Of a stretch of 64,000 nucleotides of DNA, positions 1 through 64,000 are shown in pieces. The notes beneath the pieces were generated by a model that did not search any database, was not told the DNA's origin, and saw only the letters and a program-made list of their open reading frames with translations. Position numbers and translations under genes: made by a program. The stretch comes from a virus. The stretch lies in the IMG/VR virus record IMGVR_UViG_3300044675_001548, positions 1 to 64,000 of that record; one strand, 5' to 3'. Numbering within the stretch: position 1 is the first letter of the stretch; every line of letters begins with the position of its first letter.

Positions 1-549
1 ATTTACTTCTTCTATTATATAACCACCTTTTCTGTACTGTTCTATTTCCTCAGGTGTTAGTTCAGTTTCAATAAAACCGCCATCCTGATAGTACTTAGCA
101 TTGGGATTAAATATCTTATTTCTTTTAGACTTGGGTTTTTTGAATAATGGATTTTGTGCAAATAATATATTAGTAGCTTCAAGACTTCTTGAATACTTTT
201 TAGAAGCTAAACCTTTCTTACTTGGTTTAGGCATCTGCACAAGTCCTCTAGTTCTACCACCCTTGCGCATAAAATCCTCTGGCTGTTCTAGCTCAGGTTG
301 CATTCTATAATTAGTAGTCAGTTCTTCCCCAGGTTTAATATCCCTTTTGGCATACACATATCTTTTGTCACCAACCTTAACACTATGCATATTTGGCTCA
401 TCAGAGTGATTATGCATATTACCCAGTGTACCTACAGGCTGACCTTGTTTATGTGCAAGACCTATTCTTTCACCTTGTCTAATTTGGTTCTTTGCAAATA
501 ATCCTTTATCTGCATTTGGTATTTTAGATTTGGATACTTTATACTTCAT
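1..549 (-). CDS. SET-domain (lysine methyltransferase) protein, N-terminal 183 codons; runs off the left edge; absent from ORF track
   Basis: Hand translation from ATG 549-547, which overlaps the upstream TAA: MKYKVSKSKIPNADKGLFAKNQIRQGERI...NHSDEPN...YAKRDIKPGEELTTNY...MRKGG...YQDGG...YRKGG. SET motifs GLFA, NHSxxPN and RDIxPGEELTxxY are present; no stop before base 1. Confidence 0.85.
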   Translation of the reverse strand, partial: MKYKVSKSKIPNADKGLFAKNQIRQGERIGLAHKQGQPVGTLGNMHNHSDEPNMHSVKVGDKRYVYAKRDIKPGEELTTNYRMQPELEQPEDFMRKGGRTRGLVQMPKPSKKGLASKKYSRSLEATNILFAQNPLFKKPKSKRNKIFNPNAKYYQDGGFIETELTPEEIEQYRKGGYIIEEVN

Positions 550-3500
550 TATCTTAAAGATATTTGGTTCTTAATATTGGATATTTTAAATATCATATTC
601 ACATTGCCTGATACCATTCTTGACAAACTTAAGAAATTTAAATAATGTCTAAACTTCTTTCTTTGCAAAAGTGGTTTTACATAATCTAAGTTAGCTTGAT
701 TAAGAAGTCTCTTATAACCACTAGGACCTGTCTCCCATATCTGTCTCTCATCATAGTTACCTAATAGTTGTGTAGTTCCTGGGATAAGTGGTCCTTGTGG
801 AGGATAACTTGATCCTATTGGAAACTCAGCTCTATCTTTTGTGATATCCCAGAATTGGTTTAGTCTATATTTGTTTTCTTCTTTAGAGAATAAGATATCA
901 TATCCTGGAACTGGTAAATATGTTGGGTCTACAGATAAAGATGGATTAGGTCGTGGGTATTGTAAACTTAAAGCTACATTATTCTTAGGGAATATGTTTA
1001 AGTTTAAGTATCCGGAAACTTGCTCTGAGTTATATATCAGGGCTCTGTCAAAATTAAAATCAAGAACATGATATTGGTCAAAGCAGTTATACTCAGATCT
1101 TTTGTAACACTCTAATATATACTCTACAGATTTAATTGTAGTTACTGTTTGTCCTGTTGATACAGGTATCTCTATTTCAAATGGGTAATCTACACCATAG
1201 AAGTTACAGTAAGTTCCACATGTTCCACCTGGGTTAGTATCATGCTTCCATATATTAGCCATCAACTGTTGAGTACCATTAAAGGTCTCTCTTACAGTTT
1301 TAGTTGTAAGATAGTTTACTTTAGTTGGTAAAGTTAAATCAGGATGCCAGTCATGGAATGAGATAAAGAAATTATTCTTAGGGTCAAAGCTTACTGTCCA
1401 AGAAGCATCTTCAAATAAGAAAGGATCTCCTAGCAAATACTTGGCTTGACCATCTAATAAAAAGAAGTCACCTTGTCTTCTATAAAGAGTTCCAAAAGGA
1501 GCTGGTCTTTTTGGCTCATTATTAAGTGGTATGTACTCAACTCTACCTTTGAATATATCTCTTAACTTATAGTCTTTTTTAGTAAAGTATAGTACAGAGT
1601 TTTCATTATCATATAATGTTTGACAACCAATACCAGCCACAGGATTATCATTCCATGGATAGTCAGGGAAGTCTACAGTTAACTTATACGGTAAGAAATT
1701 ATTAAACCACCACTTCAAGCCATTCTGTGATATTTCTTTTATACCATCACCATAGCTAAATATCTTACCTTGGTTCTGAGATATATAATATATTCCTGCA
1801 GGAGATGATATTACAGAAAGTCTGTTCTGTGATGAACCATACTCATATGTTCTATCCGCATTAGTTACAGATTGCCCAGGTTGGCTGAACAAACCTCCGT
1901 CACCTATAGTAAGTTTAGTACCAAGTTCAGTTTGTAATTGATCAATACCTTGGAACATTAATGGGCTGTCATTCTTGAATGTAATGAATAAACCACTCTT
2001 GTTTACTTGTTTTATACCACTTACTTCACTAATAAAATCTTTGTAGTTATTAGCAAGGAATATGATCCAGTTATCTCCTCTATAGCTTGTGTCAGATTGT
2101 TGTAGTGAATAAATGATTCTGTTTGGATTATAAGTATAACATAGTGATGCTACTTTAGGATCATAGTATCTACTTTGTAAAGTACCATATGAAAAGTAAT
2201 TAGTAAATAGTTTGGATATACTTAGTGAATAATCATATCTATATTCATTGCCTCTGGTTATAATCTGAGGATCCATGTTAAACATAGACACTAGGTCTGT
2301 GTATTTATATGGGTTATAACTTTTTTCCCATTCATAGTCTCCATCAATTCTAAAGTCTACAAGTACTTCAGACTCCACAAAGAAATCTCTTACAGAAGAG
2401 TTAGCTAAATAAAAGAAAGAGTCTTTAGGTCTAAACTTACCTGGATATCCTGGTGGACCTTGAATAAGACCAAATGGAGTTGGTGGAATTATACCATTTG
2501 ATAAACTATAAAAAGGGTTATCTAAATAATAAAAGTCTTCAGGACTTGTTCCTGTTGCCGTAGGGACTGCTGTTACACCAGATCCAGAAAAACCCAAAAG
2601 ATCAGATGAATCAAACCTTTCAGAGTTTGCATAGAATCTTGCATATGGAATCATGTTTCTTATAGCATAATTATATTCAAACCCATCAGGCTGTCCATAT
2701 AACCAGTCATAGAAAAAGAACATAGAATTCTTTTCTGTATATCTATTTATAAAAATGTCACCACCAAATAAAACAGGAGTTGTTGTTAGTTTACGTTGTG
2801 TTACTTGTTCATCATAACATATACCACTTGTTACATGAGAATTAAATATGTTACTTCCTGTACCTATTTTTTGTTCACAAGGTGTTATTACTATTTGTTT
2901 TATTCCTTGATATGTAGATTGTAACTGTCCATACTGATTACCTAGTCTTACTTTGACAGAAGCATAATGACTTGCAATCCTTGTTGAAAAAGGTAGTGTA
3001 TAATCTTTATAGTCTGGTAAATTTGTATTACTGGGAACTGCTGGAAAAGGTCCATGAACTATTGTACCAAGTGTTTGTAAACTTTGATCAATATAGTTAC
3101 CTGAAGCATCTTGTATAAAAGAAGGACCTTTATTTTGGTTATTTTGTTGTACACCACAGTCTGTTCTTAATACAACTGTGTCAGATCTTTTAAGATTATT
3201 AATACTGTAATTACGGGTTGTTGTTCCAATAACAGGCAGTGTAATTTGATATCTAGGTAATTCAAGTGTATTATCTCTAAGATATGTACTATCTTCAATT
3301 CTAAATCTAACTGTGTCAGTACTTTTATTTGCACCAAAGGCTCCATAAAAACCATGGGCAATCATTTGCAATGCATACTGATCCCACTTAACACATGCAT
3401 ATACACCTCTTAGTGCAATGTCTACACCCTCACTAAAGTAAAATATAAATTGATTTAGTCCACCAACAAGTCTTGAGTATGGATCCATATAAGCAGACTT

Positions 3501-6200
3501 AGGCATCTCTCTTTGGTATTCTGGTGCATTGGTGGTTATCAAGCCTGCACTTGCTGCTGTAGCCGTAGCACCATCCCAAACACCTTGTATACCTGAGAAA
3601 ACAGGTCTAACTCCTGTAAAAATAGTTGATATTGTATCAATAAGCAAACCTGCAGGAGGTACTAATGGAAAAAACGGTGGTGTACCCAAACCATTAAAAT
3701 ATCCTCCAAGCTGTGTAGTATATAAACCAGCTGCTGTATTATAGGCTGTAACAGCAGCATTATAAACAGGACCACCTGCTATAGACCCTGCGTTTGTTGT
3801 AGCAGGTTGTGGAGGAGGTTCATTTATAATATACTTTCCTTGAAATGAATAAACAGCCTCAGCTATACCTAAAATGTACATTATGGTTTTTGTCTCATTA
3901 GACAAAAGCTTCCATTTAGGATGTCTATCTGGTTCTTTGAATTGTTGATCTGATACACCAAGCAAATGACCATAAAGCTTTAGTTCTGTAAATGATAAGA
4001 ACGGAGTCCTAAACATTGTGTCTGGTGAATGGAAAGAAACAATTTCCCTTGGTATGTTTTGCGGAGAACCTGCTTTAATATAAGGATCATTAAGATTATA
4101 ATTTAAGTCAGCAAGATTATTGGTATTACTAATTGGTTTGATTGTGTTAAAGGGATAGTTAGCATAGAGACCTGTTCTGTTTCTTTTAGCATTACCTTTT
4201 ATCTCATAACTCCTAAAGTTGTTAATCATACCCTTAGCGACAACACTTTTGTTACCTTCTCTAGATCCTCTTAAGATTTCATAACCTACAATACCAGGAA
4301 TATCTTCTCCATAATTATCTTTTGGATAAATTATGTTTTCAAAGAATACTCCCATTATTCTTATCTTAAGATTACTGCCAAAAGTAGTATAGTTAGTATT
4401 GCTCTCAAAATGAAGAGTGTTAGCATTCAAGTAATTATCAGGAAACTTATGATGTCTTATATGTTGACCACACAAATCATAAGATGGATCTGATATAGGT
4501 AAACCTGACACAGGATCAGTAGGAACAGCAGTCCAACAATTAGCACTTGCATTCCACACTTCAGGTTTGTTATCCGGATACTTTTCTTCAGACTCCCAGT
4601 AACCCATGTCTCCTACAGCTATGACAGTTCCACCATCATCAGTTGTAGTTCCTATCAGTGGATGTGTTGCAAAAGCACTGGCTGTATTATATACTTCAAA
4701 TAATCTGTCACTTGCAGCAAGTGTGTTTCTATCTGTCCAATCTATAGTCTCTGGATAATTAATACCATTTATTTTGTAATCTCTTTCAACTCTTCCAGGT
4801 ATATGGTAGGATGCAGACTTATCTCCGGTATCATAAACCCACCGGATGAAAAATGCATACACCTCATCTCTCATGTAGCTACCCTTGTTTCCACCTTTAA
4901 TATAGTAGTCTGCAGGATATGCTACTGAAGTCCATCTTGTTTGAATAAGGTTAGCTAGTGGCTGGTAGTTAAAATCAAACTTAGATGTAGTACCTACTCT
5001 TAAAAGGTAATCATTTACTTCTCCAATTTGATTTGACTTTTCTACAATTGGTGTAACAACAGGAAGAAACCTAACAGGTACAGATATTAAATCTTCTTTT
5101 ATCTGGTCTAGTTCTATTCTTTGAGTCTTAGTTGAATATATACCAATCTGCTTAGCCACAGTACCTTGATTTATATTTTGTACAACAACTAGGATAAACT
5201 CATCAAAGTTTTCTGCATCAGCTTCTACTTCAATAACTAATGATCCTTGAAGATCATTATCATACCATATAGGCTGACTGTTACTTGGGGAAAAGTAATC
5301 TGATACTTTTATACCATTAATACTATATGCAATAGTAGCAAAATAAGTTCCATTTCTAAGAGTACCACCTGAGTCACCAAGTCTAACTCTAAGACATGGT
5401 GTTTTTATTATTCTTGCTAACCTGGTGTGAATACAATCCAGAGAATTAAATTGTCTACAAAAAACACATGATGGGTCTGGTTCACCATCTCCATCTGAGT
5501 CTAATGGTTCTGTACAGTTTTCCACCCATTGAACTCCTGGCCATAATATTTGATCACCAAATTCATTAACATAATAGTTTACAATACCATCATAAGTTGC
5601 TGGGGTAATTGAACTACCAGAAGAGTTGGGTGCAGGAACAAATGAGTTTAATCCCCATGTATAATTACTTGCAGGCCATGTCTGAGGATCACCAACATTT
5701 AAATATCTATCAGGATTTAATCCATCAGCCCAATATACTTGCCATGAACAATCTTGTACTAATCTTGCTGAACCAGATATTAAATATCTTTTGTCAAAAC
5801 CTAAACAGGCATCTTGTACAATAGGTCTATAAATACATCTTTCTTCTTCAAGCAATCCTATCTCAGACATAACAGGTTGACCTGTTGCATTGTGTCCAGC
5901 AGTAAATATAATCCACTTATCAGAAAACAAATGTATTGCACCTATTACATATCTTGCTACAACTTTTCTAGCAGGCAATAAAAACTGAGGCATTGTTATT
6001 CCAGGAGGAAAATCTGATGGACATTTAAAGTTTGATGCTTGATTAGATAATGAACCTATGTCACCTTCAATATTGTTATTCACAACATTACGGGCATGTG
6101 TCCACATCCCTTCCTGAATATATGTAGGATCTGAATCTTTATTTAAACCTTTTATAAAATTACTAGGTTTACTTTGAGAAGTATCTTGAATCTTTGCCAT
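549..6200 (-). CDS. Large virion tail protein (stabilisation/hub/muzzle-like), 1883 aa
   Basis: N-terminal FIKGLNKDSD...ARN motif resembles P22 gp10/crAss-like stabilisation proteins; beta-rich; follows ring-protein genes. Confidence 0.65.
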   Translation of the reverse strand: MAKIQDTSQSKPSNFIKGLNKDSDPTYIQEGMWTHARNVVNNNIEGDIGSLSNQASNFKCPSDFPPGITMPQFLLPARKVVARYVIGAIHLFSDKWIIFTAGHNATGQPVMSEIGLLEEERCIYRPIVQDACLGFDKRYLISGSARLVQDCSWQVYWADGLNPDRYLNVGDPQTWPASNYTWGLNSFVPAPNSSGSSITPATYDGIVNYYVNEFGDQILWPGVQWVENCTEPLDSDGDGEPDPSCVFCRQFNSLDCIHTRLARIIKTPCLRVRLGDSGGTLRNGTYFATIAYSINGIKVSDYFSPSNSQPIWYDNDLQGSLVIEVEADAENFDEFILVVVQNINQGTVAKQIGIYSTKTQRIELDQIKEDLISVPVRFLPVVTPIVEKSNQIGEVNDYLLRVGTTSKFDFNYQPLANLIQTRWTSVAYPADYYIKGGNKGSYMRDEVYAFFIRWVYDTGDKSASYHIPGRVERDYKINGINYPETIDWTDRNTLAASDRLFEVYNTASAFATHPLIGTTTDDGGTVIAVGDMGYWESEEKYPDNKPEVWNASANCWTAVPTDPVSGLPISDPSYDLCGQHIRHHKFPDNYLNANTLHFESNTNYTTFGSNLKIRIMGVFFENIIYPKDNYGEDIPGIVGYEILRGSREGNKSVVAKGMINNFRSYEIKGNAKRNRTGLYANYPFNTIKPISNTNNLADLNYNLNDPYIKAGSPQNIPREIVSFHSPDTMFRTPFLSFTELKLYGHLLGVSDQQFKEPDRHPKWKLLSNETKTIMYILGIAEAVYSFQGKYIINEPPPQPATTNAGSIAGGPVYNAAVTAYNTAAGLYTTQLGGYFNGLGTPPFFPLVPPAGLLIDTISTIFTGVRPVFSGIQGVWDGATATAASAGLITTNAPEYQREMPKSAYMDPYSRLVGGLNQFIFYFSEGVDIALRGVYACVKWDQYALQMIAHGFYGAFGANKSTDTVRFRIEDSTYLRDNTLELPRYQITLPVIGTTTRNYSINNLKRSDTVVLRTDCGVQQNNQNKGPSFIQDASGNYIDQSLQTLGTIVHGPFPAVPSNTNLPDYKDYTLPFSTRIASHYASVKVRLGNQYGQLQSTYQGIKQIVITPCEQKIGTGSNIFNSHVTSGICYDEQVTQRKLTTTPVLFGGDIFINRYTEKNSMFFFYDWLYGQPDGFEYNYAIRNMIPYARFYANSERFDSSDLLGFSGSGVTAVPTATGTSPEDFYYLDNPFYSLSNGIIPPTPFGLIQGPPGYPGKFRPKDSFFYLANSSVRDFFVESEVLVDFRIDGDYEWEKSYNPYKYTDLVSMFNMDPQIITRGNEYRYDYSLSISKLFTNYFSYGTLQSRYYDPKVASLCYTYNPNRIIYSLQQSDTSYRGDNWIIFLANNYKDFISEVSGIKQVNKSGLFITFKNDSPLMFQGIDQLQTELGTKLTIGDGGLFSQPGQSVTNADRTYEYGSSQNRLSVISSPAGIYYISQNQGKIFSYGDGIKEISQNGLKWWFNNFLPYKLTVDFPDYPWNDNPVAGIGCQTLYDNENSVLYFTKKDYKLRDIFKGRVEYIPLNNEPKRPAPFGTLYRRQGDFFLLDGQAKYLLGDPFLFEDASWTVSFDPKNNFFISFHDWHPDLTLPTKVNYLTTKTVRETFNGTQQLMANIWKHDTNPGGTCGTYCNFYGVDYPFEIEIPVSTGQTVTTIKSVEYILECYKRSEYNCFDQYHVLDFNFDRALIYNSEQVSGYLNLNIFPKNNVALSLQYPRPNPSLSVDPTYLPVPGYDILFSKEENKYRLNQFWDITKDRAEFPIGSSYPPQGPLIPGTTQLLGNYDERQIWETGPSGYKRLLNQANLDYVKPLLQRKKFRHYLNFLSLSRMVSGNVNMIFKISNIKNQISLR

Positions 6201-6202
6201 AG

Positions 6203-7246
6203 TTATATAACTCTAGTATTTCCGTAATATCTATAAAATGCTGCATTAGGACTATAGCTTTTAAACATGTCATAGTACTTGTTGTACTGGGCTCTTCTGT
6301 TTGTCCACCAAAGTTTTTCCATTTCTTTAAAGTTTGGTGTGTTAACTAAGCTAAGTGCTTGGTTTCTTGCAGCTCTAAGTCTTTGATCAATTAGACCCAT
6401 CCTTTGAGAAACATCTTCTCCGTTCATAAATAAGTTCTCAAGTATTCTTTGTTTTAAAGCATACTCATAATACTCATTAAGTAAATCATGATCAGGTACA
6501 AGTAAGTTACCAGCATTGTCTTCTAATGCTCCTTGGTAATTAAGATATACATTACCTGTCTGAAAGTTTGTAAAAAGAAAACCATCTTTTATCCATCCTT
6601 CAAATGCTGTATTCATGTACAAGTTTGGACAATCACATTCTATACTTTGACTAGCTTTCATTTTTAATGGAATCAGTCTTCTGTATGTTCTTGTTTCTGT
6701 TCTACTCATTATCTGGACCAACTCATACTTTTCACCTTTACAGTTCATGAATACTCTTGGTGGTATACATGTGTCTCCGTAAGGATTGTTTGGATCATAT
6801 GCTGTTGGTATTGGATCTACTATAGGATGATTAAGATCACAAGCTGCTGTATGATTGCATGGATTAGCATTACATGTTCTACAGTTTACACTTTCTGGAG
6901 CACATTGATTTACTGTAGATGGAAACTCTTTGTATGGAACTTCTTGTATATTAGTTCCTCCGGCTGGCCCACCATAACTTGTAGCAAGATCAAACTCTCC
7001 GCATAGTAATGCATAGTTAAATACATAGAAGTCATCTGGTAGTTTTACTTTACCATGACAAACTTCTAATACAACTTCTCTAGTTTGATTTATCCTTAGA
7101 CCCAAATCATAGTTAAGTTTTTTAACCAGTTTGATTAAAGTCTGAGGCTCTATCATATTTTCTAGAGCAAATGTATTCATGTCTACTGTCACATCTTCCA
7201 GCAGCTGATCAAATGTTCTATAGCGGAGTGTATAATTAAAATCCAT
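6203..7246 (-). CDS. Virion structural protein, ring/tail-tubular-like, 347 aa
   Basis: Long ORF between ring-like and stabilisation genes; C-terminal EYYEYALKQRILE helix region resembles adaptor proteins. Confidence 0.45.
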   Translation of the reverse strand: MDFNYTLRYRTFDQLLEDVTVDMNTFALENMIEPQTLIKLVKKLNYDLGLRINQTREVVLEVCHGKVKLPDDFYVFNYALLCGEFDLATSYGGPAGGTNIQEVPYKEFPSTVNQCAPESVNCRTCNANPCNHTAACDLNHPIVDPIPTAYDPNNPYGDTCIPPRVFMNCKGEKYELVQIMSRTETRTYRRLIPLKMKASQSIECDCPNLYMNTAFEGWIKDGFLFTNFQTGNVYLNYQGALEDNAGNLLVPDHDLLNEYYEYALKQRILENLFMNGEDVSQRMGLIDQRLRAARNQALSLVNTPNFKEMEKLWWTNRRAQYNKYYDMFKSYSPNAAFYRYYGNTRVI

Positions 7247-7911
7247 TATCTAAGTATATTTTGCCCATCATCTGTAGAGTCTACAGGTACTGACATCAGC
7301 ATGGTTAATTCTTTTACAACAAGTTGCTCTACTTCAGCAAACAAATATTCTGGTAATGGAAGTGTTTCATCTTGTCTTACCAAACACTCTGCTGCAGGAT
7401 CACATATATCTACATTACCTTCAAATATTGCTTCCATCTTAATTGCATCCCAATCTATGTTTGGACAATACACATAACCATTAAGGTACCAGAAATATGG
7501 CTTCTTGTTATACTTAAATGTTGTTGTCTTAGTCATAGAAACCCAAGTACCAGGATCTGTTCTGAACATTTCTATAGATCCATCTATAGAAGATGTGGTA
7601 CGGATAATAGGACCAAACACACCATTAAGTATAGTTGGTAATTTATCTTTGGATCTTTTTATGTAACACTCAGAATATACACCAACACATCCAGCTTCTA
7701 CTTTGTCTACATCTATAAGTTCAATATAGGGAAGCACTTTGAAGATAGAACTTATCTTCATAAGTCTAAATTGATTATCTTCTCTTTTAATCAGAGCCTG
7801 AGAATACTTTTGCAAAGCAAAATATATTTGCCTGTCTGTTAAAAAGGGATCTTCTTTAACAGCTTTTACAGCATTCCTAACTCTTGATATTGCTTCACCT
7901 ATTGTTGTCAT
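7246..7911 (-). CDS. Virion structural protein, ring/adaptor-like, 221 aa
   Basis: TIGEAISRVRN...LTDRQI N-terminus and C-terminal LPEYL..VEQLV resemble crAss-like ring proteins; synteny. Confidence 0.45.
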   Translation of the reverse strand: MTTIGEAISRVRNAVKAVKEDPFLTDRQIYFALQKYSQALIKREDNQFRLMKISSIFKVLPYIELIDVDKVEAGCVGVYSECYIKRSKDKLPTILNGVFGPIIRTTSSIDGSIEMFRTDPGTWVSMTKTTTFKYNKKPYFWYLNGYVYCPNIDWDAIKMEAIFEGNVDICDPAAECLVRQDETLPLPEYLFAEVEQLVVKELTMLMSVPVDSTDDGQNILR

Positions 7912-8489
7912 ATGTCAAATTCATTATATGTTTTAAGTGCCTTCTCAGTTTCTTTTTTGATATAGTCTTTATATTGCACTTTTCTATATATTGTTTCTAA
8001 TTTAGAAAGAGGATCAAGTCTTACATACATATTCCAATTCTCAGGATAAGTTTTTGCTACAGATCTTTTAAAATCTCTACATGCTCTAAAGCTCCAGAAC
8101 TCTCTGTTCCTTACTCTGTGCTTAGGAGCAAGATTTGTAAAAAATATTTTAGCAAGCTTTCCATCTGTTTCCCAGTTTTTATTTGAAACAGTAACACCAT
8201 ATTTTACTGACTTTGAAAAGTCTATGTTGTTCTTTTTACTTTGCTGACATGTTCCAATAAATATCCAGCCTAATGACTCTGGTAACTGTACACCATCTCT
8301 GGTATCTATAACTGTTTGAAAAATATATCTGTTAAATGTTTTTGCAATCTTTTTCAAACTGTCATTATCCATGTTTTTATACCTTGGATACTTCTTTCTA
8401 AATAAGTCAAAGAACTCTTTGTTTAAAACATTATATACTTCTGGTCTAAACCTTGGAGCCTTAACATCTGGCTTTTTAAATTCCTTCAT
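7908..8489 (-). CDS. HU/IHF-like DNA-binding protein
   Basis: LKKIAKTFNRYIFQTVIDTRDGVQLPESLGWIFI fits the HU helix-strand pattern; basic; crAss-like phages carry an IHF-like gene here. Confidence 0.5.
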   Translation of the reverse strand: MKEFKKPDVKAPRFRPEVYNVLNKEFFDLFRKKYPRYKNMDNDSLKKIAKTFNRYIFQTVIDTRDGVQLPESLGWIFIGTCQQSKKNNIDFSKSVKYGVTVSNKNWETDGKLAKIFFTNLAPKHRVRNREFWSFRACRDFKRSVAKTYPENWNMYVRLDPLSKLETIYRKVQYKDYIKKETEKALKTYNEFDI

Positions 8490-8538
8490 GCTATTACTAT
8501 TAATATACTAAAAATAAATGAGACTAGCAAATGTAATT

Positions 8539-8568
8539 AAAAAACAAAACCCCCACAAGTGTGAGGGT
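8539..8568 (-). terminator. Intrinsic terminator
   Basis: Minus strand ACCCTCAC-ACTT-GTGGGGGT followed by a T-rich tract, downstream of 8609..8857. Confidence 0.7.
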
Positions 8569-8608
8569 GTTGCCTTGTTGTCACAGAAACCAACAACCTG
8601 TAACTTCT

Positions 8609-8857
8609 TTAAGGATTGCACAATTGATCTACTATATTTTGTAGAGCTGTAGCTAAATCTGTATTTGTTGCTATTAATACTACTTCACCGCACATGATGT
8701 TTGGACCAGTGTAAATTACACACTGAGCATCCATTACCTCAGAACATGGTTCTGGAGTGGGACAACCAATAGGTGTTGGACATGGTGCTGGACTTGGCAT
8801 GAAGGTATCTTCACATCCGCATTTTTTACATTTATTTGTTGTAGTTGTAGTTGCCAT
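8609..8857 (-). CDS. Small Cys-rich protein, 82 aa
   Basis: AQCVIYTGPNIMC motif is shared with the N-terminus of 8870..10618 (SNCVIWQGPDIPC). Confidence 0.7.
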   Translation of the reverse strand: MATTTTTNKCKKCGCEDTFMPSPAPCPTPIGCPTPEPCSEVMDAQCVIYTGPNIMCGEVVLIATNTDLATALQNIVDQLCNP

Positions 8858-8869
8858 TACTTTAAAGTT

Positions 8870-10618
8870 TTAAGGTGCACATGGTGTAGGTGTAGGTATC
8901 AATGTACCACATGGACTTATAAATGCTGTAAGACCTGTGATAGATAAAAAGAATCCTCCAACTTCTGTTTCATCATTTGCATTACATGTAAATGGATAAG
9001 TATATGCTGCAGGAAAATCAAGATTTAAATCTGAAGTTCCTCCAGCTGCTAATGAGTGAACTATGTTAGTTGATGTTTTAAACTGTGGAACACTTTCTCC
9101 AGAAATAACATGTGAAATAATATAGTTCAAATGTGATGTATCCCATGCATCATTACTACCATTGATGTTGCTCTCTTCTGAATTCTTAACTAATCCTAAA
9201 CTTAATATACCTGTCTCAGATATATTTAATTTAAAAAGTGTTGACAGAATAGTACTTGTACTTGCACCTATTTTTATAATACGTCTAGAATGTACAAATT
9301 CAGAAGGATGTGAGTATGCTCCATCTAACTGATAACCTGCAGGAATTACTGCAGTGGGTAAAACTGATTCTGCATTACCAGCACCGTTTCTATTAAATTC
9401 AACAGAACCAAATGTATTAAGAATTACACCACCTGGTCCTTGGAAAGGTGTTACAATAGTTGTAGCATTACCTGTAGAAGGATCTTGCTCATAGTTGTTA
9501 ACTGTACTAGTATATAACCATGGTCTTAATGCACTTGTTGTTTCAGCTAATGGAACTACAATATTACCTTTAAAATGTAATAGATTTCCTATTCTTCTTA
9601 CTTGTGGATATTCATATAATGTTCCGGCTGTATCATTCATGTATGTATCAAAACCTACAAGTTTAACCCAACCTGTATCTTGTACATCTGCTGATAATAC
9701 TCCAGAAGAAAAAGTTAGATTTACTGTGTTTGTATCTTGAACATTAATATCAACATTAAAGTTGGATACATAAGTATAAAGATCACATAATGTAATCCAT
9801 ATATTATTTATTGCATCAGCTGCTGTACTTAAATCTCCATCTTGAACCCATGTTCCAGCATAGTAAGCACTAAATGTGGTTACTGTAGGAAGAGCTGCTA
9901 ATGGCTGAGTTAAGTCAGTAATGCATAAGAGTTGAGACTGAACTGCTGCTGAAATTTCAGCTGGTTCTCCTGTGGCTCCTTTAAGAGCACAGTAACCAAC
10001 AGTAGCATCATTTAATAAAGCATTTAATACAACATCAATTCCTGCTGTAGCTGGACTACCTGCTATATAAGATTGCAAACAACCTGTACTTATTGTAGGT
10101 AATGTATATACTGGAGGAACTGTATTCTCAATTATTGTTACTCTAGTATTTAAGTCATCAATCTGAGTCTGTAAGTTTAAAATTTCTAATGCAATAGAAC
10201 AGATTTTTTCACCTATCATATTTACATAATCTACTAATTGCATAGTAGTTTGTGTACCTATGACAAAACATGGAGCAACTGTTACTACACAATCAGGACA
10301 TGTTGAAGTAGATCTTCTAGTACCTGCTAACTCTGTGTTATTAATATTTTCAAGAGCACAGATTCTATCAATAATTAATTGAATTAGTTTTTGAAAATCA
10401 TCTGGAGGACATGCTGTTAAATTAAAACATGATAAATCATAGTTTGTAATCTTAAGTGTTTCCATTATAGCACACAGCTCTGTGGCTAGTTTAAATATTA
10501 CATCAGATACAGTATCTCCTGTACACAATTTAATACATGGAATATCTGGACCTTGCCATATCACACAATTACTTGATATTGGGCTACATGGTCTATTATC
10601 TAAGTTTAAGGGCTTCAT
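8870..10618 (-). CDS. Putative tail fibre/spike protein, 582 aa
   Basis: Cys-rich N-terminus, coiled-coil heptads (LNLQTQIDDLNTRVTIIE), beta-rich C-terminal head with VRRIGNLLHFKG. Confidence 0.55.
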   Translation of the reverse strand: MKPLNLDNRPCSPISSNCVIWQGPDIPCIKLCTGDTVSDVIFKLATELCAIMETLKITNYDLSCFNLTACPPDDFQKLIQLIIDRICALENINNTELAGTRRSTSTCPDCVVTVAPCFVIGTQTTMQLVDYVNMIGEKICSIALEILNLQTQIDDLNTRVTIIENTVPPVYTLPTISTGCLQSYIAGSPATAGIDVVLNALLNDATVGYCALKGATGEPAEISAAVQSQLLCITDLTQPLAALPTVTTFSAYYAGTWVQDGDLSTAADAINNIWITLCDLYTYVSNFNVDINVQDTNTVNLTFSSGVLSADVQDTGWVKLVGFDTYMNDTAGTLYEYPQVRRIGNLLHFKGNIVVPLAETTSALRPWLYTSTVNNYEQDPSTGNATTIVTPFQGPGGVILNTFGSVEFNRNGAGNAESVLPTAVIPAGYQLDGAYSHPSEFVHSRRIIKIGASTSTILSTLFKLNISETGILSLGLVKNSEESNINGSNDAWDTSHLNYIISHVISGESVPQFKTSTNIVHSLAAGGTSDLNLDFPAAYTYPFTCNANDETEVGGFFLSITGLTAFISPCGTLIPTPTPCAP

Positions 10619-10636
10619 ATTATAATATACTAATTA

Positions 10637-12730
10637 TTATTGAGAATTACAAGTCTTAAGTGTTGAATTACATCCACATCCACATGAACTTGGTGGACAA
10701 CCACAAGATTGAGTAGGTGCACACACATAATCAGGATCAATTAAAGCAGCCAAATCTATTAGCTCTTTTTTAATTAACCACTTCTCATCATCTTCAGGAC
10801 AACAGTTACTTAATCCATATCTGAGTCTCATCACTTCTTTATACAGTATCTCTGATGCTCTACAAGTAATCTTTTCCCACTTATCTATATCACATGTTGG
10901 AACAGAGTATCCTGGTTTAATTTTTCTTTTAGGAACAACTATAGGACAAGTGTAAACACCAACTGTATTAGTTGATTCACATTCTCCAAATATTTCTAAT
11001 GTATCTGTGTCAGGATAATCTATTGTCCAAACCTTAAGGCATATCTTTCCACTTGTTTCTCCTGCTCCTAATGTTAGAACTACTGTTTGATCATTACAAT
11101 CTATATACTCATACTCTTTATTTTGAGTGCTAAAATTTGTCATTTTATTACACATGCACGGAAGTACAGGTGTACAAGATGGACAATCTATATAAGTATT
11201 AGTTATTGTAACAGCTACTGGGTTTATTGGTATCTCAACTTCACTTATTTCCCAGCAGCCCTCACAGCCTTGTACATTAACTATATCATCAAGATAGGTA
11301 GAAAGATCAGAACCTGTATATATTGGATCAAGTAAATTATTACAATCTTCTAATATATAATACTGAGTCAAACATGCAGGACATGAGCTAAATGAAGTTA
11401 GTATAACTACAGTAGTTATGCTTGGTGGTTGGAAATCTATAAGTTCTACAAAGAAACAACCACAGTCTTCTACTTTAACATACTCTCCAACAAATAAAGA
11501 TAAGTCTTGGTAAGTATATTTTATATCATCCGGGTTCTCACAACCTGTAAGTTTATAGGCTATTATAGGTAAGCATTCTCCACAAGATCCATACTCTCTA
11601 ACTACTATAGGGCTAATGGGACAATCACAAAGTTCTTCTGAATCTCTTACAGACCAACATCCATCATAACCTACTATTTCAACTACAGTATTAGTATTGA
11701 CATATTGAAATAAACTTTGTAGTGTAGAGTACAGTATTTGACCTGTATCACAGTTTTCAAGCTCATAGCATACTAATGGGCATTCCCCATCTATACATGC
11801 TCCATTATTGATAATTTGATAATTATTAACTATACCGCTTACAGATGGATAGGTTTGTGAACAGAATTTTTGTAATGGCCCAGGACCTACAACAGTTTGT
11901 AAAACACCATCACAATCTAAATATTTTACTTGTTTAAATGTTCCTGTTATCTCATAACATTCACATGGACAAGGTGTTGGAAAAGTATCATCAATTCCAA
12001 AGTCATTAAAAGGATTGTTACAAGGTCCTGTATTTTCTAGTAGAAACCAGGTTGATAATTCACCATCTATAGAGATTACTAGATAGTCACCTACTGTGGC
12101 ATTAGTTTCTAAAAATGGATTTGTACTAGGAAATGATACACCATCACAATTAATCAGTGTATAACACTTTGGTTGACAGTCACATATTTCTTGGTATTCA
12201 GGATCTGTACACTTTGCTTCAGGATCTGTTGTAATTACTGTAAAATAAGCTAAAGAAGGGGCAGGTCCTAAACCAACCCAATTTGAACCTAGATAAGTAT
12301 TTACTCTATAACAACTATCTGAAAAGCCTGGAAATAATGTAGTAGGTTTTACAAGTGTACCGTAATCTGTTGTACCATCATATATAAATTCTAAGAAATC
12401 AGTATCATCACAACAGCTTGTGAATCTTATTATTTCACGTTCAAACAGTGGTTCACATGCAATACACTGTTCATCAGAACAGTTTGAAACAAGTGTAAAA
12501 TCATTATAACTTGGTGCCTCAGGATAGGAAGCAAAATTAGTATCAACTACTTGTATTGTATAACACTGACCATTTTGAAATGATACACCATTAACAGGTT
12601 GTGCAAAAGTAGTTCCATTATATATATATACACCATTAGGTACTGGACCATCAGGTATATGAAAGTTTGTTATTTGAGTACCTGAGTCAGGACAACATGG
12701 TATAATATTATATCTAGGAACTGCAGCCAT
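10637..12730 (-). CDS. Cys-rich repeat virion-associated protein, 697 aa
   Basis: Tandem about 65-aa repeats starting CYTLINC / CYELENC / AYKLTGC / YYILEDC, most ending CxxC. Confidence 0.7.
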   Translation of the reverse strand: MAAVPRYNIIPCCPDSGTQITNFHIPDGPVPNGVYIYNGTTFAQPVNGVSFQNGQCYTIQVVDTNFASYPEAPSYNDFTLVSNCSDEQCIACEPLFEREIIRFTSCCDDTDFLEFIYDGTTDYGTLVKPTTLFPGFSDSCYRVNTYLGSNWVGLGPAPSLAYFTVITTDPEAKCTDPEYQEICDCQPKCYTLINCDGVSFPSTNPFLETNATVGDYLVISIDGELSTWFLLENTGPCNNPFNDFGIDDTFPTPCPCECYEITGTFKQVKYLDCDGVLQTVVGPGPLQKFCSQTYPSVSGIVNNYQIINNGACIDGECPLVCYELENCDTGQILYSTLQSLFQYVNTNTVVEIVGYDGCWSVRDSEELCDCPISPIVVREYGSCGECLPIIAYKLTGCENPDDIKYTYQDLSLFVGEYVKVEDCGCFFVELIDFQPPSITTVVILTSFSSCPACLTQYYILEDCNNLLDPIYTGSDLSTYLDDIVNVQGCEGCWEISEVEIPINPVAVTITNTYIDCPSCTPVLPCMCNKMTNFSTQNKEYEYIDCNDQTVVLTLGAGETSGKICLKVWTIDYPDTDTLEIFGECESTNTVGVYTCPIVVPKRKIKPGYSVPTCDIDKWEKITCRASEILYKEVMRLRYGLSNCCPEDDEKWLIKKELIDLAALIDPDYVCAPTQSCGCPPSSCGCGCNSTLKTCNSQ

Positions 12731-12731
12731 T

Positions 12732-12923
12732 TTATTTGGTAAATTTCTTCAGGTTTAAATATCTATTTGGTCCCCAAGTATTTGTGGTTGTAACAGGTTT
12801 AGCTGGAGTAACAGTTTTAGCTACTTTAGTAGCACAACTACTACATCCTTGTTTTCCATTTGGAAGTGTTCTTTTCTGACATCCACAACTTAATTTGGCT
12901 CCGCAATTAGGACAACTACTCAT
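12732..12923 (-). CDS. Small Cys-rich metal-binding protein, 63 aa
   Basis: CPNCG..LSCGCQ...GCSSC; AAAACCAACAA leader; tightly packed in the operon. Confidence 0.65.
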   Translation of the reverse strand: MSSCPNCGAKLSCGCQKRTLPNGKQGCSSCATKVAKTVTPAKPVTTTNTWGPNRYLNLKKFTK

Positions 12924-12942
12924 TTTGTTGGTTTTAAAATGT

Positions 12943-13485
12943 TTAACAATTAGTACAAGTTAATTTATTTAAAAGCTTAAGTGCATAATTGTATAAGCTC
13001 ATTCCTTTCTGAGGCTCATGACAATATTCTACTTTTGCTTTTGCAGCTTGAAGATACATATTAATTAATCTCAAAGCTTCTAATTTCTTTTTGATTGCTG
13101 CTGGCGGATCACATGCTGCAGCATCTACATCACACAAAACTTTATTGTACTTTATTAAAGCTTGTGTAATTCTCATGTGGTTGTATTCTACATATACCTG
13201 ATCATTAGGAGATACACTATACTTGATAATATATATCCCGTCCGGTATATCATAGTTTACTGTTCCACAATCTACAGTTTGTAACTGAAGATCACATGCA
13301 GTTATTGTCTCTGCAAAGTTTTCAGTAGTATTTAGCTGTACTGAATATCCAAATCCAGGTACAGTGATGTTTAATGTTGGACAAGTTACGGGAAGTAATG
13401 TTGTATAAACACTTGTATCAAATAACTTCATGATACATGAGTTCATAACTGTAGGTACTTCCAAGCTTAATACATGATTTGCCAT
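12943..13485 (-). CDS. Hypothetical structural-module protein, 180 aa
   Basis: Intact ORF in operon; IPDGIYIIKYSV motif. Confidence 0.75.
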   Translation of the reverse strand: MANHVLSLEVPTVMNSCIMKLFDTSVYTTLLPVTCPTLNITVPGFGYSVQLNTTENFAETITACDLQLQTVDCGTVNYDIPDGIYIIKYSVSPNDQVYVEYNHMRITQALIKYNKVLCDVDAAACDPPAAIKKKLEALRLINMYLQAAKAKVEYCHEPQKGMSLYNYALKLLNKLTCTNC

Positions 13486-13497
13486 GATGTTTATAAT

Positions 13498-13531
13498 AAA
13501 AAAGGGGAGGAGTATTACACTCGGCTCCCCC
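13498..13531 (-). terminator. Intrinsic terminator
   Basis: GGGGAG(CC)GAGT-GTAAT-ACTCCTCCCC then TTTTTT, after the 528-aa gene. Confidence 0.8.
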
Positions 13532-13558
13532 TTTATGTTTATAGTTTAAATACTATTC

Positions 13559-15145
13559 TTATGGTGCTGGACAGAACTCTGTTACGTTAGGAGTGAAGTT
13601 AGTTGTTAAAACTGGGAAAGTATAAACCGGTTCACAAACTGGTTCAACACATCCTTCAATTTCAAGACCTGTACACTGAGAACAATCTCCTAACCATGCA
13701 TTAACAAAAGTTTCAAATGCAGAAATACGATCACAAGTAATAACTTCTAACAAGTATTGGTCATTATCAAATGTACTAGTTGGGTTATTGAAACGTGGTA
13801 CATTGTGTTGGATAAAGTATCTGAAATACAAAGTATTTCTGTTAATGAAATCAAACACACTGTATCCTTGTGTAATCTCCCTGATACGGAAATCTGAATG
13901 GAAGAAGTTTTGTCTGTATTGCTCAGATAAAATAACATCTCTTGCAACTGACTCACCTAATCCCATTACTTGTCTTCCTTCACATTCTTTAACTACACAT
14001 ACTCCGTTGAACAAACATGGATCACCATTTAAGTCCATTTCAGATACATACAATCTAACTGGCTCTACTTCATAGAAGTCAGTGATTTGGAATGTACAGT
14101 TTTGGAATTTAGTATCTACATAAGCTCCGTTAAGAACTAAACCAGCACAACCATCAGGAGTGTGTCCTGGAGATACATAATGATCCCAAGTATCAACATT
14201 ATTAGCAGCTAAGAAAGCAGCACTTGTTCCTGGTGCATACCAAGGAGTACCTGTCTCATCAACTAAGATGATTTGCATGAATGGAGAGATAACTGGATAT
14301 CTTGTAATAGCTTCAGCCCATTGTTTGAAGATTAATGTAGAGTCAATTACTACTGGAGCAATTGCACCTTCTGGACAACATCCACCGTATGCAGAAGCAA
14401 TGATGTAAGAGTTGTGGTTAAGTAATCTTAATGCAGGAGAACCTTTAACATCAACACGTAATGTATAAGTCTCACCACAGAAAAATTCTTTACAACAGTT
14501 TGCACCAACACCAGCTGTTACAGTAAATGTAGGTTGAGTACCAGTACCATCAGTATAAGGAATTTGATCTGTACTTGTAGTTACAACATCTCCAGTAACC
14601 CATCCTGAACCACCATTAACAATCTCTACAAAAGTAACATTGTTTCCTGATACAGTAATATTAGCTACTAATCCTGATCCTGTAGGAGCTGTAGTATCTA
14701 CTAAAGGAATATCAGTATATACACCATTTACTAAATCTACACCATCATTTGTAATTGCTAATGCTAAAGCTACATCATCAGTCCAAGCTGTGTTACCAAC
14801 ATGTACTACTTCATTTTGTGGTAAACATGGATCTACACGGTAGAATTTGTTTACATATCTTGGATTGATTTCCTTAGATTTGTTAGATTCTGTATATCCT
14901 CCATGGAAAGGACCAATTTTATCATTTTGATAAATTGAACCTGCAGCAAGGATAAGGTTACAACAACCAACTGTTTCAGCATTATAAGTTGTTGGAACTA
15001 TACTCCAAGTTTTAGGATTAACAAATCCAAATGATCCACCAGGGAAAATATTTCCGGTAGTTCCTAACTGACCCCCATCAAGATCAGTATAACCTCCTAT
15101 GGTTCCCACAAAGGTTTTTCTAAAGGCATGATTAAAATAACTCAT
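13559..15145 (-). CDS. Virion structural protein (auxiliary capsid/decoration-like), 528 aa
   Basis: Beta-rich ORF with its own terminator; contains a GSG...VEIVNGGSGW..GD module also seen in 37721..38524. Confidence 0.5.
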   Translation of the reverse strand: MSYFNHAFRKTFVGTIGGYTDLDGGQLGTTGNIFPGGSFGFVNPKTWSIVPTTYNAETVGCCNLILAAGSIYQNDKIGPFHGGYTESNKSKEINPRYVNKFYRVDPCLPQNEVVHVGNTAWTDDVALALAITNDGVDLVNGVYTDIPLVDTTAPTGSGLVANITVSGNNVTFVEIVNGGSGWVTGDVVTTSTDQIPYTDGTGTQPTFTVTAGVGANCCKEFFCGETYTLRVDVKGSPALRLLNHNSYIIASAYGGCCPEGAIAPVVIDSTLIFKQWAEAITRYPVISPFMQIILVDETGTPWYAPGTSAAFLAANNVDTWDHYVSPGHTPDGCAGLVLNGAYVDTKFQNCTFQITDFYEVEPVRLYVSEMDLNGDPCLFNGVCVVKECEGRQVMGLGESVARDVILSEQYRQNFFHSDFRIREITQGYSVFDFINRNTLYFRYFIQHNVPRFNNPTSTFDNDQYLLEVITCDRISAFETFVNAWLGDCSQCTGLEIEGCVEPVCEPVYTFPVLTTNFTPNVTEFCPAP

Positions 15146-15212
15146 TGTTTTTTTGTTTTAGTTTATAAATATATATACTATAATATAGTAAAAGTTTTTG
15201 AAATAACAAAAT

Positions 15213-15725
15213 TTATTTCAAGAAAAGTAATTTATACTTAGTAGAATTGATAGAATCCTTAACCAAGTCTAGATTATTTACTATCTCTGAATAAGGTAAC
15301 ATCCCCTGGAGTTTGTTTACCATAGCATACAGATCTCTAAGATATGATACACCATCAGCTACAGTATCTAATGTTCTTGGTGCTACATCTTTTATTGTCA
15401 ATAGTTTTTCAGAAACTCCTTGATAACCTTCCACAAGTGTATCAGCCTGTCCTGGTAAACCATCATAGAAATCTCCAAGAGCAATATGAGCAGCATAAGA
15501 TCCTTCTCCTTTTACTTTTAAATGAAGCTTGTGAAAACTATTTCTAGCATTCATAAATTCCATTGCACATGCTGCTACCATATTATCTAATGAACTACCA
15601 CCCACACCTGTATCTGGAGTTGGTTGTGGTTTAGCTGGTTCTTCTTTAGGTTGTGTTACTGTTACTTCTGGTCTACTAACTGTTCTAGCAGGTTCAGGAT
15701 TTCTTTTTAACATTCTTGTTGCCAT
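15213..15725 (-). CDS. Ferritin/Dps-like protein (DUF5856-type)
   Basis: FHKLHLKVKGEGSYAAHIALGDFYDGLPGQADTLVEGYQG matches the Dps-like H...H.ALG.FY......D...E pattern. Confidence 0.7.
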   Translation of the reverse strand: MATRMLKRNPEPARTVSRPEVTVTQPKEEPAKPQPTPDTGVGGSSLDNMVAACAMEFMNARNSFHKLHLKVKGEGSYAAHIALGDFYDGLPGQADTLVEGYQGVSEKLLTIKDVAPRTLDTVADGVSYLRDLYAMVNKLQGMLPYSEIVNNLDLVKDSINSTKYKLLFLK

Positions 15726-15730
15726 TGTTT

Positions 15731-16429
15731 TTAGTTGTTACGTTCAGCACCTTCACTACCTCTAGAGAATTGGTTTCCAGACTCAATATCTCCAGCAAGT
15801 ATACTCACTGCCTCATCTATTATTAATTCTATTATATCATCTTTAAATTCACATGTTACTTCAGCTGCAGAGGCTACATTAGTATATGGATCTACACATC
15901 CCTGGATTTGAATTTTAATAGGCTGTCTGTAATATATAAGATCTGCCTTTTGTATATCAAATGCATTATTGGTATAAATATGCACATCACCACCTATTAA
16001 TGTAGCAAAAGTCTCTGCCCATTCAAAGTTAGGTTGCTTAGCTTTATCTCTCAGAAGTTGATTAAGGTTTCCTTCTTCTGCTAAGTATACTGTCATTCTT
16101 CTTTTTTCACAACAGTCTTTTTGAGCAAAGACATCAACTCTTTTCCACTGAAGATAATCTTCAGGAAGAACTGATCTATAATAATCATCTTTATCTATCA
16201 GTCCAAGGTTATCAGTAGAAAGTAATATTTGCATATCATCTTTTCTCCTGGTTGATCCTTCATCACCTTCCTTTACTAAGTTCATACCATGAAGCTGTCT
16301 TCTAGACCACTCTACCTGAGCTTTATTAAAAGACTCAACAATCTGCCAGCACTCTATGTTATCAAAGTCCTGAGAGTCAAGCTTGTTAAGCCTTTGCTTC
16401 ATCTTTATGGTTATAGTGCTATTAAGCAT
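15731..16429 (-). CDS. Tail ring/adaptor protein, 232 aa
   Basis: MKQRLNKLDSQ...IVESFNKAQ...YYRQP...ELIIDEAV resembles crAss-like ring proteins. Confidence 0.55.
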   Translation of the reverse strand: MLNSTITIKMKQRLNKLDSQDFDNIECWQIVESFNKAQVEWSRRQLHGMNLVKEGDEGSTRRKDDMQILLSTDNLGLIDKDDYYRSVLPEDYLQWKRVDVFAQKDCCEKRRMTVYLAEEGNLNQLLRDKAKQPNFEWAETFATLIGGDVHIYTNNAFDIQKADLIYYRQPIKIQIQGCVDPYTNVASAAEVTCEFKDDIIELIIDEAVSILAGDIESGNQFSRGSEGAERNN

Positions 16430-16432
16430 GTC

Positions 16433-16906
16433 TTATTTTTTTCTTTTTATAGGACCACCTTTTTTCTTACCTGATGCAATTTGATTCATTTTTGGATTAG
16501 CTTTTAAATAATCTCTTGAAGCTTGATTAAATCTACCCATGAAACCTTTTCCACTTTTACCATATATTGTTCCTGCATCTACTTCTTTTTTATAAAAAGC
16601 ATCTGTACCTTCTACAGCTTTACTAAATCTAGGATCATTATAATAATTGTTTTCTGCTATATTATTACTTCCCTTATAAGCATCAGGTGCAGGACCTGTA
16701 AAAGACATATCTCTTTGTTTTCTAGCATATTCACTAAATGGTTCAGCTCCAACCATTGGTGCATTACTATATTGTTTTTTAAGGTCTGATTCTTTTATAG
16801 TCATACCATCTTGAGCTTTCTTGATAGACTTTTTTACTTTAGCCTGTCTAGCTTCATTAGCTTTTCTAAAGAATGTGATTGGGTTTTCTTTATTAGTCTT
16901 TTTCAT
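16433..16906 (-). CDS. Lys-rich basic protein with xxxGG motif, 157 aa
   Basis: ORF track; AQDG and KKKGG motifs. Confidence 0.75.
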   Translation of the reverse strand: MKKTNKENPITFFRKANEARQAKVKKSIKKAQDGMTIKESDLKKQYSNAPMVGAEPFSEYARKQRDMSFTGPAPDAYKGSNNIAENNYYNDPRFSKAVEGTDAFYKKEVDAGTIYGKSGKGFMGRFNQASRDYLKANPKMNQIASGKKKGGPIKRKK

Positions 16907-16908
16907 AG

Positions 16909-17265
16909 TTATTTCTTTTTATTAGCTTTTGCTATTTTCTTAAAAGTTAGTGCTAAAGTTCTAGCTTTACCAGTGCAACCAGGTTTAGTTATTGGAGTAC
17001 ATTTACCTTCAGTGCCTCTACGTTTAATAGAAGCTGAAGCTTTTTGCATCCATTTGTTATTAGTAGCCCCACCTTTTTTCTTTTTATCCATGGATACACC
17101 AAACTCATCTTCAATAGACTTTTTATATTGTTCTAGTTCTTCTCTTGCTCTTTTCTGTTCTTTAGTTGGAGGCTTAAGTTTGTATTTAATTACACCCTCA
17201 ACATAACCCTTTGCAAGTTTCACTTTGTCTTTTAAAGGTATTTTAGATTTCTTTGGCTTTAACAT
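16909..17265 (-). CDS. Lys-rich basic protein, 118 aa
   Basis: ORF track; KKKKGG, WMQKA...RRGTEGKC; contiguous with its neighbours. Confidence 0.75.
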   Translation of the reverse strand: MLKPKKSKIPLKDKVKLAKGYVEGVIKYKLKPPTKEQKRAREELEQYKKSIEDEFGVSMDKKKKGGATNNKWMQKASASIKRRGTEGKCTPITKPGCTGKARTLALTFKKIAKANKKK

Positions 17266-17267
17266 TA

Positions 17268-18248
17268 CTATCTTTTTTTAGCTCCACCTAATTTTTTAAT
17301 AACACCTCTTCCTTTAAGAATGTCAGCTCTAGTAACTTTACCATCTTTATTTAAATCTGGAAAACCACCTTTCTGCATTTTACGTGCTGTTACACATCTT
17401 CCATTCTCATCTCTTACTGTACCTCCTTTACAAGAAGCTTGTACAGCACGGTTAGGTGCAAAGGATCCGCCAGACTGTAAAATTCTACCGGCATCACTTC
17501 TTGGGTTGTTAGAATACTTAGGCATTCCTACTATTGTAGATCCACCCATTTGATATTTTTTAGTTGCACCACCTCTTCTTTTTTGTTCAGTAGTATTAGA
17601 AGCTAGTTGTTTTCTTGCTTCTTTACTTGTCATAGTTGGATTAGACTTTTTAAGTTCTTTAACAGCTTTTCTTTTTTTGCTATAATCAGAAATCATTTTA
17701 CCAGCTACACTAACAGCACCACTAATAGATGTAGCAAGGCCTGCTACAGCTGATGTACAATCAATACACTTTTTACCATTCCAACATTTATTAATACCAG
17801 GACAAGGCTTACTAGAAGAACCACCTTTGGCCATCTTGCTTACAGGACTAATTTTACCTGTTCTTTTTTTAATATCTGAATGAACTTTGTCTTGTAATTC
17901 TTTAAACGGACTTTGTTTAACACCAGGTTTAACCGGTCTTACAGGACCACCTTTTTGTTTTTTATCTGGAACATGCATAGTTTTTTTAACTTTAGATTTG
18001 AGTGAATTATACCAGTCTGGTTGTTTTTGATCTGTATCTGTTATTTTATCATCTACATATTTCAGAGCTTTAGTTACCTTATCATGAGGAACATTGAATG
18101 GATATGTTTTTCTAAAAACATTATCTAGACCTTTTGAAATATCCTCAGTAAAAGAAGTAGTTTTACCACCCTTTTGCATTTTCTTAACAGCAGCAACTTT
18201 GCCACCAGATTTCATTTTACCACCACAACCGTATTTACAAGTTTTCAT
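17268..18248 (-). CDS. Lys-rich protein with about ten xxxGG motifs, 326 aa
   Basis: MKSGG, MQKGG x2, KQKGG, MAKGG, KRRGG, YQMGG, LQSGG, KKLGG; also PDLNKDGKVTRADIL (EF-hand/dockerin-like). Confidence 0.8.
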   Translation of the reverse strand: MKTCKYGCGGKMKSGGKVAAVKKMQKGGKTTSFTEDISKGLDNVFRKTYPFNVPHDKVTKALKYVDDKITDTDQKQPDWYNSLKSKVKKTMHVPDKKQKGGPVRPVKPGVKQSPFKELQDKVHSDIKKRTGKISPVSKMAKGGSSSKPCPGINKCWNGKKCIDCTSAVAGLATSISGAVSVAGKMISDYSKKRKAVKELKKSNPTMTSKEARKQLASNTTEQKRRGGATKKYQMGGSTIVGMPKYSNNPRSDAGRILQSGGSFAPNRAVQASCKGGTVRDENGRCVTARKMQKGGFPDLNKDGKVTRADILKGRGVIKKLGGAKKR

Positions 18249-18260
18249 TTTATATATGTT

Positions 18261-18785
18261 TTAACAATTCCATTTTCTTAGTGAAAGAGCCTTTCTTGTA
18301 GGTCTTCCTTTTTCATCCTTCATAGGACCTTTTACTCCAGACATTCTAGCACAGAAGCTTTTTCTTCTCTTAGCATCTTTACTTCCAGGTTTTAATTTAG
18401 AAGGTTTAGTAGTTACAGCTGTTTGAAGTTTACTTCCTGGATTCTCTCTTCTATAAGAAGCTACTCCTTTAGCATTGAGACCACCTTCTGGATTCTTACC
18501 TTCTTTCCTAGTCCATGCAGGAGAAGATCCTCCTTTCTGCATTTTTGGCTTTGGGTAAGGATTTTCTCTATGCCATCTTTTAGTATCTGCTACCCCTTGC
18601 TTAAGTGTTTTTGCTCTTCCTTTTGCTGTTAAGTCTATAGTATCCCATTCTCCTTTATCTTTAGTAGGATGATTAACCATGATATTACCAACTTTTCCCT
18701 CACCTCTTTTTGTAGTTTTTTTATAAACTACATGTTTTTCACCACCGGCAGTTACTGTTACTTTCTTAGTCTTTGCCTGTGCCAT
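18261..18785 (-). CDS. Basic protein; C-terminal domain recalled as DUF6321-like
   Basis: MQKGG followed by GGLNAKG...RRKSFCARM.G...RKWNC. Confidence 0.65.
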   Translation of the reverse strand: MAQAKTKKVTVTAGGEKHVVYKKTTKRGEGKVGNIMVNHPTKDKGEWDTIDLTAKGRAKTLKQGVADTKRWHRENPYPKPKMQKGGSSPAWTRKEGKNPEGGLNAKGVASYRRENPGSKLQTAVTTKPSKLKPGSKDAKRRKSFCARMSGVKGPMKDEKGRPTRKALSLRKWNC

Positions 18786-18787
18786 GA

Positions 18788-19027
18788 TTAAATCTTTTTA
18801 CCAGCAGCAATACTGTTAAATTCTTTTGCTTTCTCAGCAGCCATTTTCTTTACATCAGCCATAAGCTTAGCATTCTTTTGTATCTCAGATGCTCTCTGTA
18901 ATGTAGACATAGCAGATTCAATTTCCCATTTTCTTTGTTCTGCTTTACCACCAAAAATGGAAATACCAACTGAAGAAGTTGATTTCTTAGCTGGTGCTTT
19001 TTTAGTTGTTGTTTTTTTAATTGCCAT
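18788..19027 (-). CDS. Small basic protein, 79 aa
   Basis: ORF track; histone-H1-like KKTTTKKAPAKK N-terminus. Confidence 0.75.
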   Translation of the reverse strand: MAIKKTTTKKAPAKKSTSSVGISIFGGKAEQRKWEIESAMSTLQRASEIQKNAKLMADVKKMAAEKAKEFNSIAAGKKI

Positions 19028-19032
19028 AACTA

Positions 19033-19296
19033 TTAATGTTTTTTAGATGTTCTCAATCCTTTAGTAGAAGTTTGTCTTCTCAATGAACTTCCTTTTATTA
19101 CTGATCCACCTTTTTTCTTTACTATAGGACCTGGTTCTGCAGGTTTATAAGGTGTAGGTATGAACATTTCATTGTTAGGATCATTTGCAGGATTATTTTC
19201 TGCAGATCTAAAAGCTGCTTGAGCCGCTTCCTTTTGTGTCATAGGACCAGCTTCTATACCATTTTGACCCTTAATTAATTTTTTTTTTGATTTCAT
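19033..19296 (-). CDS. Small basic protein, 87 aa
   Basis: ORF track; GQNG and KKKGG motifs. Confidence 0.7.
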   Translation of the reverse strand: MKSKKKLIKGQNGIEAGPMTQKEAAQAAFRSAENNPANDPNNEMFIPTPYKPAEPGPIVKKKGGSVIKGSSLRRQTSTKGLRTSKKH

Positions 19297-19298
19297 AA

Positions 19299-19637
19299 CT
19301 ATACTTTTTTAACTCTTCTTCCCATACCTACTCTAGACTTCTCAGCTTTTTTAGCAGCTAGTTTAGAAGGAGTTAGTTCACTTTTAGTTTTAGGAGTATC
19401 TCTTGATACTCTTTTTGTAGGCCGGCAGTATTCATTTTTACCACCGGCACCACAAGGTTTTCCTGATTTAGTATCTTGCCACTTTTCCGCTTGCCATCTT
19501 TTAAGCTCAGTTCCTTTCTCAGTCTTTCTAACAGTGCCTTTACCTTTACGGCATTTGGCAATTGCTTGAGAAGCTCTTGCTGAAGGGAACACAGCATATC
19601 GTGCTTTTACACTATGATAGCAAGAATCCTTTGGCAT
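19299..19637 (-). CDS. Basic Cys-containing phage protein, 112 aa
   Basis: LKRWQAEKWQD...CG...YCRPTKRVS..TPKT pattern recalled from environmental phages. Confidence 0.7.
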   Translation of the reverse strand: MPKDSCYHSVKARYAVFPSARASQAIAKCRKGKGTVRKTEKGTELKRWQAEKWQDTKSGKPCGAGGKNEYCRPTKRVSRDTPKTKSELTPSKLAAKKAEKSRVGMGRRVKKV

Positions 19638-19639
19638 GA

Positions 19640-20803
19640 CTATCCTCTTTTCTTGTTAATCATACGGTTAGCTTTGTCCTGAGAAATAGATCTAGTTCTT
19701 GAGCTAGTTACTTTACCGCTATTATCAGTCTTAGTTACATTAACAGAACCTTTAGCTCCTGGATAAATTCCACCAGCACTAATAGTTTTAGTTCTAGTTC
19801 CTCCTTTAATTACACCAAGCCCACCAACTTTTCTATCTCTTGTTTTAGTAGCACTAGCTCCTTCACCCATAACACCTCTTTTGTAAGGATCATCTACTGA
19901 CCAACCTTTCTGAGCTTTTGGAAGTGCTTTCTTAGGAGCAACAGATGTACCACCTGAACGTCCTCTAGCAACTTTAGAAGCAGCAGCTTTAGGATTAACT
20001 CCAGACTTAACACCTTTAGAACCTGCAGATTTTGCAGCTTGAAGTTTAGCATTAGGGTTTACCATACCACCTGTTTTGTAAGTAGTTCCACCATTTTGAG
20101 CTCTTGCTGTTTTTGGCATTGGTGCATCTGGTCCTTTATAAGTTGGTATTGCACTATCAACATATTTTTTTGGAACAGTAGTTCTTTTTGGAGTTGGTTT
20201 TGTAGTACCACCTTTTTGATATTTTTTAGCATCAGGTGCTTTCATTTTTTCTTTCCAGTTAGTAGTATCAACTTTACTTGATTTATTAGATGGAATATAA
20301 CCTGAACTATTCTTTGAAACATATTCAAGTGTTTCTTTTGTGGTTGGCATTTTTTCACCTTTGGCTTTATACATAGCTTTGATAGGATCTGATGCTCCAC
20401 CATTCTGATGTTTCCTCAGTTGTCTTTTCATTGCATTCTGTTTTGCTTTTTTAGCTCCTTCAGTATTAATTACTAAATCTTTTACTTTAAGTTTTTTTGA
20501 CTTAGCAGGTTCATTTACCATAGGTGGAACAGTTCCATGAGTCATAGAACCAGGTCCATGTGGTGCAGAACCACCTTTTTGATATTTTGTAGTACCACCT
20601 TTTTGTTGTTCTTTAAGTTTTTTGTAAGCAGCATAACCTCCAAGACCACCAGCAATTGCTCCTAGTGTACCTAGGATGCTTCCTTTAGTTTCTTTAGATT
20701 TACCTTTACTTTTAAACTTTTGTTTACATCTAGGAGGTTTATTTGGTCCAGCACATGACGCTGCTTCTGTCATACCACCTACTTCATACTTTTTAGTTGC
20801 CAT
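19640..20803 (-). CDS. Lys-rich protein with repeated xxxGG motifs, 387 aa
   Basis: YEVGG, QQKGG, YQKGG x2, HQNGG, AQNGG, YKTGG, AQKG. Confidence 0.8.
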   Translation of the reverse strand: MATKKYEVGGMTEAASCAGPNKPPRCKQKFKSKGKSKETKGSILGTLGAIAGGLGGYAAYKKLKEQQKGGTTKYQKGGSAPHGPGSMTHGTVPPMVNEPAKSKKLKVKDLVINTEGAKKAKQNAMKRQLRKHQNGGASDPIKAMYKAKGEKMPTTKETLEYVSKNSSGYIPSNKSSKVDTTNWKEKMKAPDAKKYQKGGTTKPTPKRTTVPKKYVDSAIPTYKGPDAPMPKTARAQNGGTTYKTGGMVNPNAKLQAAKSAGSKGVKSGVNPKAAASKVARGRSGGTSVAPKKALPKAQKGWSVDDPYKRGVMGEGASATKTRDRKVGGLGVIKGGTRTKTISAGGIYPGAKGSVNVTKTDNSGKVTSSRTRSISQDKANRMINKKRG

Positions 20804-20815
20804 TTTATTTTAAAT

Positions 20816-21832
20816 TTAAGTGTTCCAATACTTCTCACAGGCAAGGTTAAGATCTTTTAAAAGGTCCTCATTTAAAGGGTTTTTCATGAACTCAACAACA
20901 TCAGAAACATTTCTACCAAGCAAGCTATTAGACTTAGCATGGTATATATATCCATCTGCCTTATTTATAATATACTTAAAAAATACGGAATCTCTAACAA
21001 TTGATTTAATTTTTAGTGTTTCCATATCTAAAGTTGCAGTCTCCATGAAGGATTTTGCAGCTCTTTCTTTGTTGGTTTCTCCACCCTCACCATTAATATG
21101 TCTGTCCATATTCTCATAGATAACATCTAATGGAGTTGATCTCTTATATTGTGTACTGTTGATATCTACAACTTTTGCAATGTAGAATAACTTAGTACTG
21201 TTTTTGTCAAATAATTTTTGTAATTCTGACAATGCTTTGTTACGGAGTTTTTTGTACTCTGTTCTATACATAACAGTTTCCTCTTCTTTGTCTAAGTAAA
21301 ACTTAGGTGGAACTGCTTTTGATCTAGCATCATCAAAACTTTTTGCTACAATAGAAAAACCACCTGCCTCAATAGCATGTAATTTAATTCTATCATAAGG
21401 GTCTTTAGGATCCAGGAATGAAGGCTCATTACCACATGATATAGATATTCTATTCCAGAACTCTGCATTATCAGGCTTAAGTAATTTTACTTTATTCCAA
21501 AACTGTGGATCTTCAAGTTCAATAACATTTGCAGCTAATTCTTTTTCAAGTTCAATTATTGCAGATCTTATTTCTCTTACTCTGGCTTCTCTGTCTTCTG
21601 GGTTAAGTAACTTAATCTCTGGAGCAAATTCATTTAGACCGGTAATGTATCTTACCACACCATTGTTTTCTAAACAAGCTAATTGCTCATTATGAGTTAC
21701 TCCATCAAATAGAGAGATACCATATTCTTCTAATCCCATGTTAGAAGCTGAATTGTCAAAGAACGGGCGGATAGCAATGCTTGTTTGTTTTACAGTGCCT
21801 TTACCTATTTCTACCATTGTGAAATTTTCCAT
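20816..21832 (-). CDS. Conserved protein directly downstream of the major capsid gene (crAss gene-75-like position), 338 aa
   Basis: Intact ORF; synteny only. Confidence 0.6.
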   Translation of the reverse strand: MENFTMVEIGKGTVKQTSIAIRPFFDNSASNMGLEEYGISLFDGVTHNEQLACLENNGVVRYITGLNEFAPEIKLLNPEDREARVREIRSAIIELEKELAANVIELEDPQFWNKVKLLKPDNAEFWNRISISCGNEPSFLDPKDPYDRIKLHAIEAGGFSIVAKSFDDARSKAVPPKFYLDKEEETVMYRTEYKKLRNKALSELQKLFDKNSTKLFYIAKVVDINSTQYKRSTPLDVIYENMDRHINGEGGETNKERAAKSFMETATLDMETLKIKSIVRDSVFFKYIINKADGYIYHAKSNSLLGRNVSDVVEFMKNPLNEDLLKDLNLACEKYWNT

Positions 21833-21868
21833 GTTTGTTGGTTTTTGTTTTGTTGGTTATTAAAATTT

Positions 21869-21896
21869 AAAAAAAAGGGAGGAGTTTCCCCCTCCC
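21869..21896 (-). terminator. Intrinsic terminator after major capsid gene
   Basis: GGGAGGGG-GAAA-CTCCTCCC followed by T8. Confidence 0.9.
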
Positions 21897-21914
21897 TGTA
21901 TATATAGATTTGGA

Positions 21915-23531
21915 TTAGAATGATCCACCAGTGATTGGGTTTCTCATAACAATCTTAAGGACTTTAGTTGGATCCTTAACCCAGATAGCTGGCATTGTTT
22001 GAGACATCATCACACGGTATCCGTTGAATTGACCAGAAGACTGGAATCCTTGAGAACGGCCCATATAATCCATAGTACCATTTTGATACCACCATTTCAA
22101 TTGATTATCCCAAGATAACTTCAACAAGTAGATGTTGTCATTAGTGTTATCAGTGATATCAAAGATAATGAATGAGTAAGAAGATAATGGGAAACCATCA
22201 ATGATTGGGTTCTCAATGTCATTTGTATGAACATTGTCAAATGCTGGGTTAAGTACAAACTTAACATTTGCCAAGAATGGAATTACATATGAAGTATAAG
22301 CAAATCCAAAGTTCAGGTCCATACCTTTACCAGTGATTGCACCAATATCAGCAGCCTGAATAAGTAAACCTGAAGATACAGCCTCACGCTTGATAGCTTC
22401 ATTTACCATTCTCATACCACCCATACCAGTTTGAACTACTAAAGATCTTTTTGGATCTGGACCTTGGAACTCAACTTTACCATTGAAGAAGTTGTAGATC
22501 TCTCCACGGAATAAATCTAATGTAAAGTTGTTTTTGTTGTACACTCTTTTGAATGAGTTATCCAACTGTTTCCAAAGACCCACAGATAATCTTAGATCAT
22601 CTGGACCATCTTGACGTACTCTACCTCCTTGTCCCCACATTAAGTAAGTCTCAATGTCAGTTGCAATTTTAGAAAGGTGAGCTGCTTCCATTGTAGTTAA
22701 GAAAGTTCTAGATAAGTCTCCGTTGTCAAATGCACGTTTAACTTTATCTTTCCCTAATGTTTTAACCATGTCATCCAAAGATGTGATTGATGGATCAATG
22801 TTTTTGTCAAATGTTCTCCAGATCTCAGTTACAGGAACTGTACCATCTGCATTCATTCCACCTTTGATCATCAAGTCAGCACGGCTAGAGATAGAATAAT
22901 GAACATGAGCTTCAGCACCACCAACAAAGTTATAGAATTCACGGAATCCTGTTCTTGTTGTGATATCTGAGAATCTTTCACCATATTCTCCACGGGCAGA
23001 ACCTTTACGGAAAACTTTAGTACCATTAGCCAAGTACTTGTTATCCAAATATTTGAAGTTGTCATTGTTTACCAACTGCACTGTATAGATATAACCATCT
23101 CCTAATGGAAGGATATCTTCAGCAGTAATGTACATCTCAACACCATTGTATTTGTCATAAGTGATGATATCACCATGTCCAAATTCTCTTCTGTTAAGTT
23201 TGATACGGAAGGTTGTTCCTTCAATACCTTTAAAGTTGTTATCTGGCTCAATGTCCTCAAGGATGTAAGGTAGATCCACAGACACTGGAGTCTGCCATCT
23301 ATACTCACCACGAGCATTATCAACCATAATTACATTTTTACCACCAAAGCTAGACATTTGGTAAAGAGGCATTTCTACCTTTTGAGCCATTGCCCAAAGG
23401 TCCACTGGACCTAAATCCATTGGTTCTGCATCCTTCAACATGTTAACCAAGTGGTAAGAGTCTACATGTGACGTAGCATTGTACGCGGTATCCCGTAGAA
23501 ATATACCATTGTTTAAAACTGGAGTTGCCAT
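21915..23531 (-). CDS. Major capsid protein (crAss-like HK97 fold), 538 aa
   Basis: Size, position after scaffold and portal, own strong terminator, visibly biased codon usage. Confidence 0.8.
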   Translation of the reverse strand: MATPVLNNGIFLRDTAYNATSHVDSYHLVNMLKDAEPMDLGPVDLWAMAQKVEMPLYQMSSFGGKNVIMVDNARGEYRWQTPVSVDLPYILEDIEPDNNFKGIEGTTFRIKLNRREFGHGDIITYDKYNGVEMYITAEDILPLGDGYIYTVQLVNNDNFKYLDNKYLANGTKVFRKGSARGEYGERFSDITTRTGFREFYNFVGGAEAHVHYSISSRADLMIKGGMNADGTVPVTEIWRTFDKNIDPSITSLDDMVKTLGKDKVKRAFDNGDLSRTFLTTMEAAHLSKIATDIETYLMWGQGGRVRQDGPDDLRLSVGLWKQLDNSFKRVYNKNNFTLDLFRGEIYNFFNGKVEFQGPDPKRSLVVQTGMGGMRMVNEAIKREAVSSGLLIQAADIGAITGKGMDLNFGFAYTSYVIPFLANVKFVLNPAFDNVHTNDIENPIIDGFPLSSYSFIIFDITDNTNDNIYLLKLSWDNQLKWWYQNGTMDYMGRSQGFQSSGQFNGYRVMMSQTMPAIWVKDPTKVLKIVMRNPITGGSF

Positions 23532-23560
23532 TTTTATTTGTTTTTATTTGTTACTATTTA

Positions 23561-24832
23561 TTAAAATCTCTTGAACAAGTTATTTGGTCTTGAGATGGTT
23601 CTTTGCTGTGTTTGTTTTGCAGAAGGTCTTCTTCTTGTATCATCCTCATCATCATTAGAAGAAGATGTAAGTTTTCTAGACTCTTCTGTTTTTAATTGTC
23701 TTACAGTTTTTTCTACTGCTTGTCTGCTTCCTTGCTCTTTTACTTTAGCTTTATATCCATTTGGATCTGCAAGTAACCATAATGCTTCTGCAATCAGGTC
23801 ATGTCTTGGTTCTACAAATTGATACTTCTCTAGTAAGTGACCAAGTAAGTTTGTTTGTTTTCCAGAAATTGAAGAATAACTTGGTTGTACTAATCCTGAG
23901 TAAAGTAAACTTTGAACTTTTCTATCAAGCTTTACTCCTCCAATTTCACCTTTTGCAAGTGTGCTATATACATTTTCTGTATAAGCTTTTGCTGCTTTTT
24001 CTTGTTGAGATTTCTTTTGCTCTTGCTCAGCTAACTGTCTTGCAACAATCTCTTCTTGCATTCTGTCTAACTTAGGTTTAAACTGGTTTGCTTTTTGTCC
24101 TAATTTATCTAAGTCAGCCCAATCTTGAATTTCTGATTCTATTTCCTCAGCTGTTCCAAAGTTAGTTGCATAAAGATACTGTCTTGCTATCTCAGCTTGA
24201 TCCTGTTCATTATCCGGATCTAACTCAAACATTTCTTCTACTTGAGCTAATGTTCTGAATAGACCTTTAAGATCTTGTCCTCCATCAGCTACATATTTAG
24301 CTGCTATTTGAAGTTCTTCTGGTAGAGACTGAAAGAATTCTTTTGGAGTGTTCTCTCTTACTTTAGCTTCTCTCTCATTAAAGTTAGCTTCAAATAACTC
24401 TCTGAAGTCTTTAGTAGTGTATTCCTCTAATGGCTTTTCATCATCAAAAGGCATTAACTCACCATCCTCAATCATTTTATGTGCTAACTCATAAAGACCT
24501 GACTTATCTACTTTAGGTCTTCCTTTGTTACCAGCTTCTTCTTCTTGAGTAATTAACCCATCAAGCTCAGCTATAGTTTCTTCAACTTCTGCTTTCTTTT
24601 CAGCTGCTTCTTCCCTTTCTTTAGGAGTAGCAGGTGAGTTGTCAAGGAACGTGGTGTCTATATTTTCTTTAGAGAACATAGACTTTGGTTTTTCTTCTTC
24701 TTTACCATCTGTAGGAAGCATTACACTTTCTGCACCTGGTACTCCAAAGATCTCATCAATATTTACATCTACTTGCTCTACCGTTGTAGAGTCTTTTACC
24801 TCATCACTAAGGTTTTGTGTCTCATTGGTCAT
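23561..24832 (-). CDS. Putative scaffolding protein, 423 aa
   Basis: Highly acidic, helical/coiled-coil, located between portal and capsid genes. Confidence 0.6.
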   Translation of the reverse strand: MTNETQNLSDEVKDSTTVEQVDVNIDEIFGVPGAESVMLPTDGKEEEKPKSMFSKENIDTTFLDNSPATPKEREEAAEKKAEVEETIAELDGLITQEEEAGNKGRPKVDKSGLYELAHKMIEDGELMPFDDEKPLEEYTTKDFRELFEANFNEREAKVRENTPKEFFQSLPEELQIAAKYVADGGQDLKGLFRTLAQVEEMFELDPDNEQDQAEIARQYLYATNFGTAEEIESEIQDWADLDKLGQKANQFKPKLDRMQEEIVARQLAEQEQKKSQQEKAAKAYTENVYSTLAKGEIGGVKLDRKVQSLLYSGLVQPSYSSISGKQTNLLGHLLEKYQFVEPRHDLIAEALWLLADPNGYKAKVKEQGSRQAVEKTVRQLKTEESRKLTSSSNDDEDDTRRRPSAKQTQQRTISRPNNLFKRF

Positions 24833-24925
24833 TGTTGTTGGTTTTATGTTATACTTTAATATACAAAATAAACTTGATAAATTTAAAAGACTAAGAATAA
24901 AATTTTTGCATTATATAGCTAAAGG

Positions 24926-27673
24926 TTATTTCTTTTCTTTAGAATTTTTCTGGTCAAACTTATTTTTATTGGTTTGAGCTATCTGTAATTGCTTATCAGC
25001 TATTTCTCTTTGCACTTGTAACTTCTCTCTTTCTATGTTATTCTTATCTCTATCTAATGTAACTCTGTTGTTTTCTTTTTGGTTTTGTAAGTTAACCTGA
25101 GACTGGAATTGCTCAGACTTTCTTATTTCATTCATTTGGTCTGCAAAGTCTGATTGTTGGTTTTGATTTATGTCAGCCATAGATCCATAACCAGCTGCTC
25201 TTATTTCAGCAACTAAGATATCTCTTTGTCTATCTTTCTCTTTCTCAGCAGCAACAGCATCAATTTTCATTTTCTCAATCTCTTGTTGTGATTGAGCTTG
25301 TTGTTCTTGCATTTGTTGTTGACTCTGTAATTCCATCTCTTTAGATTTCTGTGCTTTAGCCTCAGAATCTTTAAGTACAGTATTAAGTTGAGCAATAGAG
25401 TCAGATTGAACTATTCTACCTAAGTCATATACAGAAGCTCCAGTAGTATTGTTATTCATTGCCATTTGCTTCAATTGCTCTAGTATAGCTCTATGATTAG
25501 CATTAGTACTAACAAATATGTTTAGATCCCGCATAAGCAAATCAGTACCATTTACTTGGAAGTTAACTTTCTCATCAGCTGATGTGATATAAGTTAATCT
25601 TGTAGATGGTTTAGTTGAGTGATAGTACTGAGCTAAGTCAGTTCTCATCTGATGTACTCTAGGCATTAGATAATCACAGTGCTGAATAAAGAATACTTCT
25701 GTTTGAGCATATGAAGATGCAACAGCTTGTTCCACTCCGGTAGCAGTTTGCTGGGATAACTGTTGTCCCATCCTTTGAGGATTAACACCTATTACTTCAT
25801 AAGCTTGTTGCTTAAAGTGATTAGCTAACTGTATCCTTGACATCAATCTCTCTGTCTGAGATAGATCTAGTTTTTGGAAGTGTTGGAAGTTTAATGCATT
25901 CTCAGTGTTTGTAATAGAAGTATCTAAGGGTAACATCTGGAAATTCTTCATTGCCACATAAGCCTTAGCCAAATTCCCTTTACCCCAGTCTTCTCCTAAA
26001 GAGTGTCTTGGTAAAGTATTCTGGTCAAGCATAATAATAGTACCAAGCTCATCTACTAAGATATCCGCTATCTGGTTATTTACTATGTTATATCCAATCT
26101 GGTATGGCTTCATTAAGTCAATAAGTGCAGTGGATTTAGTATTTCTGTCTGAAAAAACTGCGCCCTCCACAGGAAGTTTACAACCATATAGTGTAGCATC
26201 ACCTTTAAACTGGAACTTAATAGGACCAATTTTATTTCTATTGACACCTATGTATATAGGAGCAAAGCCTCCAGGATTATTCATACCCCAGAAAGATGGG
26301 ATATTTGGTCCAATCTTTACACCACCCCATACCTCATTAATCCAGATCCAATCTATATGTTCACCAAATACAAGATTATCTTTACTCTTGTTTTTGATAA
26401 GTCTTGTGTCATATATAGGCTTATCAGTTATCTTATAGTCTTCAGTTATTACATCATTAAACACTTCTCCGGAATCAGATATCTTAGTTAAGTGTCCAAC
26501 CTTTCTCTGTGACTTCCAATATACTGTAGATACTCTTAACAAATATGCAGTACCTTGATCATAATAATCTTCTCCTTCAGAAAGAATTTGTGTAATAACA
26601 TCTCCTCCTTCTAGTACATTACCTGTCATAGCTGTAGTGTACTGACGGTATCCTAATGAAGGCATGTTAGTATTCCATTCATGAGACTTAGTTCCATCAT
26701 AGAAACTACCATCATTCTGCATACCACCAATGTTATAACCAGCAGATCTAATAGGATATACAGCTTCTAGTGCAGCTAATTGCTCCTCAGACATTATATA
26801 ACCATATCTATCTATAACATCAGATGGGGTCATCATATCTGTTTTACCTACCCAGTTAGCCTGAGATATATATCTAGCATCCGGAGACTTGTGATAGAAT
26901 GTAATAGCAGGATTCCAAAGCTCTACTTCATAATCATCCTCCATCATACGGAAGTGCCAGAACTCACGGTCTGTAATTAACATGTCACGGAAACCTCTTT
27001 CTTCAAGTTCATCCATGTTAAATCTTTCTACATCAACTTTGTGTTGGTGTGTAGCCCATTCTTCTACCATAGATTTATAATCTTTGCGGAAGAACATTTC
27101 TATTTCTGGAAGTGACTTAAGTTTTTCTGGTGATACTTCTTGTTGAAATTCTTCAGACTCAGGATCCATACCTTGCTCTATTAAAGCAGCCTGGATTTTC
27201 ATCTGTGCATCAGATAGTAATGTTTCTTCTACCATCTTTCTTTTTTGCTCAAGCATCTCATTATAAGATAGCTCATCCATAGCTCTGTATGTAACCTTAC
27301 TAGATCTTTTTGCAAATTCAGCTACTAGAACATTAATAACATTTGGAATAATTGGGTAGAACTTTAACTCAAGAGCTGAAGCATCTTCTTTTGTAAGAAT
27401 CTCCACAATGTCTCTATAGTCATTATCTTCTTCTACTATATAATCAGATTTATCTATAATACCTTTGGCAAGTTTGTAGTTCTTCATTAGTCTTCTAGCA
27501 TTTCTCCGGATTTGCTTAAGACCTTGCCATTCATGCCAGTCTAAATTCCAAGCAGCCCACTCTTCATCTTTTTCTTTTCTAGGTAAAAATTGTAATGGCT
27601 GGGTTATAGTACCCATTCTATTACTTTGAGTTTTTGCCCCAGATTTGGCCTGCAATGCGTTTATAATCTGCAT
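24926..27673 (-). CDS. Portal protein, 915 aa
   Basis: Follows TerL; YPIIPNVINVLVAE and LIDLMKPYQIGYNIV motifs; Q/E-rich coiled-coil C-terminus. Confidence 0.8.
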   Translation of the reverse strand: MQIINALQAKSGAKTQSNRMGTITQPLQFLPRKEKDEEWAAWNLDWHEWQGLKQIRRNARRLMKNYKLAKGIIDKSDYIVEEDNDYRDIVEILTKEDASALELKFYPIIPNVINVLVAEFAKRSSKVTYRAMDELSYNEMLEQKRKMVEETLLSDAQMKIQAALIEQGMDPESEEFQQEVSPEKLKSLPEIEMFFRKDYKSMVEEWATHQHKVDVERFNMDELEERGFRDMLITDREFWHFRMMEDDYEVELWNPAITFYHKSPDARYISQANWVGKTDMMTPSDVIDRYGYIMSEEQLAALEAVYPIRSAGYNIGGMQNDGSFYDGTKSHEWNTNMPSLGYRQYTTAMTGNVLEGGDVITQILSEGEDYYDQGTAYLLRVSTVYWKSQRKVGHLTKISDSGEVFNDVITEDYKITDKPIYDTRLIKNKSKDNLVFGEHIDWIWINEVWGGVKIGPNIPSFWGMNNPGGFAPIYIGVNRNKIGPIKFQFKGDATLYGCKLPVEGAVFSDRNTKSTALIDLMKPYQIGYNIVNNQIADILVDELGTIIMLDQNTLPRHSLGEDWGKGNLAKAYVAMKNFQMLPLDTSITNTENALNFQHFQKLDLSQTERLMSRIQLANHFKQQAYEVIGVNPQRMGQQLSQQTATGVEQAVASSYAQTEVFFIQHCDYLMPRVHQMRTDLAQYYHSTKPSTRLTYITSADEKVNFQVNGTDLLMRDLNIFVSTNANHRAILEQLKQMAMNNNTTGASVYDLGRIVQSDSIAQLNTVLKDSEAKAQKSKEMELQSQQQMQEQQAQSQQEIEKMKIDAVAAEKEKDRQRDILVAEIRAAGYGSMADINQNQQSDFADQMNEIRKSEQFQSQVNLQNQKENNRVTLDRDKNNIEREKLQVQREIADKQLQIAQTNKNKFDQKNSKEKK

Positions 27674-27679
27674 AATACT

Positions 27680-29884
27680 TTACTTTATATTTTTAAATGG
27701 TGATCTTGTAATTCCTTTGCTTAATGAATTACCAGAACCACCCATGTGTCTAAATGGACTCTTATTTAATTTAAACAAATTTTCTGACTTTTGCAAGTTT
27801 TTAGCCACATCATCCATGATTGTTCTTGTTGCAAACCCTCTATTTGATTCTTGAATCCTCATAAAAGCAACAAGAGCTGCAAATGAAACTAATCTATCCA
27901 CATTGACTCCATCTGCATATTCTCTCATTTCTTTGATCAACATGGGATCAGGAATCCTTTCTATTCCATATTTTGTTCTGACAACAGTACCATCAGGTTT
28001 TGTTTCCACATCTATTTCTTCTTTACAATATTCTATGGCATAACTTAAAAGATGGGCTTTAAATAGAGTACCGGTATTTTTCCAACCATACTCCTGAAAT
28101 ACATTAGCATTAGACCCAAGATCTTTCAGAAACATAATTTGACTTTTAGGTACCAGATATTTTTGTTTTTTTCTAGATATCATGTACTGGATAAATAGAG
28201 ATATGTTGTTCTCTATAAGTGTCCAGGCATTATACCATTCTATAATTAGTTCTAGTTTCTGGTGGGTTTTGTTTATATCATCAAATCTACCACACCATGC
28301 AGCTACTATTTTACCTTGTTCTATATATGTCTCTGTTTCAACACCAGTAACTTTGGTTACTTGAACAGGGGATTTCATTACATAGATTGAACATAATGAT
28401 TCTGAAGTAGTTGTCTTACCTTCTGACACGGGGTCAATAGATGCATAATACTGTCCAAAAGTAGGATCTTTGATTGGTCTTTCCCATACAACTAACACTC
28501 CTGTTTTATCTTCTGTTTTTTTGGATATAGGGAACTCAGATATAGGTCTTTTATTTGTAGGCATTACAGCAGGCTTACCATTCTCATCTGTACTGATATC
28601 TAAGAATTCATAACCATAGGTTTTATCTTCTATTCTTCTTTCCTGTGCAGTAAGCAAGTGAGTAGGAAATACAGATACTGTTCTATGATCAAATGCTTCT
28701 TTAATGTTTCTTGGGTGCTGAGATATCCTAAGCTGATAGTCTTCTGGACTCAGTTCTTTTTTCCATTTCTCAAACTGTTCATCCAAAGCTTTTAATGCAG
28801 CTTCTACAAGTGAATTACCATATTCATCTATGTGTGGAGGCATGGACCATTGTTCAGGAATAAATAAACCTGACATGCCTTGAGTACCTTTATCATCTAT
28901 AAGATCAGTTTCTACAGCATATACATCTTTAGATAGTGGATTTAGAATCATATCTCTTAGTGGATTACACTGAGATAAATCACCCACAGATCCTGCAGCT
29001 ATAAACATTCCTGTAGTAATAAGTCCAGATCTCATGGCCGGGCGCATGTACTCATATGTCTGATCCATCTTAGGAGCAATCCCAGCCTCTTCATGAAAGA
29101 AGTATTTAACCGGACCCCCTACACCATTTGTTGGATCTTTCTCAAATGACATACCTTGTATAGTGCCTTTAAGACCAACTTCTGTTTTTCTATCTCCTTT
29201 TCTTACCTCAATCTTCTGTTGCCACATCATTACTTTATCCGGTGACATAGGTCTGTACCATGCTGTATGTTCATTTAAGAATGCAGCATATTCCTGTAAA
29301 AACTTCCAGGATCCTTTCTCATTGATATAATCCTTAAGACTAGCTCCCATCTTAAGAGTAACCCCGGCCTCAAACCATTGCTGATTTATAAACTTACCCA
29401 TATGATAGTAAGAAGAGGCTATCTGCCGTTTCTTTAAGATAGCTGAGTGTTTATAATTAAGTTCTGCCAGTAGCTCATATAAAGCCATATGATACTGAGC
29501 ATCTCTAATTTTAGCAAAGCCAAACTGTTGTATCTCTTTATCAAAGATGGGTAAGAAGTTTAACCACATGTAGTATTCTCTAGCTACAAACCATGTGTTA
29601 TCTTTATCTTTTACTATTATACCTTTGCGGCATTTAGCTTTCTGGTCATCCCAATAAGTTATATAGTCTTTTGATTTAAATGGAGCTGTAGTGTATACTC
29701 CATCTTTTTTAAATTTGACTGACTCAGATATGAAAACTTTATTGGTAGTTTCATTGAAGTTGTACTCACCTGGTTCTTTAAATACTCCAAAGATAAAGTT
29801 GCTGAACTCTTCTCTGGATTCAAAACTTGTGGTTGTCCAGTTTCCGTTGTCATAGGTTGGTATGTCTTGGTAAATTTCACTCAT
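27680..29884 (-). CDS. terL: Terminase large subunit, 734 aa
   Basis: ATPase motifs LKKRQIASSY and FFHEEAG; RNase H-like nuclease ASIDPV...NVDRLVSF. Confidence 0.85.
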   Translation of the reverse strand: MSEIYQDIPTYDNGNWTTTSFESREEFSNFIFGVFKEPGEYNFNETTNKVFISESVKFKKDGVYTTAPFKSKDYITYWDDQKAKCRKGIIVKDKDNTWFVAREYYMWLNFLPIFDKEIQQFGFAKIRDAQYHMALYELLAELNYKHSAILKKRQIASSYYHMGKFINQQWFEAGVTLKMGASLKDYINEKGSWKFLQEYAAFLNEHTAWYRPMSPDKVMMWQQKIEVRKGDRKTEVGLKGTIQGMSFEKDPTNGVGGPVKYFFHEEAGIAPKMDQTYEYMRPAMRSGLITTGMFIAAGSVGDLSQCNPLRDMILNPLSKDVYAVETDLIDDKGTQGMSGLFIPEQWSMPPHIDEYGNSLVEAALKALDEQFEKWKKELSPEDYQLRISQHPRNIKEAFDHRTVSVFPTHLLTAQERRIEDKTYGYEFLDISTDENGKPAVMPTNKRPISEFPISKKTEDKTGVLVVWERPIKDPTFGQYYASIDPVSEGKTTTSESLCSIYVMKSPVQVTKVTGVETETYIEQGKIVAAWCGRFDDINKTHQKLELIIEWYNAWTLIENNISLFIQYMISRKKQKYLVPKSQIMFLKDLGSNANVFQEYGWKNTGTLFKAHLLSYAIEYCKEEIDVETKPDGTVVRTKYGIERIPDPMLIKEMREYADGVNVDRLVSFAALVAFMRIQESNRGFATRTIMDDVAKNLQKSENLFKLNKSPFRHMGGSGNSLSKGITRSPFKNIK

Positions 29885-30402
29885 TACATGTCATATGCTA
29901 GTCCTTGTCCACCTCTTACTTTACTTTGTTGTTCCTCCTGAAGATCCTTATAAGTAGCTTTGAAAGACTGTCTAATTGCATCATAGTTTTTAGCTGCAGC
30001 AATCAGAGAGTTAAAGTTACCATCTCTACCTGTAGTAATCTGACTAGTTTCCATGTATCTTCCTAATCTATCTAGCATAGATGCAATACCTTTATATGCT
30101 CTGGATGTAGGTGTTTCATACATCTTTTCACAGAATCTAAGTGCTGCAAAGATTGTGTCATCTTCAGTAGAGAATTCTCCGTCAATTTGTGTTAGTATCA
30201 ATGATTCTTTATCTATGTCTGGTGTAAAGAAAAAAGGATTCATATCTGGATTTGGACAGCACATGTAGAATAAATACATGTATATCTTAAGATACTCATC
30301 TGGGTATTCATCCATTACATCTTTAAGAGCCTTGAGTGTATAGCAATGTTCAGTAGGAATTACTACTCCATTCTGTACATCAAATAATTTTGTAAAACTC
30401 AT
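29884..30402 (-). CDS. Conserved protein upstream of TerL (possible terminase small subunit), 172 aa
   Basis: Overlaps the TerL start; helical; assigned from position only. Confidence 0.4.
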   Translation of the reverse strand: MSFTKLFDVQNGVVIPTEHCYTLKALKDVMDEYPDEYLKIYMYLFYMCCPNPDMNPFFFTPDIDKESLILTQIDGEFSTEDDTIFAALRFCEKMYETPTSRAYKGIASMLDRLGRYMETSQITTGRDGNFNSLIAAAKNYDAIRQSFKATYKDLQEEQQSKVRGGQGLAYDM

Positions 30403-31229
30403 TTCTTTTTAATTGGATTATCTTTCATATAGTGAATAATAGCCTGTACTTCATCTACTAGATAAGGTACTGCAATTGCTTTTACTTCTTTTATTACAGG
30501 GTCTCCATTCTCATCTTTCTTAGTTACAGGATACCCCCAATTATCTTCAGCCTCTACCTCAAACATAACATGGTGTATAAATATTCTTCCTGGTTTTAGT
30601 TTAGGATTATGCTTCAATATAATATACATATAAATACTCAATTGTAAAGCATAATGATAGAAATGACAGTCATCTAAGTTATCTACTGGTGGTAGCATTT
30701 TATCCGGCATACCCTCCCAGTTTACATAAGACTCCATATCTATCTTCTTATTAGTCTTGTAGTCAGTGATATTTACTTTACCATTGACTACTTCAACTAA
30801 ATCTGATTGGCCACATAAGCCTGCTGACTTAAGATAGACCATATGTTCTGGATACACGCCTGGTTCTAATTTTTGATTAGGTGCTACTCTTATACCATTA
30901 TTCTCACCAGATGGTTTAAATACAGGTATAGTAACTCCTTCTCTTTCTAATGAAGCTAAGGAACATATATCATCTTCTCTTTGGTTATGATACCATGTAC
31001 CTAGAGTAGTAGATCTGTCTGCTTCATTAATCCATATCTGCTGTATTAATACAGGATCAATACCAAACCATTTTGACTTTTTACTCTTGGTAACTTTCTC
31101 TGCAGTCTTTTTTGCATCAAAAGGTTTTTTAAAAGCTGATACTACAGAAGTAACACTGGTCCAGTTTATGTTTTCTTCTGAGCTTAAGCTTTTATAGCTA
31201 TGATCTGCTGCATTAAATACTATACTCAT
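30399..31229 (-). CDS. PD-(D/E)XK (Cas4/RecB-like) exonuclease
   Basis: GQSDLV...ITDYKT...YALQLSIY motifs. Confidence 0.8.
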   Translation of the reverse strand: MSIVFNAADHSYKSLSSEENINWTSVTSVVSAFKKPFDAKKTAEKVTKSKKSKWFGIDPVLIQQIWINEADRSTTLGTWYHNQREDDICSLASLEREGVTIPVFKPSGENNGIRVAPNQKLEPGVYPEHMVYLKSAGLCGQSDLVEVVNGKVNITDYKTNKKIDMESYVNWEGMPDKMLPPVDNLDDCHFYHYALQLSIYMYIILKHNPKLKPGRIFIHHVMFEVEAEDNWGYPVTKKDENGDPVIKEVKAIAVPYLVDEVQAIIHYMKDNPIKKK

Positions 31230-31489
31230 TTCTTTAATTGTTCTATAGCAAGTATTGCTATGTTAAAATTATCTATGTCTTCTGACCTCAACATAGTTAT
31301 CAAACTTTTTGCTGTCTCAGAATCTACTTTACCTCTGCTCTCCATCCACTCTACAAAGCCTACAGAATTTTCTATAGACATGTAATGTGCAAGTTTATCA
31401 TTAGTATCTGTACTATACATAATGTTAGGACCTTGTGCAGCCATACCATCTGTTTGAAAATGTTCCCAGTTATGCATTTTCAGATTCAT
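31226..31489 (-). CDS. Hypothetical protein, 87 aa
   Basis: ORF overlapping both neighbours in the operon. Confidence 0.55.
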   Translation of the reverse strand: MNLKMHNWEHFQTDGMAAQGPNIMYSTDTNDKLAHYMSIENSVGFVEWMESRGKVDSETAKSLITMLRSEDIDNFNIAILAIEQLKK

Positions 31490-31781
31490 CTAAAGCATCT
31501 AACTCATCTTCCTTCTCTTCAGTAGTAAGTGCTTCCCATTTACCTAATGGACATGATGAGGATAAAGAACGGGTTTTAAAGTTAAGTGAGCATCCGCATT
31601 CATTACAGCAAGGAGCTGTGCCCTTTACAGCACACTTCTTTCCTTTGTGTTCACATTCATCACAGATACTGTATCTTAATCTAGCTATTTCCTCTACTGT
31701 CTCATCTCTGATAACTGAGTTAGTTATGCCTTCAATTATTTGGTTCCTGTTCTCCCAAATTAGTTTTAGTGTGTTTTTCAT
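31470..31781 (-). CDS. Zn-binding Cys-rich protein
   Basis: CDECE...C...CCNECGC.L..K......CPLGKW. Confidence 0.7.
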   Translation of the reverse strand: MKNTLKLIWENRNQIIEGITNSVIRDETVEEIARLRYSICDECEHKGKKCAVKGTAPCCNECGCSLNFKTRSLSSSCPLGKWEALTTEEKEDELDALDESENA

Positions 31782-32145
31782 CTTTTTCTTTTTTAAAAGT
31801 TTCTCTTCTTTGTTCTTCTAACAGAATCTTCTGTTCTAATACAATAAGCAAGTCAAGCTTTGACTCAATTCTTTTTTTATTAAAGTATGCTCCAAAAGTG
31901 GATGTGTCATGGTTTTCTAAAGACTTTTTAAATCTTGGTATAGACTTTTTTACTGTAGAGCCTTTTGCTATAAACTGACCTAAACCATCTATGTTTATTC
32001 TTGGATGCTCTAAGTTTGCCACACATTCTCTAATTCTTTTGTAGTAAAAGTCTATAAAATTTTCAACTAGTATCTGATCTACATCAAGATCTTCAGCTAC
32101 ATGTTTATATAAACTAGATGCTTTCTTGGGTATCATTCTGACCAA
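31732..32145 (-). CDS. HU/IHF-like DNA-binding protein
   Basis: LYKHVAEDLDVDQILVENFIDFYYKRIRECV...INIDGLGQF is a clear HU fold pattern. Confidence 0.7.
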   Translation of the reverse strand: MVRMIPKKASSLYKHVAEDLDVDQILVENFIDFYYKRIRECVANLEHPRINIDGLGQFIAKGSTVKKSIPRFKKSLENHDTSTFGAYFNKKRIESKLDLLIVLEQKILLEEQRRETFKKEKDEKHTKTNLGEQEPNN

Positions 32146-32497
32146 AGAATTTGTAATCTAATAATATATTCCCATCTGTTTGTATCTTCAGATCTGGGTT
32201 TAAACTGATTATCTTTTTATTGTCTTTATCCTTTATTACTAAGCCATTTTTCTCAGCTTTATTAATACAGTTTCTGACAGTCTGTGGTGTTTTAAATATC
32301 CACTCCTCCTCAGAAGATGCATCATAGCAAAAGTTAGTTAGCTCAATTGGCTGGTTAAAGCTTAATAGTGTTAAACAGTTTAAATCAGATTCACTCATTG
32401 TTACACGGTTAATGTAACAATGAGTTAGTATCTGAAATTTAACAACATCCCATTTGGGCATTTTGACCCGCTTTTGTACTTGGTTTACAAGTGCCAT
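32114..32497 (-). CDS. Winged-helix (RepL/MarR-like) DNA-binding protein
   Basis: SESDLNCLTLL...TPQTVRNCINKAEKNGLVIK...ISLNP. Confidence 0.55.
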   Translation of the reverse strand: MALVNQVQKRVKMPKWDVVKFQILTHCYINRVTMSESDLNCLTLLSFNQPIELTNFCYDASSEEEWIFKTPQTVRNCINKAEKNGLVIKDKDNKKIISLNPDLKIQTDGNILLDYKFFGQNDTQESI

Positions 32498-32500
32498 GGT

Positions 32501-32806
32501 TTATTGTTTTTTAAGCTTTCTTTCTTTTGGCGTAGGTACTTCATCTTGAACAAGATCTTCTCTCTCATTTTCTTCTTCCTCAAATTCTTCATGGTTCTGA
32601 GGATTCATCATCATTGCCATTTGAACTTGGAACTGTGCTCTTCTAAATCTTACTTCATCTATCTCAGCAAGTTTCTTCTCATAATTAAGTTGAGCATCCA
32701 GATAGGGAATTGAGTCTTCATAAAACTTAAGCATGTCAGCTTTTTTTGCAGCTAATTCTTCTGCAGATAATTCCATTTCTGGTTCATGTTGGTTCATGTT
32801 TTCCAT
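32501..32806 (-). CDS. Hypothetical acidic coiled-coil protein, 101 aa
   Basis: ORF track. Confidence 0.7.
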   Translation of the reverse strand: MENMNQHEPEMELSAEELAAKKADMLKFYEDSIPYLDAQLNYEKKLAEIDEVRFRRAQFQVQMAMMMNPQNHEEFEEEENEREDLVQDEVPTPKERKLKKQ

Positions 32807-32869
32807 TGTATATATTTTATAAGTTTAGACAAATATACAATAAAAGTTTAAACAAGATATATTTAAAAC

Positions 32870-32899
32870 AAAAAATCCAGGCATACAAAGTACCTGGAT
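32870..32899 (-). terminator. Intrinsic terminator
   Basis: ATCCAGG-N11-CCTGGAT followed by a T tract. Confidence 0.7.
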
Positions 32900-32921
32900 T
32901 AGTATATCTAGTATATCTTAA

Positions 32922-33176
32922 TCATAGTCCTGGAACTCTTCTTCTTTTTATATACTTCTTCTGTCTAACTTTTCTTTTGCTTCCTCTACAACCCGGAGGA
33001 TCACCTGGTCCACCAGTACATTGACTTTCTGCAGATGCTGCATTAGGAGATTGCAAACCTGTTACTCCGCCAACCTCATAACTTTTCATTGACCTGATCA
33101 TTGGTGCAGGTCCTCCTTTTTGCATTGACTTACAGAATACTGTAGCATCTGTAACTCCTTTTAATCCATGTTTCAT
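32922..33176 (-). CDS. Small basic protein with MQKGG/YEVGG motifs
   Basis: Shares YEVGG...C.G...PP.C with the N-terminus of 19640..20803. Confidence 0.7.
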   Translation of the reverse strand: MKHGLKGVTDATVFCKSMQKGGPAPMIRSMKSYEVGGVTGLQSPNAASAESQCTGGPGDPPGCRGSKRKVRQKKYIKRRRVPGL

Positions 33177-33177
33177 A

Positions 33178-33336
33178 TTATCTATTTTTAATTGTAAAGT
33201 TTAAAACAGTAAGCAGGTAAAACTCTCTTGATATATCTATCTCTAGTGAGAATATGTCCAAACTAGATAATCTCAATCTTACCATCACTTTATCCCACTG
33301 CTTCTTTGAATTATTCCAGTTGTTTCTCAGTTTCAT
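33178..33336 (-). CDS. Hypothetical protein, 52 aa (not in ORF track)
   Basis: Hand translation MKLRNNWNNSKKQWDKVMVRLRLSSLDIFSLEIDISREFYLLTVLNFTIKNR fills the gap exactly. Confidence 0.6.
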   Translation of the reverse strand: MKLRNNWNNSKKQWDKVMVRLRLSSLDIFSLEIDISREFYLLTVLNFTIKNR

Positions 33337-33337
33337 A

Positions 33338-34216
33338 CTATAAGCTTAATAACATATCAATTAACTCTTGCTGCGGGAACATGTCCACTTTACCTCTTAA
33401 TACATTAGTGTGAGAGTACATTCCAGGTGTAGAATTAGCTTTAGCCAAATCTAACACATCAAATCCATCAGCACCTTTAGCTTTTACATACTCTACTAAA
33501 CCTACTCTAGGATCTATGTTATATTTCTCAGCTACAAATAGTATCCATTGTTTTAATGCAGTTATCTGAGCATCTGAATATCTGTGCCAGAACTGAAATC
33601 CACGGAATGGTTTAGCTAGCTTAACTATTTGATTAGGATCTGCTGGTGTACCAACATATGTTTTACCATTAACTATCTGACCCATACAACATACCTCAAT
33701 AGCTACAGAGTTTCTATGCATAACAGAGTTACCTGTACCTGTGTGCCACCCATATCCTCCTTCTGGAAAACACTGAATTAATTCACCGTCATACTTAGTA
33801 TCTCCATTTCTAACAGACTGTCCTCCTAATACAAATTCAGTGGCTACATTACCTCTGTCATCTCTTCCCCACATGTCAGCTACTTGATAAGGATTCTCCC
33901 ATCCTGCTGTGTGGTGTAAGAATATCCAATTCTTTGGAACAGGGCCAGCAAAATAAGTACCCGGAATCATGTAATGTTTCTTGATCTCTAATGCTTTTTC
34001 TACTTCTAGATTCTCTGCATTATCTGTATTAAGGATACCCATGTGTGCCCAAGTCTTAGTACCTACTATACCATCTGCTACCAGACCATTTTTCTTCTGG
34101 TAAGATTTTACTGCAGATTCTGTTTTAGGACCAAAGATTCCGTCAGCTGTAAGTTTTAAGAATTCTTGAAGAGTAACCACTGATGGTCCCTTGCTTCCTT
34201 TCTTTAAAACAGACAT
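33338..34216 (-). CDS. Endolysin: peptidoglycan-binding domain + amidase_2 N-acetylmuramoyl-L-alanine amidase
   Basis: LKKGSKG...ADGIFGPKTESAVKSYQ...DGIVG; IFLHHTAG, SVAIEVC, H...K.D.FP. Confidence 0.9.
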   Translation of the reverse strand: MSVLKKGSKGPSVVTLQEFLKLTADGIFGPKTESAVKSYQKKNGLVADGIVGTKTWAHMGILNTDNAENLEVEKALEIKKHYMIPGTYFAGPVPKNWIFLHHTAGWENPYQVADMWGRDDRGNVATEFVLGGQSVRNGDTKYDGELIQCFPEGGYGWHTGTGNSVMHRNSVAIEVCCMGQIVNGKTYVGTPADPNQIVKLAKPFRGFQFWHRYSDAQITALKQWILFVAEKYNIDPRVGLVEYVKAKGADGFDVLDLAKANSTPGMYSHTNVLRGKVDMFPQQELIDMLLSL

Positions 34217-34218
34217 TG

Positions 34219-34521
34219 TTACTTACGGTTAAATTTTTTACTCATCATGTGAGCAACCCATTTACCAACTCTTTGTAGTACTGGAGTCTCAGCTTCTACT
34301 TTAACTGTAGTGCCTTCATCTGTCTTAGTAACTTCTACATCTAATTTTCTAGAGTCTAGTACAAACTTCTTTTCTTCTTCATTAGCTTTTACTGTAACAT
34401 CTACTTTAGGTGTATCTACTACTACATCTAAGTTCTTGTCTTTTTTCTTAACACTTACTCTGGTTTTCTTTACCTTAACTTCAGCATTAATTTCCACTTG
34501 TGGTTTTACTTTCTTTGCCAT
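34219..34521 (-). CDS. Hypothetical protein, 100 aa
   Basis: ORF track; lysis cassette. Confidence 0.6.
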   Translation of the reverse strand: MAKKVKPQVEINAEVKVKKTRVSVKKKDKNLDVVVDTPKVDVTVKANEEEKKFVLDSRKLDVEVTKTDEGTTVKVEAETPVLQRVGKWVAHMMSKKFNRK

Positions 34522-34765
34522 TTTTCTTTTTTTTAGTTATTACTGTTTCTAAATCCTTGTAATCTTCTACTGTTAATTGGGATAAAGTAGCTGCTACTGT
34601 TCCTGCAGTTACTAAATATCCAGCCACTGTTACTACTGTAGCTGGTAATGTTATTGGAGCTGCTATTACTACACCTGCAGCTGCACCTAATGCTATTGCA
34701 ACCTTCTGTACATTCTTCCAAAACTTAGGTGTTTTAGCATTCCATCTTTTTTTTATATCAGTCAT
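34487..34765 (-). CDS. Holin-like membrane protein
   Basis: Two hydrophobic segments after TPKFWKNVQK; next to the endolysin. Confidence 0.55.
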   Translation of the reverse strand: MTDIKKRWNAKTPKFWKNVQKVAIALGAAAGVVIAAPITLPATVVTVAGYLVTAGTVAATLSQLTVEDYKDLETVITKKKKNGKESKTTSGN

Positions 34766-35033
34766 GTCTATTGTTTACTATGAATAATTTTACTGCATCT
34801 GATAATTCACTTACATTCTTTGCTAAGTTTTTAATTTCAAGCTGTGTAAGTTCTTGTAGTGCTTGATATTTTATTTGACTTTCTTGCTGTACCAATTCTA
34901 TTTTACCTTTTAACTTACCTTGTTCTTCTGTATTTTTTCTAACATCAGAGTGTATCATTTTTAAAAAGTATCCAAATATAGCAAAAATTGAACTAGCTAC
35001 AAAAAGGATGAGTGTCATTAACCAAGTTTCCAT
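34758..35033 (-). CDS. Membrane-anchored coiled-coil protein (holin/antiholin-like)
   Basis: N-terminal transmembrane helix plus heptad repeats. Confidence 0.5.
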   Translation of the reverse strand: METWLMTLILFVASSIFAIFGYFLKMIHSDVRKNTEEQGKLKGKIELVQQESQIKYQALQELTQLEIKNLAKNVSELSDAVKLFIVNNRHD

Positions 35034-35113
35034 TGTTGTTATGTTATAAATATATATTTATAATATACAAAAAATTATTAAACTGACCAAGCAAAATAAG
35101 TAAAAATACTTAG

Positions 35114-35347
35114 TTAAACTTCATATTGAGGTAACTGTACATTGTTAACCCAGTCAATGATATCTTGATCATTCCAATCTTCAGTATAAGTATAACCAGA
35201 AAAGGTTACACCAAATACAGTAGATGGTGTGGTTAATAATACATCAGTACTACATACTTTATCTATAATGTTATCTAATACAGTTGTTACTGTTACTGTA
35301 GGATCAATTATCTCTACGTTGAATTGAGGGAATTTATAAGTTGCCAT
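35114..35347 (-). CDS. Hypothetical protein, 77 aa
   Basis: ORF track. Confidence 0.65.
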   Translation of the reverse strand: MATYKFPQFNVEIIDPTVTVTTVLDNIIDKVCSTDVLLTTPSTVFGVTFSGYTYTEDWNDQDIIDWVNNVQLPQYEV

Positions 35348-35350
35348 AAT

Positions 35351-35959
35351 TTATGATAATGTTGTTCCTGTTACGGTGAAAGTTCTTACTGGAAAATAAG
35401 TAAAAGCTACTGATGTTGTTTTAGCTACTACACTCATTAGACCTATATTATTTAAAACATACGCTTGTGTTGTTGCATTTAATACTGTATTGGAAGTCCA
35501 ATAAACTCTTCCTGATGAAGATAAATTTAAGGGTGAATAGTTTAACAAATTATTTTGGTCATTAGCAAAATTAAGCAAGTTAAAAATCTCTTTTATATTT
35601 GCTAACCTCCATCCGCTTGTGAAAGTTCCAACTGAATAAGAAAGTGAATTATCAACAGCTTGATTCCAAGTATTACCCGTTGCAATTGCAACTCTTGAAA
35701 TACCCAACACAGTTGAACCATCATAAGTACTCCAATCAATTACAATGTCATTTGTATATGTCTGACCTCCAAGCTCATCAGTAAATCTGTTGGTGTTTCC
35801 AAATGGATTGTTACTTGCTAATATTTTAAATGATGTTGCTCTTCCAGCCTCAAGATCTCCATCATCTCCAGTTCTGAATGATGTTGTCTGACCTGTTTTC
35901 ATCAATGTAGCTCCCACAGGAGGGTCAGATACTGGTTTTATTTCTATTCTTGTGCTCAT
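35351..35959 (-). CDS. DUF1566/Lcl C-terminal (C-type-lectin-fold) protein
   Basis: TWNQAVD...GWRLANIKEI...YWTS...VRTF pattern. Confidence 0.7.
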   Translation of the reverse strand: MSTRIEIKPVSDPPVGATLMKTGQTTSFRTGDDGDLEAGRATSFKILASNNPFGNTNRFTDELGGQTYTNDIVIDWSTYDGSTVLGISRVAIATGNTWNQAVDNSLSYSVGTFTSGWRLANIKEIFNLLNFANDQNNLLNYSPLNLSSSGRVYWTSNTVLNATTQAYVLNNIGLMSVVAKTTSVAFTYFPVRTFTVTGTTLS

Positions 35960-35960
35960 A

Positions 35961-37199
35961 TTATCTACTTATTTCTTCCCAGTCCATTGATGCAAATGCA
36001 GTTTCAGTATTTGTACCTGCAGTTAAAATTAGACTAAACTCATAAGCTGTTCCTGTTAGGCCATCTCTTTCTAGTTGGGTTGCAAGTAAAGCTGCTCTTA
36101 ATATATCAACAGATACACTTGTACTTGCTGTAGCTGTAAAATATCCTGATGCTATAGTTCTACCTCCTGCAAACGAAGTGCCTGTTAAGTTATATTCTAC
36201 AGAAGAGTTTGCTCCTGCACTTACCCAAGATCCACCTGTAGTAGTTCCTGCTGCTACAACTTGCCAATTATAATTAGCTGATGTATTTCCTATAATAGAA
36301 ATAGCCGTAGCAACAACTATGCCGTCTAGTCTTGTAGATTTTAGTCTTATGGAAACCATTGGGTAAAGTGTTCCAGCAGTTGCTAATGCTCTAGCACTTG
36401 TTATAGGAGTACCAACTGCTTGTTGTAGACCACGTAACTCATAACCTCCTTCAGAGATAACTGTAGAGCAGACTTGTTTTAAAACAGAAGAACCGCTAGT
36501 ACCAGCTGTGTTAAATATCTCATACCGTATTGGTAGGGAAGCAGTTGTAATATAAGTACTAGTAATTAAGTTAGCATGGTGGAAAGTGTGACAAATAATA
36601 TACTGTCCATTAATTATAAATCCCACACGAACAGAACCTACACCTAGCCATTCAAAGTCAGAAAATAGAATCTGAGCTTTAGTTAAATCTAAAGTAAGTC
36701 CTGAAGCACCAGTACCATCTAGTTTATCTCCATTCCAGTTAGCTTGTAATACAGGAGTATTAATAACAGAACCTGTTACAGAAGACCTTTCTACAAATTG
36801 AACTGTGGTCCCTACTTGTTCTAAGTAGTAACCATTACCAACTCCATAGTACCCAACACGCTGAGTAAGTCCTGCTTTAGCAGAAGACATTACAAATGTA
36901 TTAAGTACTAAAAGAGATTTACCAGGCTGATAAGAAAAAACTTTAATTGTCTCTCTTACTACTGAGGAACCAGAGGCTGCTGTAACAGTTAAATCTACAA
37001 GTCCTTGAGCACTATTAAATACCGCTGTACCACTTGTAGCGGTAGCTGTAGACCAAAGTCCATTATCATCAAATCTGTGGCTGGAGTCAAATAGTGTTAA
37101 AGGTTGAGACACTCTTAATCTACCAAAAGCATCAGCAAGCATTGGCTGATTAGCCAATATTGATTGGTTAGATCCAGAAGTATTTATAACTATACCCAT
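35961..37199 (-). CDS. Virion protein with concanavalin-like beta fold, 412 aa
   Basis: DAFGRLRVSQPLTLFD and DFEWLGVGSVRVGF motifs; S/T/G-rich. Confidence 0.55.
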   Translation of the reverse strand: MGIVINTSGSNQSILANQPMLADAFGRLRVSQPLTLFDSSHRFDDNGLWSTATATSGTAVFNSAQGLVDLTVTAASGSSVVRETIKVFSYQPGKSLLVLNTFVMSSAKAGLTQRVGYYGVGNGYYLEQVGTTVQFVERSSVTGSVINTPVLQANWNGDKLDGTGASGLTLDLTKAQILFSDFEWLGVGSVRVGFIINGQYIICHTFHHANLITSTYITTASLPIRYEIFNTAGTSGSSVLKQVCSTVISEGGYELRGLQQAVGTPITSARALATAGTLYPMVSIRLKSTRLDGIVVATAISIIGNTSANYNWQVVAAGTTTGGSWVSAGANSSVEYNLTGTSFAGGRTIASGYFTATASTSVSVDILRAALLATQLERDGLTGTAYEFSLILTAGTNTETAFASMDWEEISR

Positions 37200-37657
37200 T
37201 ATATATAATTTACAGCAACTAATAAAGAAGAGCCAGCATTAGTAGTAGTATCCCAGGTTATAAGTGCCCCATCATAATAATTCATAACTCCTCCAGCATC
37301 TAAATTTAATGTTTCTCCTGGTTTTAGTATTAAATAAAGAGTTCCTCCATCAAATGATATTCTAGCATCAGCGGTTCCAACACTAGCAAAAGAAATAGAA
37401 AATATGGTATTGCTAAATGAAGTAGCATTGTCATCAGCAGCAGTAAATCTTTTAGCTGCTGTATTAATTAGAACATTTGCTTGTTCATTAGATAATACAG
37501 TAGAAACTGAGTTATCATTATTTTGTTGACCTAATGGAGCTTTAATAGCAACATTAAATGTTGAACTAATTATACTCTGAAGTCCTTGTAGAACTTTCCA
37601 CTGGAATGGTAAGTTATTACCTTGGTTTCCGGTGTCTTTTAAATTTCCTATTGACAT
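37199..37657 (-). CDS. Hypothetical virion-associated protein, 152 aa
   Basis: ORF track. Confidence 0.65.
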   Translation of the reverse strand: MSIGNLKDTGNQGNNLPFQWKVLQGLQSIISSTFNVAIKAPLGQQNNDNSVSTVLSNEQANVLINTAAKRFTAADDNATSFSNTIFSISFASVGTADARISFDGGTLYLILKPGETLNLDAGGVMNYYDGALITWDTTTNAGSSLLVAVNYI

Positions 37658-37720
37658 AGTTATAATTTTAATAAATTTTTATTCCTGTATATGATATGAA
37701 GTTTAGTATATCTACAGTAA

Positions 37721-38524
37721 TTAGAAATTATAAAGTTCATAATATAAGTAGAAACGGCCCCCAAATTGATTAGCATAAGTAGTGTTATCCACTGTAATAG
37801 ATAAATCATCTACACCACTAGCACCACCTATGTTTGCACCATCAATAACAAAAGTGTCTCCATTTACATAACCTGTTCCACTATTCACTAGAACAACTGA
37901 ATTAATTACTCCAGCTCCATCACGTGTTACTGTAAATGTAGCATTACCAACTGATACCCCAACATTTGAATAGGTTTGTCCAGCCTCTGCTAAGATTGTT
38001 GTTCCTGTACCTGGTGTAAAAGAAGTTATTGCACCAGTCAAAGTTGGATTTGCATTAAAGATAGCATAATCCGCTCCTGTTGGTGCAAAGCCTGTTGCAA
38101 TAACATAAGGAATAAAAGAATCAGATATTGCAGGACTGTAGTATACAGAAAACTGCATATATACATTATCTGGATTTGTAAAATCCATTTCTGCATTATT
38201 AATACTAAGCGGAACGGCAGTAGCAAATGCTGGTTGTGGATCAACTTCAGGTGTTGCCATAATGATTTCAATAACCCCTCTTGAAGTAGTTACATCTACT
38301 ACAGGTACTAATACCGAGTTTAAATCAATAGTATAGTATCCAGTATTACCTATATTACCCGCCTGCACTGCATCTTTAAGAGGCATAGCATAAGTCTGAT
38401 ACTGATCATCTCTTCTATTAAACCCTACATTAGCACCTAATGCTACTAGGTCTGTGTTAGGATCTACAGCTTTAGTTTTAATCAGACCTGCTGTTTTTAA
38501 ATATAGCCAGTTTAAAATATCCAT
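37721..38524 (-). CDS. Fibre-like protein, 267 aa
   Basis: N-terminus (MDILN...VDP...RRDD.Y) paralogous to 38549..40174. Confidence 0.6.
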   Translation of the reverse strand: MDILNWLYLKTAGLIKTKAVDPNTDLVALGANVGFNRRDDQYQTYAMPLKDAVQAGNIGNTGYYTIDLNSVLVPVVDVTTSRGVIEIIMATPEVDPQPAFATAVPLSINNAEMDFTNPDNVYMQFSVYYSPAISDSFIPYVIATGFAPTGADYAIFNANPTLTGAITSFTPGTGTTILAEAGQTYSNVGVSVGNATFTVTRDGAGVINSVVLVNSGTGYVNGDTFVIDGANIGGASGVDDLSITVDNTTYANQFGGRFYLYYELYNF

Positions 38525-38548
38525 GGTATAAATTTAAAATATTATTAA

Positions 38549-40174
38549 TTATATATATGCAGCATGTTCAGTTATACGAACTCTGTCTATAAATGCTTCA
38601 TCAGCAGCATTACTTAATTGAATAGCAAATAAAATGTAAAGCTGACCTAGGTCTACAGTTGAATTTTGTATAGTATTACCTGTATTACTTAAATCACTTG
38701 CAGATTGTGTTAATCCATTAAACATTGTAAATACAGTATCTATTTTTTTAACATCTCTAAAATTTCTTAAATAGGCATTTGCTGCTGCAGGTTGATTTGC
38801 ACCTGTTGCTATTTTTACAAAAGTACCTGAAAAATCTGATGTATCTGATAAATATACTTGAGATTGAACATTTCCTAGTGCAGTAGTTCTATAACAACCC
38901 CAAGATATTTCAAGAATTGAATCTGTTGCTAACATACCACTTATATCCTTAAATACTGAAATAACAGGAACAGTAGTTCCAGTAACTCCAGCTCCAAAAT
39001 CAGGATGGTTAAATATAGTTTTAACATAATCAGGTGGTACAGGACCAGCCGGACCAGGAATTCCTTGAATCCCTTGAGGACCCTGAGGACCAGTAGCACC
39101 CTGTGCAGCAAGTAGTGCCCAATTTGCAGTATCAACAGATGGATCTGTAACAGATGGACCTACACCAGATGGATTATAACAAAAGAATGATTCACCTGCA
39201 AAAGATACAGCATCATTCTCAGCATATGTACCAGCATTAGACCATGCGCCACTCCAGTTTAATCCTGCTGGACCAACTGGTCCCGGAACTCCTTGTGGTC
39301 CTTGTGCACCCTGTGCTCCTGTTGCACCTGTAGCACCATTTGCACCTGCAGGTCCTACGGCACCTTGTGATGCCAATAAAGCCCAATTTAATGGATCAAT
39401 ATCTGGACTAGTAGTTCCTGATGTTGCTGTTATACAAAAGTAAGATGCACCTGCATAACCAACTGCATCATCTACATTATATGAATTTCCAGAAACCCAC
39501 GCACCTTGCCAATTCAATCCAGCAGGTCCTACTGGTCCAGGCACACCTTGTATTCCTTGAGGACCTGTTGGTCCCACTGGTCCAAGAGGCCCTTGAGCAC
39601 CGGTAGCTCCAGTTAAACCAATTGGTCCTTGTATACCTTGAGGTCCAACAGCACCTTGTATACCTTGTGCTCCCTGAATACCTTGAGGACCTTGTGCACC
39701 TTGAGATGCTAACAATGCCCAGTTTGCAGTAGCTAAGTTTGGAGGAGTTGTTCCTGATGTTGGAGCAATACAGTACCATGAAGCACCATTATAACCAACT
39801 GAATCATTTATTGAATAAGATGTACCGGATACCCATGTACCTTCCCATACTAAACCGGCAGGTCCCACAGGTCCTGGATTTCCTTGAATACCTTGTACTC
39901 CAGAAGGTCCTTGTATACCAGCTGGTCCAGTAGCTCCCTGATTTCCTTGAGGTCCGGCAATTCCCTGAGGCCCCTGAGGTCCTTGTGGTCCAGTTGGACC
40001 GGTTGCGCCTGGTGTTATTTGACCTATAAAGTCCTGTACAGTAATTGCTCCTGCCAGATAAGCGTCATCTCTTCTAGGATCTTTAAGTCCTACTGGTAAT
40101 ACTGTTTTAGCAGGATCTACAGATGTTACTTGTCTGCGGCCTCTGATCCAAGAAATAAAATTTAAGATATCCAT
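38549..40174 (-). CDS. Collagen-like fibre protein, 541 aa
   Basis: (G-X-Y)n runs interleaved with three GPAGL.W.G.W...Y...D.V...G.S..C...WALLA modules. Confidence 0.85.
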   Translation of the reverse strand: MDILNFISWIRGRRQVTSVDPAKTVLPVGLKDPRRDDAYLAGAITVQDFIGQITPGATGPTGPQGPQGPQGIAGPQGNQGATGPAGIQGPSGVQGIQGNPGPVGPAGLVWEGTWVSGTSYSINDSVGYNGASWYCIAPTSGTTPPNLATANWALLASQGAQGPQGIQGAQGIQGAVGPQGIQGPIGLTGATGAQGPLGPVGPTGPQGIQGVPGPVGPAGLNWQGAWVSGNSYNVDDAVGYAGASYFCITATSGTTSPDIDPLNWALLASQGAVGPAGANGATGATGAQGAQGPQGVPGPVGPAGLNWSGAWSNAGTYAENDAVSFAGESFFCYNPSGVGPSVTDPSVDTANWALLAAQGATGPQGPQGIQGIPGPAGPVPPDYVKTIFNHPDFGAGVTGTTVPVISVFKDISGMLATDSILEISWGCYRTTALGNVQSQVYLSDTSDFSGTFVKIATGANQPAAANAYLRNFRDVKKIDTVFTMFNGLTQSASDLSNTGNTIQNSTVDLGQLYILFAIQLSNAADEAFIDRVRITEHAAYI

Positions 40175-40203
40175 GATTTATTTATTTAGTTATTAATTAT
40201 ATA

Positions 40204-40851
40204 TTATACACCAGTGTATGATACGGTACATGTATTATTGATTAAGTATTCAATTTCAAATGAGACATTTACCTCAATAGTTGTTGCAGGTAGAACTGTA
40301 AGTGGACAAGGATCTACCTTCAGTTCAAGTATAACTTCTACATTATTACCCACAACATTATATGTATGTTCAAATGTAATCTGAGCATAGTTTAATCCAC
40401 TTAGGGTACTTAGATCAGTTACAGTATTAAATAATCCAAGAGGTTCTACTTTTTGTTTTAATGATATTCCTGGTACATCTGCATATGCAACACCAGAAGT
40501 TTTCCATGGATAAATTCCAAAGTTTGATAAACCAAATCCATTTTCTACAAGTATTGTTCCTAACGGAACTGCATAACTTCCGGCTGATTGTAAAACCACA
40601 GACCCTCCAACTTTCCATCCTGATAAATTTTCAATAGGTAAATTAGGATCTATGCTATGTAAATCTTCAACCTTCAGACATGTACTGAGCATGCTGGGTT
40701 TAATAACATAAGGTATTTGAGAAGAAGTAACTTCTGTACTATACTTGTTTGAGTCATTACATGCTGGCAAAAGCAAATTCACATTGCTTGCCAATACTTC
40801 AATAGATTGATTATTATATTGCCAGGTATATGGGAATAATGGAGTAGGCAT
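40204..40851 (-). CDS. Hypothetical protein, 215 aa
   Basis: ORF track. Confidence 0.7.
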   Translation of the reverse strand: MPTPLFPYTWQYNNQSIEVLASNVNLLLPACNDSNKYSTEVTSSQIPYVIKPSMLSTCLKVEDLHSIDPNLPIENLSGWKVGGSVVLQSAGSYAVPLGTILVENGFGLSNFGIYPWKTSGVAYADVPGISLKQKVEPLGLFNTVTDLSTLSGLNYAQITFEHTYNVVGNNVEVILELKVDPCPLTVLPATTIEVNVSFEIEYLINNTCTVSYTGV

Positions 40852-40899
40852 TGTAATTACATTTATAATATACTATAATATACAAAAAATATTTGATAT

Positions 40900-40929
40900 A
40901 AAAAAATCCTTAGCTAAAAAACTAAGGAT
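40900..40929 (-). terminator. Intrinsic terminator
   Basis: Inverted repeat ATCCTTAG/CTAAGGAT flanked by A and T tracts. Confidence 0.7.
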
Positions 40930-40953
40930 CTTTTTGTTTGGAGAGTATATAGG

Positions 40954-41151
40954 TTAAAACATCAAGCCCATAAAGAATGCTATCAGCAGCATTACAATTA
41001 AAGTTATATTAGCATATTTTTTTCCTTCTGGGTCTTCTTCCCAGACATTGTGCATCTTATTATATAAGGGTTTACTCATAGCATTATTTACTAAAAACAA
41101 GAACCCTAATACTATTACACCAAATATAAACATGATTCCTTTTATAATCAT
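40954..41151 (-). CDS. Small two-TM membrane protein, 65 aa
   Basis: Two hydrophobic segments. Confidence 0.65.
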   Translation of the reverse strand: MIIKGIMFIFGVIVLGFLFLVNNAMSKPLYNKMHNVWEEDPEGKKYANITLIVMLLIAFFMGLMF

Positions 41152-41426
41152 AGTGAGTCAATTCTTTTTTGTAAATATACTAAAGCTTTTTCTAAATCTT
41201 CTTTTTCTGTAGAAATATTTTTCTTACCAGCCCGGGCAACATACTTAATTACATTACCTAGATAGAAGTCTTTGTCTAGTCCCCAAGCTTCTAATACTTG
41301 GAATACCTCATATATATTATCCTTGCCGCCATAATACTCCGGCCGGGGTCCTTTATCTGGTTGTAGATTGAGCACTCTATCTGTAACATCAATAAGAGTA
41401 GCTCTTATTTTATTATCCTGACTCAT
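41148..41426 (-). CDS. DUF3310 (SaV-like) protein
   Basis: P.YYGG...EVFQVLEAW...FYLGNVIKYVARAGKK...EDLEKALVYL. Confidence 0.8.
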   Translation of the reverse strand: MSQDNKIRATLIDVTDRVLNLQPDKGPRPEYYGGKDNIYEVFQVLEAWGLDKDFYLGNVIKYVARAGKKNISTEKEDLEKALVYLQKRIDSL

Positions 41427-41429
41427 GAC

Positions 41430-41729
41430 TTACCACACTATAATTACATCACCTTCATTAAGAACAAGCTTTATACTTCCATCTATTTCTATTCTCTCTA
41501 CTTGTTCCATGTTAAGTGCTGAGGTTCTTACATATACTTGATCACCTTCCTTTACTTCTTCTACTTTATCGCCTGTGGCATAAACTGTAAGTTTACTCCA
41601 AAGCTTAGCAGCCTCTTGCATCATTGCCTCTTCATCCTTAGCTGATAATTCTAGTGCTGACTTTTTTCTTTCAGGTACACTTAATAAAATAGTGCGGCCT
41701 CTTAATAACTTAAACGGTTTCATGTTCAT
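41430..41729 (-). CDS. groES: GroES-like co-chaperonin
   Basis: KLLRGRTILL...VYATGDKVEEVKEGDQV...LVLNEGDVI. Confidence 0.7.
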   Translation of the reverse strand: MNMKPFKLLRGRTILLSVPERKKSALELSAKDEEAMMQEAAKLWSKLTVYATGDKVEEVKEGDQVYVRTSALNMEQVERIEIDGSIKLVLNEGDVIIVW

Positions 41730-42013
41730 TTATTTTTTAGAGTTAATACTTTTACTACTGACATAGATGCATTTAATATCTCACCTAATGCATGGTCAAA
41801 AAGCAGGCTTTTCAACGGACCTCTTTCATTCTCATAGTCTTTCTTTAAGATCTCAGCCATCTCAGCTGCTAATAACTTTACTTTAGTTACTGTGGTATCA
41901 TCTAAGTTATCTGGATCTAATCCCATTAACTGATGTCCAAATGGGATGATCTTGTGCTCAAGTACTTCTGGAGCTTGATCTGGTATAGCATATACCGGTT
42001 TCTTTTCACTCAT
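41726..42013 (-). CDS. Acb2/Tad1-like helical-hairpin protein (candidate nucleotide sponge)
   Basis: FG..L.G......D..V..VK..AA.....L......A.GEILNA.M.VVKV pattern. Confidence 0.4.
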   Translation of the reverse strand: MSEKKPVYAIPDQAPEVLEHKIIPFGHQLMGLDPDNLDDTTVTKVKLLAAEMAEILKKDYENERGPLKSLLFDHALGEILNASMSVVKVLTLKNK

Positions 42014-42031
42014 ATTGTTGGTTTTAAAAAT

Positions 42032-42331
42032 TTACGCATCATACTTTTGGTTAGTGGTAGTAGAAGATGGTACTTTCTCTACCATAGGAGGATCTTCTGA
42101 CAAGAGTGTAAACTTAATCTTCTCTAAGATACCTATGATATGTGGATTGCCATAAGCACCCTCATTAACTCTTACCTCCAAACCTCCTTCTGTTTCTGTG
42201 ATAGAAACAATCACTGTATCTTTTTCCATATCTAATATTTTTAATAGTTCATCATATACCATCCTAGCCTCTAAGTTAGACCCTGTCTTTTCTGCAACAA
42301 GCAACCATAACTTTTTCTGTTCTAGTGTCAT
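42032..42331 (-). CDS. Hypothetical protein, 99 aa
   Basis: ORF track; TATATTTG (-7 box) upstream at 42355-42362. Confidence 0.65.
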   Translation of the reverse strand: MTLEQKKLWLLVAEKTGSNLEARMVYDELLKILDMEKDTVIVSITETEGGLEVRVNEGAYGNPHIIGILEKIKFTLLSEDPPMVEKVPSSTTTNQKYDA

Positions 42332-42383
42332 CTCATATAATAAACTTGATCTGACAAATATATAAATTTTTTTTGTTTAAACT

Positions 42384-42408
42384 AAAAACCCCGGAAAATT
42401 TCCAGGGC
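42384..42408 (-). terminator. Intrinsic terminator
   Basis: GCCCTGGAA-ATT-TTCCGGGG followed by a T tract. Confidence 0.7.
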
Positions 42409-42471
42409 TTCTAGCAAATCAAATCAATTATGTTTATCATTTAGTAAAATGAACAGTACAAATATAATAAA

Positions 42472-43104
42472 TTATTCTGTATCATAAAACATTCTTTCAG
42501 AATCTTCTGTATTCCATTTTTCATAACCCTCACAATTGTAGTAGTCTTTGTTAACCAGATAGTCAGGTCTCTCAGGAAAAGGCTTAGTAACAAAGCTAGG
42601 TTCAGACCACTTAATCCGGTTGTTAGGTTGTAGTGCTATCTGACCATTGTCCAGGAGAATAATATGGTGACTCTTATGTTCTAGTGCATCTTCAGCCAGA
42701 GACAAGTCTGTGTTCATATCATTACTACCCCAGTTAATAGTAGCATAGTAGTTTCCTTTGTGGAACTTTTTATCTTTCATATAAATTTCCACTGGAGTAT
42801 CATAAAGATATGACAGATGTAGTAGAGTGAAGTTATAGGAAAAACAATTCCATATCTGTAAGTAATGAAACGGCAGATCAGGATCAGGTAGCTTTGGTTC
42901 AGTAAGTAATGCATGGGCTGGTAGCTTATCTCTAAGCACTCCATTGTCTAACAGTACCTGGAACAGTGCAGCTTGTCCCGGCATACACCTAACTGAAATG
43001 ATAACCCCCGGGGTAAATTCTCCTAAACCCTTAGTGTGCTGATACATGTACTCATTCCTAACATATACCTTCAGTGGAAAAAAATTGTGTTCTATATATG
43101 CCAT
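42472..43104 (-). CDS. Conserved phage hypothetical protein (start moved to MAYIEHN)
   Basis: The track's N-terminal extension crosses a terminator; HKSHHIILLDNGQIALQPNNRI motif. Confidence 0.75.
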   Translation of the reverse strand: MAYIEHNFFPLKVYVRNEYMYQHTKGLGEFTPGVIISVRCMPGQAALFQVLLDNGVLRDKLPAHALLTEPKLPDPDLPFHYLQIWNCFSYNFTLLHLSYLYDTPVEIYMKDKKFHKGNYYATINWGSNDMNTDLSLAEDALEHKSHHIILLDNGQIALQPNNRIKWSEPSFVTKPFPERPDYLVNKDYYNCEGYEKWNTEDSERMFYDTE

Positions 43105-43117
43105 GTAACAAAGATAT

Positions 43118-43146
43118 AAAAAAATCCCGGACTGTAACACCCGGGA
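43118..43146 (-). terminator. Intrinsic terminator
   Basis: TCCCGG-N10-CCGGGA followed by T7. Confidence 0.6.
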
Positions 43147-43430
43147 CTTCTTACCCAGTCCGTTGACCAGGAAACACATATCTGATTACAAAGATACCAG
43201 ATATTTTGGAATTGCAAATGTTTTATATAAGAGAATGAGGTGATATTGTATATAGTAGGTTGTGGTGGCTCCTACATCATGACACCCCGGGCCCACGCTG
43301 GAGCTGGTGTACCCCCGGCAAATCTGTGGAGAATGATTGAAAATCTGACTGTGAAAAAAGATTTTTTTTACACAGGAAAAAGATCTAGTGTTCTACAAAC
43401 AACTTAGTACTTACATTAAAATTAATTACT

Positions 43431-43586
43431 ATGAAATCAATACTTATGTACTTGTTTGCTACCCTAATGCTAGGGAGCTTCTCTGGATTATTAATGAGCT
43501 TTGGTAAAGATATGGTACAGCATATAGGATTTATGTCCTTATTCTGGGGTTGTATGCTTATGCCAATGCTTGGGAGTGCTGATTAG
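43431..43586 (+). CDS. Small two-TM protein, 51 aa (not in track)
   Basis: MKSILMYLFATLMLGSFSGLLMSFGKDMVQHIGFMSLFWGCMLMPMLGSAD, between motif copy 1 and a terminator. Confidence 0.65.
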   Translation: MKSILMYLFATLMLGSFSGLLMSFGKDMVQHIGFMSLFWGCMLMPMLGSAD

Positions 43587-43600
43587 CATTCCCTTTTTTT
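43572..43600 (+). terminator. Intrinsic terminator
   Basis: GGGAGTGCT-GATT-AGCATTCCC followed by T7. Confidence 0.85.
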
Positions 43601-43624
43601 CTTGTTGTAACAACTTGTTACTTA

Positions 43625-43730
43625 GTTTAAAAACTAAAATTTGCTAGCCTGTGTAGTGATAGATCAATCACTACCTATTAGAGAAAGAACCCCGCGGTAT
43701 GCTAGAAGGTTTAAGCCCTTGTTTTTTTTC
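43625..43730 (+). ncRNA. Candidate small structured RNA
   Basis: Follows motif copy 2; no ATG ORF; perfect GTAGTGAT/ATCACTAC hairpin inside a CTAGC/GCTAG stem; ends in a T tract. Confidence 0.4.
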
Positions 43731-43773
43731 TTCTTAACATCTTTGTACTCATAGTAAATTAAAATTTATTATT

Positions 43774-43842
43774 ATGATTACTTATGTTATAGTAGATGGT
43801 GTGTTAACCATCAAAGAATACTTAAAGAATGCAAATGCATAA
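43774..43842 (+). CDS. Micro-ORF, 22 aa (MITYVIVDGVLTIKEYLKNANA)
   Basis: Only ORF between motif copy 3 and the terminator at 43851. Confidence 0.55.
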   Translation: MITYVIVDGVLTIKEYLKNANA

Positions 43843-43850
43843 TTTTATTT

Positions 43851-43878
43851 AGAGAGCCAATAGAGCTCTCTTTTTTTT
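43851..43878 (+). terminator. Intrinsic terminator
   Basis: AGAGAGC-N7-GCTCTCT followed by a T tract. Confidence 0.8.
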
Positions 43879-43933
43879 CTTGTTTAAACATCTTTGTACT
43901 TACCATAAATATTAACCTTTAAAAATTTACGTT

Positions 43934-44236
43934 ATGAACAAGAATTTATCTTTTGGCTATTCTCACTTAGGATTCCACACATTAATTAAGTTAAATGCTA
44001 AGATAACTTCAGCTGCTGCTGAGTTACTTACAAAAACTTATGGTGTATGGACCAATGACAATGGCAAGTTTGGTTACAGAATAGAAGGGTGTTTAACCTC
44101 TGATAAAGTATATGCTTTCAGACAATCTTTATCTCTTGCTATCTTGGATTACAAAATAGAACAACTAGTTTCAAAGAAACTAAATATTCTAGGTGTACCA
44201 AGATATGTAGAGGCAGATTTAGAACAAGTATACTAA
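43934..44236 (+). CDS. Early hypothetical protein, 100 aa
   Basis: ORF track; bounded by motif copy and terminator. Confidence 0.75.
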   Translation: MNKNLSFGYSHLGFHTLIKLNAKITSAAAELLTKTYGVWTNDNGKFGYRIEGCLTSDKVYAFRQSLSLAILDYKIEQLVSKKLNILGVPRYVEADLEQVY

Positions 44237-44240
44237 ATCA

Positions 44241-44266
44241 GAGAGGGGTAACACCCTTTCTTTTTT
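44241..44266 (+). terminator. Intrinsic terminator
   Basis: GAGAGGG-GTAACA-CCCTTTC followed by T6. Confidence 0.75.
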
Positions 44267-44306
44267 CCTGTATAACATCTTAATACTTAAATTAAAATTT
44301 AATATT

Positions 44307-44543
44307 ATGAAAAGAGAGAATCTTAAATGGGCTATTGCATCTGTTGCATTAGCCTTTGGTAGTGGATTATTTATAGGCTTTACCTATACATATCAACCAA
44401 GAGTAGAATCTCCAATGGGCAACAAGATAGAGTATTATCTTGAGCTACAAGGAGACAATGCTATTGTTGAGAGTAGATATGGTAGAGTATATAAATGCCA
44501 TCAAGACAGCATTTCAAGTGTATTAAATAAGGACAACCTGTAA
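44307..44543 (+). CDS. Early membrane-anchored protein, 78 aa
   Basis: N-terminal TM helix; bounded by motif copy and terminator. Confidence 0.75.
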   Translation: MKRENLKWAIASVALAFGSGLFIGFTYTYQPRVESPMGNKIEYYLELQGDNAIVESRYGRVYKCHQDSISSVLNKDNL

Positions 44544-44560
44544 TGGGTTGTTCTTTTTTT
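44531..44560 (+). terminator. Intrinsic terminator
   Basis: GGACAACC-N7-GGTTGTTC followed by T7. Confidence 0.8.
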
Positions 44561-44595
44561 CATCTTGCTCCGCAGCTTAAGCATCTTTATACTTA

Positions 44596-44706
44596 TATGG
44601 ATAATAATTATTATTATTTAAAACAGCTGTTATGGTTTGGCCTCTACATAACATAAGCTGGTACAAAGCCGCCAACTCCTGTGTAAAAGCAGGAGTTATT
44701 ATTTTT
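44596..44706 (+). ncRNA. Candidate small structured RNA
   Basis: Follows motif copy 6; CAGCT-GTTATG...CATAAC-ATA-AGCTG hairpin, then AACTCCTG/CAGGAGTT terminator hairpin. Confidence 0.4.
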
Positions 44707-44737
44707 CTTGTTAAACATCTTAATACTTATATTAAAT

Positions 44738-45021
44738 TGTTCTTGTCCAAGCAGGTAAACACAATCAGTTATACTGAGCGTGTGGATACTATACCAAGAT
44801 AATGTTATGTGAAGTACAGTAACATATAGAGATTATCAAACTCAAGGATTGCAACCTTGCAAGAACACAACAACTAGTGGGGGCAAACTCTGTGATAGAA
44901 CTTTATAAGTTCTTAGGGTGCCAGTTATTACACGTGTGTAATTAGGGCGGGTGAAGCCACAGGGTGACATCTCTACCAAAGTGAGAGAACACCTTAGCGG
45001 GATGCTAGGGTGTTCATTTTT
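44738..45021 (+). ncRNA. Structured ncRNA, about 280 nt, with a tRNA-shaped 5' domain
   Basis: 8-bp closing stem TGTTCTTG/CAAGAACA; T-arm-like CAAGG-ATTGCAA-CCTTG; several internal hairpins; 12-bp terminator at 44987-45015; no + strand ORF. Confidence 0.65.
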
Positions 45022-45060
45022 CTTATTAAACATCTTATAACTTAAGTTAAATTAAATACA

Positions 45061-45177
45061 ATGAATACAATATGTTATATCAGAGAGTGCATCAGGAGAA
45101 AAGAGTTTTATCCTGAATGGCTCATAATAAACATAGCAGTAGATGCTATTGTAGTTTATTTAGCATTGAAATATTAG
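45061..45177 (+). CDS. Micro-ORF, 38 aa, with C-terminal TM
   Basis: MNTICYIRECIRRKEFYPEWLIINIAVDAIVVYLALKY; follows motif copy 8 and ends in terminator 45162-45193. Confidence 0.6.
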   Translation: MNTICYIRECIRRKEFYPEWLIINIAVDAIVVYLALKY

Positions 45178-45215
45178 TTCAATGCTTTTTTTTGTAATCT
45201 TTAAATCTATATTAT

Positions 45216-45404
45216 ATGAAAGCTTTTGGATTATTTAACATGTTTGCATGCTATGCATGTACAATCATGAGTGTTACTAGTGTAGTATATCATACTGCAT
45301 TTAGTAGAGATTATGGTACTGCTGCTATACTAGCTTTAGCAGGAGGTGCTATGTTTATCATAGCAAGAACTCTACACAATGAATGGAGACAAGGGAAGCT
45401 TTAA
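45216..45404 (+). CDS. Small two-TM protein, 62 aa
   Basis: ORF track; terminator at 45392-45417. Confidence 0.7.
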   Translation: MKAFGLFNMFACYACTIMSVTSVVYHTAFSRDYGTAAILALAGGAMFIIARTLHNEWRQGKL

Positions 45405-45459
45405 GCTTCTCTTTTTTCTTTAACATCTTTTTACTAGTATTAATTTAAAACTATATATT

Positions 45460-45720
45460 ATGGACAAGAAAATATTGTTAGAACTGAGACGTGAGCTATT
45501 AGACAAAGTAAACAGAAATAGCACTAAAGAAGATTTAGTTGCTCTCATAGAAGAAGTTTCAAAGAAGATGCATCAGTTATACATAGCTGAAAAACTAGAT
45601 GAACAAATTGCTACACTAGAAGTAGAAGGTAAAACCTATAGAGACCTATGTGAGCTATCTGATTTAAGAGCTTCTAGAGCACATCTTCAAGAGGCTATGG
45701 AGAGTAGCACAGGGGAGTAA
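45460..45720 (+). CDS. Early coiled-coil protein, 86 aa
   Basis: ORF track; terminator AGGGGA-GTAA-TCCCCT at 45711-45733. Confidence 0.75.
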   Translation: MDKKILLELRRELLDKVNRNSTKEDLVALIEEVSKKMHQLYIAEKLDEQIATLEVEGKTYRDLCELSDLRASRAHLQEAMESSTGE

Positions 45721-45815
45721 TCCCCTTTTTTTTCTTTTCTCATTTTGCTACGCAGCTTATGGATACAAACATCTTTTTACTTAAATGGATTATTAACCAT
45801 TTAAACTTTTAATTT

Positions 45816-46136
45816 ATGTTGTTTACAGAAACAAAAAGTATGGCCGATTTCTGTGCTGAAATTGGTAGTGTTAACCAAGATGGGAAGCCTGTATATGTGC
45901 TCCGAACCAACAATGACAAAAACCATAAGAATTATGGTAAACGTCATATTGTGTTCAGAGATGCCACAAATGCCAAGGCTGCCATTGCCTCTAAGCTTTC
46001 AGCAGAAGAGGTGGCTGACCCTACCAAGTTGCAAGTGTCTTGGTTTGAAGACGCTGCATCAGACAGAGAAGGGTACATGGTACACGGCATAGGTGTTGCG
46101 GCATCCTATGACGAAGTTGAGATTGTTATTGGCTAA
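45816..46136 (+). CDS. Early hypothetical protein, 106 aa
   Basis: ORF track; bounded by motif copy 10 and a terminator. Confidence 0.75.
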   Translation: MLFTETKSMADFCAEIGSVNQDGKPVYVLRTNNDKNHKNYGKRHIVFRDATNAKAAIASKLSAEEVADPTKLQVSWFEDAASDREGYMVHGIGVAASYDEVEIVIG

Positions 46137-46149
46137 CAAGCTCAATGGG

Positions 46150-46188
46150 ATAATACAGGTAACGGGAGTGTTGCCTGTATTATTTTTT
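46150..46188 (+). terminator. Intrinsic terminator
   Basis: ATAATACAGGTAAC-N6-GTTGCCTGTATTAT followed by a T tract. Confidence 0.85.
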
Positions 46189-46645
46189 GTCTTTTCATTT
46201 TGTTATCACAGCTTATGGAAACATCTTTCTACTGAATTGGGTATTTAACCACAATCCAGTAGAAAAAGGCTTTGGCCTTTGGTCATCAGTCTACGGTCAT
46301 ACAGCCTATTCACAGTTAGTGCATACCGGTCATAGGAGGATACCTGAATTATGTGTAGCAAATGTAATTTTGTGGTAAATATTTTTAGGATAAGTGTGCA
46401 TGAAAGTGGGTGTGAGTAATAAACACTCCATCAATATTTGGTCATGACCTTGGTCACAGAATCAGTCAACAGCCTCATACAATATAGTATATATGGCTAT
46501 TACAATAACCATACTACACACACTCTTAGTCTTACACTTATCATTACTACTACTATATATATTAGTATTAGTTAGTGTTAGACAGCAATATCTTCCGGAA
46601 TTAGTTTTCCGCCACTATATATGATTATTAACCTGATTAAAACTT

Positions 46646-46960
46646 ATGATGATGAACTATCAATTAGAACAACTTAAACAATCTCATAGACCAGAGAATA
46701 AAAGGTTTAATGGTAAACTCAATGAAAGAAGTAGCACATATGAAACTAGAAAAAGAACTAGACCATGGGATAACTGTTGGTTTAGTAATAAACCACATAT
46801 TATTAATCTTACTGTAGAAGAAGCAGTAAATAAGTATCCGGATTATATTCTGTGGTGCTATAAAAACTTAAGTATTAAATGGTCTACACATACAGTAAGA
46901 TTAATTGAAAGTAAGGTTAAAAGACCTGTGTACAATACTACTATTGTTACTATGGGTTAA
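46646..46960 (+). CDS. Hypothetical protein with exonuclease-X-C-terminal-like motif
   Basis: LTVEEAVNKYPDYILWC. Confidence 0.6.
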   Translation: MMMNYQLEQLKQSHRPENKRFNGKLNERSSTYETRKRTRPWDNCWFSNKPHIINLTVEEAVNKYPDYILWCYKNLSIKWSTHTVRLIESKVKRPVYNTTIVTMG

Positions 46961-46969
46961 TTTATATTA

Positions 46970-47757
46970 CCACAAGGTTTCAGGCATAACCTCTCATTCT
47001 GTAAAGCAGAGGTTGACTTGTGGTTTATTTACTCTCATCCAAGCAGGTATTGTGAGGGTACTAAATTGACTATTAGTCCAAAGGATATTATGTTGAAGCA
47101 TAGATTTGCATTAGACAGCTGACTGATTAAACTAATAGTTAATTTATTATTTACTCTCATCCAATTGCAGGAAGGAATCTTTTCCAACCTTAGAGAAAAG
47201 AGATGACAAAACACTTGACAATAATCCTTATGGTGAGAATAGTAGTGTTCAAGGGTTGCAACCTTGTGAGAGTACAAAGAATGCTTCAGCAATTAATATA
47301 TTATTTAATTGGTTATAAATAAAAAAGCATTCTGCAAATGAAAGGCTACTACAGCAATATTTACTTTATAGGAAATAAGTTAATAGTAGCCTGGTTAATG
47401 CACCATTCCTGATTCCCAAGGTCAGGCAGTTGTGATAACACTAATAACCACTCTTGAAACTAGAGATAAAATAGCTTAGACTAAGGGTTATATACACTTT
47501 CAATGTAGTGTAGTAGTATTATTACAACTGAGTGCAGAGGGGCCAAAAATATTGGTGTGAAGAATACTTCAGCACAAAATCTATAAACTACAATCAGAAC
47601 AAGGTTCTCTTATGAGAACTTAACCAGGGAAGGTGTCTGTGTCTAAGTAATTAGGCAGGTTTTTAGATAGTATTCTGTTATGCACCAAGGACCTGCCTTC
47701 CGAAAGGGGGCAGGTACCTTCCCACAATTAATTAGTAACCAATTAAATTTATATATT
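46970..47757 (+). ncRNA. Large structured ncRNA or ncRNA array upstream of the DUF2828 gene
   Basis: About 790 nt without a credible ORF; stems at 46970-47023, 47030-47060, 47152-47274 (tRNA-shaped), 47278-47334, 47343-47393, 47427-47530, 47552-47688, 47691-47715. Confidence 0.65.
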
Positions 47758-49143
47758 ATGTCTAGATTAGTCAATGCAACAAGACAGTATGATGCTTCAA
47801 CTGCTAATGGAGCTGTCACACATTCAACTAGTTTGAATTACTGTTTGGATTTGTTTTTCTTAGCAGGGGCAAGTAGAAATATGTCAGAGTCTGATATTAT
47901 ACTTGCTTTTGACCGTGCACGTGGTCAGAATAAGAACTTGGCATACAAGATTCTGTTCTGGGCGCGTGATGCAAGAGGTGGTGCAGGTGAGAAGAGATTC
48001 TTCCAAGTGGTTATGGAACATATTAGTAAGATTGATTCTTATGATTATGATCAATTAGCCATACATATACCTGAGTTTGGGTATTGGAAGGATGTATTCA
48101 AGATTGAAAAACCAAATGAGAACAATCTCAATTGGTTGGCTATTCAACTTGAAGAATCACCTAATGCTAACCTCTTAGCTAAATGGTTTCCGAGAAAAGG
48201 TCAGTGGTTTTCAGCCATGCACAAGTATCTTAAACTAACTCCAAAAGAGTTTAGAAAGAAAATTGTGGGTATGACCAAAGTAGTGGAAACTCAAATGTGT
48301 GCCAATGAATGGGATTTGATCAATTATGGTCAAGTGCCTTCAGTTGCTATGAACAAGCATAGACAAGCATTCTTTAACCGTGATGGTAAAAGATATGCAG
48401 AGTATATTGCTGATGTTCAGGCTGGTAAGCAGAAGATCAATGCTTCAGTATTATTTCCTCACCAACTGTATCAAGCAGTTTGCAATGGGGAGTATATTGA
48501 TGCTGTAGAAGCTCAGTGGGATGCTTTGCCTGATTACATGGCTGGTAGCACAGAAAGGATTATTCCTGTATGTGATGTCAGTGGTAGTATGACAGGGCTT
48601 CCTATGGATGTATCTATTTCTTTGGGGATTTATATCTCTGAAAGAAACCAAGGTATATTCAAGGATGCATTCATAACTTTCTCAGAGAGACCTGAGATGA
48701 ATTACTTAAAAGGTAGTTTGTCTGAGAGAATGAGACAGTTGATAAATGCTAGCTGGGGTTATTCTACAGATCTTCAAGCCACATTTGACTTGATTCTTAA
48801 CAGTGCTGTTAGAGAATCATTACCAGAGTCTGAGATGCCTACTAAAATTCTTATCATTAGTGATATGGAATTTAATAGTGCATGTCAAGGTGTTAGCAAC
48901 CTAGATTCTATTAGGGCAAAGTATTCTGATGCAGGATACAAAATGCCTGAAATAGTATTTTGGAATGTTAACGGTAGACTTGGTAATGTTCCTGCATCTA
49001 GTAAAGATTCAGGCATTGGCTTGGTATCAGGCTTCAGTCCTTCAATTTTGAAGGCAGTATTGCAAGGTGAGATTTATTCTCCTGAGCAATTGATGCTTGA
49101 TGCTGTGGACACTGCACGGTATTCCTGTATTGGAGTTGAATAA
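47758..49143 (+). CDS. DUF2828-family TROVE/Ro60-like protein with C-terminal vWA domain, 461 aa (start moved to MSRLV)
   Basis: LDLFF..GASR, WARDARGGAGE, IPEFGYWKD, AKWFPR, VETQM, VPSVAM, MIDAS DVSGSM, TFS..P, WG.STD, IISDMEF, IVFWN. Confidence 0.85.
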   Translation: MSRLVNATRQYDASTANGAVTHSTSLNYCLDLFFLAGASRNMSESDIILAFDRARGQNKNLAYKILFWARDARGGAGEKRFFQVVMEHISKIDSYDYDQLAIHIPEFGYWKDVFKIEKPNENNLNWLAIQLEESPNANLLAKWFPRKGQWFSAMHKYLKLTPKEFRKKIVGMTKVVETQMCANEWDLINYGQVPSVAMNKHRQAFFNRDGKRYAEYIADVQAGKQKINASVLFPHQLYQAVCNGEYIDAVEAQWDALPDYMAGSTERIIPVCDVSGSMTGLPMDVSISLGIYISERNQGIFKDAFITFSERPEMNYLKGSLSERMRQLINASWGYSTDLQATFDLILNSAVRESLPESEMPTKILIISDMEFNSACQGVSNLDSIRAKYSDAGYKMPEIVFWNVNGRLGNVPASSKDSGIGLVSGFSPSILKAVLQGEIYSPEQLMLDAVDTARYSCIGVE

Positions 49144-49219
49144 GATTCGGAGGTTGGTGACACCTTGGCAACAGAAGTCACCATTTTTCTTTATTTAGTA
49201 ACTTATAAAAACAAAAAAT

Positions 49220-49450
49220 ATGAATGCAACTATGATTAACAACAGAGAGTTTGTAGAAACTCAACACTACTTTAGCTCACAAATCAACAGTAAGCTAATT
49301 AGGGCAACAGAGAAGTATTATGGTATTCCATTAAATACTTCTGAAAAACTAGCTTTAACTTCCATGGAGTTAAATGATAAGATATGGTTACTTCAAGAGT
49401 ATGAGAAAGAGGAAACATATCCACCTGCAGATTTGGATAATATTTATTAA
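49220..49450 (+). CDS. Hypothetical protein, 76 aa
   Basis: ORF track. Confidence 0.6.
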   Translation: MNATMINNREFVETQHYFSSQINSKLIRATEKYYGIPLNTSEKLALTSMELNDKIWLLQEYEKEETYPPADLDNIY

Positions 49451-49466
49451 TTAATTAACTTACAGT

Positions 49467-49598
49467 ATGAAAACAATATCAGCAGTAGTTGTATGGTTTG
49501 CAGTAATTACTACAATAGCAGTATTATTTGCTAGTTGTGGTACAAGCGGCCATGCATGTGATGCCTATGGTCAGGTAGACACAGAAGAAAGAATTTAG
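49467..49598 (+). CDS. Small lipoprotein, 43 aa (not in track)
   Basis: MKTISAVVVWFAVITTIAVLFASC-GTSGHACDAYG; lipobox FASC. Confidence 0.65.
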   Translation: MKTISAVVVWFAVITTIAVLFASCGTSGHACDAYGQVDTEERI

Positions 49599-49635
49599 TA
49601 TCTAAGGTACTAAGAGTTATAGGAGCCGGGGAAAC

Positions 49636-49923
49636 TTGGCTCCTTTTGTATTATTAAATCTTATGATTATGAGTAGACTAGAAGAACTAGAACAAGAAAG
49701 GGCAAGATGCCAACAAGAATTAGAAGAGCTCCATATTTATGAGCCAAATGAAGAGTGGTACAAAACAAAAAGACATGAGCTAGAATATACTATAGCTTGT
49801 ATTGAGGATTGTATTGAAGATGAGAAAGATTCAATAAGAGAAAACAACAATGTGAGTGCTGCATTTCTTGTGGTACTATACACAATGGTTGTATTAGGTT
49901 TAACAATTTTAATATTTATGTAA
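49636..49923 (+). CDS. Coiled-coil protein with C-terminal TM (real start probably a downstream ATG)
   Basis: ORF track. Confidence 0.6.
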   Translation: MAPFVLLNLMIMSRLEELEQERARCQQELEELHIYEPNEEWYKTKRHELEYTIACIEDCIEDEKDSIRENNNVSAAFLVVLYTMVVLGLTILIFM

Positions 49924-49924
49924 G

Positions 49925-50197
49925 ATGAAAAAGTTATTTATGATTGTGGCACTTATGATTGCCGGAGCTGGTTACTCCCAAAACTTACCAAAAAATTTAA
50001 CAAGGTCTGAGAAGAAATTTGTTAAGAATGTAATTGAGCTTACAAATGATGTCTTAGTAGGTGTAACTAAAAGAAATGATGGTATCATAGTAGTAGAGTT
50101 TTGGAACACTATGTACACCCTTAATGATCTAGGTTACATTGATGAGATGTGGATTTTAGAAGATGAGGATTGGATAGCATTAGGTAGAGAGTATTAA
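49925..50197 (+). CDS. Signal-peptide protein, 90 aa
   Basis: MKKLFMIVALMIAGAGYSQ. Confidence 0.7.
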   Translation: MKKLFMIVALMIAGAGYSQNLPKNLTRSEKKFVKNVIELTNDVLVGVTKRNDGIIVVEFWNTMYTLNDLGYIDEMWILEDEDWIALGREY

Positions 50198-50212
50198 TTA
50201 AAATTTGTAATT

Positions 50213-50542
50213 ATGAACTGGTTAGGAAAATTGTTCAAGAAGAAAGAAAAGAGTTACAACACTGATGTTAAGTATAAGCTACTTATCATTGATGATGAAG
50301 CTGAGCTGATTCATAAGAATCTGGGTATCAATGATGTAAGAGCAGAAGTACTATTAACTGCCTGTTTAGAGGCTTTTGAGAGTAGTAAACGTGTGCATGT
50401 TGCAATGGAAAAGGTTGTTGACATATGCACTCATACTAATGAAGTAGTCTTTGCTACTCTCATGATGGCTAAGGTTATTGAGAAGAATGAGTCACATGAA
50501 AGAATTCATAATATGCTCAAAAACATGTTTGGCAATGGATAA
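50213..50542 (+). CDS. Hypothetical protein, 109 aa
   Basis: ORF track. Confidence 0.7.
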   Translation: MNWLGKLFKKKEKSYNTDVKYKLLIIDDEAELIHKNLGINDVRAEVLLTACLEAFESSKRVHVAMEKVVDICTHTNEVVFATLMMAKVIEKNESHERIHNMLKNMFGNG

Positions 50543-50747
50543 GACACTAATTACCTCTGTCTTAGGATTTGATTTTAAGGCAGAGATAGTTGATCTTAAC
50601 GGTGAAGCTATTAGAACAGGTTGTAAAGGATGTATTAATCCAAGAAAGAAATCTAGAATTAAGTCTAGAATACTGGATAAAAAGTTCTTTACAAACTATA
50701 ATGAAGCTCTGTTAGCTAAAATAAGGGATTTAAGGAGTAATATTTAG
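50535..50747 (+). CDS. Hypothetical protein (start moved to MDKTL)
   Basis: ORF track; ATG at 50535. Confidence 0.6.
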   Translation: MDKTLITSVLGFDFKAEIVDLNGEAIRTGCKGCINPRKKSRIKSRILDKKFFTNYNEALLAKIRDLRSNI

Positions 50748-50751
50748 CATT

Positions 50752-51171
50752 ATGAAAATATCTGTAAACTATGATGATACTGATGTAGCAAAAGCACTCA
50801 GTAAGATCATCAAAGATCCAAATTCTGAAGAGTTTGTCAAGTTACTTACTCCTATGTTATGTGGTACTAGTTATGGTACCGATCATTTCTTCAAGCTTAT
50901 GATTGGTAATAAGTTGCCGGACATTATACCCATTGGTACACTATGCAGAATGGATGTGCTTAATGTTGGATATGGTATAGATAAAGAACTTACTAGACAA
51001 AAGTTTGCAGATCAAGATGACAAAATTGTAGTGACTATAAAAGAGTTTAGAGGTTATCATGAATACAGCCCATATATTGTAGAATATACAGGAGTTGTAG
51101 GTACTGGAACCACTAAACTTGATACTGTTTACCTTAGAGAAGATCAACTAGAAATTATAGAAGAGTTTTAA
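50752..51171 (+). CDS. Hypothetical protein, 139 aa
   Basis: ORF track. Confidence 0.7.
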   Translation: MKISVNYDDTDVAKALSKIIKDPNSEEFVKLLTPMLCGTSYGTDHFFKLMIGNKLPDIIPIGTLCRMDVLNVGYGIDKELTRQKFADQDDKIVVTIKEFRGYHEYSPYIVEYTGVVGTGTTKLDTVYLREDQLEIIEEF

Positions 51172-51324
51172 GAAGTGTATTCTGTGAATATGCTTTTCCT
51201 GACCAAAATGACATGGGAGGTAGCAATATCTCCCTTTTCATTGTTTAGCTATATAATGCTAAATTTTATTGGTTTAAACTTTTAACTGTTGGGATAAATA
51301 GATTACATTTACTAGCATAATTTT

Positions 51325-51603
51325 ATGCCGGTAATGCAATATCAGCTCCCAAATGGGAAAGTAGTCAATCTCTCAATAGAGGAATATCTTGATCTTACAG
51401 ATGAAGATGTGCAGTACCTTATGTCTCTAGACTATGGAGAACATATCTTAGATCCATTTACAGGATCAGCAGTAGAGAAAAACAAACAAGAAAAATATTA
51501 TGACTTTGATTATCTAATAGATGATGAAAGTGATGATGATGTGATATCAGATGATGACCCATTTGATGATATCATAGACTTAACGGGCCCACTGGATATA
51601 TAA
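51325..51603 (+). CDS. Acidic protein, 92 aa
   Basis: ORF track; D/E-rich tail. Confidence 0.7.
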   Translation: MPVMQYQLPNGKVVNLSIEEYLDLTDEDVQYLMSLDYGEHILDPFTGSAVEKNKQEKYYDFDYLIDDESDDDVISDDDPFDDIIDLTGPLDI

Positions 51604-51626
51604 TACCTGAATTGCAATAAGGTATT

Positions 51627-51642
51627 AACAACTTATCACTTA
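51627..51642 (+). promoter_or_regulatory. Twelfth copy of the early motif (AACAACTT-ATC-ACTTA)
   Basis: Preceded by hairpin TAATACCT/AGGTATTA; upstream of 51723..52211. Confidence 0.6.
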
Positions 51643-51722
51643 GCATGAGTAACTAATGATATAGTAAAAATCTACTCAAAACAATCAATTATTTATTTAT
51701 TTATTTTTTAAAACTTAATGTT

Positions 51723-52211
51723 ATGAACACAAGTAAAGTTAAAGTTGTAGCTGATGCTACTACAGGTGCAGTTATTAATTTATCAGCAAATCCTCTTTAT
51801 GGATATGTAAAATTAGAACAAAAAAGATCAATTGTAGATGACAATGGATTCTTGCGTGTGAAACCGGTTAGTACTTTATTACATAGTACTGTTGCTGAGC
51901 TTGAAGCTGCTGGTTTTTACAAAGGACAGGAGTTAACTGGTCAAATTGTGATCCAAGAGCGTCTTACACCATTTAATGAGAAAGCACCACAAAAGGATCT
52001 TAAGATTGCCGGTTCAACAGGTATTGTATGTACCTTAGAAGGACAACCTATTTACCGTAGAACTTTGTATACTGCAGTATCTAATGCAACTGACACATTA
52101 ATCAAACATGATAATGTTGAGCAATTGCGTAATGCTTATGCAGCACAATCTGGAAAATCTAGTGCTATAGAAAATGCACGTCCAGCTGGAGACTTGTCTA
52201 TTGAAGGATAG
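51723..52211 (+). CDS. Abundant early protein, possibly ssDNA-binding, 162 aa
   Basis: Beta-rich; own motif copy and terminator; function is inferred only. Confidence 0.4.
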   Translation: MNTSKVKVVADATTGAVINLSANPLYGYVKLEQKRSIVDDNGFLRVKPVSTLLHSTVAELEAAGFYKGQELTGQIVIQERLTPFNEKAPQKDLKIAGSTGIVCTLEGQPIYRRTLYTAVSNATDTLIKHDNVEQLRNAYAAQSGKSSAIENARPAGDLSIEG

Positions 52212-52231
52212 TCTAAGCTATTAGTTAATAT

Positions 52232-52260
52232 GAGAGGGGTAGAAATATCCCTCTCTTTTT
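52232..52260 (+). terminator. Intrinsic terminator
   Basis: GAGAGGGGT-AGAAAT-ATCCCTCTC followed by T5. Confidence 0.85.
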
Positions 52261-52274
52261 ATTTATGATTAAAA

Positions 52275-52769
52275 ATGTATAAAATGGAAAAGTTAAAACA
52301 GGAAATTAAAAATTATCAGTTAAATGCAGGCAAAACTTATATGCAGTATGAGACTGACAGATATTCACAGTATCAAAATTATTTGTACAAGAGAGCACTT
52401 TATGGTCTAAATGCTCTTTCTGAACAAGAACTGGCTACAATGTGTAGTAAAAAGAAACAGAGAATTGTTAATGTTTATAAGAGAGCTCAAGTAGTGATCA
52501 ATAAACTTAAACAGGAGTTTACTATAAGATATACTAATTTTATCTTCAAGACTTTGTTTCCAAATAGCCCTCTAACTGACTCATTACTAGCATGTACTGA
52601 GTTTGATGAGAAGTTTAAAAATACTTTAACTTTTAAAGATTTAAACATCTCAAAAGAGGATATTATCAGTATCTTTATCACTGAAGGTATCTTACCTAAA
52701 AACTTTTTAAGTTTAGATAAGAATCCAAATAAATTACCAAGATTAAAGCATGAAGTTAAAAGTATGTGA
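52275..52769 (+). CDS. Hypothetical protein, 164 aa
   Basis: ORF track. Confidence 0.7.
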   Translation: MYKMEKLKQEIKNYQLNAGKTYMQYETDRYSQYQNYLYKRALYGLNALSEQELATMCSKKKQRIVNVYKRAQVVINKLKQEFTIRYTNFIFKTLFPNSPLTDSLLACTEFDEKFKNTLTFKDLNISKEDIISIFITEGILPKNFLSLDKNPNKLPRLKHEVKSM

Positions 52770-53154
52770 TGGGTGTGGAAAAGAAAAACCCATCTGGAAA
52801 AGTAGTGGAACCGGGGGACTAAAATTATGCAAACAATGCTGGAGTTGCCACAAAAGCGGAGAAAATACACAGAAACCAACAAGTTCTGAAATCCCCCGTG
52901 TCTCCGCTAAAAGGGCAAAGAAAGATGCTGAGTATAGCAAACTAAGACAGAGATATCTTACAGAGAATCCTCTATGTATGATCAAAGTTAAAGGCTGTAC
53001 TCACTTTGCTACAGATGTGCACCACACTTTTAATGGAGCTAACAGAGATGCATTTTATTTAGTTCAAAGTACATTTTTAGCTGTGTGTCGTAACTGCCAT
53101 TCTTGGGTGCATTTGAACCCAGAAAAGGCAAGAATACTAGGATATTTAAAATAG
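52750..53154 (+). CDS. HNH endonuclease with N-terminal Zn ribbon
   Basis: CDGC...CKQC; LC...C...ATDVHH...LAVCRNCHSWVH. Confidence 0.8.
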   Translation: MKLKVCDGCGKEKPIWKSSGTGGLKLCKQCWSCHKSGENTQKPTSSEIPRVSAKRAKKDAEYSKLRQRYLTENPLCMIKVKGCTHFATDVHHTFNGANRDAFYLVQSTFLAVCRNCHSWVHLNPEKARILGYLK

Positions 53155-53155
53155 T

Positions 53156-53186
53156 TTGCTATTATGTAATAATTGTCATATATTTG
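53156..53186 (+). promoter_or_regulatory. Bacteroidota sigma-A-type promoter
   Basis: TTG (53156-58), 20-nt spacer, TATATTTG (53179-86) match the -33/-7 consensus. Confidence 0.7.
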
Positions 53187-53198
53187 TAAAAAAATGTT

Positions 53199-53957
53199 AT
53201 GAGAAGTTATTATGTATATATCCATGTTAGAACTGATATAAATGAAGTTTTTTATGTTGGAATGTCTTTAATTAGTAAAGAGGGATTAATTTATTCAAGA
53301 GCATATAGATCTGCTTTTGAAAAAAGAAAAACAGCTTGGCATAATTATGCAAGAATATGTCCATATAATGTTAAGATTGTAAAAGATAAACTTACTAAAG
53401 AAGAAGCTTTTAAATTAGAAATGAAGCTTATTAAAAAGTATGGTAGAAAAGATCTTAATACTGGAACTTTAATAAATCAGTGTGATGGAGGTGCAGGATT
53501 AAAGAATCCAGGTCCCCAGTTGAAAAAAAAGATACAACATTCCAAAAAGCATTTATCCCATGTTTATAAACAAGCTCAAAAACCATACAGTATTTCAGTA
53601 ACTGCATATGATAAAGACGGAAACTTTGTTAAAACATATAGTAGTATAAATGATGCATGTAAAGATGTAGATTGTTTACATGCTGATATTACAAGAGCTA
53701 TTAATGGTAGGAGACACTTAATTGCAGGTTTTCAATGGAGAAAATATGAAATTAAAGTTGGTATAGGTAAAGTACCTGAAAAGAAAAAAGCTAATAAACA
53801 AGTAGCTCAATATTCACATGAATCTTCTACTCCGTTGAGAATTTGGGAAAGTGCTTCTGAAGCAGCTAGAGAATTAAATATATCTAGAACAGGTATTAAC
53901 AACTGTTTAAGACAAAAGAGCTATACAAGTGCTGGGTATATTTGGAAATTTATTTAA
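53199..53957 (+). mobile_element. Free-standing GIY-YIG homing endonuclease with two NUMOD1 domains
   Basis: YYVYIH...FYVG, E..LI..Y...L.N...GG; repeats VTAYDKDG...AGFQWR and VAQYS...AGYIWK. Confidence 0.8.
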
Positions 53958-53976
53958 CCTTTAACAAATAATAAAA

Positions 53977-54390
53977 ATGACAAAAGAATTTGTACCGTAT
54001 GAATTAGCTTCAAGAATGAAGAAAATTGGATTTGATGAAGAATGTATTGCATATTACCAAAAATCAGCTGTAATTGGAAATGATAATATACTACCTATTA
54101 GTTTTACAAACATGGCATCTGATTTTAATGATTATGAATATTCAAAATTAGGTGTACCATTTTACTCAGCACCAACTTGGCAACAAGCATTTAGATGGTT
54201 TAGAGAGAAGTATAAAATACATCACAGGGTAGATATTCAAGACCTTTCCGAAAATCTTTACGATTATGAAATTCTTGAAGTTTTAGATGGATTTAATGAT
54301 ACCTACACAGGCTCATCATTTAAAAGCTATGAAGAAGCACAAACAGCCTGTCTAGCTAATTTAATTGAAATTGTAGAACAAAAAAAATGA
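53977..54390 (+). CDS. Conserved Bacteroidota-phage hypothetical protein
   Basis: FVPYELA..MKKIGFDE.C...APTWQQAFRWFREK...YEEA. Confidence 0.75.
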   Translation: MTKEFVPYELASRMKKIGFDEECIAYYQKSAVIGNDNILPISFTNMASDFNDYEYSKLGVPFYSAPTWQQAFRWFREKYKIHHRVDIQDLSENLYDYEILEVLDGFNDTYTGSSFKSYEEAQTACLANLIEIVEQKK

Positions 54391-54484
54391 GAATAGAATG
54401 AGATAAATAGTAGTAAAGTGCTAATCCAGCAGATGCTAGGACCATGGGATGGTTAAAATGATTTTATTAATGATTTAAAAATTT

Positions 54485-55234
54485 ATGATTATGAAAAAAG
54501 GATTTATTCAAATAGCTACAACAACAGATTATACATTGTTTAACTATTTACCAATGAACAGAATTATTGATGCAAAACAAGTAGAAGCATTAGTACAGAG
54601 TCTCCGCAAGATTGGTGTAAGAAGATCAGTAATGTGTATTAAAACAGATCTTATTGATGGTGAGTTAAAAACTTATATTATTGATGGTCAGCATTTGTTA
54701 CATGCATGTCAAAGGGAAGGCGTTCCAGTTAGATATGAATATGTTGAGGTAACTGATCTTGATGATATAGTACATACTATGGCATTTTACAATAACTCTT
54801 CCAAGTCTTGGAAGCTTATGGATTATGTAAATGCTTGGTTATATATTCACCCTGATTACCTTACACTGAAAAAGTTTAAGAACTTGTATAACTTGGAACC
54901 ACTAATGATTGCAGGTATTTGTAATAATTCAGATTCTTACAATGGTGTATCTGCTGCAAGTGATTTAATTAAAACTGGTAACTTTAGAGTTACAAATCCA
55001 AAAGCTCAAGCAATGTGTAAAGACTTTAGTGATTTGTTTATTAAGATTGGTAAAGCTGATAGATGGGTTAAGCATAACTTCTTGAGAGTATTTATACAGG
55101 CTTATAATAGTAAAAATTATGACCATAAAGCTACTCTTCAGAATATTGATGATAACATCAAGACTATTAAAGCTATGACAGATGTATCTGAGGCTAACCA
55201 GTTTATCCAAAAGAATGTATTTAATTTAATTTAA
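54485..55234 (+). CDS. ParB/Srx-like N-terminal domain protein
   Basis: NRIID...YIIDGQHLLHA. Confidence 0.65.
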   Translation: MIMKKGFIQIATTTDYTLFNYLPMNRIIDAKQVEALVQSLRKIGVRRSVMCIKTDLIDGELKTYIIDGQHLLHACQREGVPVRYEYVEVTDLDDIVHTMAFYNNSSKSWKLMDYVNAWLYIHPDYLTLKKFKNLYNLEPLMIAGICNNSDSYNGVSAASDLIKTGNFRVTNPKAQAMCKDFSDLFIKIGKADRWVKHNFLRVFIQAYNSKNYDHKATLQNIDDNIKTIKAMTDVSEANQFIQKNVFNLI

Positions 55235-55238
55235 AAAA

Positions 55239-56333
55239 ATGAACAGGCAAGAAGTCCAAGAAGAAGCAATCAAAGCTACAGAGGGTAAACAACGTGTTTC
55301 AGTGGTACTTGGCACAGGGGTCGGCAAGACCCTTGTTGGCCTAACTCATATAGAGCAAAACACTACAGAGTTGATGCGGTGTCTTATTGTAGCACCAAAG
55401 AAGGCAATCTTCCAATCATGGAAAGATGATGCTGTGAAATTTGGTAAACAAAATTTATTAGGTAGAATGACATTCACTACTTACTTAAGTCTGAACAAAC
55501 ACAATCCTAATGATTATGATGCTGTCTATTTGGATGAGATGCATAGTCTACTGGATAGTCACCGGGGATTCCTCCAGTTATACAAAGGTAAAATCCTTGG
55601 TCTAACTGGTACTCCACCTAAGCGTGATTATTCAGAGAAAGGTAAGTTAGTAAATGAGTTCTGTCCTGTAGTATATACATTCAAAGCAGATGATGCTGTA
55701 GAGAATGGAATACTAAATGACTATCAGATTATAGTACACCAGATTCAATTAACTGATCAAAAGGTGTATCCAGTCAAAGTAGGCAATAAACAGTATTTAG
55801 CATCTGAGATAGATAACTATACTTACTGGTCTAGAAGATTAGATGTAGGGTCAGGAAATGTGCATATGCTCAGAGTGATGAGAATGAAGGCTATGATGGA
55901 GTATCCTAGTAAAGAAAGATATACTAAAAAGCTAATGGAAAGCATTAGTACTAAGTGCATTATATTTGCTAATACTCAAGCCCAGGCTGATAGATTATGT
56001 GAATACAGCTATCATAGCGGTAATAAGGAGTCTGAGGATAATCTAGAACTGTTTAAGAAAGGTGAAATTACTAAGTTATCTACGGTACTGCAGTTAAATG
56101 AGGGTGTGAATATACCCAATCTTAAGCAAGGTATCATTATGCATGCGTATGGTAATGAGAGAAAAGCTGCACAGAGAATTGGTAGGTTACTCCGGTTAAA
56201 CCCTGATGACAAAGCTATTGTACACATACTATGTTATATGGATTCAATAGATGAAAAATGGGTAAAAGAAGCCTTGGAGAACTTTGACCAGACTAAAATT
56301 ATTTGGAAAGATTTTAATATTTCATTATATTAA
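55239..56333 (+). CDS. Superfamily-2 DNA helicase
   Basis: GTGVGKT, LDEMH, GLTGTP, LNEGVNIP, QRIGRLLR. Confidence 0.9.
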   Translation: MNRQEVQEEAIKATEGKQRVSVVLGTGVGKTLVGLTHIEQNTTELMRCLIVAPKKAIFQSWKDDAVKFGKQNLLGRMTFTTYLSLNKHNPNDYDAVYLDEMHSLLDSHRGFLQLYKGKILGLTGTPPKRDYSEKGKLVNEFCPVVYTFKADDAVENGILNDYQIIVHQIQLTDQKVYPVKVGNKQYLASEIDNYTYWSRRLDVGSGNVHMLRVMRMKAMMEYPSKERYTKKLMESISTKCIIFANTQAQADRLCEYSYHSGNKESEDNLELFKKGEITKLSTVLQLNEGVNIPNLKQGIIMHAYGNERKAAQRIGRLLRLNPDDKAIVHILCYMDSIDEKWVKEALENFDQTKIIWKDFNISLY

Positions 56334-56337
56334 TAGT

Positions 56338-56592
56338 ATGGAAGAGACTAAAACACACAAGCTGGCAATTTACAATGATGATGTAAATTCCTATGATTAT
56401 GTTACAGCATGTCTTATTAAGTTATGTAAACATAATCCTATACAAGCAGAACAATGTGCTATTACAGCACATAATGTAGGAAAATGTGTAGTAAAATCTG
56501 GTGCTTTCTTGGACATGTTTGAGTTAAAAACTACTTTTGATGATCTAGACATTAAGTCTGAAATTGAGGAATATGCAAGTGATATGTATTAA
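56338..56592 (+). CDS. clpS: ClpS-like N-degron adaptor (start moved to MEETK)
   Basis: HKLAIYNDDVNSYDYV..CL...C.H...QAEQCA..AH..GKCVV. Confidence 0.8.
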   Translation: MEETKTHKLAIYNDDVNSYDYVTACLIKLCKHNPIQAEQCAITAHNVGKCVVKSGAFLDMFELKTTFDDLDIKSEIEEYASDMY

Positions 56593-56848
56593 TGATGAGA
56601 ATAAGCCAAAAAGAATCTCTCCATATGAATGGATTGAGGAAGGTAAAACCTATACTGTTGTAGAAGTATCTAAAATGGGTTTACAAGCCGGTAAATTTGG
56701 ATATAAACTTAAAGAAGTGCAACTATCAGAACAGTCATTTCCATATGAATATTACAATGCAGACAGATTTGTACCAGTAGAGCCATTAAAACAAGCATTA
56801 AAAGAAGAAAGAGTAGAAGAAATCTCTGCAGATCTAGAACTAGTTTAA
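56573..56848 (+). CDS. Hypothetical protein
   Basis: MQVICIND...WIEEGKTYTV; ORF track. Confidence 0.7.
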   Translation: MQVICINDENKPKRISPYEWIEEGKTYTVVEVSKMGLQAGKFGYKLKEVQLSEQSFPYEYYNADRFVPVEPLKQALKEERVEEISADLELV

Positions 56849-56858
56849 CTTAACACAT

Positions 56859-57299
56859 ATGGAAGAGTACACTAAAGAAGATGTAGTGGAAGCTCTTTTA
56901 AAAATCCCTAACAAGTCAAGACATAGAGTATTAGTTGATCAAAGAAGTTACTTAGTGGCTATTTTAGCTTATAGATTTTTATTAACTGAAAACACTATTG
57001 CTAGTCTTACTGGTTTTAAAAGAGACAAAGTAAACTACAATAAAAAACTTGCATTACAGTTACATGCAGATAAGTCTTATCAGCAAAATGTCTATGTGTA
57101 TGCTCAAATGTTTCCATTTGATTTTAGTGTAATTGAACCAAATGAAATTGGTAGCCATAGATCAAAAAGAATTGAACTTGATCTTGATAGAAAGTTTTAT
57201 AACAAGTTAAAAGCAATTGGAAATATAAAAGGTCACTCAGACATAAGAGTTACAATCAAATTTTTTTTAGAAAAAAGTATAAAAATATGGGAAGAATGA
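56859..57299 (+). CDS. Hypothetical (possible DNA-binding) protein, 146 aa
   Basis: ORF track. Confidence 0.65.
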   Translation: MEEYTKEDVVEALLKIPNKSRHRVLVDQRSYLVAILAYRFLLTENTIASLTGFKRDKVNYNKKLALQLHADKSYQQNVYVYAQMFPFDFSVIEPNEIGSHRSKRIELDLDRKFYNKLKAIGNIKGHSDIRVTIKFFLEKSIKIWEE

Positions 57300-57547
57300 A
57301 AGAACTTTGTATGGATATTATTGAAGCCAATGGTGGTATACCTGAAGGCATGACTATAGGAGATGTAGTCAAAATGAAAGAGTTAGAAAATTATAATTGG
57401 CATGAGTATGAACGACAACAAGAGAAAAACAGACTACAACAGTATCAACAAGAAAATACAGGAGAGACTGGAAAGGTTGAACAAGTCAGCAAAAAATTCT
57501 CCCAGAGATATGGAGAAGCCAAAGAACAAAAAAACAGTGAACAATGA
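57287..57547 (+). CDS. Hypothetical protein, 86 aa
   Basis: ORF track. Confidence 0.65.
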   Translation: MGRMKELCMDIIEANGGIPEGMTIGDVVKMKELENYNWHEYERQQEKNRLQQYQQENTGETGKVEQVSKKFSQRYGEAKEQKNSEQ

Positions 57548-57996
57548 AGAAGGTGATTAATTTATTAGGAGCAATACTAATTACAGGAAGTGTTAGTGCT
57601 CAATGGACTTATGAGAAAATAGATAATGGTTTTGATGACCCTTACAAGGTTGCATACACAGAAACAGATAACAATGCTTTTCTTAAGCTAGAAAGAGTGG
57701 ATACCAATACTATACTTTTTATTAAAGGTGGTTACTATTGTGATGATAAGCCTGAAGTAGATATAGTATTTGTAGTGAATGGTGTAGATAAGAAGTATAG
57801 AAAAGTTTGTGATAAGTCTGAGAAAAATAACATAGTTTTCCTAACCTGGTCATTGGAATTGAGACCTGAGATGCTTGCAGATTTTAAAGCAGCATCTGCA
57901 GTAAAAATTAGGATAAATGAGAGTTATTGTACAACAGAAACTTATAAGTTTAACATGAGTGGTAGCAAAGCTGCTTATGACTTTATGCTAAAATAA
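57544..57996 (+). CDS. Secreted/periplasmic protein, 150 aa
   Basis: Signal peptide MKKVINLLGAILITGSVSA-QW. Confidence 0.7.
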   Translation: MKKVINLLGAILITGSVSAQWTYEKIDNGFDDPYKVAYTETDNNAFLKLERVDTNTILFIKGGYYCDDKPEVDIVFVVNGVDKKYRKVCDKSEKNNIVFLTWSLELRPEMLADFKAASAVKIRINESYCTTETYKFNMSGSKAAYDFMLK

Positions 57997-58011
57997 TTAA
58001 AACAAGCAAAC

Positions 58012-58257
58012 ATGAAAAAGATAATTAGTGTCTTACTGTTAAGTTTAGTCCTTTTAAGCTGTAAAAAAAAAGAGTGCAAATGTGCTGATGTAAAGGATAA
58101 AGATATTGATCATATGCTTAGCTCATCTGGTAATGTCATAGGAACTTCCTATACTATACTATTTTATGATCCTTGTATTCGTGAGTCTAGATGGGTAAGT
58201 GTTAGTGAGGAGCTGTACAATAGCTTAGGACTTGGTGATACTTATTGTATACCTTAA
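58012..58257 (+). CDS. Lipoprotein, 81 aa
   Basis: Lipobox LLSC then KKKECKC. Confidence 0.7.
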   Translation: MKKIISVLLLSLVLLSCKKKECKCADVKDKDIDHMLSSSGNVIGTSYTILFYDPCIRESRWVSVSEELYNSLGLGDTYCIP

Positions 58258-58448
58258 TGCTTCACTTTATTAAGTACCTAGTGGTATGGATAAGCCAAAA
58301 CTTATCTGTACCATTTTGGATGGTTGGTCATGTACATTTGATGTCCACTATATATGAGGACATTCATGAAATAATAGCATCTTGTGGTATGAATGTACTA
58401 GTTGCTGCTGGATTTATTATTGATTATTTAGAACAAAAAAACAAGTAA
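58245..58448 (+). CDS. Small membrane protein
   Basis: ORF track; hydrophobic. Confidence 0.55.
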   Translation: MYTLMLHFIKYLVVWISQNLSVPFWMVGHVHLMSTIYEDIHEIIASCGMNVLVAAGFIIDYLEQKNK

Positions 58449-58450
58449 AA

Positions 58451-58798
58451 ATGGCAGTTAACAATAAAGTAAAAAATTCAGGAAGGCCTAAGAAGGTTAA
58501 GAATGATGATTTTGTAATGATGAAGAGTGATTTGGAACTTAACTTAGAAAAAGCACAGGCATGGCTTAAAGTTAAGGATGAGGTTATTGCAGACTTAGAA
58601 ACTAAGTTAGATGAGGCTTATAAAGAGCAAGAAGACATGCTTAAAGAAGTAGATAAGTGGGTATTCCAAGTAATACACCATTGTGCTGAAGTAGAATCTA
58701 AAACAGGTAGAATTACACTACATGATGTAGACTACTGTGTAGATTTGATCAAAAGAATTATGAAACATAAATTTGAAAGTAAACCTGAAAACTATTAA
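58451..58798 (+). CDS. Coiled-coil protein, 115 aa
   Basis: ORF track. Confidence 0.65.
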   Translation: MAVNNKVKNSGRPKKVKNDDFVMMKSDLELNLEKAQAWLKVKDEVIADLETKLDEAYKEQEDMLKEVDKWVFQVIHHCAEVESKTGRITLHDVDYCVDLIKRIMKHKFESKPENY

Positions 58799-58800
58799 TT

Positions 58801-59202
58801 ATGAAAGATGTTGTTTTAGCACTTATGATAGGTGCAGCCTTTATGTATGAAATGTGGGTGTTTCTTAAAACAAGAGCATTTGTAAAAGTAATTTACATGT
58901 TGCCAAATGATGATGAAGATAAAAAATCAATAAAACTTGCAACTGGTTGTTTTTCAGCAATTTATTTGATGTGGTTAATTTTAGGAATGGCTATTAGTGG
59001 ACTATGGTATGCTTACTTAGGTATTTTTGTATTATCTCTTTTACAAGCTCCTGTGGCCAAATATTTTAAGAAAAATAAGCACTGGGAAAGTTTGATACTA
59101 TTTAAGAAGATAGATGGTATAATATCTATGGCTATTCTTATATGGTTATTTGTAGCTCATTTTCATCCTGAACTACTTGGATCTTGGAAAATTAACCTTT
59201 AA
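58801..59202 (+). CDS. Multi-pass membrane protein, 133 aa
   Basis: Three to four hydrophobic segments. Confidence 0.7.
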   Translation: MKDVVLALMIGAAFMYEMWVFLKTRAFVKVIYMLPNDDEDKKSIKLATGCFSAIYLMWLILGMAISGLWYAYLGIFVLSLLQAPVAKYFKKNKHWESLILFKKIDGIISMAILIWLFVAHFHPELLGSWKINL

Positions 59203-59213
59203 ATCAGAATAGA

Positions 59214-59570
59214 ATGAAAGCAAATGAATTAAGAATAGGAAATTATGTTTATGATACTTTAGGTAAAGTAAATAAAATAGATTTAGAAGCAATTACCTAT
59301 ATTGTAAAAGAACCACATAATCAAGTTAAACCAATACCACTAACTGAAGAATGGTTGTTAAAGTTTGGGTTTGAGAAGTCAAAAGTAAGTAGCCAATTTG
59401 ACAAAGAAAAATTAACAATACAAGTATCAAATGAATTAGAGCGTCATAAAAAAGGTAGAGTTTATTTTAATTCTTGGGCTATTTTAGAGGAATCTATTAA
59501 ATATGTTCACCAACTACAAAACTTATACTTTGCACTGACAGGAGAAGAATTAACCTTTAAATCAGAATAG
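59214..59570 (+). CDS. Conserved Bacteroidota-phage protein
   Basis: ELRIGNYV...IPLTEEWLLKFGF...YVHQLQNLYFALTGEEL. Confidence 0.8.
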   Translation: MKANELRIGNYVYDTLGKVNKIDLEAITYIVKEPHNQVKPIPLTEEWLLKFGFEKSKVSSQFDKEKLTIQVSNELERHKKGRVYFNSWAILEESIKYVHQLQNLYFALTGEELTFKSE

Positions 59571-59571
59571 A

Positions 59572-59745
59572 ATGATAATAGTAAAATGTAATGATAAAAA
59601 TATAGGAGAAATAAAATGTGAATCAATGTATGAAGCTCACACTTGGAAAATATATCTTAATGCAAATGGATATGAATGTGAAGTGCTTAATAATGGAGAA
59701 TCAATAAATCTCTCTAATGAAATTCAACACCCAAATAGTTATTAA
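59572..59745 (+). CDS. Hypothetical protein, 57 aa (not in track)
   Basis: MIIVKCNDKNIGEIKCESMYEAHTWKIYLNANGYECEV...; bounded by repeat copies 2 and 3. Confidence 0.55.
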   Translation: MIIVKCNDKNIGEIKCESMYEAHTWKIYLNANGYECEVLNNGESINLSNEIQHPNSY

Positions 59746-59763
59746 CCTTTAAATCAGAATAAG

Positions 59764-60048
59764 ATGGAAGAAAAAATAACAAATGAAACATTAATTCAAG
59801 ATGGTTGGATTAATGAGGGTATTAGTTACTCTAGAGATTGGGCTGGATCAAAATATAGATTGTTTCTATCCCATAATTATGGAGTAGATGGTAATTATTT
59901 TATAAAGCTTCAACAAGATTTGAGTGACTATTCTCCTTCAATAAACATAAACTGTTTAACAATGAGAGATTTGGAATCAGTACAATATTTGTTTCACAGA
60001 GCAACTGCTTTGGATGTAATAAAAGATGTCATGAGAAATTATCTTTAG
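59764..60048 (+). CDS. Hypothetical protein, 94 aa
   Basis: ORF track. Confidence 0.65.
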   Translation: MEEKITNETLIQDGWINEGISYSRDWAGSKYRLFLSHNYGVDGNYFIKLQQDLSDYSPSININCLTMRDLESVQYLFHRATALDVIKDVMRNYL

Positions 60049-60052
60049 ATGT

Positions 60053-60337
60053 ATGACACTCAGAGATACAGAACTAATAGGTAGGAGACTTGTAAAGTAT
60101 GGGTTTTTTAGATCTAATAACAATCATCATAATTATGAGTGCTTGAGAAGACATGCTCGTACTGGTATTGGTATAAAGTTTATCAAATATGGTTCAATAT
60201 GGGTGGCAGATTTTCTTTATCATATTGATCATTGTACAATGGTAAAGTTTAATCACCATGAGGCTGTATTTACTCCAGAATGGGTAATAGAGGAACATGA
60301 TAAATTAATAGCAATGTTTAAATTTTTAAGAGGATGA
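60053..60337 (+). CDS. Hypothetical protein, 94 aa
   Basis: ORF track. Confidence 0.65.
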   Translation: MTLRDTELIGRRLVKYGFFRSNNNHHNYECLRRHARTGIGIKFIKYGSIWVADFLYHIDHCTMVKFNHHEAVFTPEWVIEEHDKLIAMFKFLRG

Positions 60338-60741
60338 TAAAAACATTTAAAGATCCTAAGATTATGAAATTAATCCAGGAAATTTGTACAGAACATCAAC
60401 TGGTTGCAAAACCAAGTGATAGTAATATTGGATATTTATGGTTTATGTATGCAGCAGGTACTAAAGCAGGAACATTTAGACCCTTTATCTTTTTAGCAGA
60501 GTTAAACTTACTAGTTAAAACAGGTTATACTACTGAAGATGAAAAGCAGAACATGCTTGGTATGTTTCTTAGTTCAGATGAGGATAATGCTAATATAATG
60601 GCATATTCTATTCTTACATTAAGAAGCAACAGAATAAAAGATATGGGATTGTGGACTCCTGATAATGATAAATACAGTGAAATTGATTACATTAGAGATA
60701 TTATTAACACTGAAATATTTATGAACCAATGGCACAAATAA
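60334..60741 (+). CDS. Hypothetical protein, 135 aa
   Basis: ORF track. Confidence 0.65.
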   Translation: MIKTFKDPKIMKLIQEICTEHQLVAKPSDSNIGYLWFMYAAGTKAGTFRPFIFLAELNLLVKTGYTTEDEKQNMLGMFLSSDEDNANIMAYSILTLRSNRIKDMGLWTPDNDKYSEIDYIRDIINTEIFMNQWHK

Positions 60742-60953
60742 TTTTAAGGTTTAGAGAAGATGAACTTGAAGATGCTAGAACAGCATTGGATGGTTGGAAA
60801 TGGAAAATGGCTATGTGGGATCTTGATCAACATCTCAGAAGTGAGATAAAGTATAATGAGAAGTTATCTGCAGAAGCAGATGAAGCTTATCAAGCTATCA
60901 GAGATAAGATCCGGGAAATATTACATGACAGTAACTTAAATATAGAATCATGA
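60729..60953 (+). CDS. Hypothetical protein, 74 aa
   Basis: ORF track. Confidence 0.65.
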   Translation: MAQIILRFREDELEDARTALDGWKWKMAMWDLDQHLRSEIKYNEKLSAEADEAYQAIRDKIREILHDSNLNIES

Positions 60954-61132
60954 CTTGTGTAAAATGTGGAGCTCCTGCAACTAAGAGGTATAGTCCTGAT
61001 CTTGATATCAAGGGTATAGGAATGTGTGCTGAGCATACTGATGAAATTATGATGGATCTTATGGTAGCTCAGTTTGACAAAAGAGGCTGGGAGAAATTTG
61101 AGAAAAAGTATTTACCTAAAAAAGATAAGTGA
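60950..61132 (+). CDS. Small Zn-finger protein
   Basis: CVKCG...CAEH. Confidence 0.6.
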   Translation: MTCVKCGAPATKRYSPDLDIKGIGMCAEHTDEIMMDLMVAQFDKRGWEKFEKKYLPKKDK

Positions 61133-61227
61133 TGGAATTTGTGATTATAACAGTAGTAGTATTTGCAGTTGCAGGTTTAATAATTAATAGCTTAAGAAAT
61201 GAAAATTATTATAACTGGGATGATTGA
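61132..61227 (+). CDS. Micro membrane protein, 31 aa (not in track)
   Basis: MEFVIITVVVFAVAGLIINSLRNENYYNWDD; ATG overlaps the upstream TGA. Confidence 0.5.
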   Translation: MEFVIITVVVFAVAGLIINSLRNENYYNWDD

Positions 61228-61275
61228 TTGTGTATACACAGCTATCATCAGTATTATTTATAAAAATCTGGAATA

Positions 61276-61527
61276 ATGACAGAAAAAGAATTAGTTGAAT
61301 TAGGCTTTGAAAAGGTAAGTATTACTGATGATGAAAGCCAGAATGGATATGATTACTATTACTACCAAAAAGAAATGTGCAGTGGTGTTGTGTTACACAG
61401 CTCTGATAGTATAGATACTAAGGGTGATAACTGGACATTGAAATGTTTTGAGATCCCGGCTATTAGTATCAGCACTAAGGATCATTATGATCAGTTTCTT
61501 GAAGTGATGAACAATATAATTTGTTAA
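61276..61527 (+). CDS. Hypothetical protein, 83 aa
   Basis: ORF track. Confidence 0.65.
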   Translation: MTEKELVELGFEKVSITDDESQNGYDYYYYQKEMCSGVVLHSSDSIDTKGDNWTLKCFEIPAISISTKDHYDQFLEVMNNIIC

Positions 61528-61529
61528 TT

Positions 61530-61883
61530 ATGTTTAGTGGAAGATTAATTAAAAAAGATGGTAAACTTACTTATGCTAGCCCTCAAGATAAATTGGCTTA
61601 TGACATATTCATTAGCAAATTAGAAGAGGGTCAGATAGTAGAAATGTATATTGATCTTGCAAATGCAGATCATAGTAAAGCACAACTTGCAAAAGTACAT
61701 GCTTGTATTAGAGAAATGGCAAAAGAGTCCGGGTACACTTTTGATGAAATGAAAGATGTGGTAAAAGAAGCATCTGGTCTGGGAGGTAAATCCTTTGCAG
61801 ATTGTAGTAAGGATGAACTTATGTTAGCTATAGAAGCTTGTATACAAATAGGAAGAGAACAGTTTAATCTTAATCTTGGGTAG
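61530..61883 (+). CDS. NinB-like protein
   Basis: S.AQLAKVHA.I..MA...G...DEMK...SFA.CSK.EL pattern. Confidence 0.45.
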   Translation: MFSGRLIKKDGKLTYASPQDKLAYDIFISKLEEGQIVEMYIDLANADHSKAQLAKVHACIREMAKESGYTFDEMKDVVKEASGLGGKSFADCSKDELMLAIEACIQIGREQFNLNLG

Positions 61884-62199
61884 GCTCTACATAGCCTTCA
61901 TCTCCTGGTTCTAATATTTCTTTTTCTTCAAACATATTGTTAGCAATAGCTTGTTTTTCAATTTCAGCTAACAAGAGAGTAGTTGTATAAAAGTGTTGTT
62001 GTAGTTCAGTTTCCAGCTCATTGTATTTTTTGGTCATTACAGCTTTAAGATCCTCTTCAATAGTTTCTTTTGGAAGGTTTTTGAAGATATAGTAAGACAA
62101 ACCTTTTACCATGAGATAAAAAGCTTTGTTAACTTTGACATCAACTATAACATCATCCTTTAGTTCTTTAACCTTTACCATTGTATTAATTTTAAACAA
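61870..62199 (-). CDS. Hypothetical protein on the opposite strand
   Basis: Only ORF filling 61.88-62.2 kb; acidic tail. Confidence 0.6.
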   Translation of the reverse strand: MFKINTMVKVKELKDDVIVDVKVNKAFYLMVKGLSYYIFKNLPKETIEEDLKAVMTKKYNELETELQQHFYTTTLLLAEIEKQAIANNMFEEKEILEPGDEGYVEPTQD

Positions 62200-62212
62200 A
62201 AATAGAAAAAAA

Positions 62213-62911
62213 ATGGACTTAGAAGAAATTAAACAAAAAATGTTTACTAAACTTGGACCCAGCGGCTGGGACAGGGTATTTAAATCTTTTATATTTAGCA
62301 GTGACTTTGATGATATACTTACTAAGCTATATACACTGAGTCAGGATGATAAGAGATTTACTCCACCACTAAAACAAGTGTTCAGAGCATTTGAAGAATG
62401 TCCTTATGACAAGCTAAAAGTAGTTATAGTGGGTCAGGATCCATATCCACAGTTAGGAGTTGCAGACGGTATATCATTTAGTTGTGGTAACACAGGTAAA
62501 TTACAACCAAGTCTTAAGTATATCTTAGGAGAAGTAAACAGGACAGTATACAATGGTCATCCAGTAAGTGAAGATGTAGATCTTACCAGATGGTCTAATC
62601 AAGGTATACTTATGCTTAATACAGCTCTTACAACTGAGGTAAGTAAAATAGGTAGTCACTATGATATATGGAAGAAGTTTACCGCATATCTATTAGACTG
62701 GCTTAATAACTACAACCCCGGACTAATTTATGTATACATGGGTAAGAAGGCTGAAGAATGGTCTGAACTTACTACTAATACAGATTATAAGTTTATGGTA
62801 AAGCATCCTGCTAGTGCTGCATATAATGGATCTAAATGGGATTCAGATGATGTTTTTGTTAAGATATCTACAATAGTAACTAACACCACAGGTGAAATAA
62901 TAACTTGGTAA
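62213..62911 (+). CDS. ung: Uracil-DNA glycosylase, family 1 (start moved to MDLEE)
   Basis: VVIVGQDPYP, GISFS, QPSL, QGILMLNTALT, KHPASA. Confidence 0.9.
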   Translation: MDLEEIKQKMFTKLGPSGWDRVFKSFIFSSDFDDILTKLYTLSQDDKRFTPPLKQVFRAFEECPYDKLKVVIVGQDPYPQLGVADGISFSCGNTGKLQPSLKYILGEVNRTVYNGHPVSEDVDLTRWSNQGILMLNTALTTEVSKIGSHYDIWKKFTAYLLDWLNNYNPGLIYVYMGKKAEEWSELTTNTDYKFMVKHPASAAYNGSKWDSDDVFVKISTIVTNTTGEIITW

Positions 62912-63498
62912 TGACAGATATATTTACAAGGTTGATCCAAGAAGGATTAACACCCAATACTTACTATGTTTTACATTGTATAAGAGAGAAAATTGTTCCA
63001 CATAAATCTGTCAACAAAGAATTAGAATGCAAAAGACTGCAAACGGATCAATGGTTGACAGAAAGTTTGGAATTAACAAGCAAAAGTCTTATCTTTATGG
63101 AAGAAATTAATGGTTACTTTAAGAGAACCAAGAAGAAAACTTCACAAGATTTAATGGGGCAAGACTTTGTAAGAAATATAGAGAAATATGTAGAAATATT
63201 TCCTAACATAAAACTCCCATCTGGTAAATATGCTAGAGTAAATGCTAAGAATCTTGAAGCACCATTTAGATGGTTCTTTGAGACCTTTAATTACAATTGG
63301 GAGGAGGTAATTAAAGCCACAGAAAGATATGTTGATGAATTCAGTGTAAGAAGATATGATTTTATGAGAAACTCACAATACTTTATCAGGAAACAGGATC
63401 CAGATAAATCTTTTGAATCTGATTTGGCAACATACTGTGAGATAATCAGAAGTGGTGGTAATGAAGAACAAGTATATTTTAGTGAGAGAGTAGTATGA
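62905..63498 (+). CDS. Putative replication initiator/helicase-loader-like protein, 197 aa
   Basis: Upstream of DnaB; YP...PSGKYAR motif; assigned from position. Confidence 0.4.
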   Translation: MVMTDIFTRLIQEGLTPNTYYVLHCIREKIVPHKSVNKELECKRLQTDQWLTESLELTSKSLIFMEEINGYFKRTKKKTSQDLMGQDFVRNIEKYVEIFPNIKLPSGKYARVNAKNLEAPFRWFFETFNYNWEEVIKATERYVDEFSVRRYDFMRNSQYFIRKQDPDKSFESDLATYCEIIRSGGNEEQVYFSERVV

Positions 63499-63671
63499 TA
63501 AATCTAAAACTGACTATGATTGCTGTGGTGGGGTCTTTATTTTGCTTTACTGTTATAGACTACTTTATTGTAAGTATGAGTTTCTGGCAGTATTTGATAA
63601 TTGAAGTAATCATGGCAGTTGTACATAGTTTTTATAACTATGTTAAAAACAAATATTTAACTAACACATAA
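63495..63671 (+). CDS. Small membrane protein, 58 aa (not in track)
   Basis: MINLKLTMIAVVGSLFCFTVIDYFIVSMSFWQYLIIEVIMAVV...; ATG overlaps the upstream TGA. Confidence 0.55.
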   Translation: MINLKLTMIAVVGSLFCFTVIDYFIVSMSFWQYLIIEVIMAVVHSFYNYVKNKYLTNT

Positions 63672-63675
63672 ACAT

Positions 63676-64000
63676 ATGGCAGAATTATTTAATGGTGCAC
63701 AGCCACTACAACCTGTAAGTGAAAGAGATGCTTTATACAAAGCATTAGCAAAAATGGCGGCTAGAAGCCGGGGGGATATAAAATCTTTAAGAAGTGCCTG
63801 GCCCAAATTTAATGATGCCTTTTGTGATGGATTAGAATGGAGAACTATCACCGTAGTTGGTGCTAGACCTGGTACAGGTAAAACTTTATTCATGGAACAA
63901 TTGATTAGTGACATTATTGAGATGAACAGAGATCAAAGATTCCGTGTATTAAAGTTTCAAATGGAAATGGTTGATGAGACCAGTGGTATAAGAAAGTTTA
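63676..64000 (+). CDS. DnaB-like replicative helicase, N-terminal part (runs off the right edge; not in track)
   Basis: Hand translation MAELFNG...TITVVGARPGTGKT...VLKFQMEM (Walker A plus SF4 motif). Confidence 0.85.
   Translation, partial: MAELFNGAQPLQPVSERDALYKALAKMAARSRGDIKSLRSAWPKFNDAFCDGLEWRTITVVGARPGTGKTLFMEQLISDIIEMNRDQRFRVLKFQMEMVDETSGIRKF

Follow-up and report, generated by a model that had tools for sequence, protein, structure and literature searches.

The open reading frame at the start of the window, a stretch of 64,000 nucleotides taken from a virus record of IMG/VR (record, 118,228 bp, rated 99% complete; window, bases 1-64000; G+C 34%), encodes what is, judged by its sequence, a genuine SET domain, placed directly after the muzzle gene of a crAss-like phage. 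We consider it about an even call that the encoded protein is a SAM-dependent lysine methyltransferase that is carried in the virion and injected. The phage is a freshwater crassvirus, as indicated by crassvirus neighbour genes and by its occurrence in lake water; it is known from metagenomes alone, is uncultured, and was seen in 24 sequencing runs of lake-water metagenomes, with no RNA run listed as containing it. Viral minimal SETs, like SET domains in general, are already known, as are phage proteins that combine several enzymes and are injected. What is new here is the context and the trimming of the SET domain, not its detection, an automatic Pfam label being already present in public collections.

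A SET domain at window positions 1-549 had been proposed in the earlier note, and the HMMER comparison bears this out, since Pfam SET (PF00856) is matched with an E value of 4.2e-12 and 46.9 bits, well above the cut-off of 22.4. The match is confined to positions 56-104 of the 105 in the profile, that is, to its C-terminal half, and a weak match to the SAF (beta-clip) family of Pfam is also present in the protein. When a profile of 11 modules was compared with the PDB, the SET domain of MLL1 (E 4e-5) and PBCV-1 vSET (1.3e-4) were retrieved, with an alignment covering both the N-terminal part, with GxG, and the C-terminal part, with NHSxxPN...GEELTxxY. The GxG motif of the SAM pocket is present as G-K-G-L-F, which aligns with GRGLF of MLL1; the NH(S/C)xxPN motif is present as H-N-H-S-D-E-P-N, with N47, H48, and P52 invariant; and the ELxF/YDY motif with the catalytic Tyr is present as G-E-E-L-T-T-N-Y, which aligns with GEELTYDY of MLL1. 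Residues G16, N47, H48, P52, E76, T78, and Y81 are invariant in 11 close relatives and in 35 architecturally diverse proteins.

The predicted structure agrees with this assignment. From an input alignment of 11 sequences, the best AF2 model reached a pLDDT of 80.7 and the other four models 61 or less. A Foldseek search with the AF2 model gave vSET as the top PDB match (3kma, TM 0.67, E 5e-6), which supplies, at the level of prediction, the structure match on which the SET reading had been made to depend. This search returned 185 PDB matches at E<=1e-3, and all chains among the matches listed are SET or PR domains. A vSET-like SET fold is thus present in one confident AF2 model. As the GxG, NH, and Tyr motifs are invariant and synonymous changes dominate between the two alleles of the gene described below (20 synonymous against 7 non-synonymous differing SET codons), the conserved SAM-binding and catalytic motifs count in favor of an enzyme. 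Nevertheless, a conserved NH and Tyr do not prove catalysis on their own, since both motifs also stabilize the SET knot.

The domain is strongly trimmed. Aligned with bacterial SET proteins of 130-155 aa, it shows a clean gap of 28 residues, in which the SET-I region with its aromatic YEYYF stretch is gone, and in the profile alignment with MLL1 about 9 residues stand in place of about 43; in neither alignment was a SET-I insert found between the N- and C-terminal SET halves. SET-I forms one wall of the substrate groove in SET structures in general; without it, the trimmed module may require a partner, may dimerize, or may be inactive. The C-flank that follows the core has Q84, E86-P90, D92, and F93 invariant in alignment A1 and Q, P, L, E, Q, P, and F in alignment A2. 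The bacterial SET proteins have an acidic/aromatic C-flank at the corresponding alignment positions. In the phage model the AF2 pLDDT of this stretch is low. The description of the domain as a minimal SET without post-SET Cys holds as well, as GLFA, HNHSDEPN, and PGEELTTNY are all present and Cys is absent from all 183 residues.

The closest viral parallel is PBCV-1 vSET (A612L; PDB 3KMA, 1N3J), also a viral minimal SET without pre- and post-SET Cys clusters. Nevertheless, vSET, from a eukaryotic virus, is a protein of 119 aa that stands alone, keeps the SET-I region, and methylates histone H3K27, whereas the phage SET has a core of about 82 aa with SET-I reduced to a few residues, belongs to a virus with a bacterial host, and is a cassette on a protein of the tail/cargo block. 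Bacterial SET proteins of 130-155 aa (L029:5947-6339, L030:5770-6237) share with it the G-[RK]-G-[VL]-F, NH(S/N)xxPN, and G-x-E-I-T-T-N-Y motifs and the acidic, then aromatic C-flank. Unlike the phage module, these stand-alone proteins keep the 28-residue segment, have neither QPELEQPEDF nor K-G-G, and are unfused; the phage module probably derives from such proteins.

Table 1. Positions of the SET protein, its parts, and neighboring genes. Positions without a prefix are those of the window; L004 and C1 precede positions in other numberings.
Feature	Position	Strand	Remarks
Trimmed SET core, residues 1-81	307..549	-	GKGLF, IGLAH, HNHSDEPN, PGEELTTNY; Pfam, PDB profile, AF2/Foldseek
C-flank R-M-Q-P-E-L-E-Q-P-E-D-F, residues 82-93	271..306	-	Best conserved stretch of the module
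Joint M-R-K-G-G, residues 94-98	256..270	-	GG after SET conserved
Lys-rich conserved anchor (RTRGLVQMPKPSKKGLASKKYSRSLEATN...KKPKSKRNK), residues 99-151	97..255	-	Near-invariant in alignment A4
C-terminal tag, about 30 aa (YYQDGG-FIETELTPEEIEQYRKGG-YIIEEVN), residues 152-183	1..96	-	Stop just off the contig
Tag copies	L004:10752-10844, L004:12396-12482, L004:5918-6016	-	Includes the copy inside the long allele
Module B (DIPVIEDAGSYNEEGFW...DDNPQMKRGG), long allele residues 97-165	L004:13052-13258	-	Replaces or accompanies SET
Long allele, 932 aa (P0002)	C1:114748-117546	-	Far contig end
Muzzle protein, 1883 aa	549..6200	-	Pfam crAss_MUZ PF25731, E 1.6e-27; directly upstream of SET gene, stop overlaps SET start
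Tail ring protein 1	6203..7246	-	Pfam CrAss_Ring_1, E 5.6e-10
Tail ring protein 2	7246..7911	-	Pfam CrAss_Ring_2, E 3.9e-23

The SET gene is a 183-codon ORF (window 1..549, minus strand) that overlaps the 1883-aa ORF upstream of it, with TAA and ATG merged as TAATG; this agrees with its earlier placement in the tail/cargo block of a phage. No stop codon occurs before the contig start, the first base of the window being base 1 of the contig. The ORF had been said to run off the edge, with its remainder in an adjacent window. It does run off, but no adjacent window precedes base 1, and the ORF is, in this allele, not a fragment of a longer gene: in locus L005, from another sample, where SET is 96% identical, the same 183-aa ORF has a stop at the homologous position and is followed after 46 nt by a homologue of the 1595-aa ORF, so the window ORF is missing its stop codon alone.

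The two ends of the contig overlap imperfectly, with window 247-1231 matching C1:117244-118228 at 94% identity and the sequences diverging beyond. True terminal repeats are expected to be identical, so we read the record as that of a permuted or circular genome whose assembly spans two strain variants. The gene is accordingly present as a short allele of 183 aa in the window and a long allele of 932 aa at the other contig end; a long form, of 958 aa, is found in L018 as well. Logan contigs matching window 1-1500 are short pieces, two of which span 24-373 with zero differences.

The short allele consists of SET, anchor, and tag and of nothing else, a minimal form also found in L005, P0148, and P0149. 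A Gly pair occurs 2-5 residues past the end of SET (F93) in 150 of 194 non-redundant modules and 1-9 residues before SET in half (36 of 72) of the modules that are not at the N-terminus. The xxKGG motifs which the earlier note saw fused to the domain, MRKGG, YQDGG, and YRKGG, are all there and the K-G-G joint is conserved, but YQDGG (residues 154-158) and YRKGG (residues 172-176) are the Gly pairs of the C-terminal tag and not free-standing motifs.

The anchor behind the joint, with the consensus (K/R)GG-RTRGLxPMPKPSKKGLASKKYSRSLEATNRLF, can be followed by its S[RK]SL.ATN motif through 138 family proteins, where it lies downstream of whichever N-terminal cassette is there. Depending on the relative, the anchor is preceded by nothing, by module A, by A and B, by SET, by SET and B (the long allele), or by A and SET, and every N-terminal module ends in x-K/R-x-G-G. 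Module A, of about 65 aa and unrelated to SET, reads MGQWKHPG...EFPQMKxGG (P0009, P0011, and others); no known family was found for modules A and B, and an ESM Atlas search with module A/B of P0009 gave no usable match. On comparison of these relatives, the SET domain is an optional N-terminal cassette, swappable at a fixed anchor and bounded by x-K-x-G-G joints, which suits a payload more than a structural component that the phage cannot do without.

The tag has the consensus GG-x-V-x-x-E-L-T-x-x-E-I-x-x-Y-x-x-x-G-Y-x-V-E-E. Its HMM finds it at the very C-terminal end of 154 family proteins, the majority of which also contain one to three internal copies, and in this genome it is confined to the SET protein, in both alleles, and the next ORF, of 1595 aa. 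No Pfam family covers the motif, which may be a virion address or docking tag. We also considered a double-glycine bacteriocin leader and rejected it: judged by eye, the hydrophobic residues are spaced one position off, and D-G or R-G often stands in place of the second Gly pair. The body of the long allele (residues 385-932) was modeled by AF2 as all-helical, but at low confidence (pLDDT 52.6), and a Foldseek search of the PDB with this model returned nothing at E<=1e-3. A Gly/Ala-rich hydrophobic stretch of the long allele, VATAIPLVGAAGAVGPAAQAVLG (residues 574-596, L004:11760-11828, minus strand), resembles the predicted membrane helix GGPIGAIVGGVVGLGSAIGGWLGG of PhiCrAss001 gp45.

The upstream gene, previously called a tail-stabilisation gene, is the crassvirus muzzle (PF25731); the older term is the GenBank name of gp44, the muzzle of PhiCrAss001, whose next gene is gp45. 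In the window the genes run in the order ring 2, ring 1, muzzle, SET gene, and the same order is found in L005, L009-L014, L016, and L098. By BLASTP, full-length muzzle homologues of 52-85% identity precede the SET gene in L005, L009-L014, and L016; in L015 the upstream ORF runs off the locus, and the muzzle match is partial (39% over 322 residues). Three upstream ORFs of about 1.8 kaa are missed by Pfam crAss_MUZ but are full-length muzzle homologues by BLASTP. A crassvirus capsid protein was found elsewhere in the same genome by a Pfam scan of the proteome. Compared with cultured phages, the best match of the muzzle has only 24% identity (Leptolyngbya phage Lbo-JY46), and by this measure the phage is far removed from them. 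Two proteins encoded between the capsid and ring genes, of 326 aa (17271-18248, minus strand) and 387 aa (19643-20803, minus strand), are GG-rich and basic, with 11 and 13 Gly-Gly pairs against 4.2 and 6.7 expected from their Gly content; in the 1595-aa ORF there are 24 such pairs, with 13 expected.

Downstream of the SET gene lie ORFs of 1595, 756, 1122, 2267, and 3829 aa, whose size and order recall the cargo and RNA-polymerase block of PhiCrAss001. In that phage, cargo protein C1 (gp45) was found in the virion, and its N-terminal third was placed by the authors in the tail barrel, poised for first ejection (Bayfield et al. 2023, PMC10172136). Like gp45, the SET gene directly follows the muzzle gene, and both proteins begin Lys-rich, contain many x-x-G-G motifs, and include a hydrophobic stretch rich in Gly and Ala; unlike the SET protein, gp45 has none of the SET motifs in its sequence. 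BLASTP gave no significant match of the 932-, 1595-, and 756-aa proteins to gp45 or of the 1122-aa protein to PhiCrAss001 gp46, and no match to a Pfam cargo family was obtained. With similarity to gp45 undetectable, it is by gene position alone that we assign the protein to the cargo, and packaging is inferred from synteny with the crassvirus cargo position. The 1595-aa ORF (L004:5918-10702, minus strand) starts with MKKKVRIYKAPDGKG...AQEGG, the 756-aa ORF (L004:3642-5909, minus strand) with MKVRIKKVPKARTGYQ, and gp45 with MAKKKIKRRGKMPPNIFDTGG; a Lys-rich start followed by GG may be a common N-terminal feature of crassvirus cargo, in proteins whose overall similarity is undetectable.

An exhaustive HMMER search returned 471 clusters (50% identity), of which 233 reach E<=1e-10, a degree of conservation well past what chance would give, so that a SET module, held to be unusual in phage structural operons, is not rare in this phage clade. 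The module mostly occupies residues 1-95 of proteins of 500-2400 aa, is internal or C-terminal in some, and also occurs in proteins of only 118-250 aa. It is almost confined to viruses. In the ESM Atlas, the nearest clusters carry a SET-domain label and have 100% viral members, with scores of 0.83-0.87, which by the tool's threshold amount to no more than a lead. Among 185,579 species genomes, the phage-type module occurs in a single contig, of 4.4 kb, in a Phycisphaerales bin; as its SET region is base-for-base identical to the long allele, we take this contig as phage DNA in a bacterial bin. The other matches in these genomes are ordinary bacterial SETs that align over the C-terminal half alone. 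The 932-aa protein had no match by tblastn in 50,697 GenBank phage records, and neither PHROGs nor NCBIfam has a family for the SET protein.

The domains that accompany the module in 35 SET-bearing relatives are Phage_lysozyme2 (5), YkuD (4), SLT (3), Amidase_2 (3), and ART-PolyVal (2). The 2377-aa protein encoded on a different crassvirus contig at L098:8001-15134 (plus strand), after a muzzle-sized ORF, combines SET with YkuD (L,D-transpeptidase) and ART-PolyVal (ADP-ribosyltransferase). In the window's own protein SET is the sole recognizable enzyme domain, next to unassigned modules, and the multi-effector pattern is seen in relatives. The lysozyme, SLT, amidase, YkuD, and ART-PolyVal domains of the SET relatives are shared with the polyvalent proteins of phages and conjugative elements, multi-domain proteins whose genes lie among late or structural ones and which accompany the DNA on delivery (Iyer et al. 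2017, PMC5512222); the main text of that paper mentions neither SET nor lysine methylation. A different arrangement is found in a second type of phage, at L006:1870-3210 (plus strand) and also in L007 and L008, where a 446-aa protein starts with a Pol-beta-type nucleotidyltransferase and ends with SET. This fusion keeps QPELEQPEDF and KGG and adjoins a MoxR-like AAA ATPase and DUF5872, with no recognizable virion genes.

Taken as a virion-carried methyltransferase, the 183-aa short form would be the first protein of the cargo/ejection gene block, with SET as the payload and the tag as an address keeping the protein with the virion cargo. Its place would be behind the muzzle, from which it would be expelled when the phage infects; SET would then methylate lysines, with S-adenosylmethionine as the methyl donor, in proteins of the host or in phage proteins injected alongside. 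The synteny with the cargo position, the relatives with lysozyme, amidase, YkuD, and ART-PolyVal domains, and the common C-terminal tag fit packaging and ejection. The protein might instead be made late and act in the producing cell without being packaged, or be a SAM binder that transfers no methyl group. We regard this as very unlikely: packaging is, admittedly, read from position, but the start is coupled to the muzzle stop, the synteny is conserved, the giant ORF that comes next in the block bears the same C-terminal tag, and the relatives carry cell-wall-degrading domains typical of ejected proteins.

Whether the module acts as an enzyme is a separate point, as the SET fold could serve as a compact beta-clip block, a non-enzymatic plug or adaptor in the tail barrel or against the muzzle. 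Such a role would suit the deletion of SET-I, the weak SAF (beta-clip) match, the replacement of the module by the unrelated small modules A and B, and its place at the N-terminus of the post-muzzle protein, given that PhiCrAss001 has an unassigned cargo helix bound to its muzzle (PMC10172136). Nevertheless, the SAM-binding and catalytic motifs are invariant everywhere, including in C-terminal and internal copies and in the non-structural nucleotidyltransferase fusion, and many relatives with the same anchor and body do without the module, so we consider a plug unlikely. If the module is active, its targets might be the Lys-rich proteins of the phage itself at assembly rather than those of the host, for instance its own anchor, which directly follows SET, or the GG-rich basic proteins encoded nearby (17271-20803). 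Relatives without SET keep the same anchor, however, so methylation of the anchor cannot be essential, and we think this target choice improbable. A protease that cuts the x-K-x-G-G joints and frees a SET of about 95 aa in the capsid or in the host would be compatible with the injected methyltransferase. By comparison among the relatives, the GG joints are real module borders, found on either side of SET in most relatives and at the end of each N-terminal cassette; against cleavage, the 25 Pfam families listed, of 39 in the whole proteome, include no evident maturation protease, and we find such processing quite unlikely.

Phages inject ADP-ribosyltransferases, RNA polymerases, and anti-restriction proteins, T4 Alt being the classic injected modifying enzyme, but we know of no injected phage protein lysine methyltransferase, and a literature search likewise found none described. 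The search also found no SET domain described in crassvirus or other phage virion proteins; the occurrences of "set" in the PhiCrAss001 paper (PMC10172136) refer to "C2-set" immunoglobulin domains and not to SET.

The injected methyltransferase proposed here recalls the secreted SET effectors of intracellular bacteria, Legionella RomA/LegAS4 and Chlamydia NUE, in which a SET enzyme is likewise put into a target cell to modify proteins. Those effectors differ in being full-size SETs that reach eukaryotic cells through bacterial secretion systems and have histones as their targets.

We tentatively suggest, while holding it doubtful as a whole, that lake crassviruses load a cut-down SET at the leading end of their ejected cargo, as one of several small modules strung together by x-K-x-G-G and addressed by the tag. 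This would be the first protein lysine methyltransferase known to be injected by a phage, and its core of about 82 aa, working without SET-I, would be the smallest active SET known. An active module would set the minimal SET scaffold at about 82 residues, and the natural 183-aa form, with SET, anchor, and tag, is small enough for direct expression. The tag and the joints suggest a route to study how cargo is addressed to the virion. An active module would also give a handle on the function of crassvirus cargo proteins and would mean that phages use lysine methylation, too, in taking over bacteria.

What the first reader, a model, noticed from the sequence alone, without database searches (positions are those of the whole stretch)
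44738..47274. Two paralogous tRNA-shaped RNA domains with a non-canonical T-loop (44738-44867 and 47152-47274), plus a mini copy at 47030-47060
Both read: 8-bp closing stem, then T-CCAA(TT)GCAGG, two variable hairpins, a 5-bp/7-nt hairpin CAAGG-RTTGCAA-CCTTG stacked on the 3' strand of the closing stem, then CAA. The closing stems differ fully yet pair (TGTTCTTG/CAAGAACA vs TACTCTCA/TGAGAGTA), which is covariation inside one genome. The geometry copies a tRNA acceptor + T-arm as in tmRNA or Y RNA, but the loop is TTGCAA rather than TTCGAA and there is no CCA. The 47030 mini copy keeps only the stem plus TCCAAGCAGG, pointing to that loop as a protein-binding site.
Basis: partly seen in the sequence, partly recalled or inferred. 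Interest (0 to 1): 0.8.

Follow-up and report, generated by a model that had tools for sequence, protein, structure and literature searches.

The report
Pseudoknotted RNA module family in phages
The two "tRNA-shaped" stretches are real members of a widespread, uncatalogued family of folded RNA modules in freshwater crAss-like phages, with a nearly invariant pseudoknotted core and a hypervariable insert. They are not tRNA or Y-RNA mimics, they are not tied to the DUF2828 protein, and their job is still unknown.

Summary
Both copies (44738-44868, 47152-47275) belong to an RNA family absent from Rfam. I found 116 distinct versions in 146 fetched phage loci.

- **Architecture:** the core is almost invariant: an 8-bp closing stem P1, a joiner J, and a 5-bp/7-nt hairpin P3. 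It surrounds a hypervariable insert of 5-156 nt in 57 unrelated classes.
- **Covariation:** P1 and P3 covary (99.5% paired; 8 of 13 pairs changed on both sides).
- **New helix:** J (GCAG) pairs with the P3 loop (UUGC). C-G to U-A swaps occur in five sequence backgrounds, so the core is an H-type pseudoknot.
- **Not a tRNA, tmRNA or Y RNA:** no ARAGORN or Rfam hit, no T-loop consensus, no YrlA motif.
- **Not tied to DUF2828:** 0 of 10 near-complete element-bearing genomes encode it, and a DUF2828-bearing genome lacks the element.
- **Mini copy:** it is a recombination remnant.
- **Context:** elements lie in non-coding leaders co-oriented with the genes, usually 50-200 nt upstream of a twister-like ribozyme candidate.

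Function is unproven. I favour a cis-acting fold that insulates or stabilises RNA (0.35). A new self-cleaving ribozyme (0.2) and a trans-acting scaffold RNA (0.2) remain open. Earlier scan notes reported twister-like modules on other phages, not this family.

The parts
44738..44868 (+). Family A element, copy 1. P1 44738-44745 with 44860-44867; joiner J 44746-44755; insert with two hairpins 44756-44842; P3 hairpin 44843-44859 (loop 44848-44854); conserved C at 44868. Pseudoknot: J 44751-44754 (GCAG) with loop 44849-44852 (UUGC).
   Evidence: Covariance-model hit of 34.1 bits. The insert class is conserved in 9 loci with compensatory changes in its second hairpin.
47152..47275 (+). Family A element, copy 2. 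P1 47152-47159 with 47267-47274; long-type joiner J 47160-47171; insert 47172-47249; P3 47250-47266 (loop 47255-47261); conserved C at 47275. Pseudoknot: J 47165-47170 with loop 47256-47261.
   Evidence: Covariance-model hit of 39.1 bits. Synteny with relatives breaks exactly at 47275/47276.
47030..47060 (+). Mini copy: P1 5' strand, J, 5 nt and a P1'-like strand (one G.U pair), with no P3. Read as the leftover 5' core of an L120-type element whose 3' core is now used by copy 2.
   Evidence: Window 46966-47051 aligns to L120 247-332, and 47249 onward aligns to L120 444 onward, which brackets L120's single element. Only about three comparable P3-less copies were found among more than 120 elements. 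Covariance-model hit of 33.4 bits.
44674..45015 (+). ORF-less cassette holding copy 1. It runs: terminator-like hairpin 44674-44697, promoter-like motif 44714-44729, element 44738-44868, a further structured stretch 44869-44986, terminator-like hairpin 44987-45015.
   Evidence: Terminator scan found 18 sites against 1.7 expected. The promoter-like motif occurs 5 times on the + strand between 43.9 and 45.8 kb, against 0.68 expected in the whole window. The only ORF here (44632-44802) overlaps the terminator and promoter, so I do not consider it credible.
47396..47542 (+). Twister-like ribozyme candidate ('module C') 122 nt downstream of copy 2. Predicted scissile U47396-A47397; P2 47399-47403 with 47532-47536; P4 47408-47412 with 47422-47426, with a 9-nt loop at 47413-47421; variable P5 47429-47528; G-run 47539-47542. 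This is context, not part of family A.
   Evidence: 68 of 74 copies are complete, and P2, P4 and P5 covary. It lies downstream of family A in 60 of 63 cases. Rfam does not hit it.

Best explanation
Family A is a genuine structured RNA family not found in Rfam release 15. It is transcribed from the + strand as part of the non-coding leaders and intercistronic RNA at the start of the rightward gene block of a freshwater crAss-like phage group.

Its functional unit is the nearly invariant core, not the variable arm. The core has an 8-bp closing stem P1. A 5-bp hairpin P3 joins P1's 3' strand with no linker. A 4-6-bp pseudoknot forms between the joiner (GCAG) and the P3 loop (UUGC).

I think the core most likely works in cis and without a dedicated phage protein. 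In this reading it is a compact, mechanically stable knot that insulates neighbouring RNA segments and blocks exonucleases in transcripts that are cut by nearby twister-like ribozymes.

Shown: the fold, its conservation, its strand, its context, and its independence from DUF2828.

Inferred: coaxial stacking of the helices, transcription in vivo, and the insulating or stabilising role.
For: - **Fold:** P1 and P3 covary. Pseudoknot pair J-C:loop-G switches to U:A in L036b, L225, L237, L230 and L232/L047b, across different insert classes, with 100% of cells paired. RNAalifold recovers P1 and P3 independently.
- **RNA of the + strand:** in P1 variants, internal one-sided changes are G.U wobbles; other mismatches sit at pairs 1-2. 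Inserts fold better on the + strand in 37 of 55 classes. Elements are co-oriented with flanking ORFs.
- **The core is what matters:** 57 unrelated insert classes, a 5-nt insert in L016, and no common insert helix. About 40 core positions are essentially invariant.
- **Internal to transcripts:** few same-strand terminators lie within 150 nt (9% upstream, 3% downstream).
- **Placement relative to ORFs:** elements lie just after stop codons, or 26-34 nt before start codons, in a subset of cases.
- **Ordered arrangement with a ribozyme candidate:** a twister-like module lies downstream in 60 of 63 cases. The predicted cut is 2-5 nt after the element in 3 cases and 50-200 nt after it in 42 of 58.
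- **No conserved protein neighbour:** the best neighbour cluster is present in 25 of 81 loci. There is no DUF2828 in 10 genomes.
- **Weak expression hint:** RNA-library contigs from two studies contain the sister (L120-type) element.
Against: - No RNA ends were observed. Only contigs were available, and DNA carry-over in the RNA libraries cannot be excluded.
- In 55 of 58 cases, other hairpins lie between the element and the predicted twister cut. The element is therefore rarely the terminal structure.
- Near-perfect sequence conservation of both helices and loops is more than a simple roadblock should need. It fits a catalytic or ligand- or protein-binding core at least as well.
- Copy 1 sits in its own promoter-to-terminator cassette with no ORF. 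That looks like a free-standing small RNA gene.
- A complete relative (G011) has no element, so the element is dispensable.
Confidence: 0.35

Rival explanations
1. Family A is a new class of small self-cleaving ribozyme. The invariant joiner and P3 loop form the active site through the pseudoknot, the variable insert is a dispensable peripheral arm, and the RNA cuts early transcripts next to twister-type ribozymes.
For: - The core is invariant at unpaired positions and has a compact pseudoknot.
- The peripheral region is freely variable, including a core-only form.
- It lies close to, and in a fixed order with, a twister-like candidate.
- Bacterial and phage ribozymes tend to cluster, and that tendency is how three classes were discovered (PMC6765202).
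- The joiner resembles the twister P4-loop sequence and, like it, pairs through its 3' GC. This comparison relies on the twister sequence as I recall it, plus the fold description in PMC6154101.
Against: - No covariance model of any Rfam ribozyme family scores even about 11 bits on the element.
- No cleavage site can be named.
- No read ends are available.
- Most conserved motifs found near ribozymes have not turned out to be ribozymes (my recollection of the RAGATH motif studies).
Confidence: 0.2
2. Family A is a scaffold for trans-acting small RNAs. The tRNA-topology core gives stability or processing (for example by RNase P or RNase Z, or by a host RNA-binding protein). The hypervariable structured arm is the working part, such as a decoy or binder evolving in an arms race with host factors.
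For: - A constant core with 57 unrelated, structured insert classes (mean z = -1.25).
- Inserts are not found outside elements.
- 0-3 copies per genome in a hypervariable accessory region, with synteny breaks at the element ends.
- Copy 1 has its own promoter-like motif and terminator and no ORF.
- Within an insert class the hairpins covary.
- The topology parallels the tRNA-like domain of tmRNA, and the pseudoknot sits where the tRNA elbow would be.
Against: - Core-only elements exist, with a 5-nt insert.
- Most elements are internal to longer transcripts rather than bracketed by a promoter and a terminator.
- No significant antisense targets were found in the phage genome or in a candidate host MAG.
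- No T-loop and no CCA, so recognition by tRNA enzymes is unsupported.
Confidence: 0.2
3. The core is a binding site for a conserved host or phage protein, or for a small ligand. It would be an operator, riboswitch-like or antitermination element that regulates downstream genes in cis.
For: - The unpaired positions and both helices are invariant.
- The element is located in leaders, in some cases 26-34 nt before a start codon.
- The surrounding region has many terminators that an antitermination RNA could override.
Against: - Downstream genes differ between loci and share no family.
- There is no recognisable expression platform.
- The element is absent from a complete relative.
- No protein partner co-occurs with it.
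Confidence: 0.12
4. It acts at the DNA level, as a recombination or mobility cassette (attC-like, MITE-like or retron-like). In this reading the conserved ends are recombination sites and the insert is cargo.
For: - Synteny breakpoints fall exactly at the element ends, and relatives have empty sites.
- Insert replacement left a core remnant, the mini copy.
- Decayed copies exist.
Against: - The genome has no reverse transcriptase and no tyrosine recombinase.
- Covariation includes a loop-joiner pseudoknot and G.U wobbles specific to the + strand. These make sense for RNA, not for terminal inverted repeats.
- The element has the same orientation as the surrounding genes.
- The cores are only 18 and 26 nt long.
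Confidence: 0.07
5. It is a Y-RNA-like partner of the DUF2828 (TROVE/vWA-like) protein encoded downstream, as the first reader proposed testing.
For: - In this window, copy 2 lies 405 nt upstream of the DUF2828 gene and copy 1 lies 2.8 kb upstream, both on the same strand.
- PHROGs labels the protein family 'RNA-binding protein'.
Against: - 0 of 10 near-complete element-bearing genomes encode DUF2828, by protein search and by family search. The positive control works.
- Complete genome G011 has DUF2828 but no element.
- DUF2828 loci at 32-56% identity have no element.
- The YrlA motif GNCGAAN0-1G is present in 0 of 116 elements.
Confidence: 0.03

Closest known systems
tRNA-like domain of tmRNA, and the tRNA-like module of bacterial Y RNAs (YrlA; PMC4201824)
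   Same: The order of parts is the same: closing (acceptor-like) stem, short conserved 5' joiner, long variable middle, then a 5-bp/7-nt hairpin joined directly to the 3' strand of the closing stem. The joiner contacts the hairpin loop where the D-loop/T-loop contact would be.
   Different: - The loop (R-UUGCAA) does not fit the T-loop consensus.
- The contact is a 4-6-bp Watson-Crick pseudoknot.
- The closing stem has 8 bp.
- There is no CCA, no G3.U70, no tag reading frame and no Ro60-binding motif.
- There are no ARAGORN or Rfam hits.
- There is no linkage to a TROVE protein.
Small self-cleaving ribozymes with loop-junction pseudoknots (twister, pistol; PMC6154101), and the RNA motifs found next to them
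   Same: - A small core of invariant unpaired nucleotides held together by a hairpin-loop pseudoknot.
- A peripheral stem that varies freely.
- A location between small phage genes, next to a twister-like module.
- A joiner sequence that resembles the twister P4 loop.
   Different: - Only one pseudoknot is shown.
- The connectivity differs from pistol: the pseudoknot hairpin lies inside the closing stem.
- The Rfam ribozyme models do not match.
- No cleavage has been shown.
Exoribonuclease-resistant RNAs (xrRNAs) of flaviviruses and plant viruses (from my own knowledge)
   Same: A compact junction-plus-pseudoknot fold with highly conserved nucleotides, acting in cis without protein to stop processive RNA decay. 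This is the mechanism I favour.
   Different: There is no sequence or demonstrated fold similarity. xrRNAs block the eukaryotic 5'-3' enzyme Xrn1. Resistance has not been tested here.
Abundant early long non-coding RNAs of the crAss-like phage phi14:2 (g004-g005 and g005-g006 intergenic regions; bioRxiv 10.1101/2020.03.07.982082)
   Same: Non-coding transcripts at the start of the rightward gene block of a crAss-like phage, with function unknown.
   Different: I did not compare the phi14:2 sequences. That paper describes no motif or structure.

Membership tests
tRNA | Cloverleaf detectable by tRNA finders or the tRNA covariance model | tested here: not met
   ARAGORN finds 0 genes in the window and none at elements in 10 loci. 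Rfam gives no tRNA hit at E<=10 even on 96-146-nt slices.
tRNA | T-loop consensus (U54, pseudouridine 55, C56, purine 57, A58 in a 7-nt loop) | tested here: not met
   The loop is R-U-U-G-C-A-A in 115 of 116 elements, the other reading GUUGCCA. Position 1 is a purine and position 5 is C. Four to six loop bases pair with the joiner instead.
tRNA | 3' discriminator base followed by CCA, or a context for its addition | tested here: not met
   After P1 comes C (93%), then any base, then A (76%). No CCA is present.
tmRNA tRNA-like domain | tmRNA gene with a tag peptide, a canonical T-arm, and an alanine identity pair G3.U70 | tested here: not met
   ARAGORN reports no tmRNA. Pair 3 of P1 is C-G in 83 of 86 sequences. 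Rfam gives no hit.
Y RNA / YrlA (PMC4201824) | 5' motif GNCGAAN0-1G for Ro60 binding | tested here: not met
   Present in 0 of 116 elements.
Y RNA / YrlA (PMC4201824) | Encoded within about 4 kb of a TROVE/Ro60 gene, on the same strand | tested here: not met
   This holds in the window only. 0 of 10 near-complete genomes with the element encode DUF2828 (control). G011 has the gene but not the element.
Twister ribozyme | P1-P2-P4 with two pseudoknots from the P4 loop and a U-A cleavage site; match to the Rfam models | tested here: not met
   For family A there is no model hit, only one pseudoknot, and no P2 or internal-loop equivalent. The neighbouring module C does show these features by manual mapping, but it also gets no model hit.
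Pistol ribozyme | A pseudoknot between the loop of a 5' hairpin and the P2-P3 junction, with a G-U cleavage site opposite it | tested here: not met
   A loop-junction pseudoknot is present, but the hairpin lies inside the closing stem, on the 3' side. There is no Rfam hit.
H-type pseudoknot | Two helices in the order a, b, a', b', each supported by covariation | tested here: met
   - J:loop helix: 100% paired, pair CG 19 / UA 5.
- P3: compensatory variants U-A at pair 1, G-C at pair 3, A-U at pair 5.
Retron ncRNA / integron attC (DNA-level or RT-linked elements) | A cognate reverse transcriptase or tyrosine recombinase in the genome | tested here: not met
   PF00078 and PF00589 are both absent from the 99%-complete genome, and the control genomes do give hits.

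The most novel reading that the evidence does not exclude
Family A is a previously unrecognised class of self-cleaving ribozyme, or another protein-free catalytic or exonuclease-resistant RNA. Its core would be a closing stem plus an H-type pseudoknot, and it would work together with twister-type ribozymes to punctuate the early transcripts of crAss-like phages.
Probability: 0.2. Interest if true: 0.9.

Novelty: new variant of a known kind. Interest (0 to 1): 0.62.

Why it matters
- **A well-defined new motif.** crAss-like phages make abundant early non-coding RNAs whose roles are unknown (bioRxiv 10.1101/2020.03.07.982082). This family provides a covariation-proven 3-helix fold, more than 100 natural variants and ready-made compensatory mutants in that RNA space. 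It also has a fixed spatial relation to a ribozyme candidate.
- **What each outcome would mean.** If it cleaves itself, it is a new ribozyme class. If it blocks nucleases, it would be a phage counterpart of viral xrRNAs. If it is a scaffold, its 57 or more insert classes are a natural library of phage-evolved RNA domains.
- **A caution.** It shows that proximity to a TROVE-like gene in one genome can be coincidental.

Tried and rejected
- **Rfam:** the whole window at gathering threshold, then 4 kb and 96-146-nt slices at E<=10. Nothing relevant came up.
- **ARAGORN:** no tRNA or tmRNA at any element.
- **Phage GenBank megablast** of 44000-48000: no match.
- **DUF2828 linkage:** rejected.
- **DUF2828 against PDB by sequence:** no Ro60 hit. 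I did not fold it.
- **Neighbour-gene clustering** with Pfam and PHROGs: no conserved or annotated partner.
- **Antisense targets of the inserts:** one 15-mer match in the genome is same-sense to the local gene. Nothing significant was found in the Chitinophagaceae MAG.
- **A common closing helix for the insert** (a 4-way, cloverleaf-like junction): 11 of 56 classes against 12% in shuffles, so rejected.
- **Inserts as free-standing modules elsewhere:** not found.
- **tRNA-Ala mimicry:** the joiner plus loop resemble the 3' half of a tRNA-Ala(UGC) anticodon arm. That arm type occurs in part of Bacteroidota, but the candidate host MAG has another type. I treat this as coincidence, since the pseudoknot explains both motifs.
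- **A 2-bp mini-hairpin inside J**: it conflicts with the better-supported pseudoknot.
- **Retron or integron reading:** no RT and no integrase.
- **Bacterial genome scan:** only 3 hits, which look like phage contigs binned into MAGs — one of 117.9 kb; the 3.5-kb and 32.9-kb ones are inferred.
- **Metatranscriptome contigs**: parts without cover, and contig ends at the conserved cores, say nothing. No read ends were available.
- **Catalogue check:** the supplement of the IMG/VR structured-RNA catalogue (PMC10690425) is not held, so I could not check whether the motif is listed there.
- **Element as the terminal structure at the twister cut:** true in only 3 of 58 cases.
Full report
**1.

Each full copy reads as follows:
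- an 8-nt strand P1;
- a joiner J, which is UCCAAGCAGG in copy 1 and carries an extra UU in copy 2;
- a variable stretch;
- the hairpin P3 (5 bp, 7-nt loop R-UUGCAA);
- the complement of P1, with no linker after P3;
- then a C.

The 17-nt P3 pattern occurs twice in the window against 0.26 expected. Both occurrences are on the + strand, and there are only two in the whole 118-kb virus record. RNAfold recovers P1 and P3 in both copies.

**2. It is a large family**

In the fetched DNA I count 116 distinct elements in 146 loci. Copy number is one to three per near-complete genome of about 115 kb.

The core is almost invariant. P1 is usually UACUCUCA with its complement. J comes in a 10-nt form (about 75%) and a 12-nt form. 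P3 is as in the window.

A covariance model built from 23 elements retrieved 88 matches. On that alignment 99.5% of cells are paired, and 8 of 13 pairs show changes on both sides. No shuffle out of 500 reaches this, and shifted registers fall to 35-57% paired.

In the P1 variants listed by script, internal one-sided changes are G.U wobbles as read on the + strand, and other mismatches sit at pairs 1-2. The elements are co-oriented with their flanking ORFs. This is therefore an RNA of the + strand.

**3. A third helix: the core is a pseudoknot**

The invariant GCAG of J is complementary to UUGC in the P3 loop. To test this I scanned for elements whose loop lacks the G or the C. I then looked at their joiners.
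- Where the loop G is A, the facing J position is U instead of C in 8 of 9 elements.
- This is seen in L036b, L225, L237, L230 and L232/L047b, which carry five different insert classes. These are therefore independent events.
- L237 differs from its sister L061 essentially by this double change.
- Every element with the standard loop has GCA in J.

On a mixed alignment, the pseudoknot helix is 100% paired. One pair reads C-G in 19 sequences and U-A in 5. The outer pair of the long-J form tolerates U.G.

The order of strands is J, P3 5' strand, loop, P3 3' strand, which is an H-type pseudoknot, and P1 closes the whole. That the three helices stack into one rod is my inference.

**4. The insert is hypervariable**

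Inserts range from 5 to 156 nt and fall into 57 classes with no detectable similarity.
- They do not share a closing helix (11 of 56 classes against 12% in shuffles). A cloverleaf-like four-way junction is therefore not a family feature.
- They are more structured than shuffled sequence (mean z = -1.25), and more stable on the + strand in 37 of 55 classes.
- They are not found outside elements.
- Within copy 1's class, the second hairpin shows compensatory changes.
- A core-only element exists (L016, 49 nt).

**5. What it is not**

*tRNA and tmRNA.* ARAGORN finds no tRNA or tmRNA. No Rfam family reaches even E = 10 on 96-146-nt slices. The loop breaks the T-loop consensus, and no CCA follows the element.

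*Y RNA.* The YrlA Ro60-binding motif described in PMC4201824 is absent from all 116 elements.

*DUF2828 partner.* The ORF at 47680-49143 matches DUF2828 plus DUF7788 in Pfam, and PHROGs calls the family 'RNA-binding protein'. It is not a partner:
- Ten near-complete genomes with the element lack it by protein search, and five of them also lack it by family search. The same search finds it in G000 and G011.
- G011, which is 100% complete and carries DUF2828, has no element.
- More distant DUF2828 loci have none.

*Retron or integron.* No reverse transcriptase or tyrosine recombinase is encoded.

**6. Context**

*The phage.* It has a portal protein, a terminase large subunit and a major head protein. 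It also has a 3829-aa ORF with a DFDVD motif. That motif is the signature named for crAss-like virion RNA polymerases in bioRxiv 10.1101/2020.03.07.982082. The same paper reports abundant early non-coding RNAs of unknown function in phi14:2.

*The cassette array.* The elements lie at the start of the rightward gene block. From 43.5 to 46.2 kb there is an array of cassettes, each with a terminator-like hairpin, a promoter-like motif and a small ORF. The scan found 18 terminators against 1.7 expected, and the motif occurs 5 times against 0.68 expected. Copy 1 occupies one such cassette that has no ORF. The motif ends 8 nt before P1, and a terminator follows about 120 nt after the element.

*Typical placement.* Copy 2 lies in the 720-nt non-coding leader of the DUF2828 gene. 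That placement is the typical one: across loci, few same-strand terminators lie near elements. No protein family is a constant neighbour.

*Synteny.* Synteny with relatives breaks exactly at the element ends. Several relatives have an ORF running straight into the next module, with no element in between.

*The mini copy.* It aligns with the 5' core of L120's single element, and L120's 3' core aligns with that of copy 2. The mini copy is therefore best read as a recombination remnant. P3-less copies are rare.

**7. A ribozyme candidate next door**

In 63 of 124 element contexts, a second conserved module lies nearby on the same strand. It is downstream of the element in 60 of those 63. By manual mapping it has these parts:
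- a U-A-A site;
- a 5-bp P2 that covaries (58 copies of one form, 7 of a compensated form);
- a covarying P4 with a 9-nt loop;
- loop CCC and GG that can pair with a downstream G-run and an upstream CC;
- a variable stem in the P5 position.

Of 74 copies, 68 are complete. This matches the description of twister in PMC6154101. The Rfam models do not score it, so it remains a candidate.

In the window it spans 47396-47542. The predicted cut lies 2-5 nt after the element in 3 cases and 50-200 nt after it in 42 of 58, with other hairpins in between. Ribozymes in bacteria and phages tend to cluster (PMC6765202).

**8. Expression**

The region is held nearly complete by at least 18 lake-water DNA runs. 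RNA-library contigs from two studies contain the sister (L120-type) element. Because these are contigs, neither ends nor strand can be read, and DNA carry-over is possible. This is a weak hint only.

**9. Mechanism**

The fold, strand, conservation pattern and context are shown. What the RNA does is inferred.
- **Favoured (0.35):** a cis-acting, protein-independent knot that insulates or stabilises RNA in ribozyme-cut early transcripts.
- **Against it:** the element is rarely the terminal structure, the sequence is more conserved than a roadblock needs, and copy 1 looks like a free-standing RNA gene.
- **Rivals:** a new self-cleaving ribozyme (0.2), a trans-acting scaffold whose variable arm does the work (0.2), a protein or ligand operator (0.12), a DNA-level cassette (0.07), and a DUF2828 Y-RNA (0.03).

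**10. Novelty**

The motif is not in Rfam 15. I could not check the IMG/VR catalogue of candidate structured RNAs because its supplement is not held.

Conserved RNA modules next to phage ribozymes are a known kind of thing. This fold and family are new to the resources I could search.

Earlier notes of this scan describe twister-like modules in other phages, and that prompted my look at module C. None of them describes family A on other DNA.

Noticed in passing
window 47396-47542 (+); also 74 copies in fetched loci, e.g. L183:7082-7190, L011:3520-3640: A twister-like ribozyme candidate with an inserted P5 stem. P2, P4 and P5 covary. It is widespread in these phages and gets no hit from the Rfam twister models.
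   Followed up: partly
window 43500-46250 (+): An array of small-gene cassettes, each with a terminator-like hairpin plus T-run, then a promoter-like motif (AACATCTT, 5 nt, ACTTA), then a short ORF. The scan found 18 terminator-like sites against 1.7 expected.
   Followed up: partly
window 44869-44986 (+): A GC-richer structured stretch between copy 1 and its terminator, with no ORF. Parts of it recur in L016, L034 and L174. Function unknown.
   Followed up: partly
window 46966-47028 (+): A hairpin module directly upstream of the mini copy, found in 24 loci. Its inner part resembles the 5' core of family A (CUCUCAUCC, 4 nt, AAGCAGG).
   Followed up: no
The first recurs in 14 loci. They fill the space between copy 2, the twister-like module and the DUF2828 start codon.
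   Followed up: no
L240:4277-4415, L200:1179-1331 (-), L221:6312-6472, L252:12572-12700: A diverged subtype of family A. It has the same P1 and P3 stems but a different joiner (starting UGCAA) and a different loop (AUUAGAA or AUUGUAA). Joiner-loop complementarity is partly kept, in a shifted register.
   Followed up: partly
L003:9033-9152: One insert contains a canonical T-arm-like hairpin (5-bp stem, loop UUCAAAU). ARAGORN calls no tRNA there.
   Followed up: partly
L215 (JBIPNK010000148.1, a 117.9-kb contig): A phage-sized contig carrying the element is binned into a Chitinophagaceae MAG from a lake. This is a weak hint at a Bacteroidota host.
   Followed up: no
window 45816-46136 (+): A 106-aa ORF of unknown family is covered by RNA-library contigs from three separate studies at 99% identity.
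   Followed up: no
G000:C1:85900-97389 (-), outside the window: A 3829-aa ORF with a DFDVD motif at residue 2487. It is flanked by ORFs of 1943 and 2267 aa, as expected for a crAss-like virion RNA polymerase block.
   Followed up: partly
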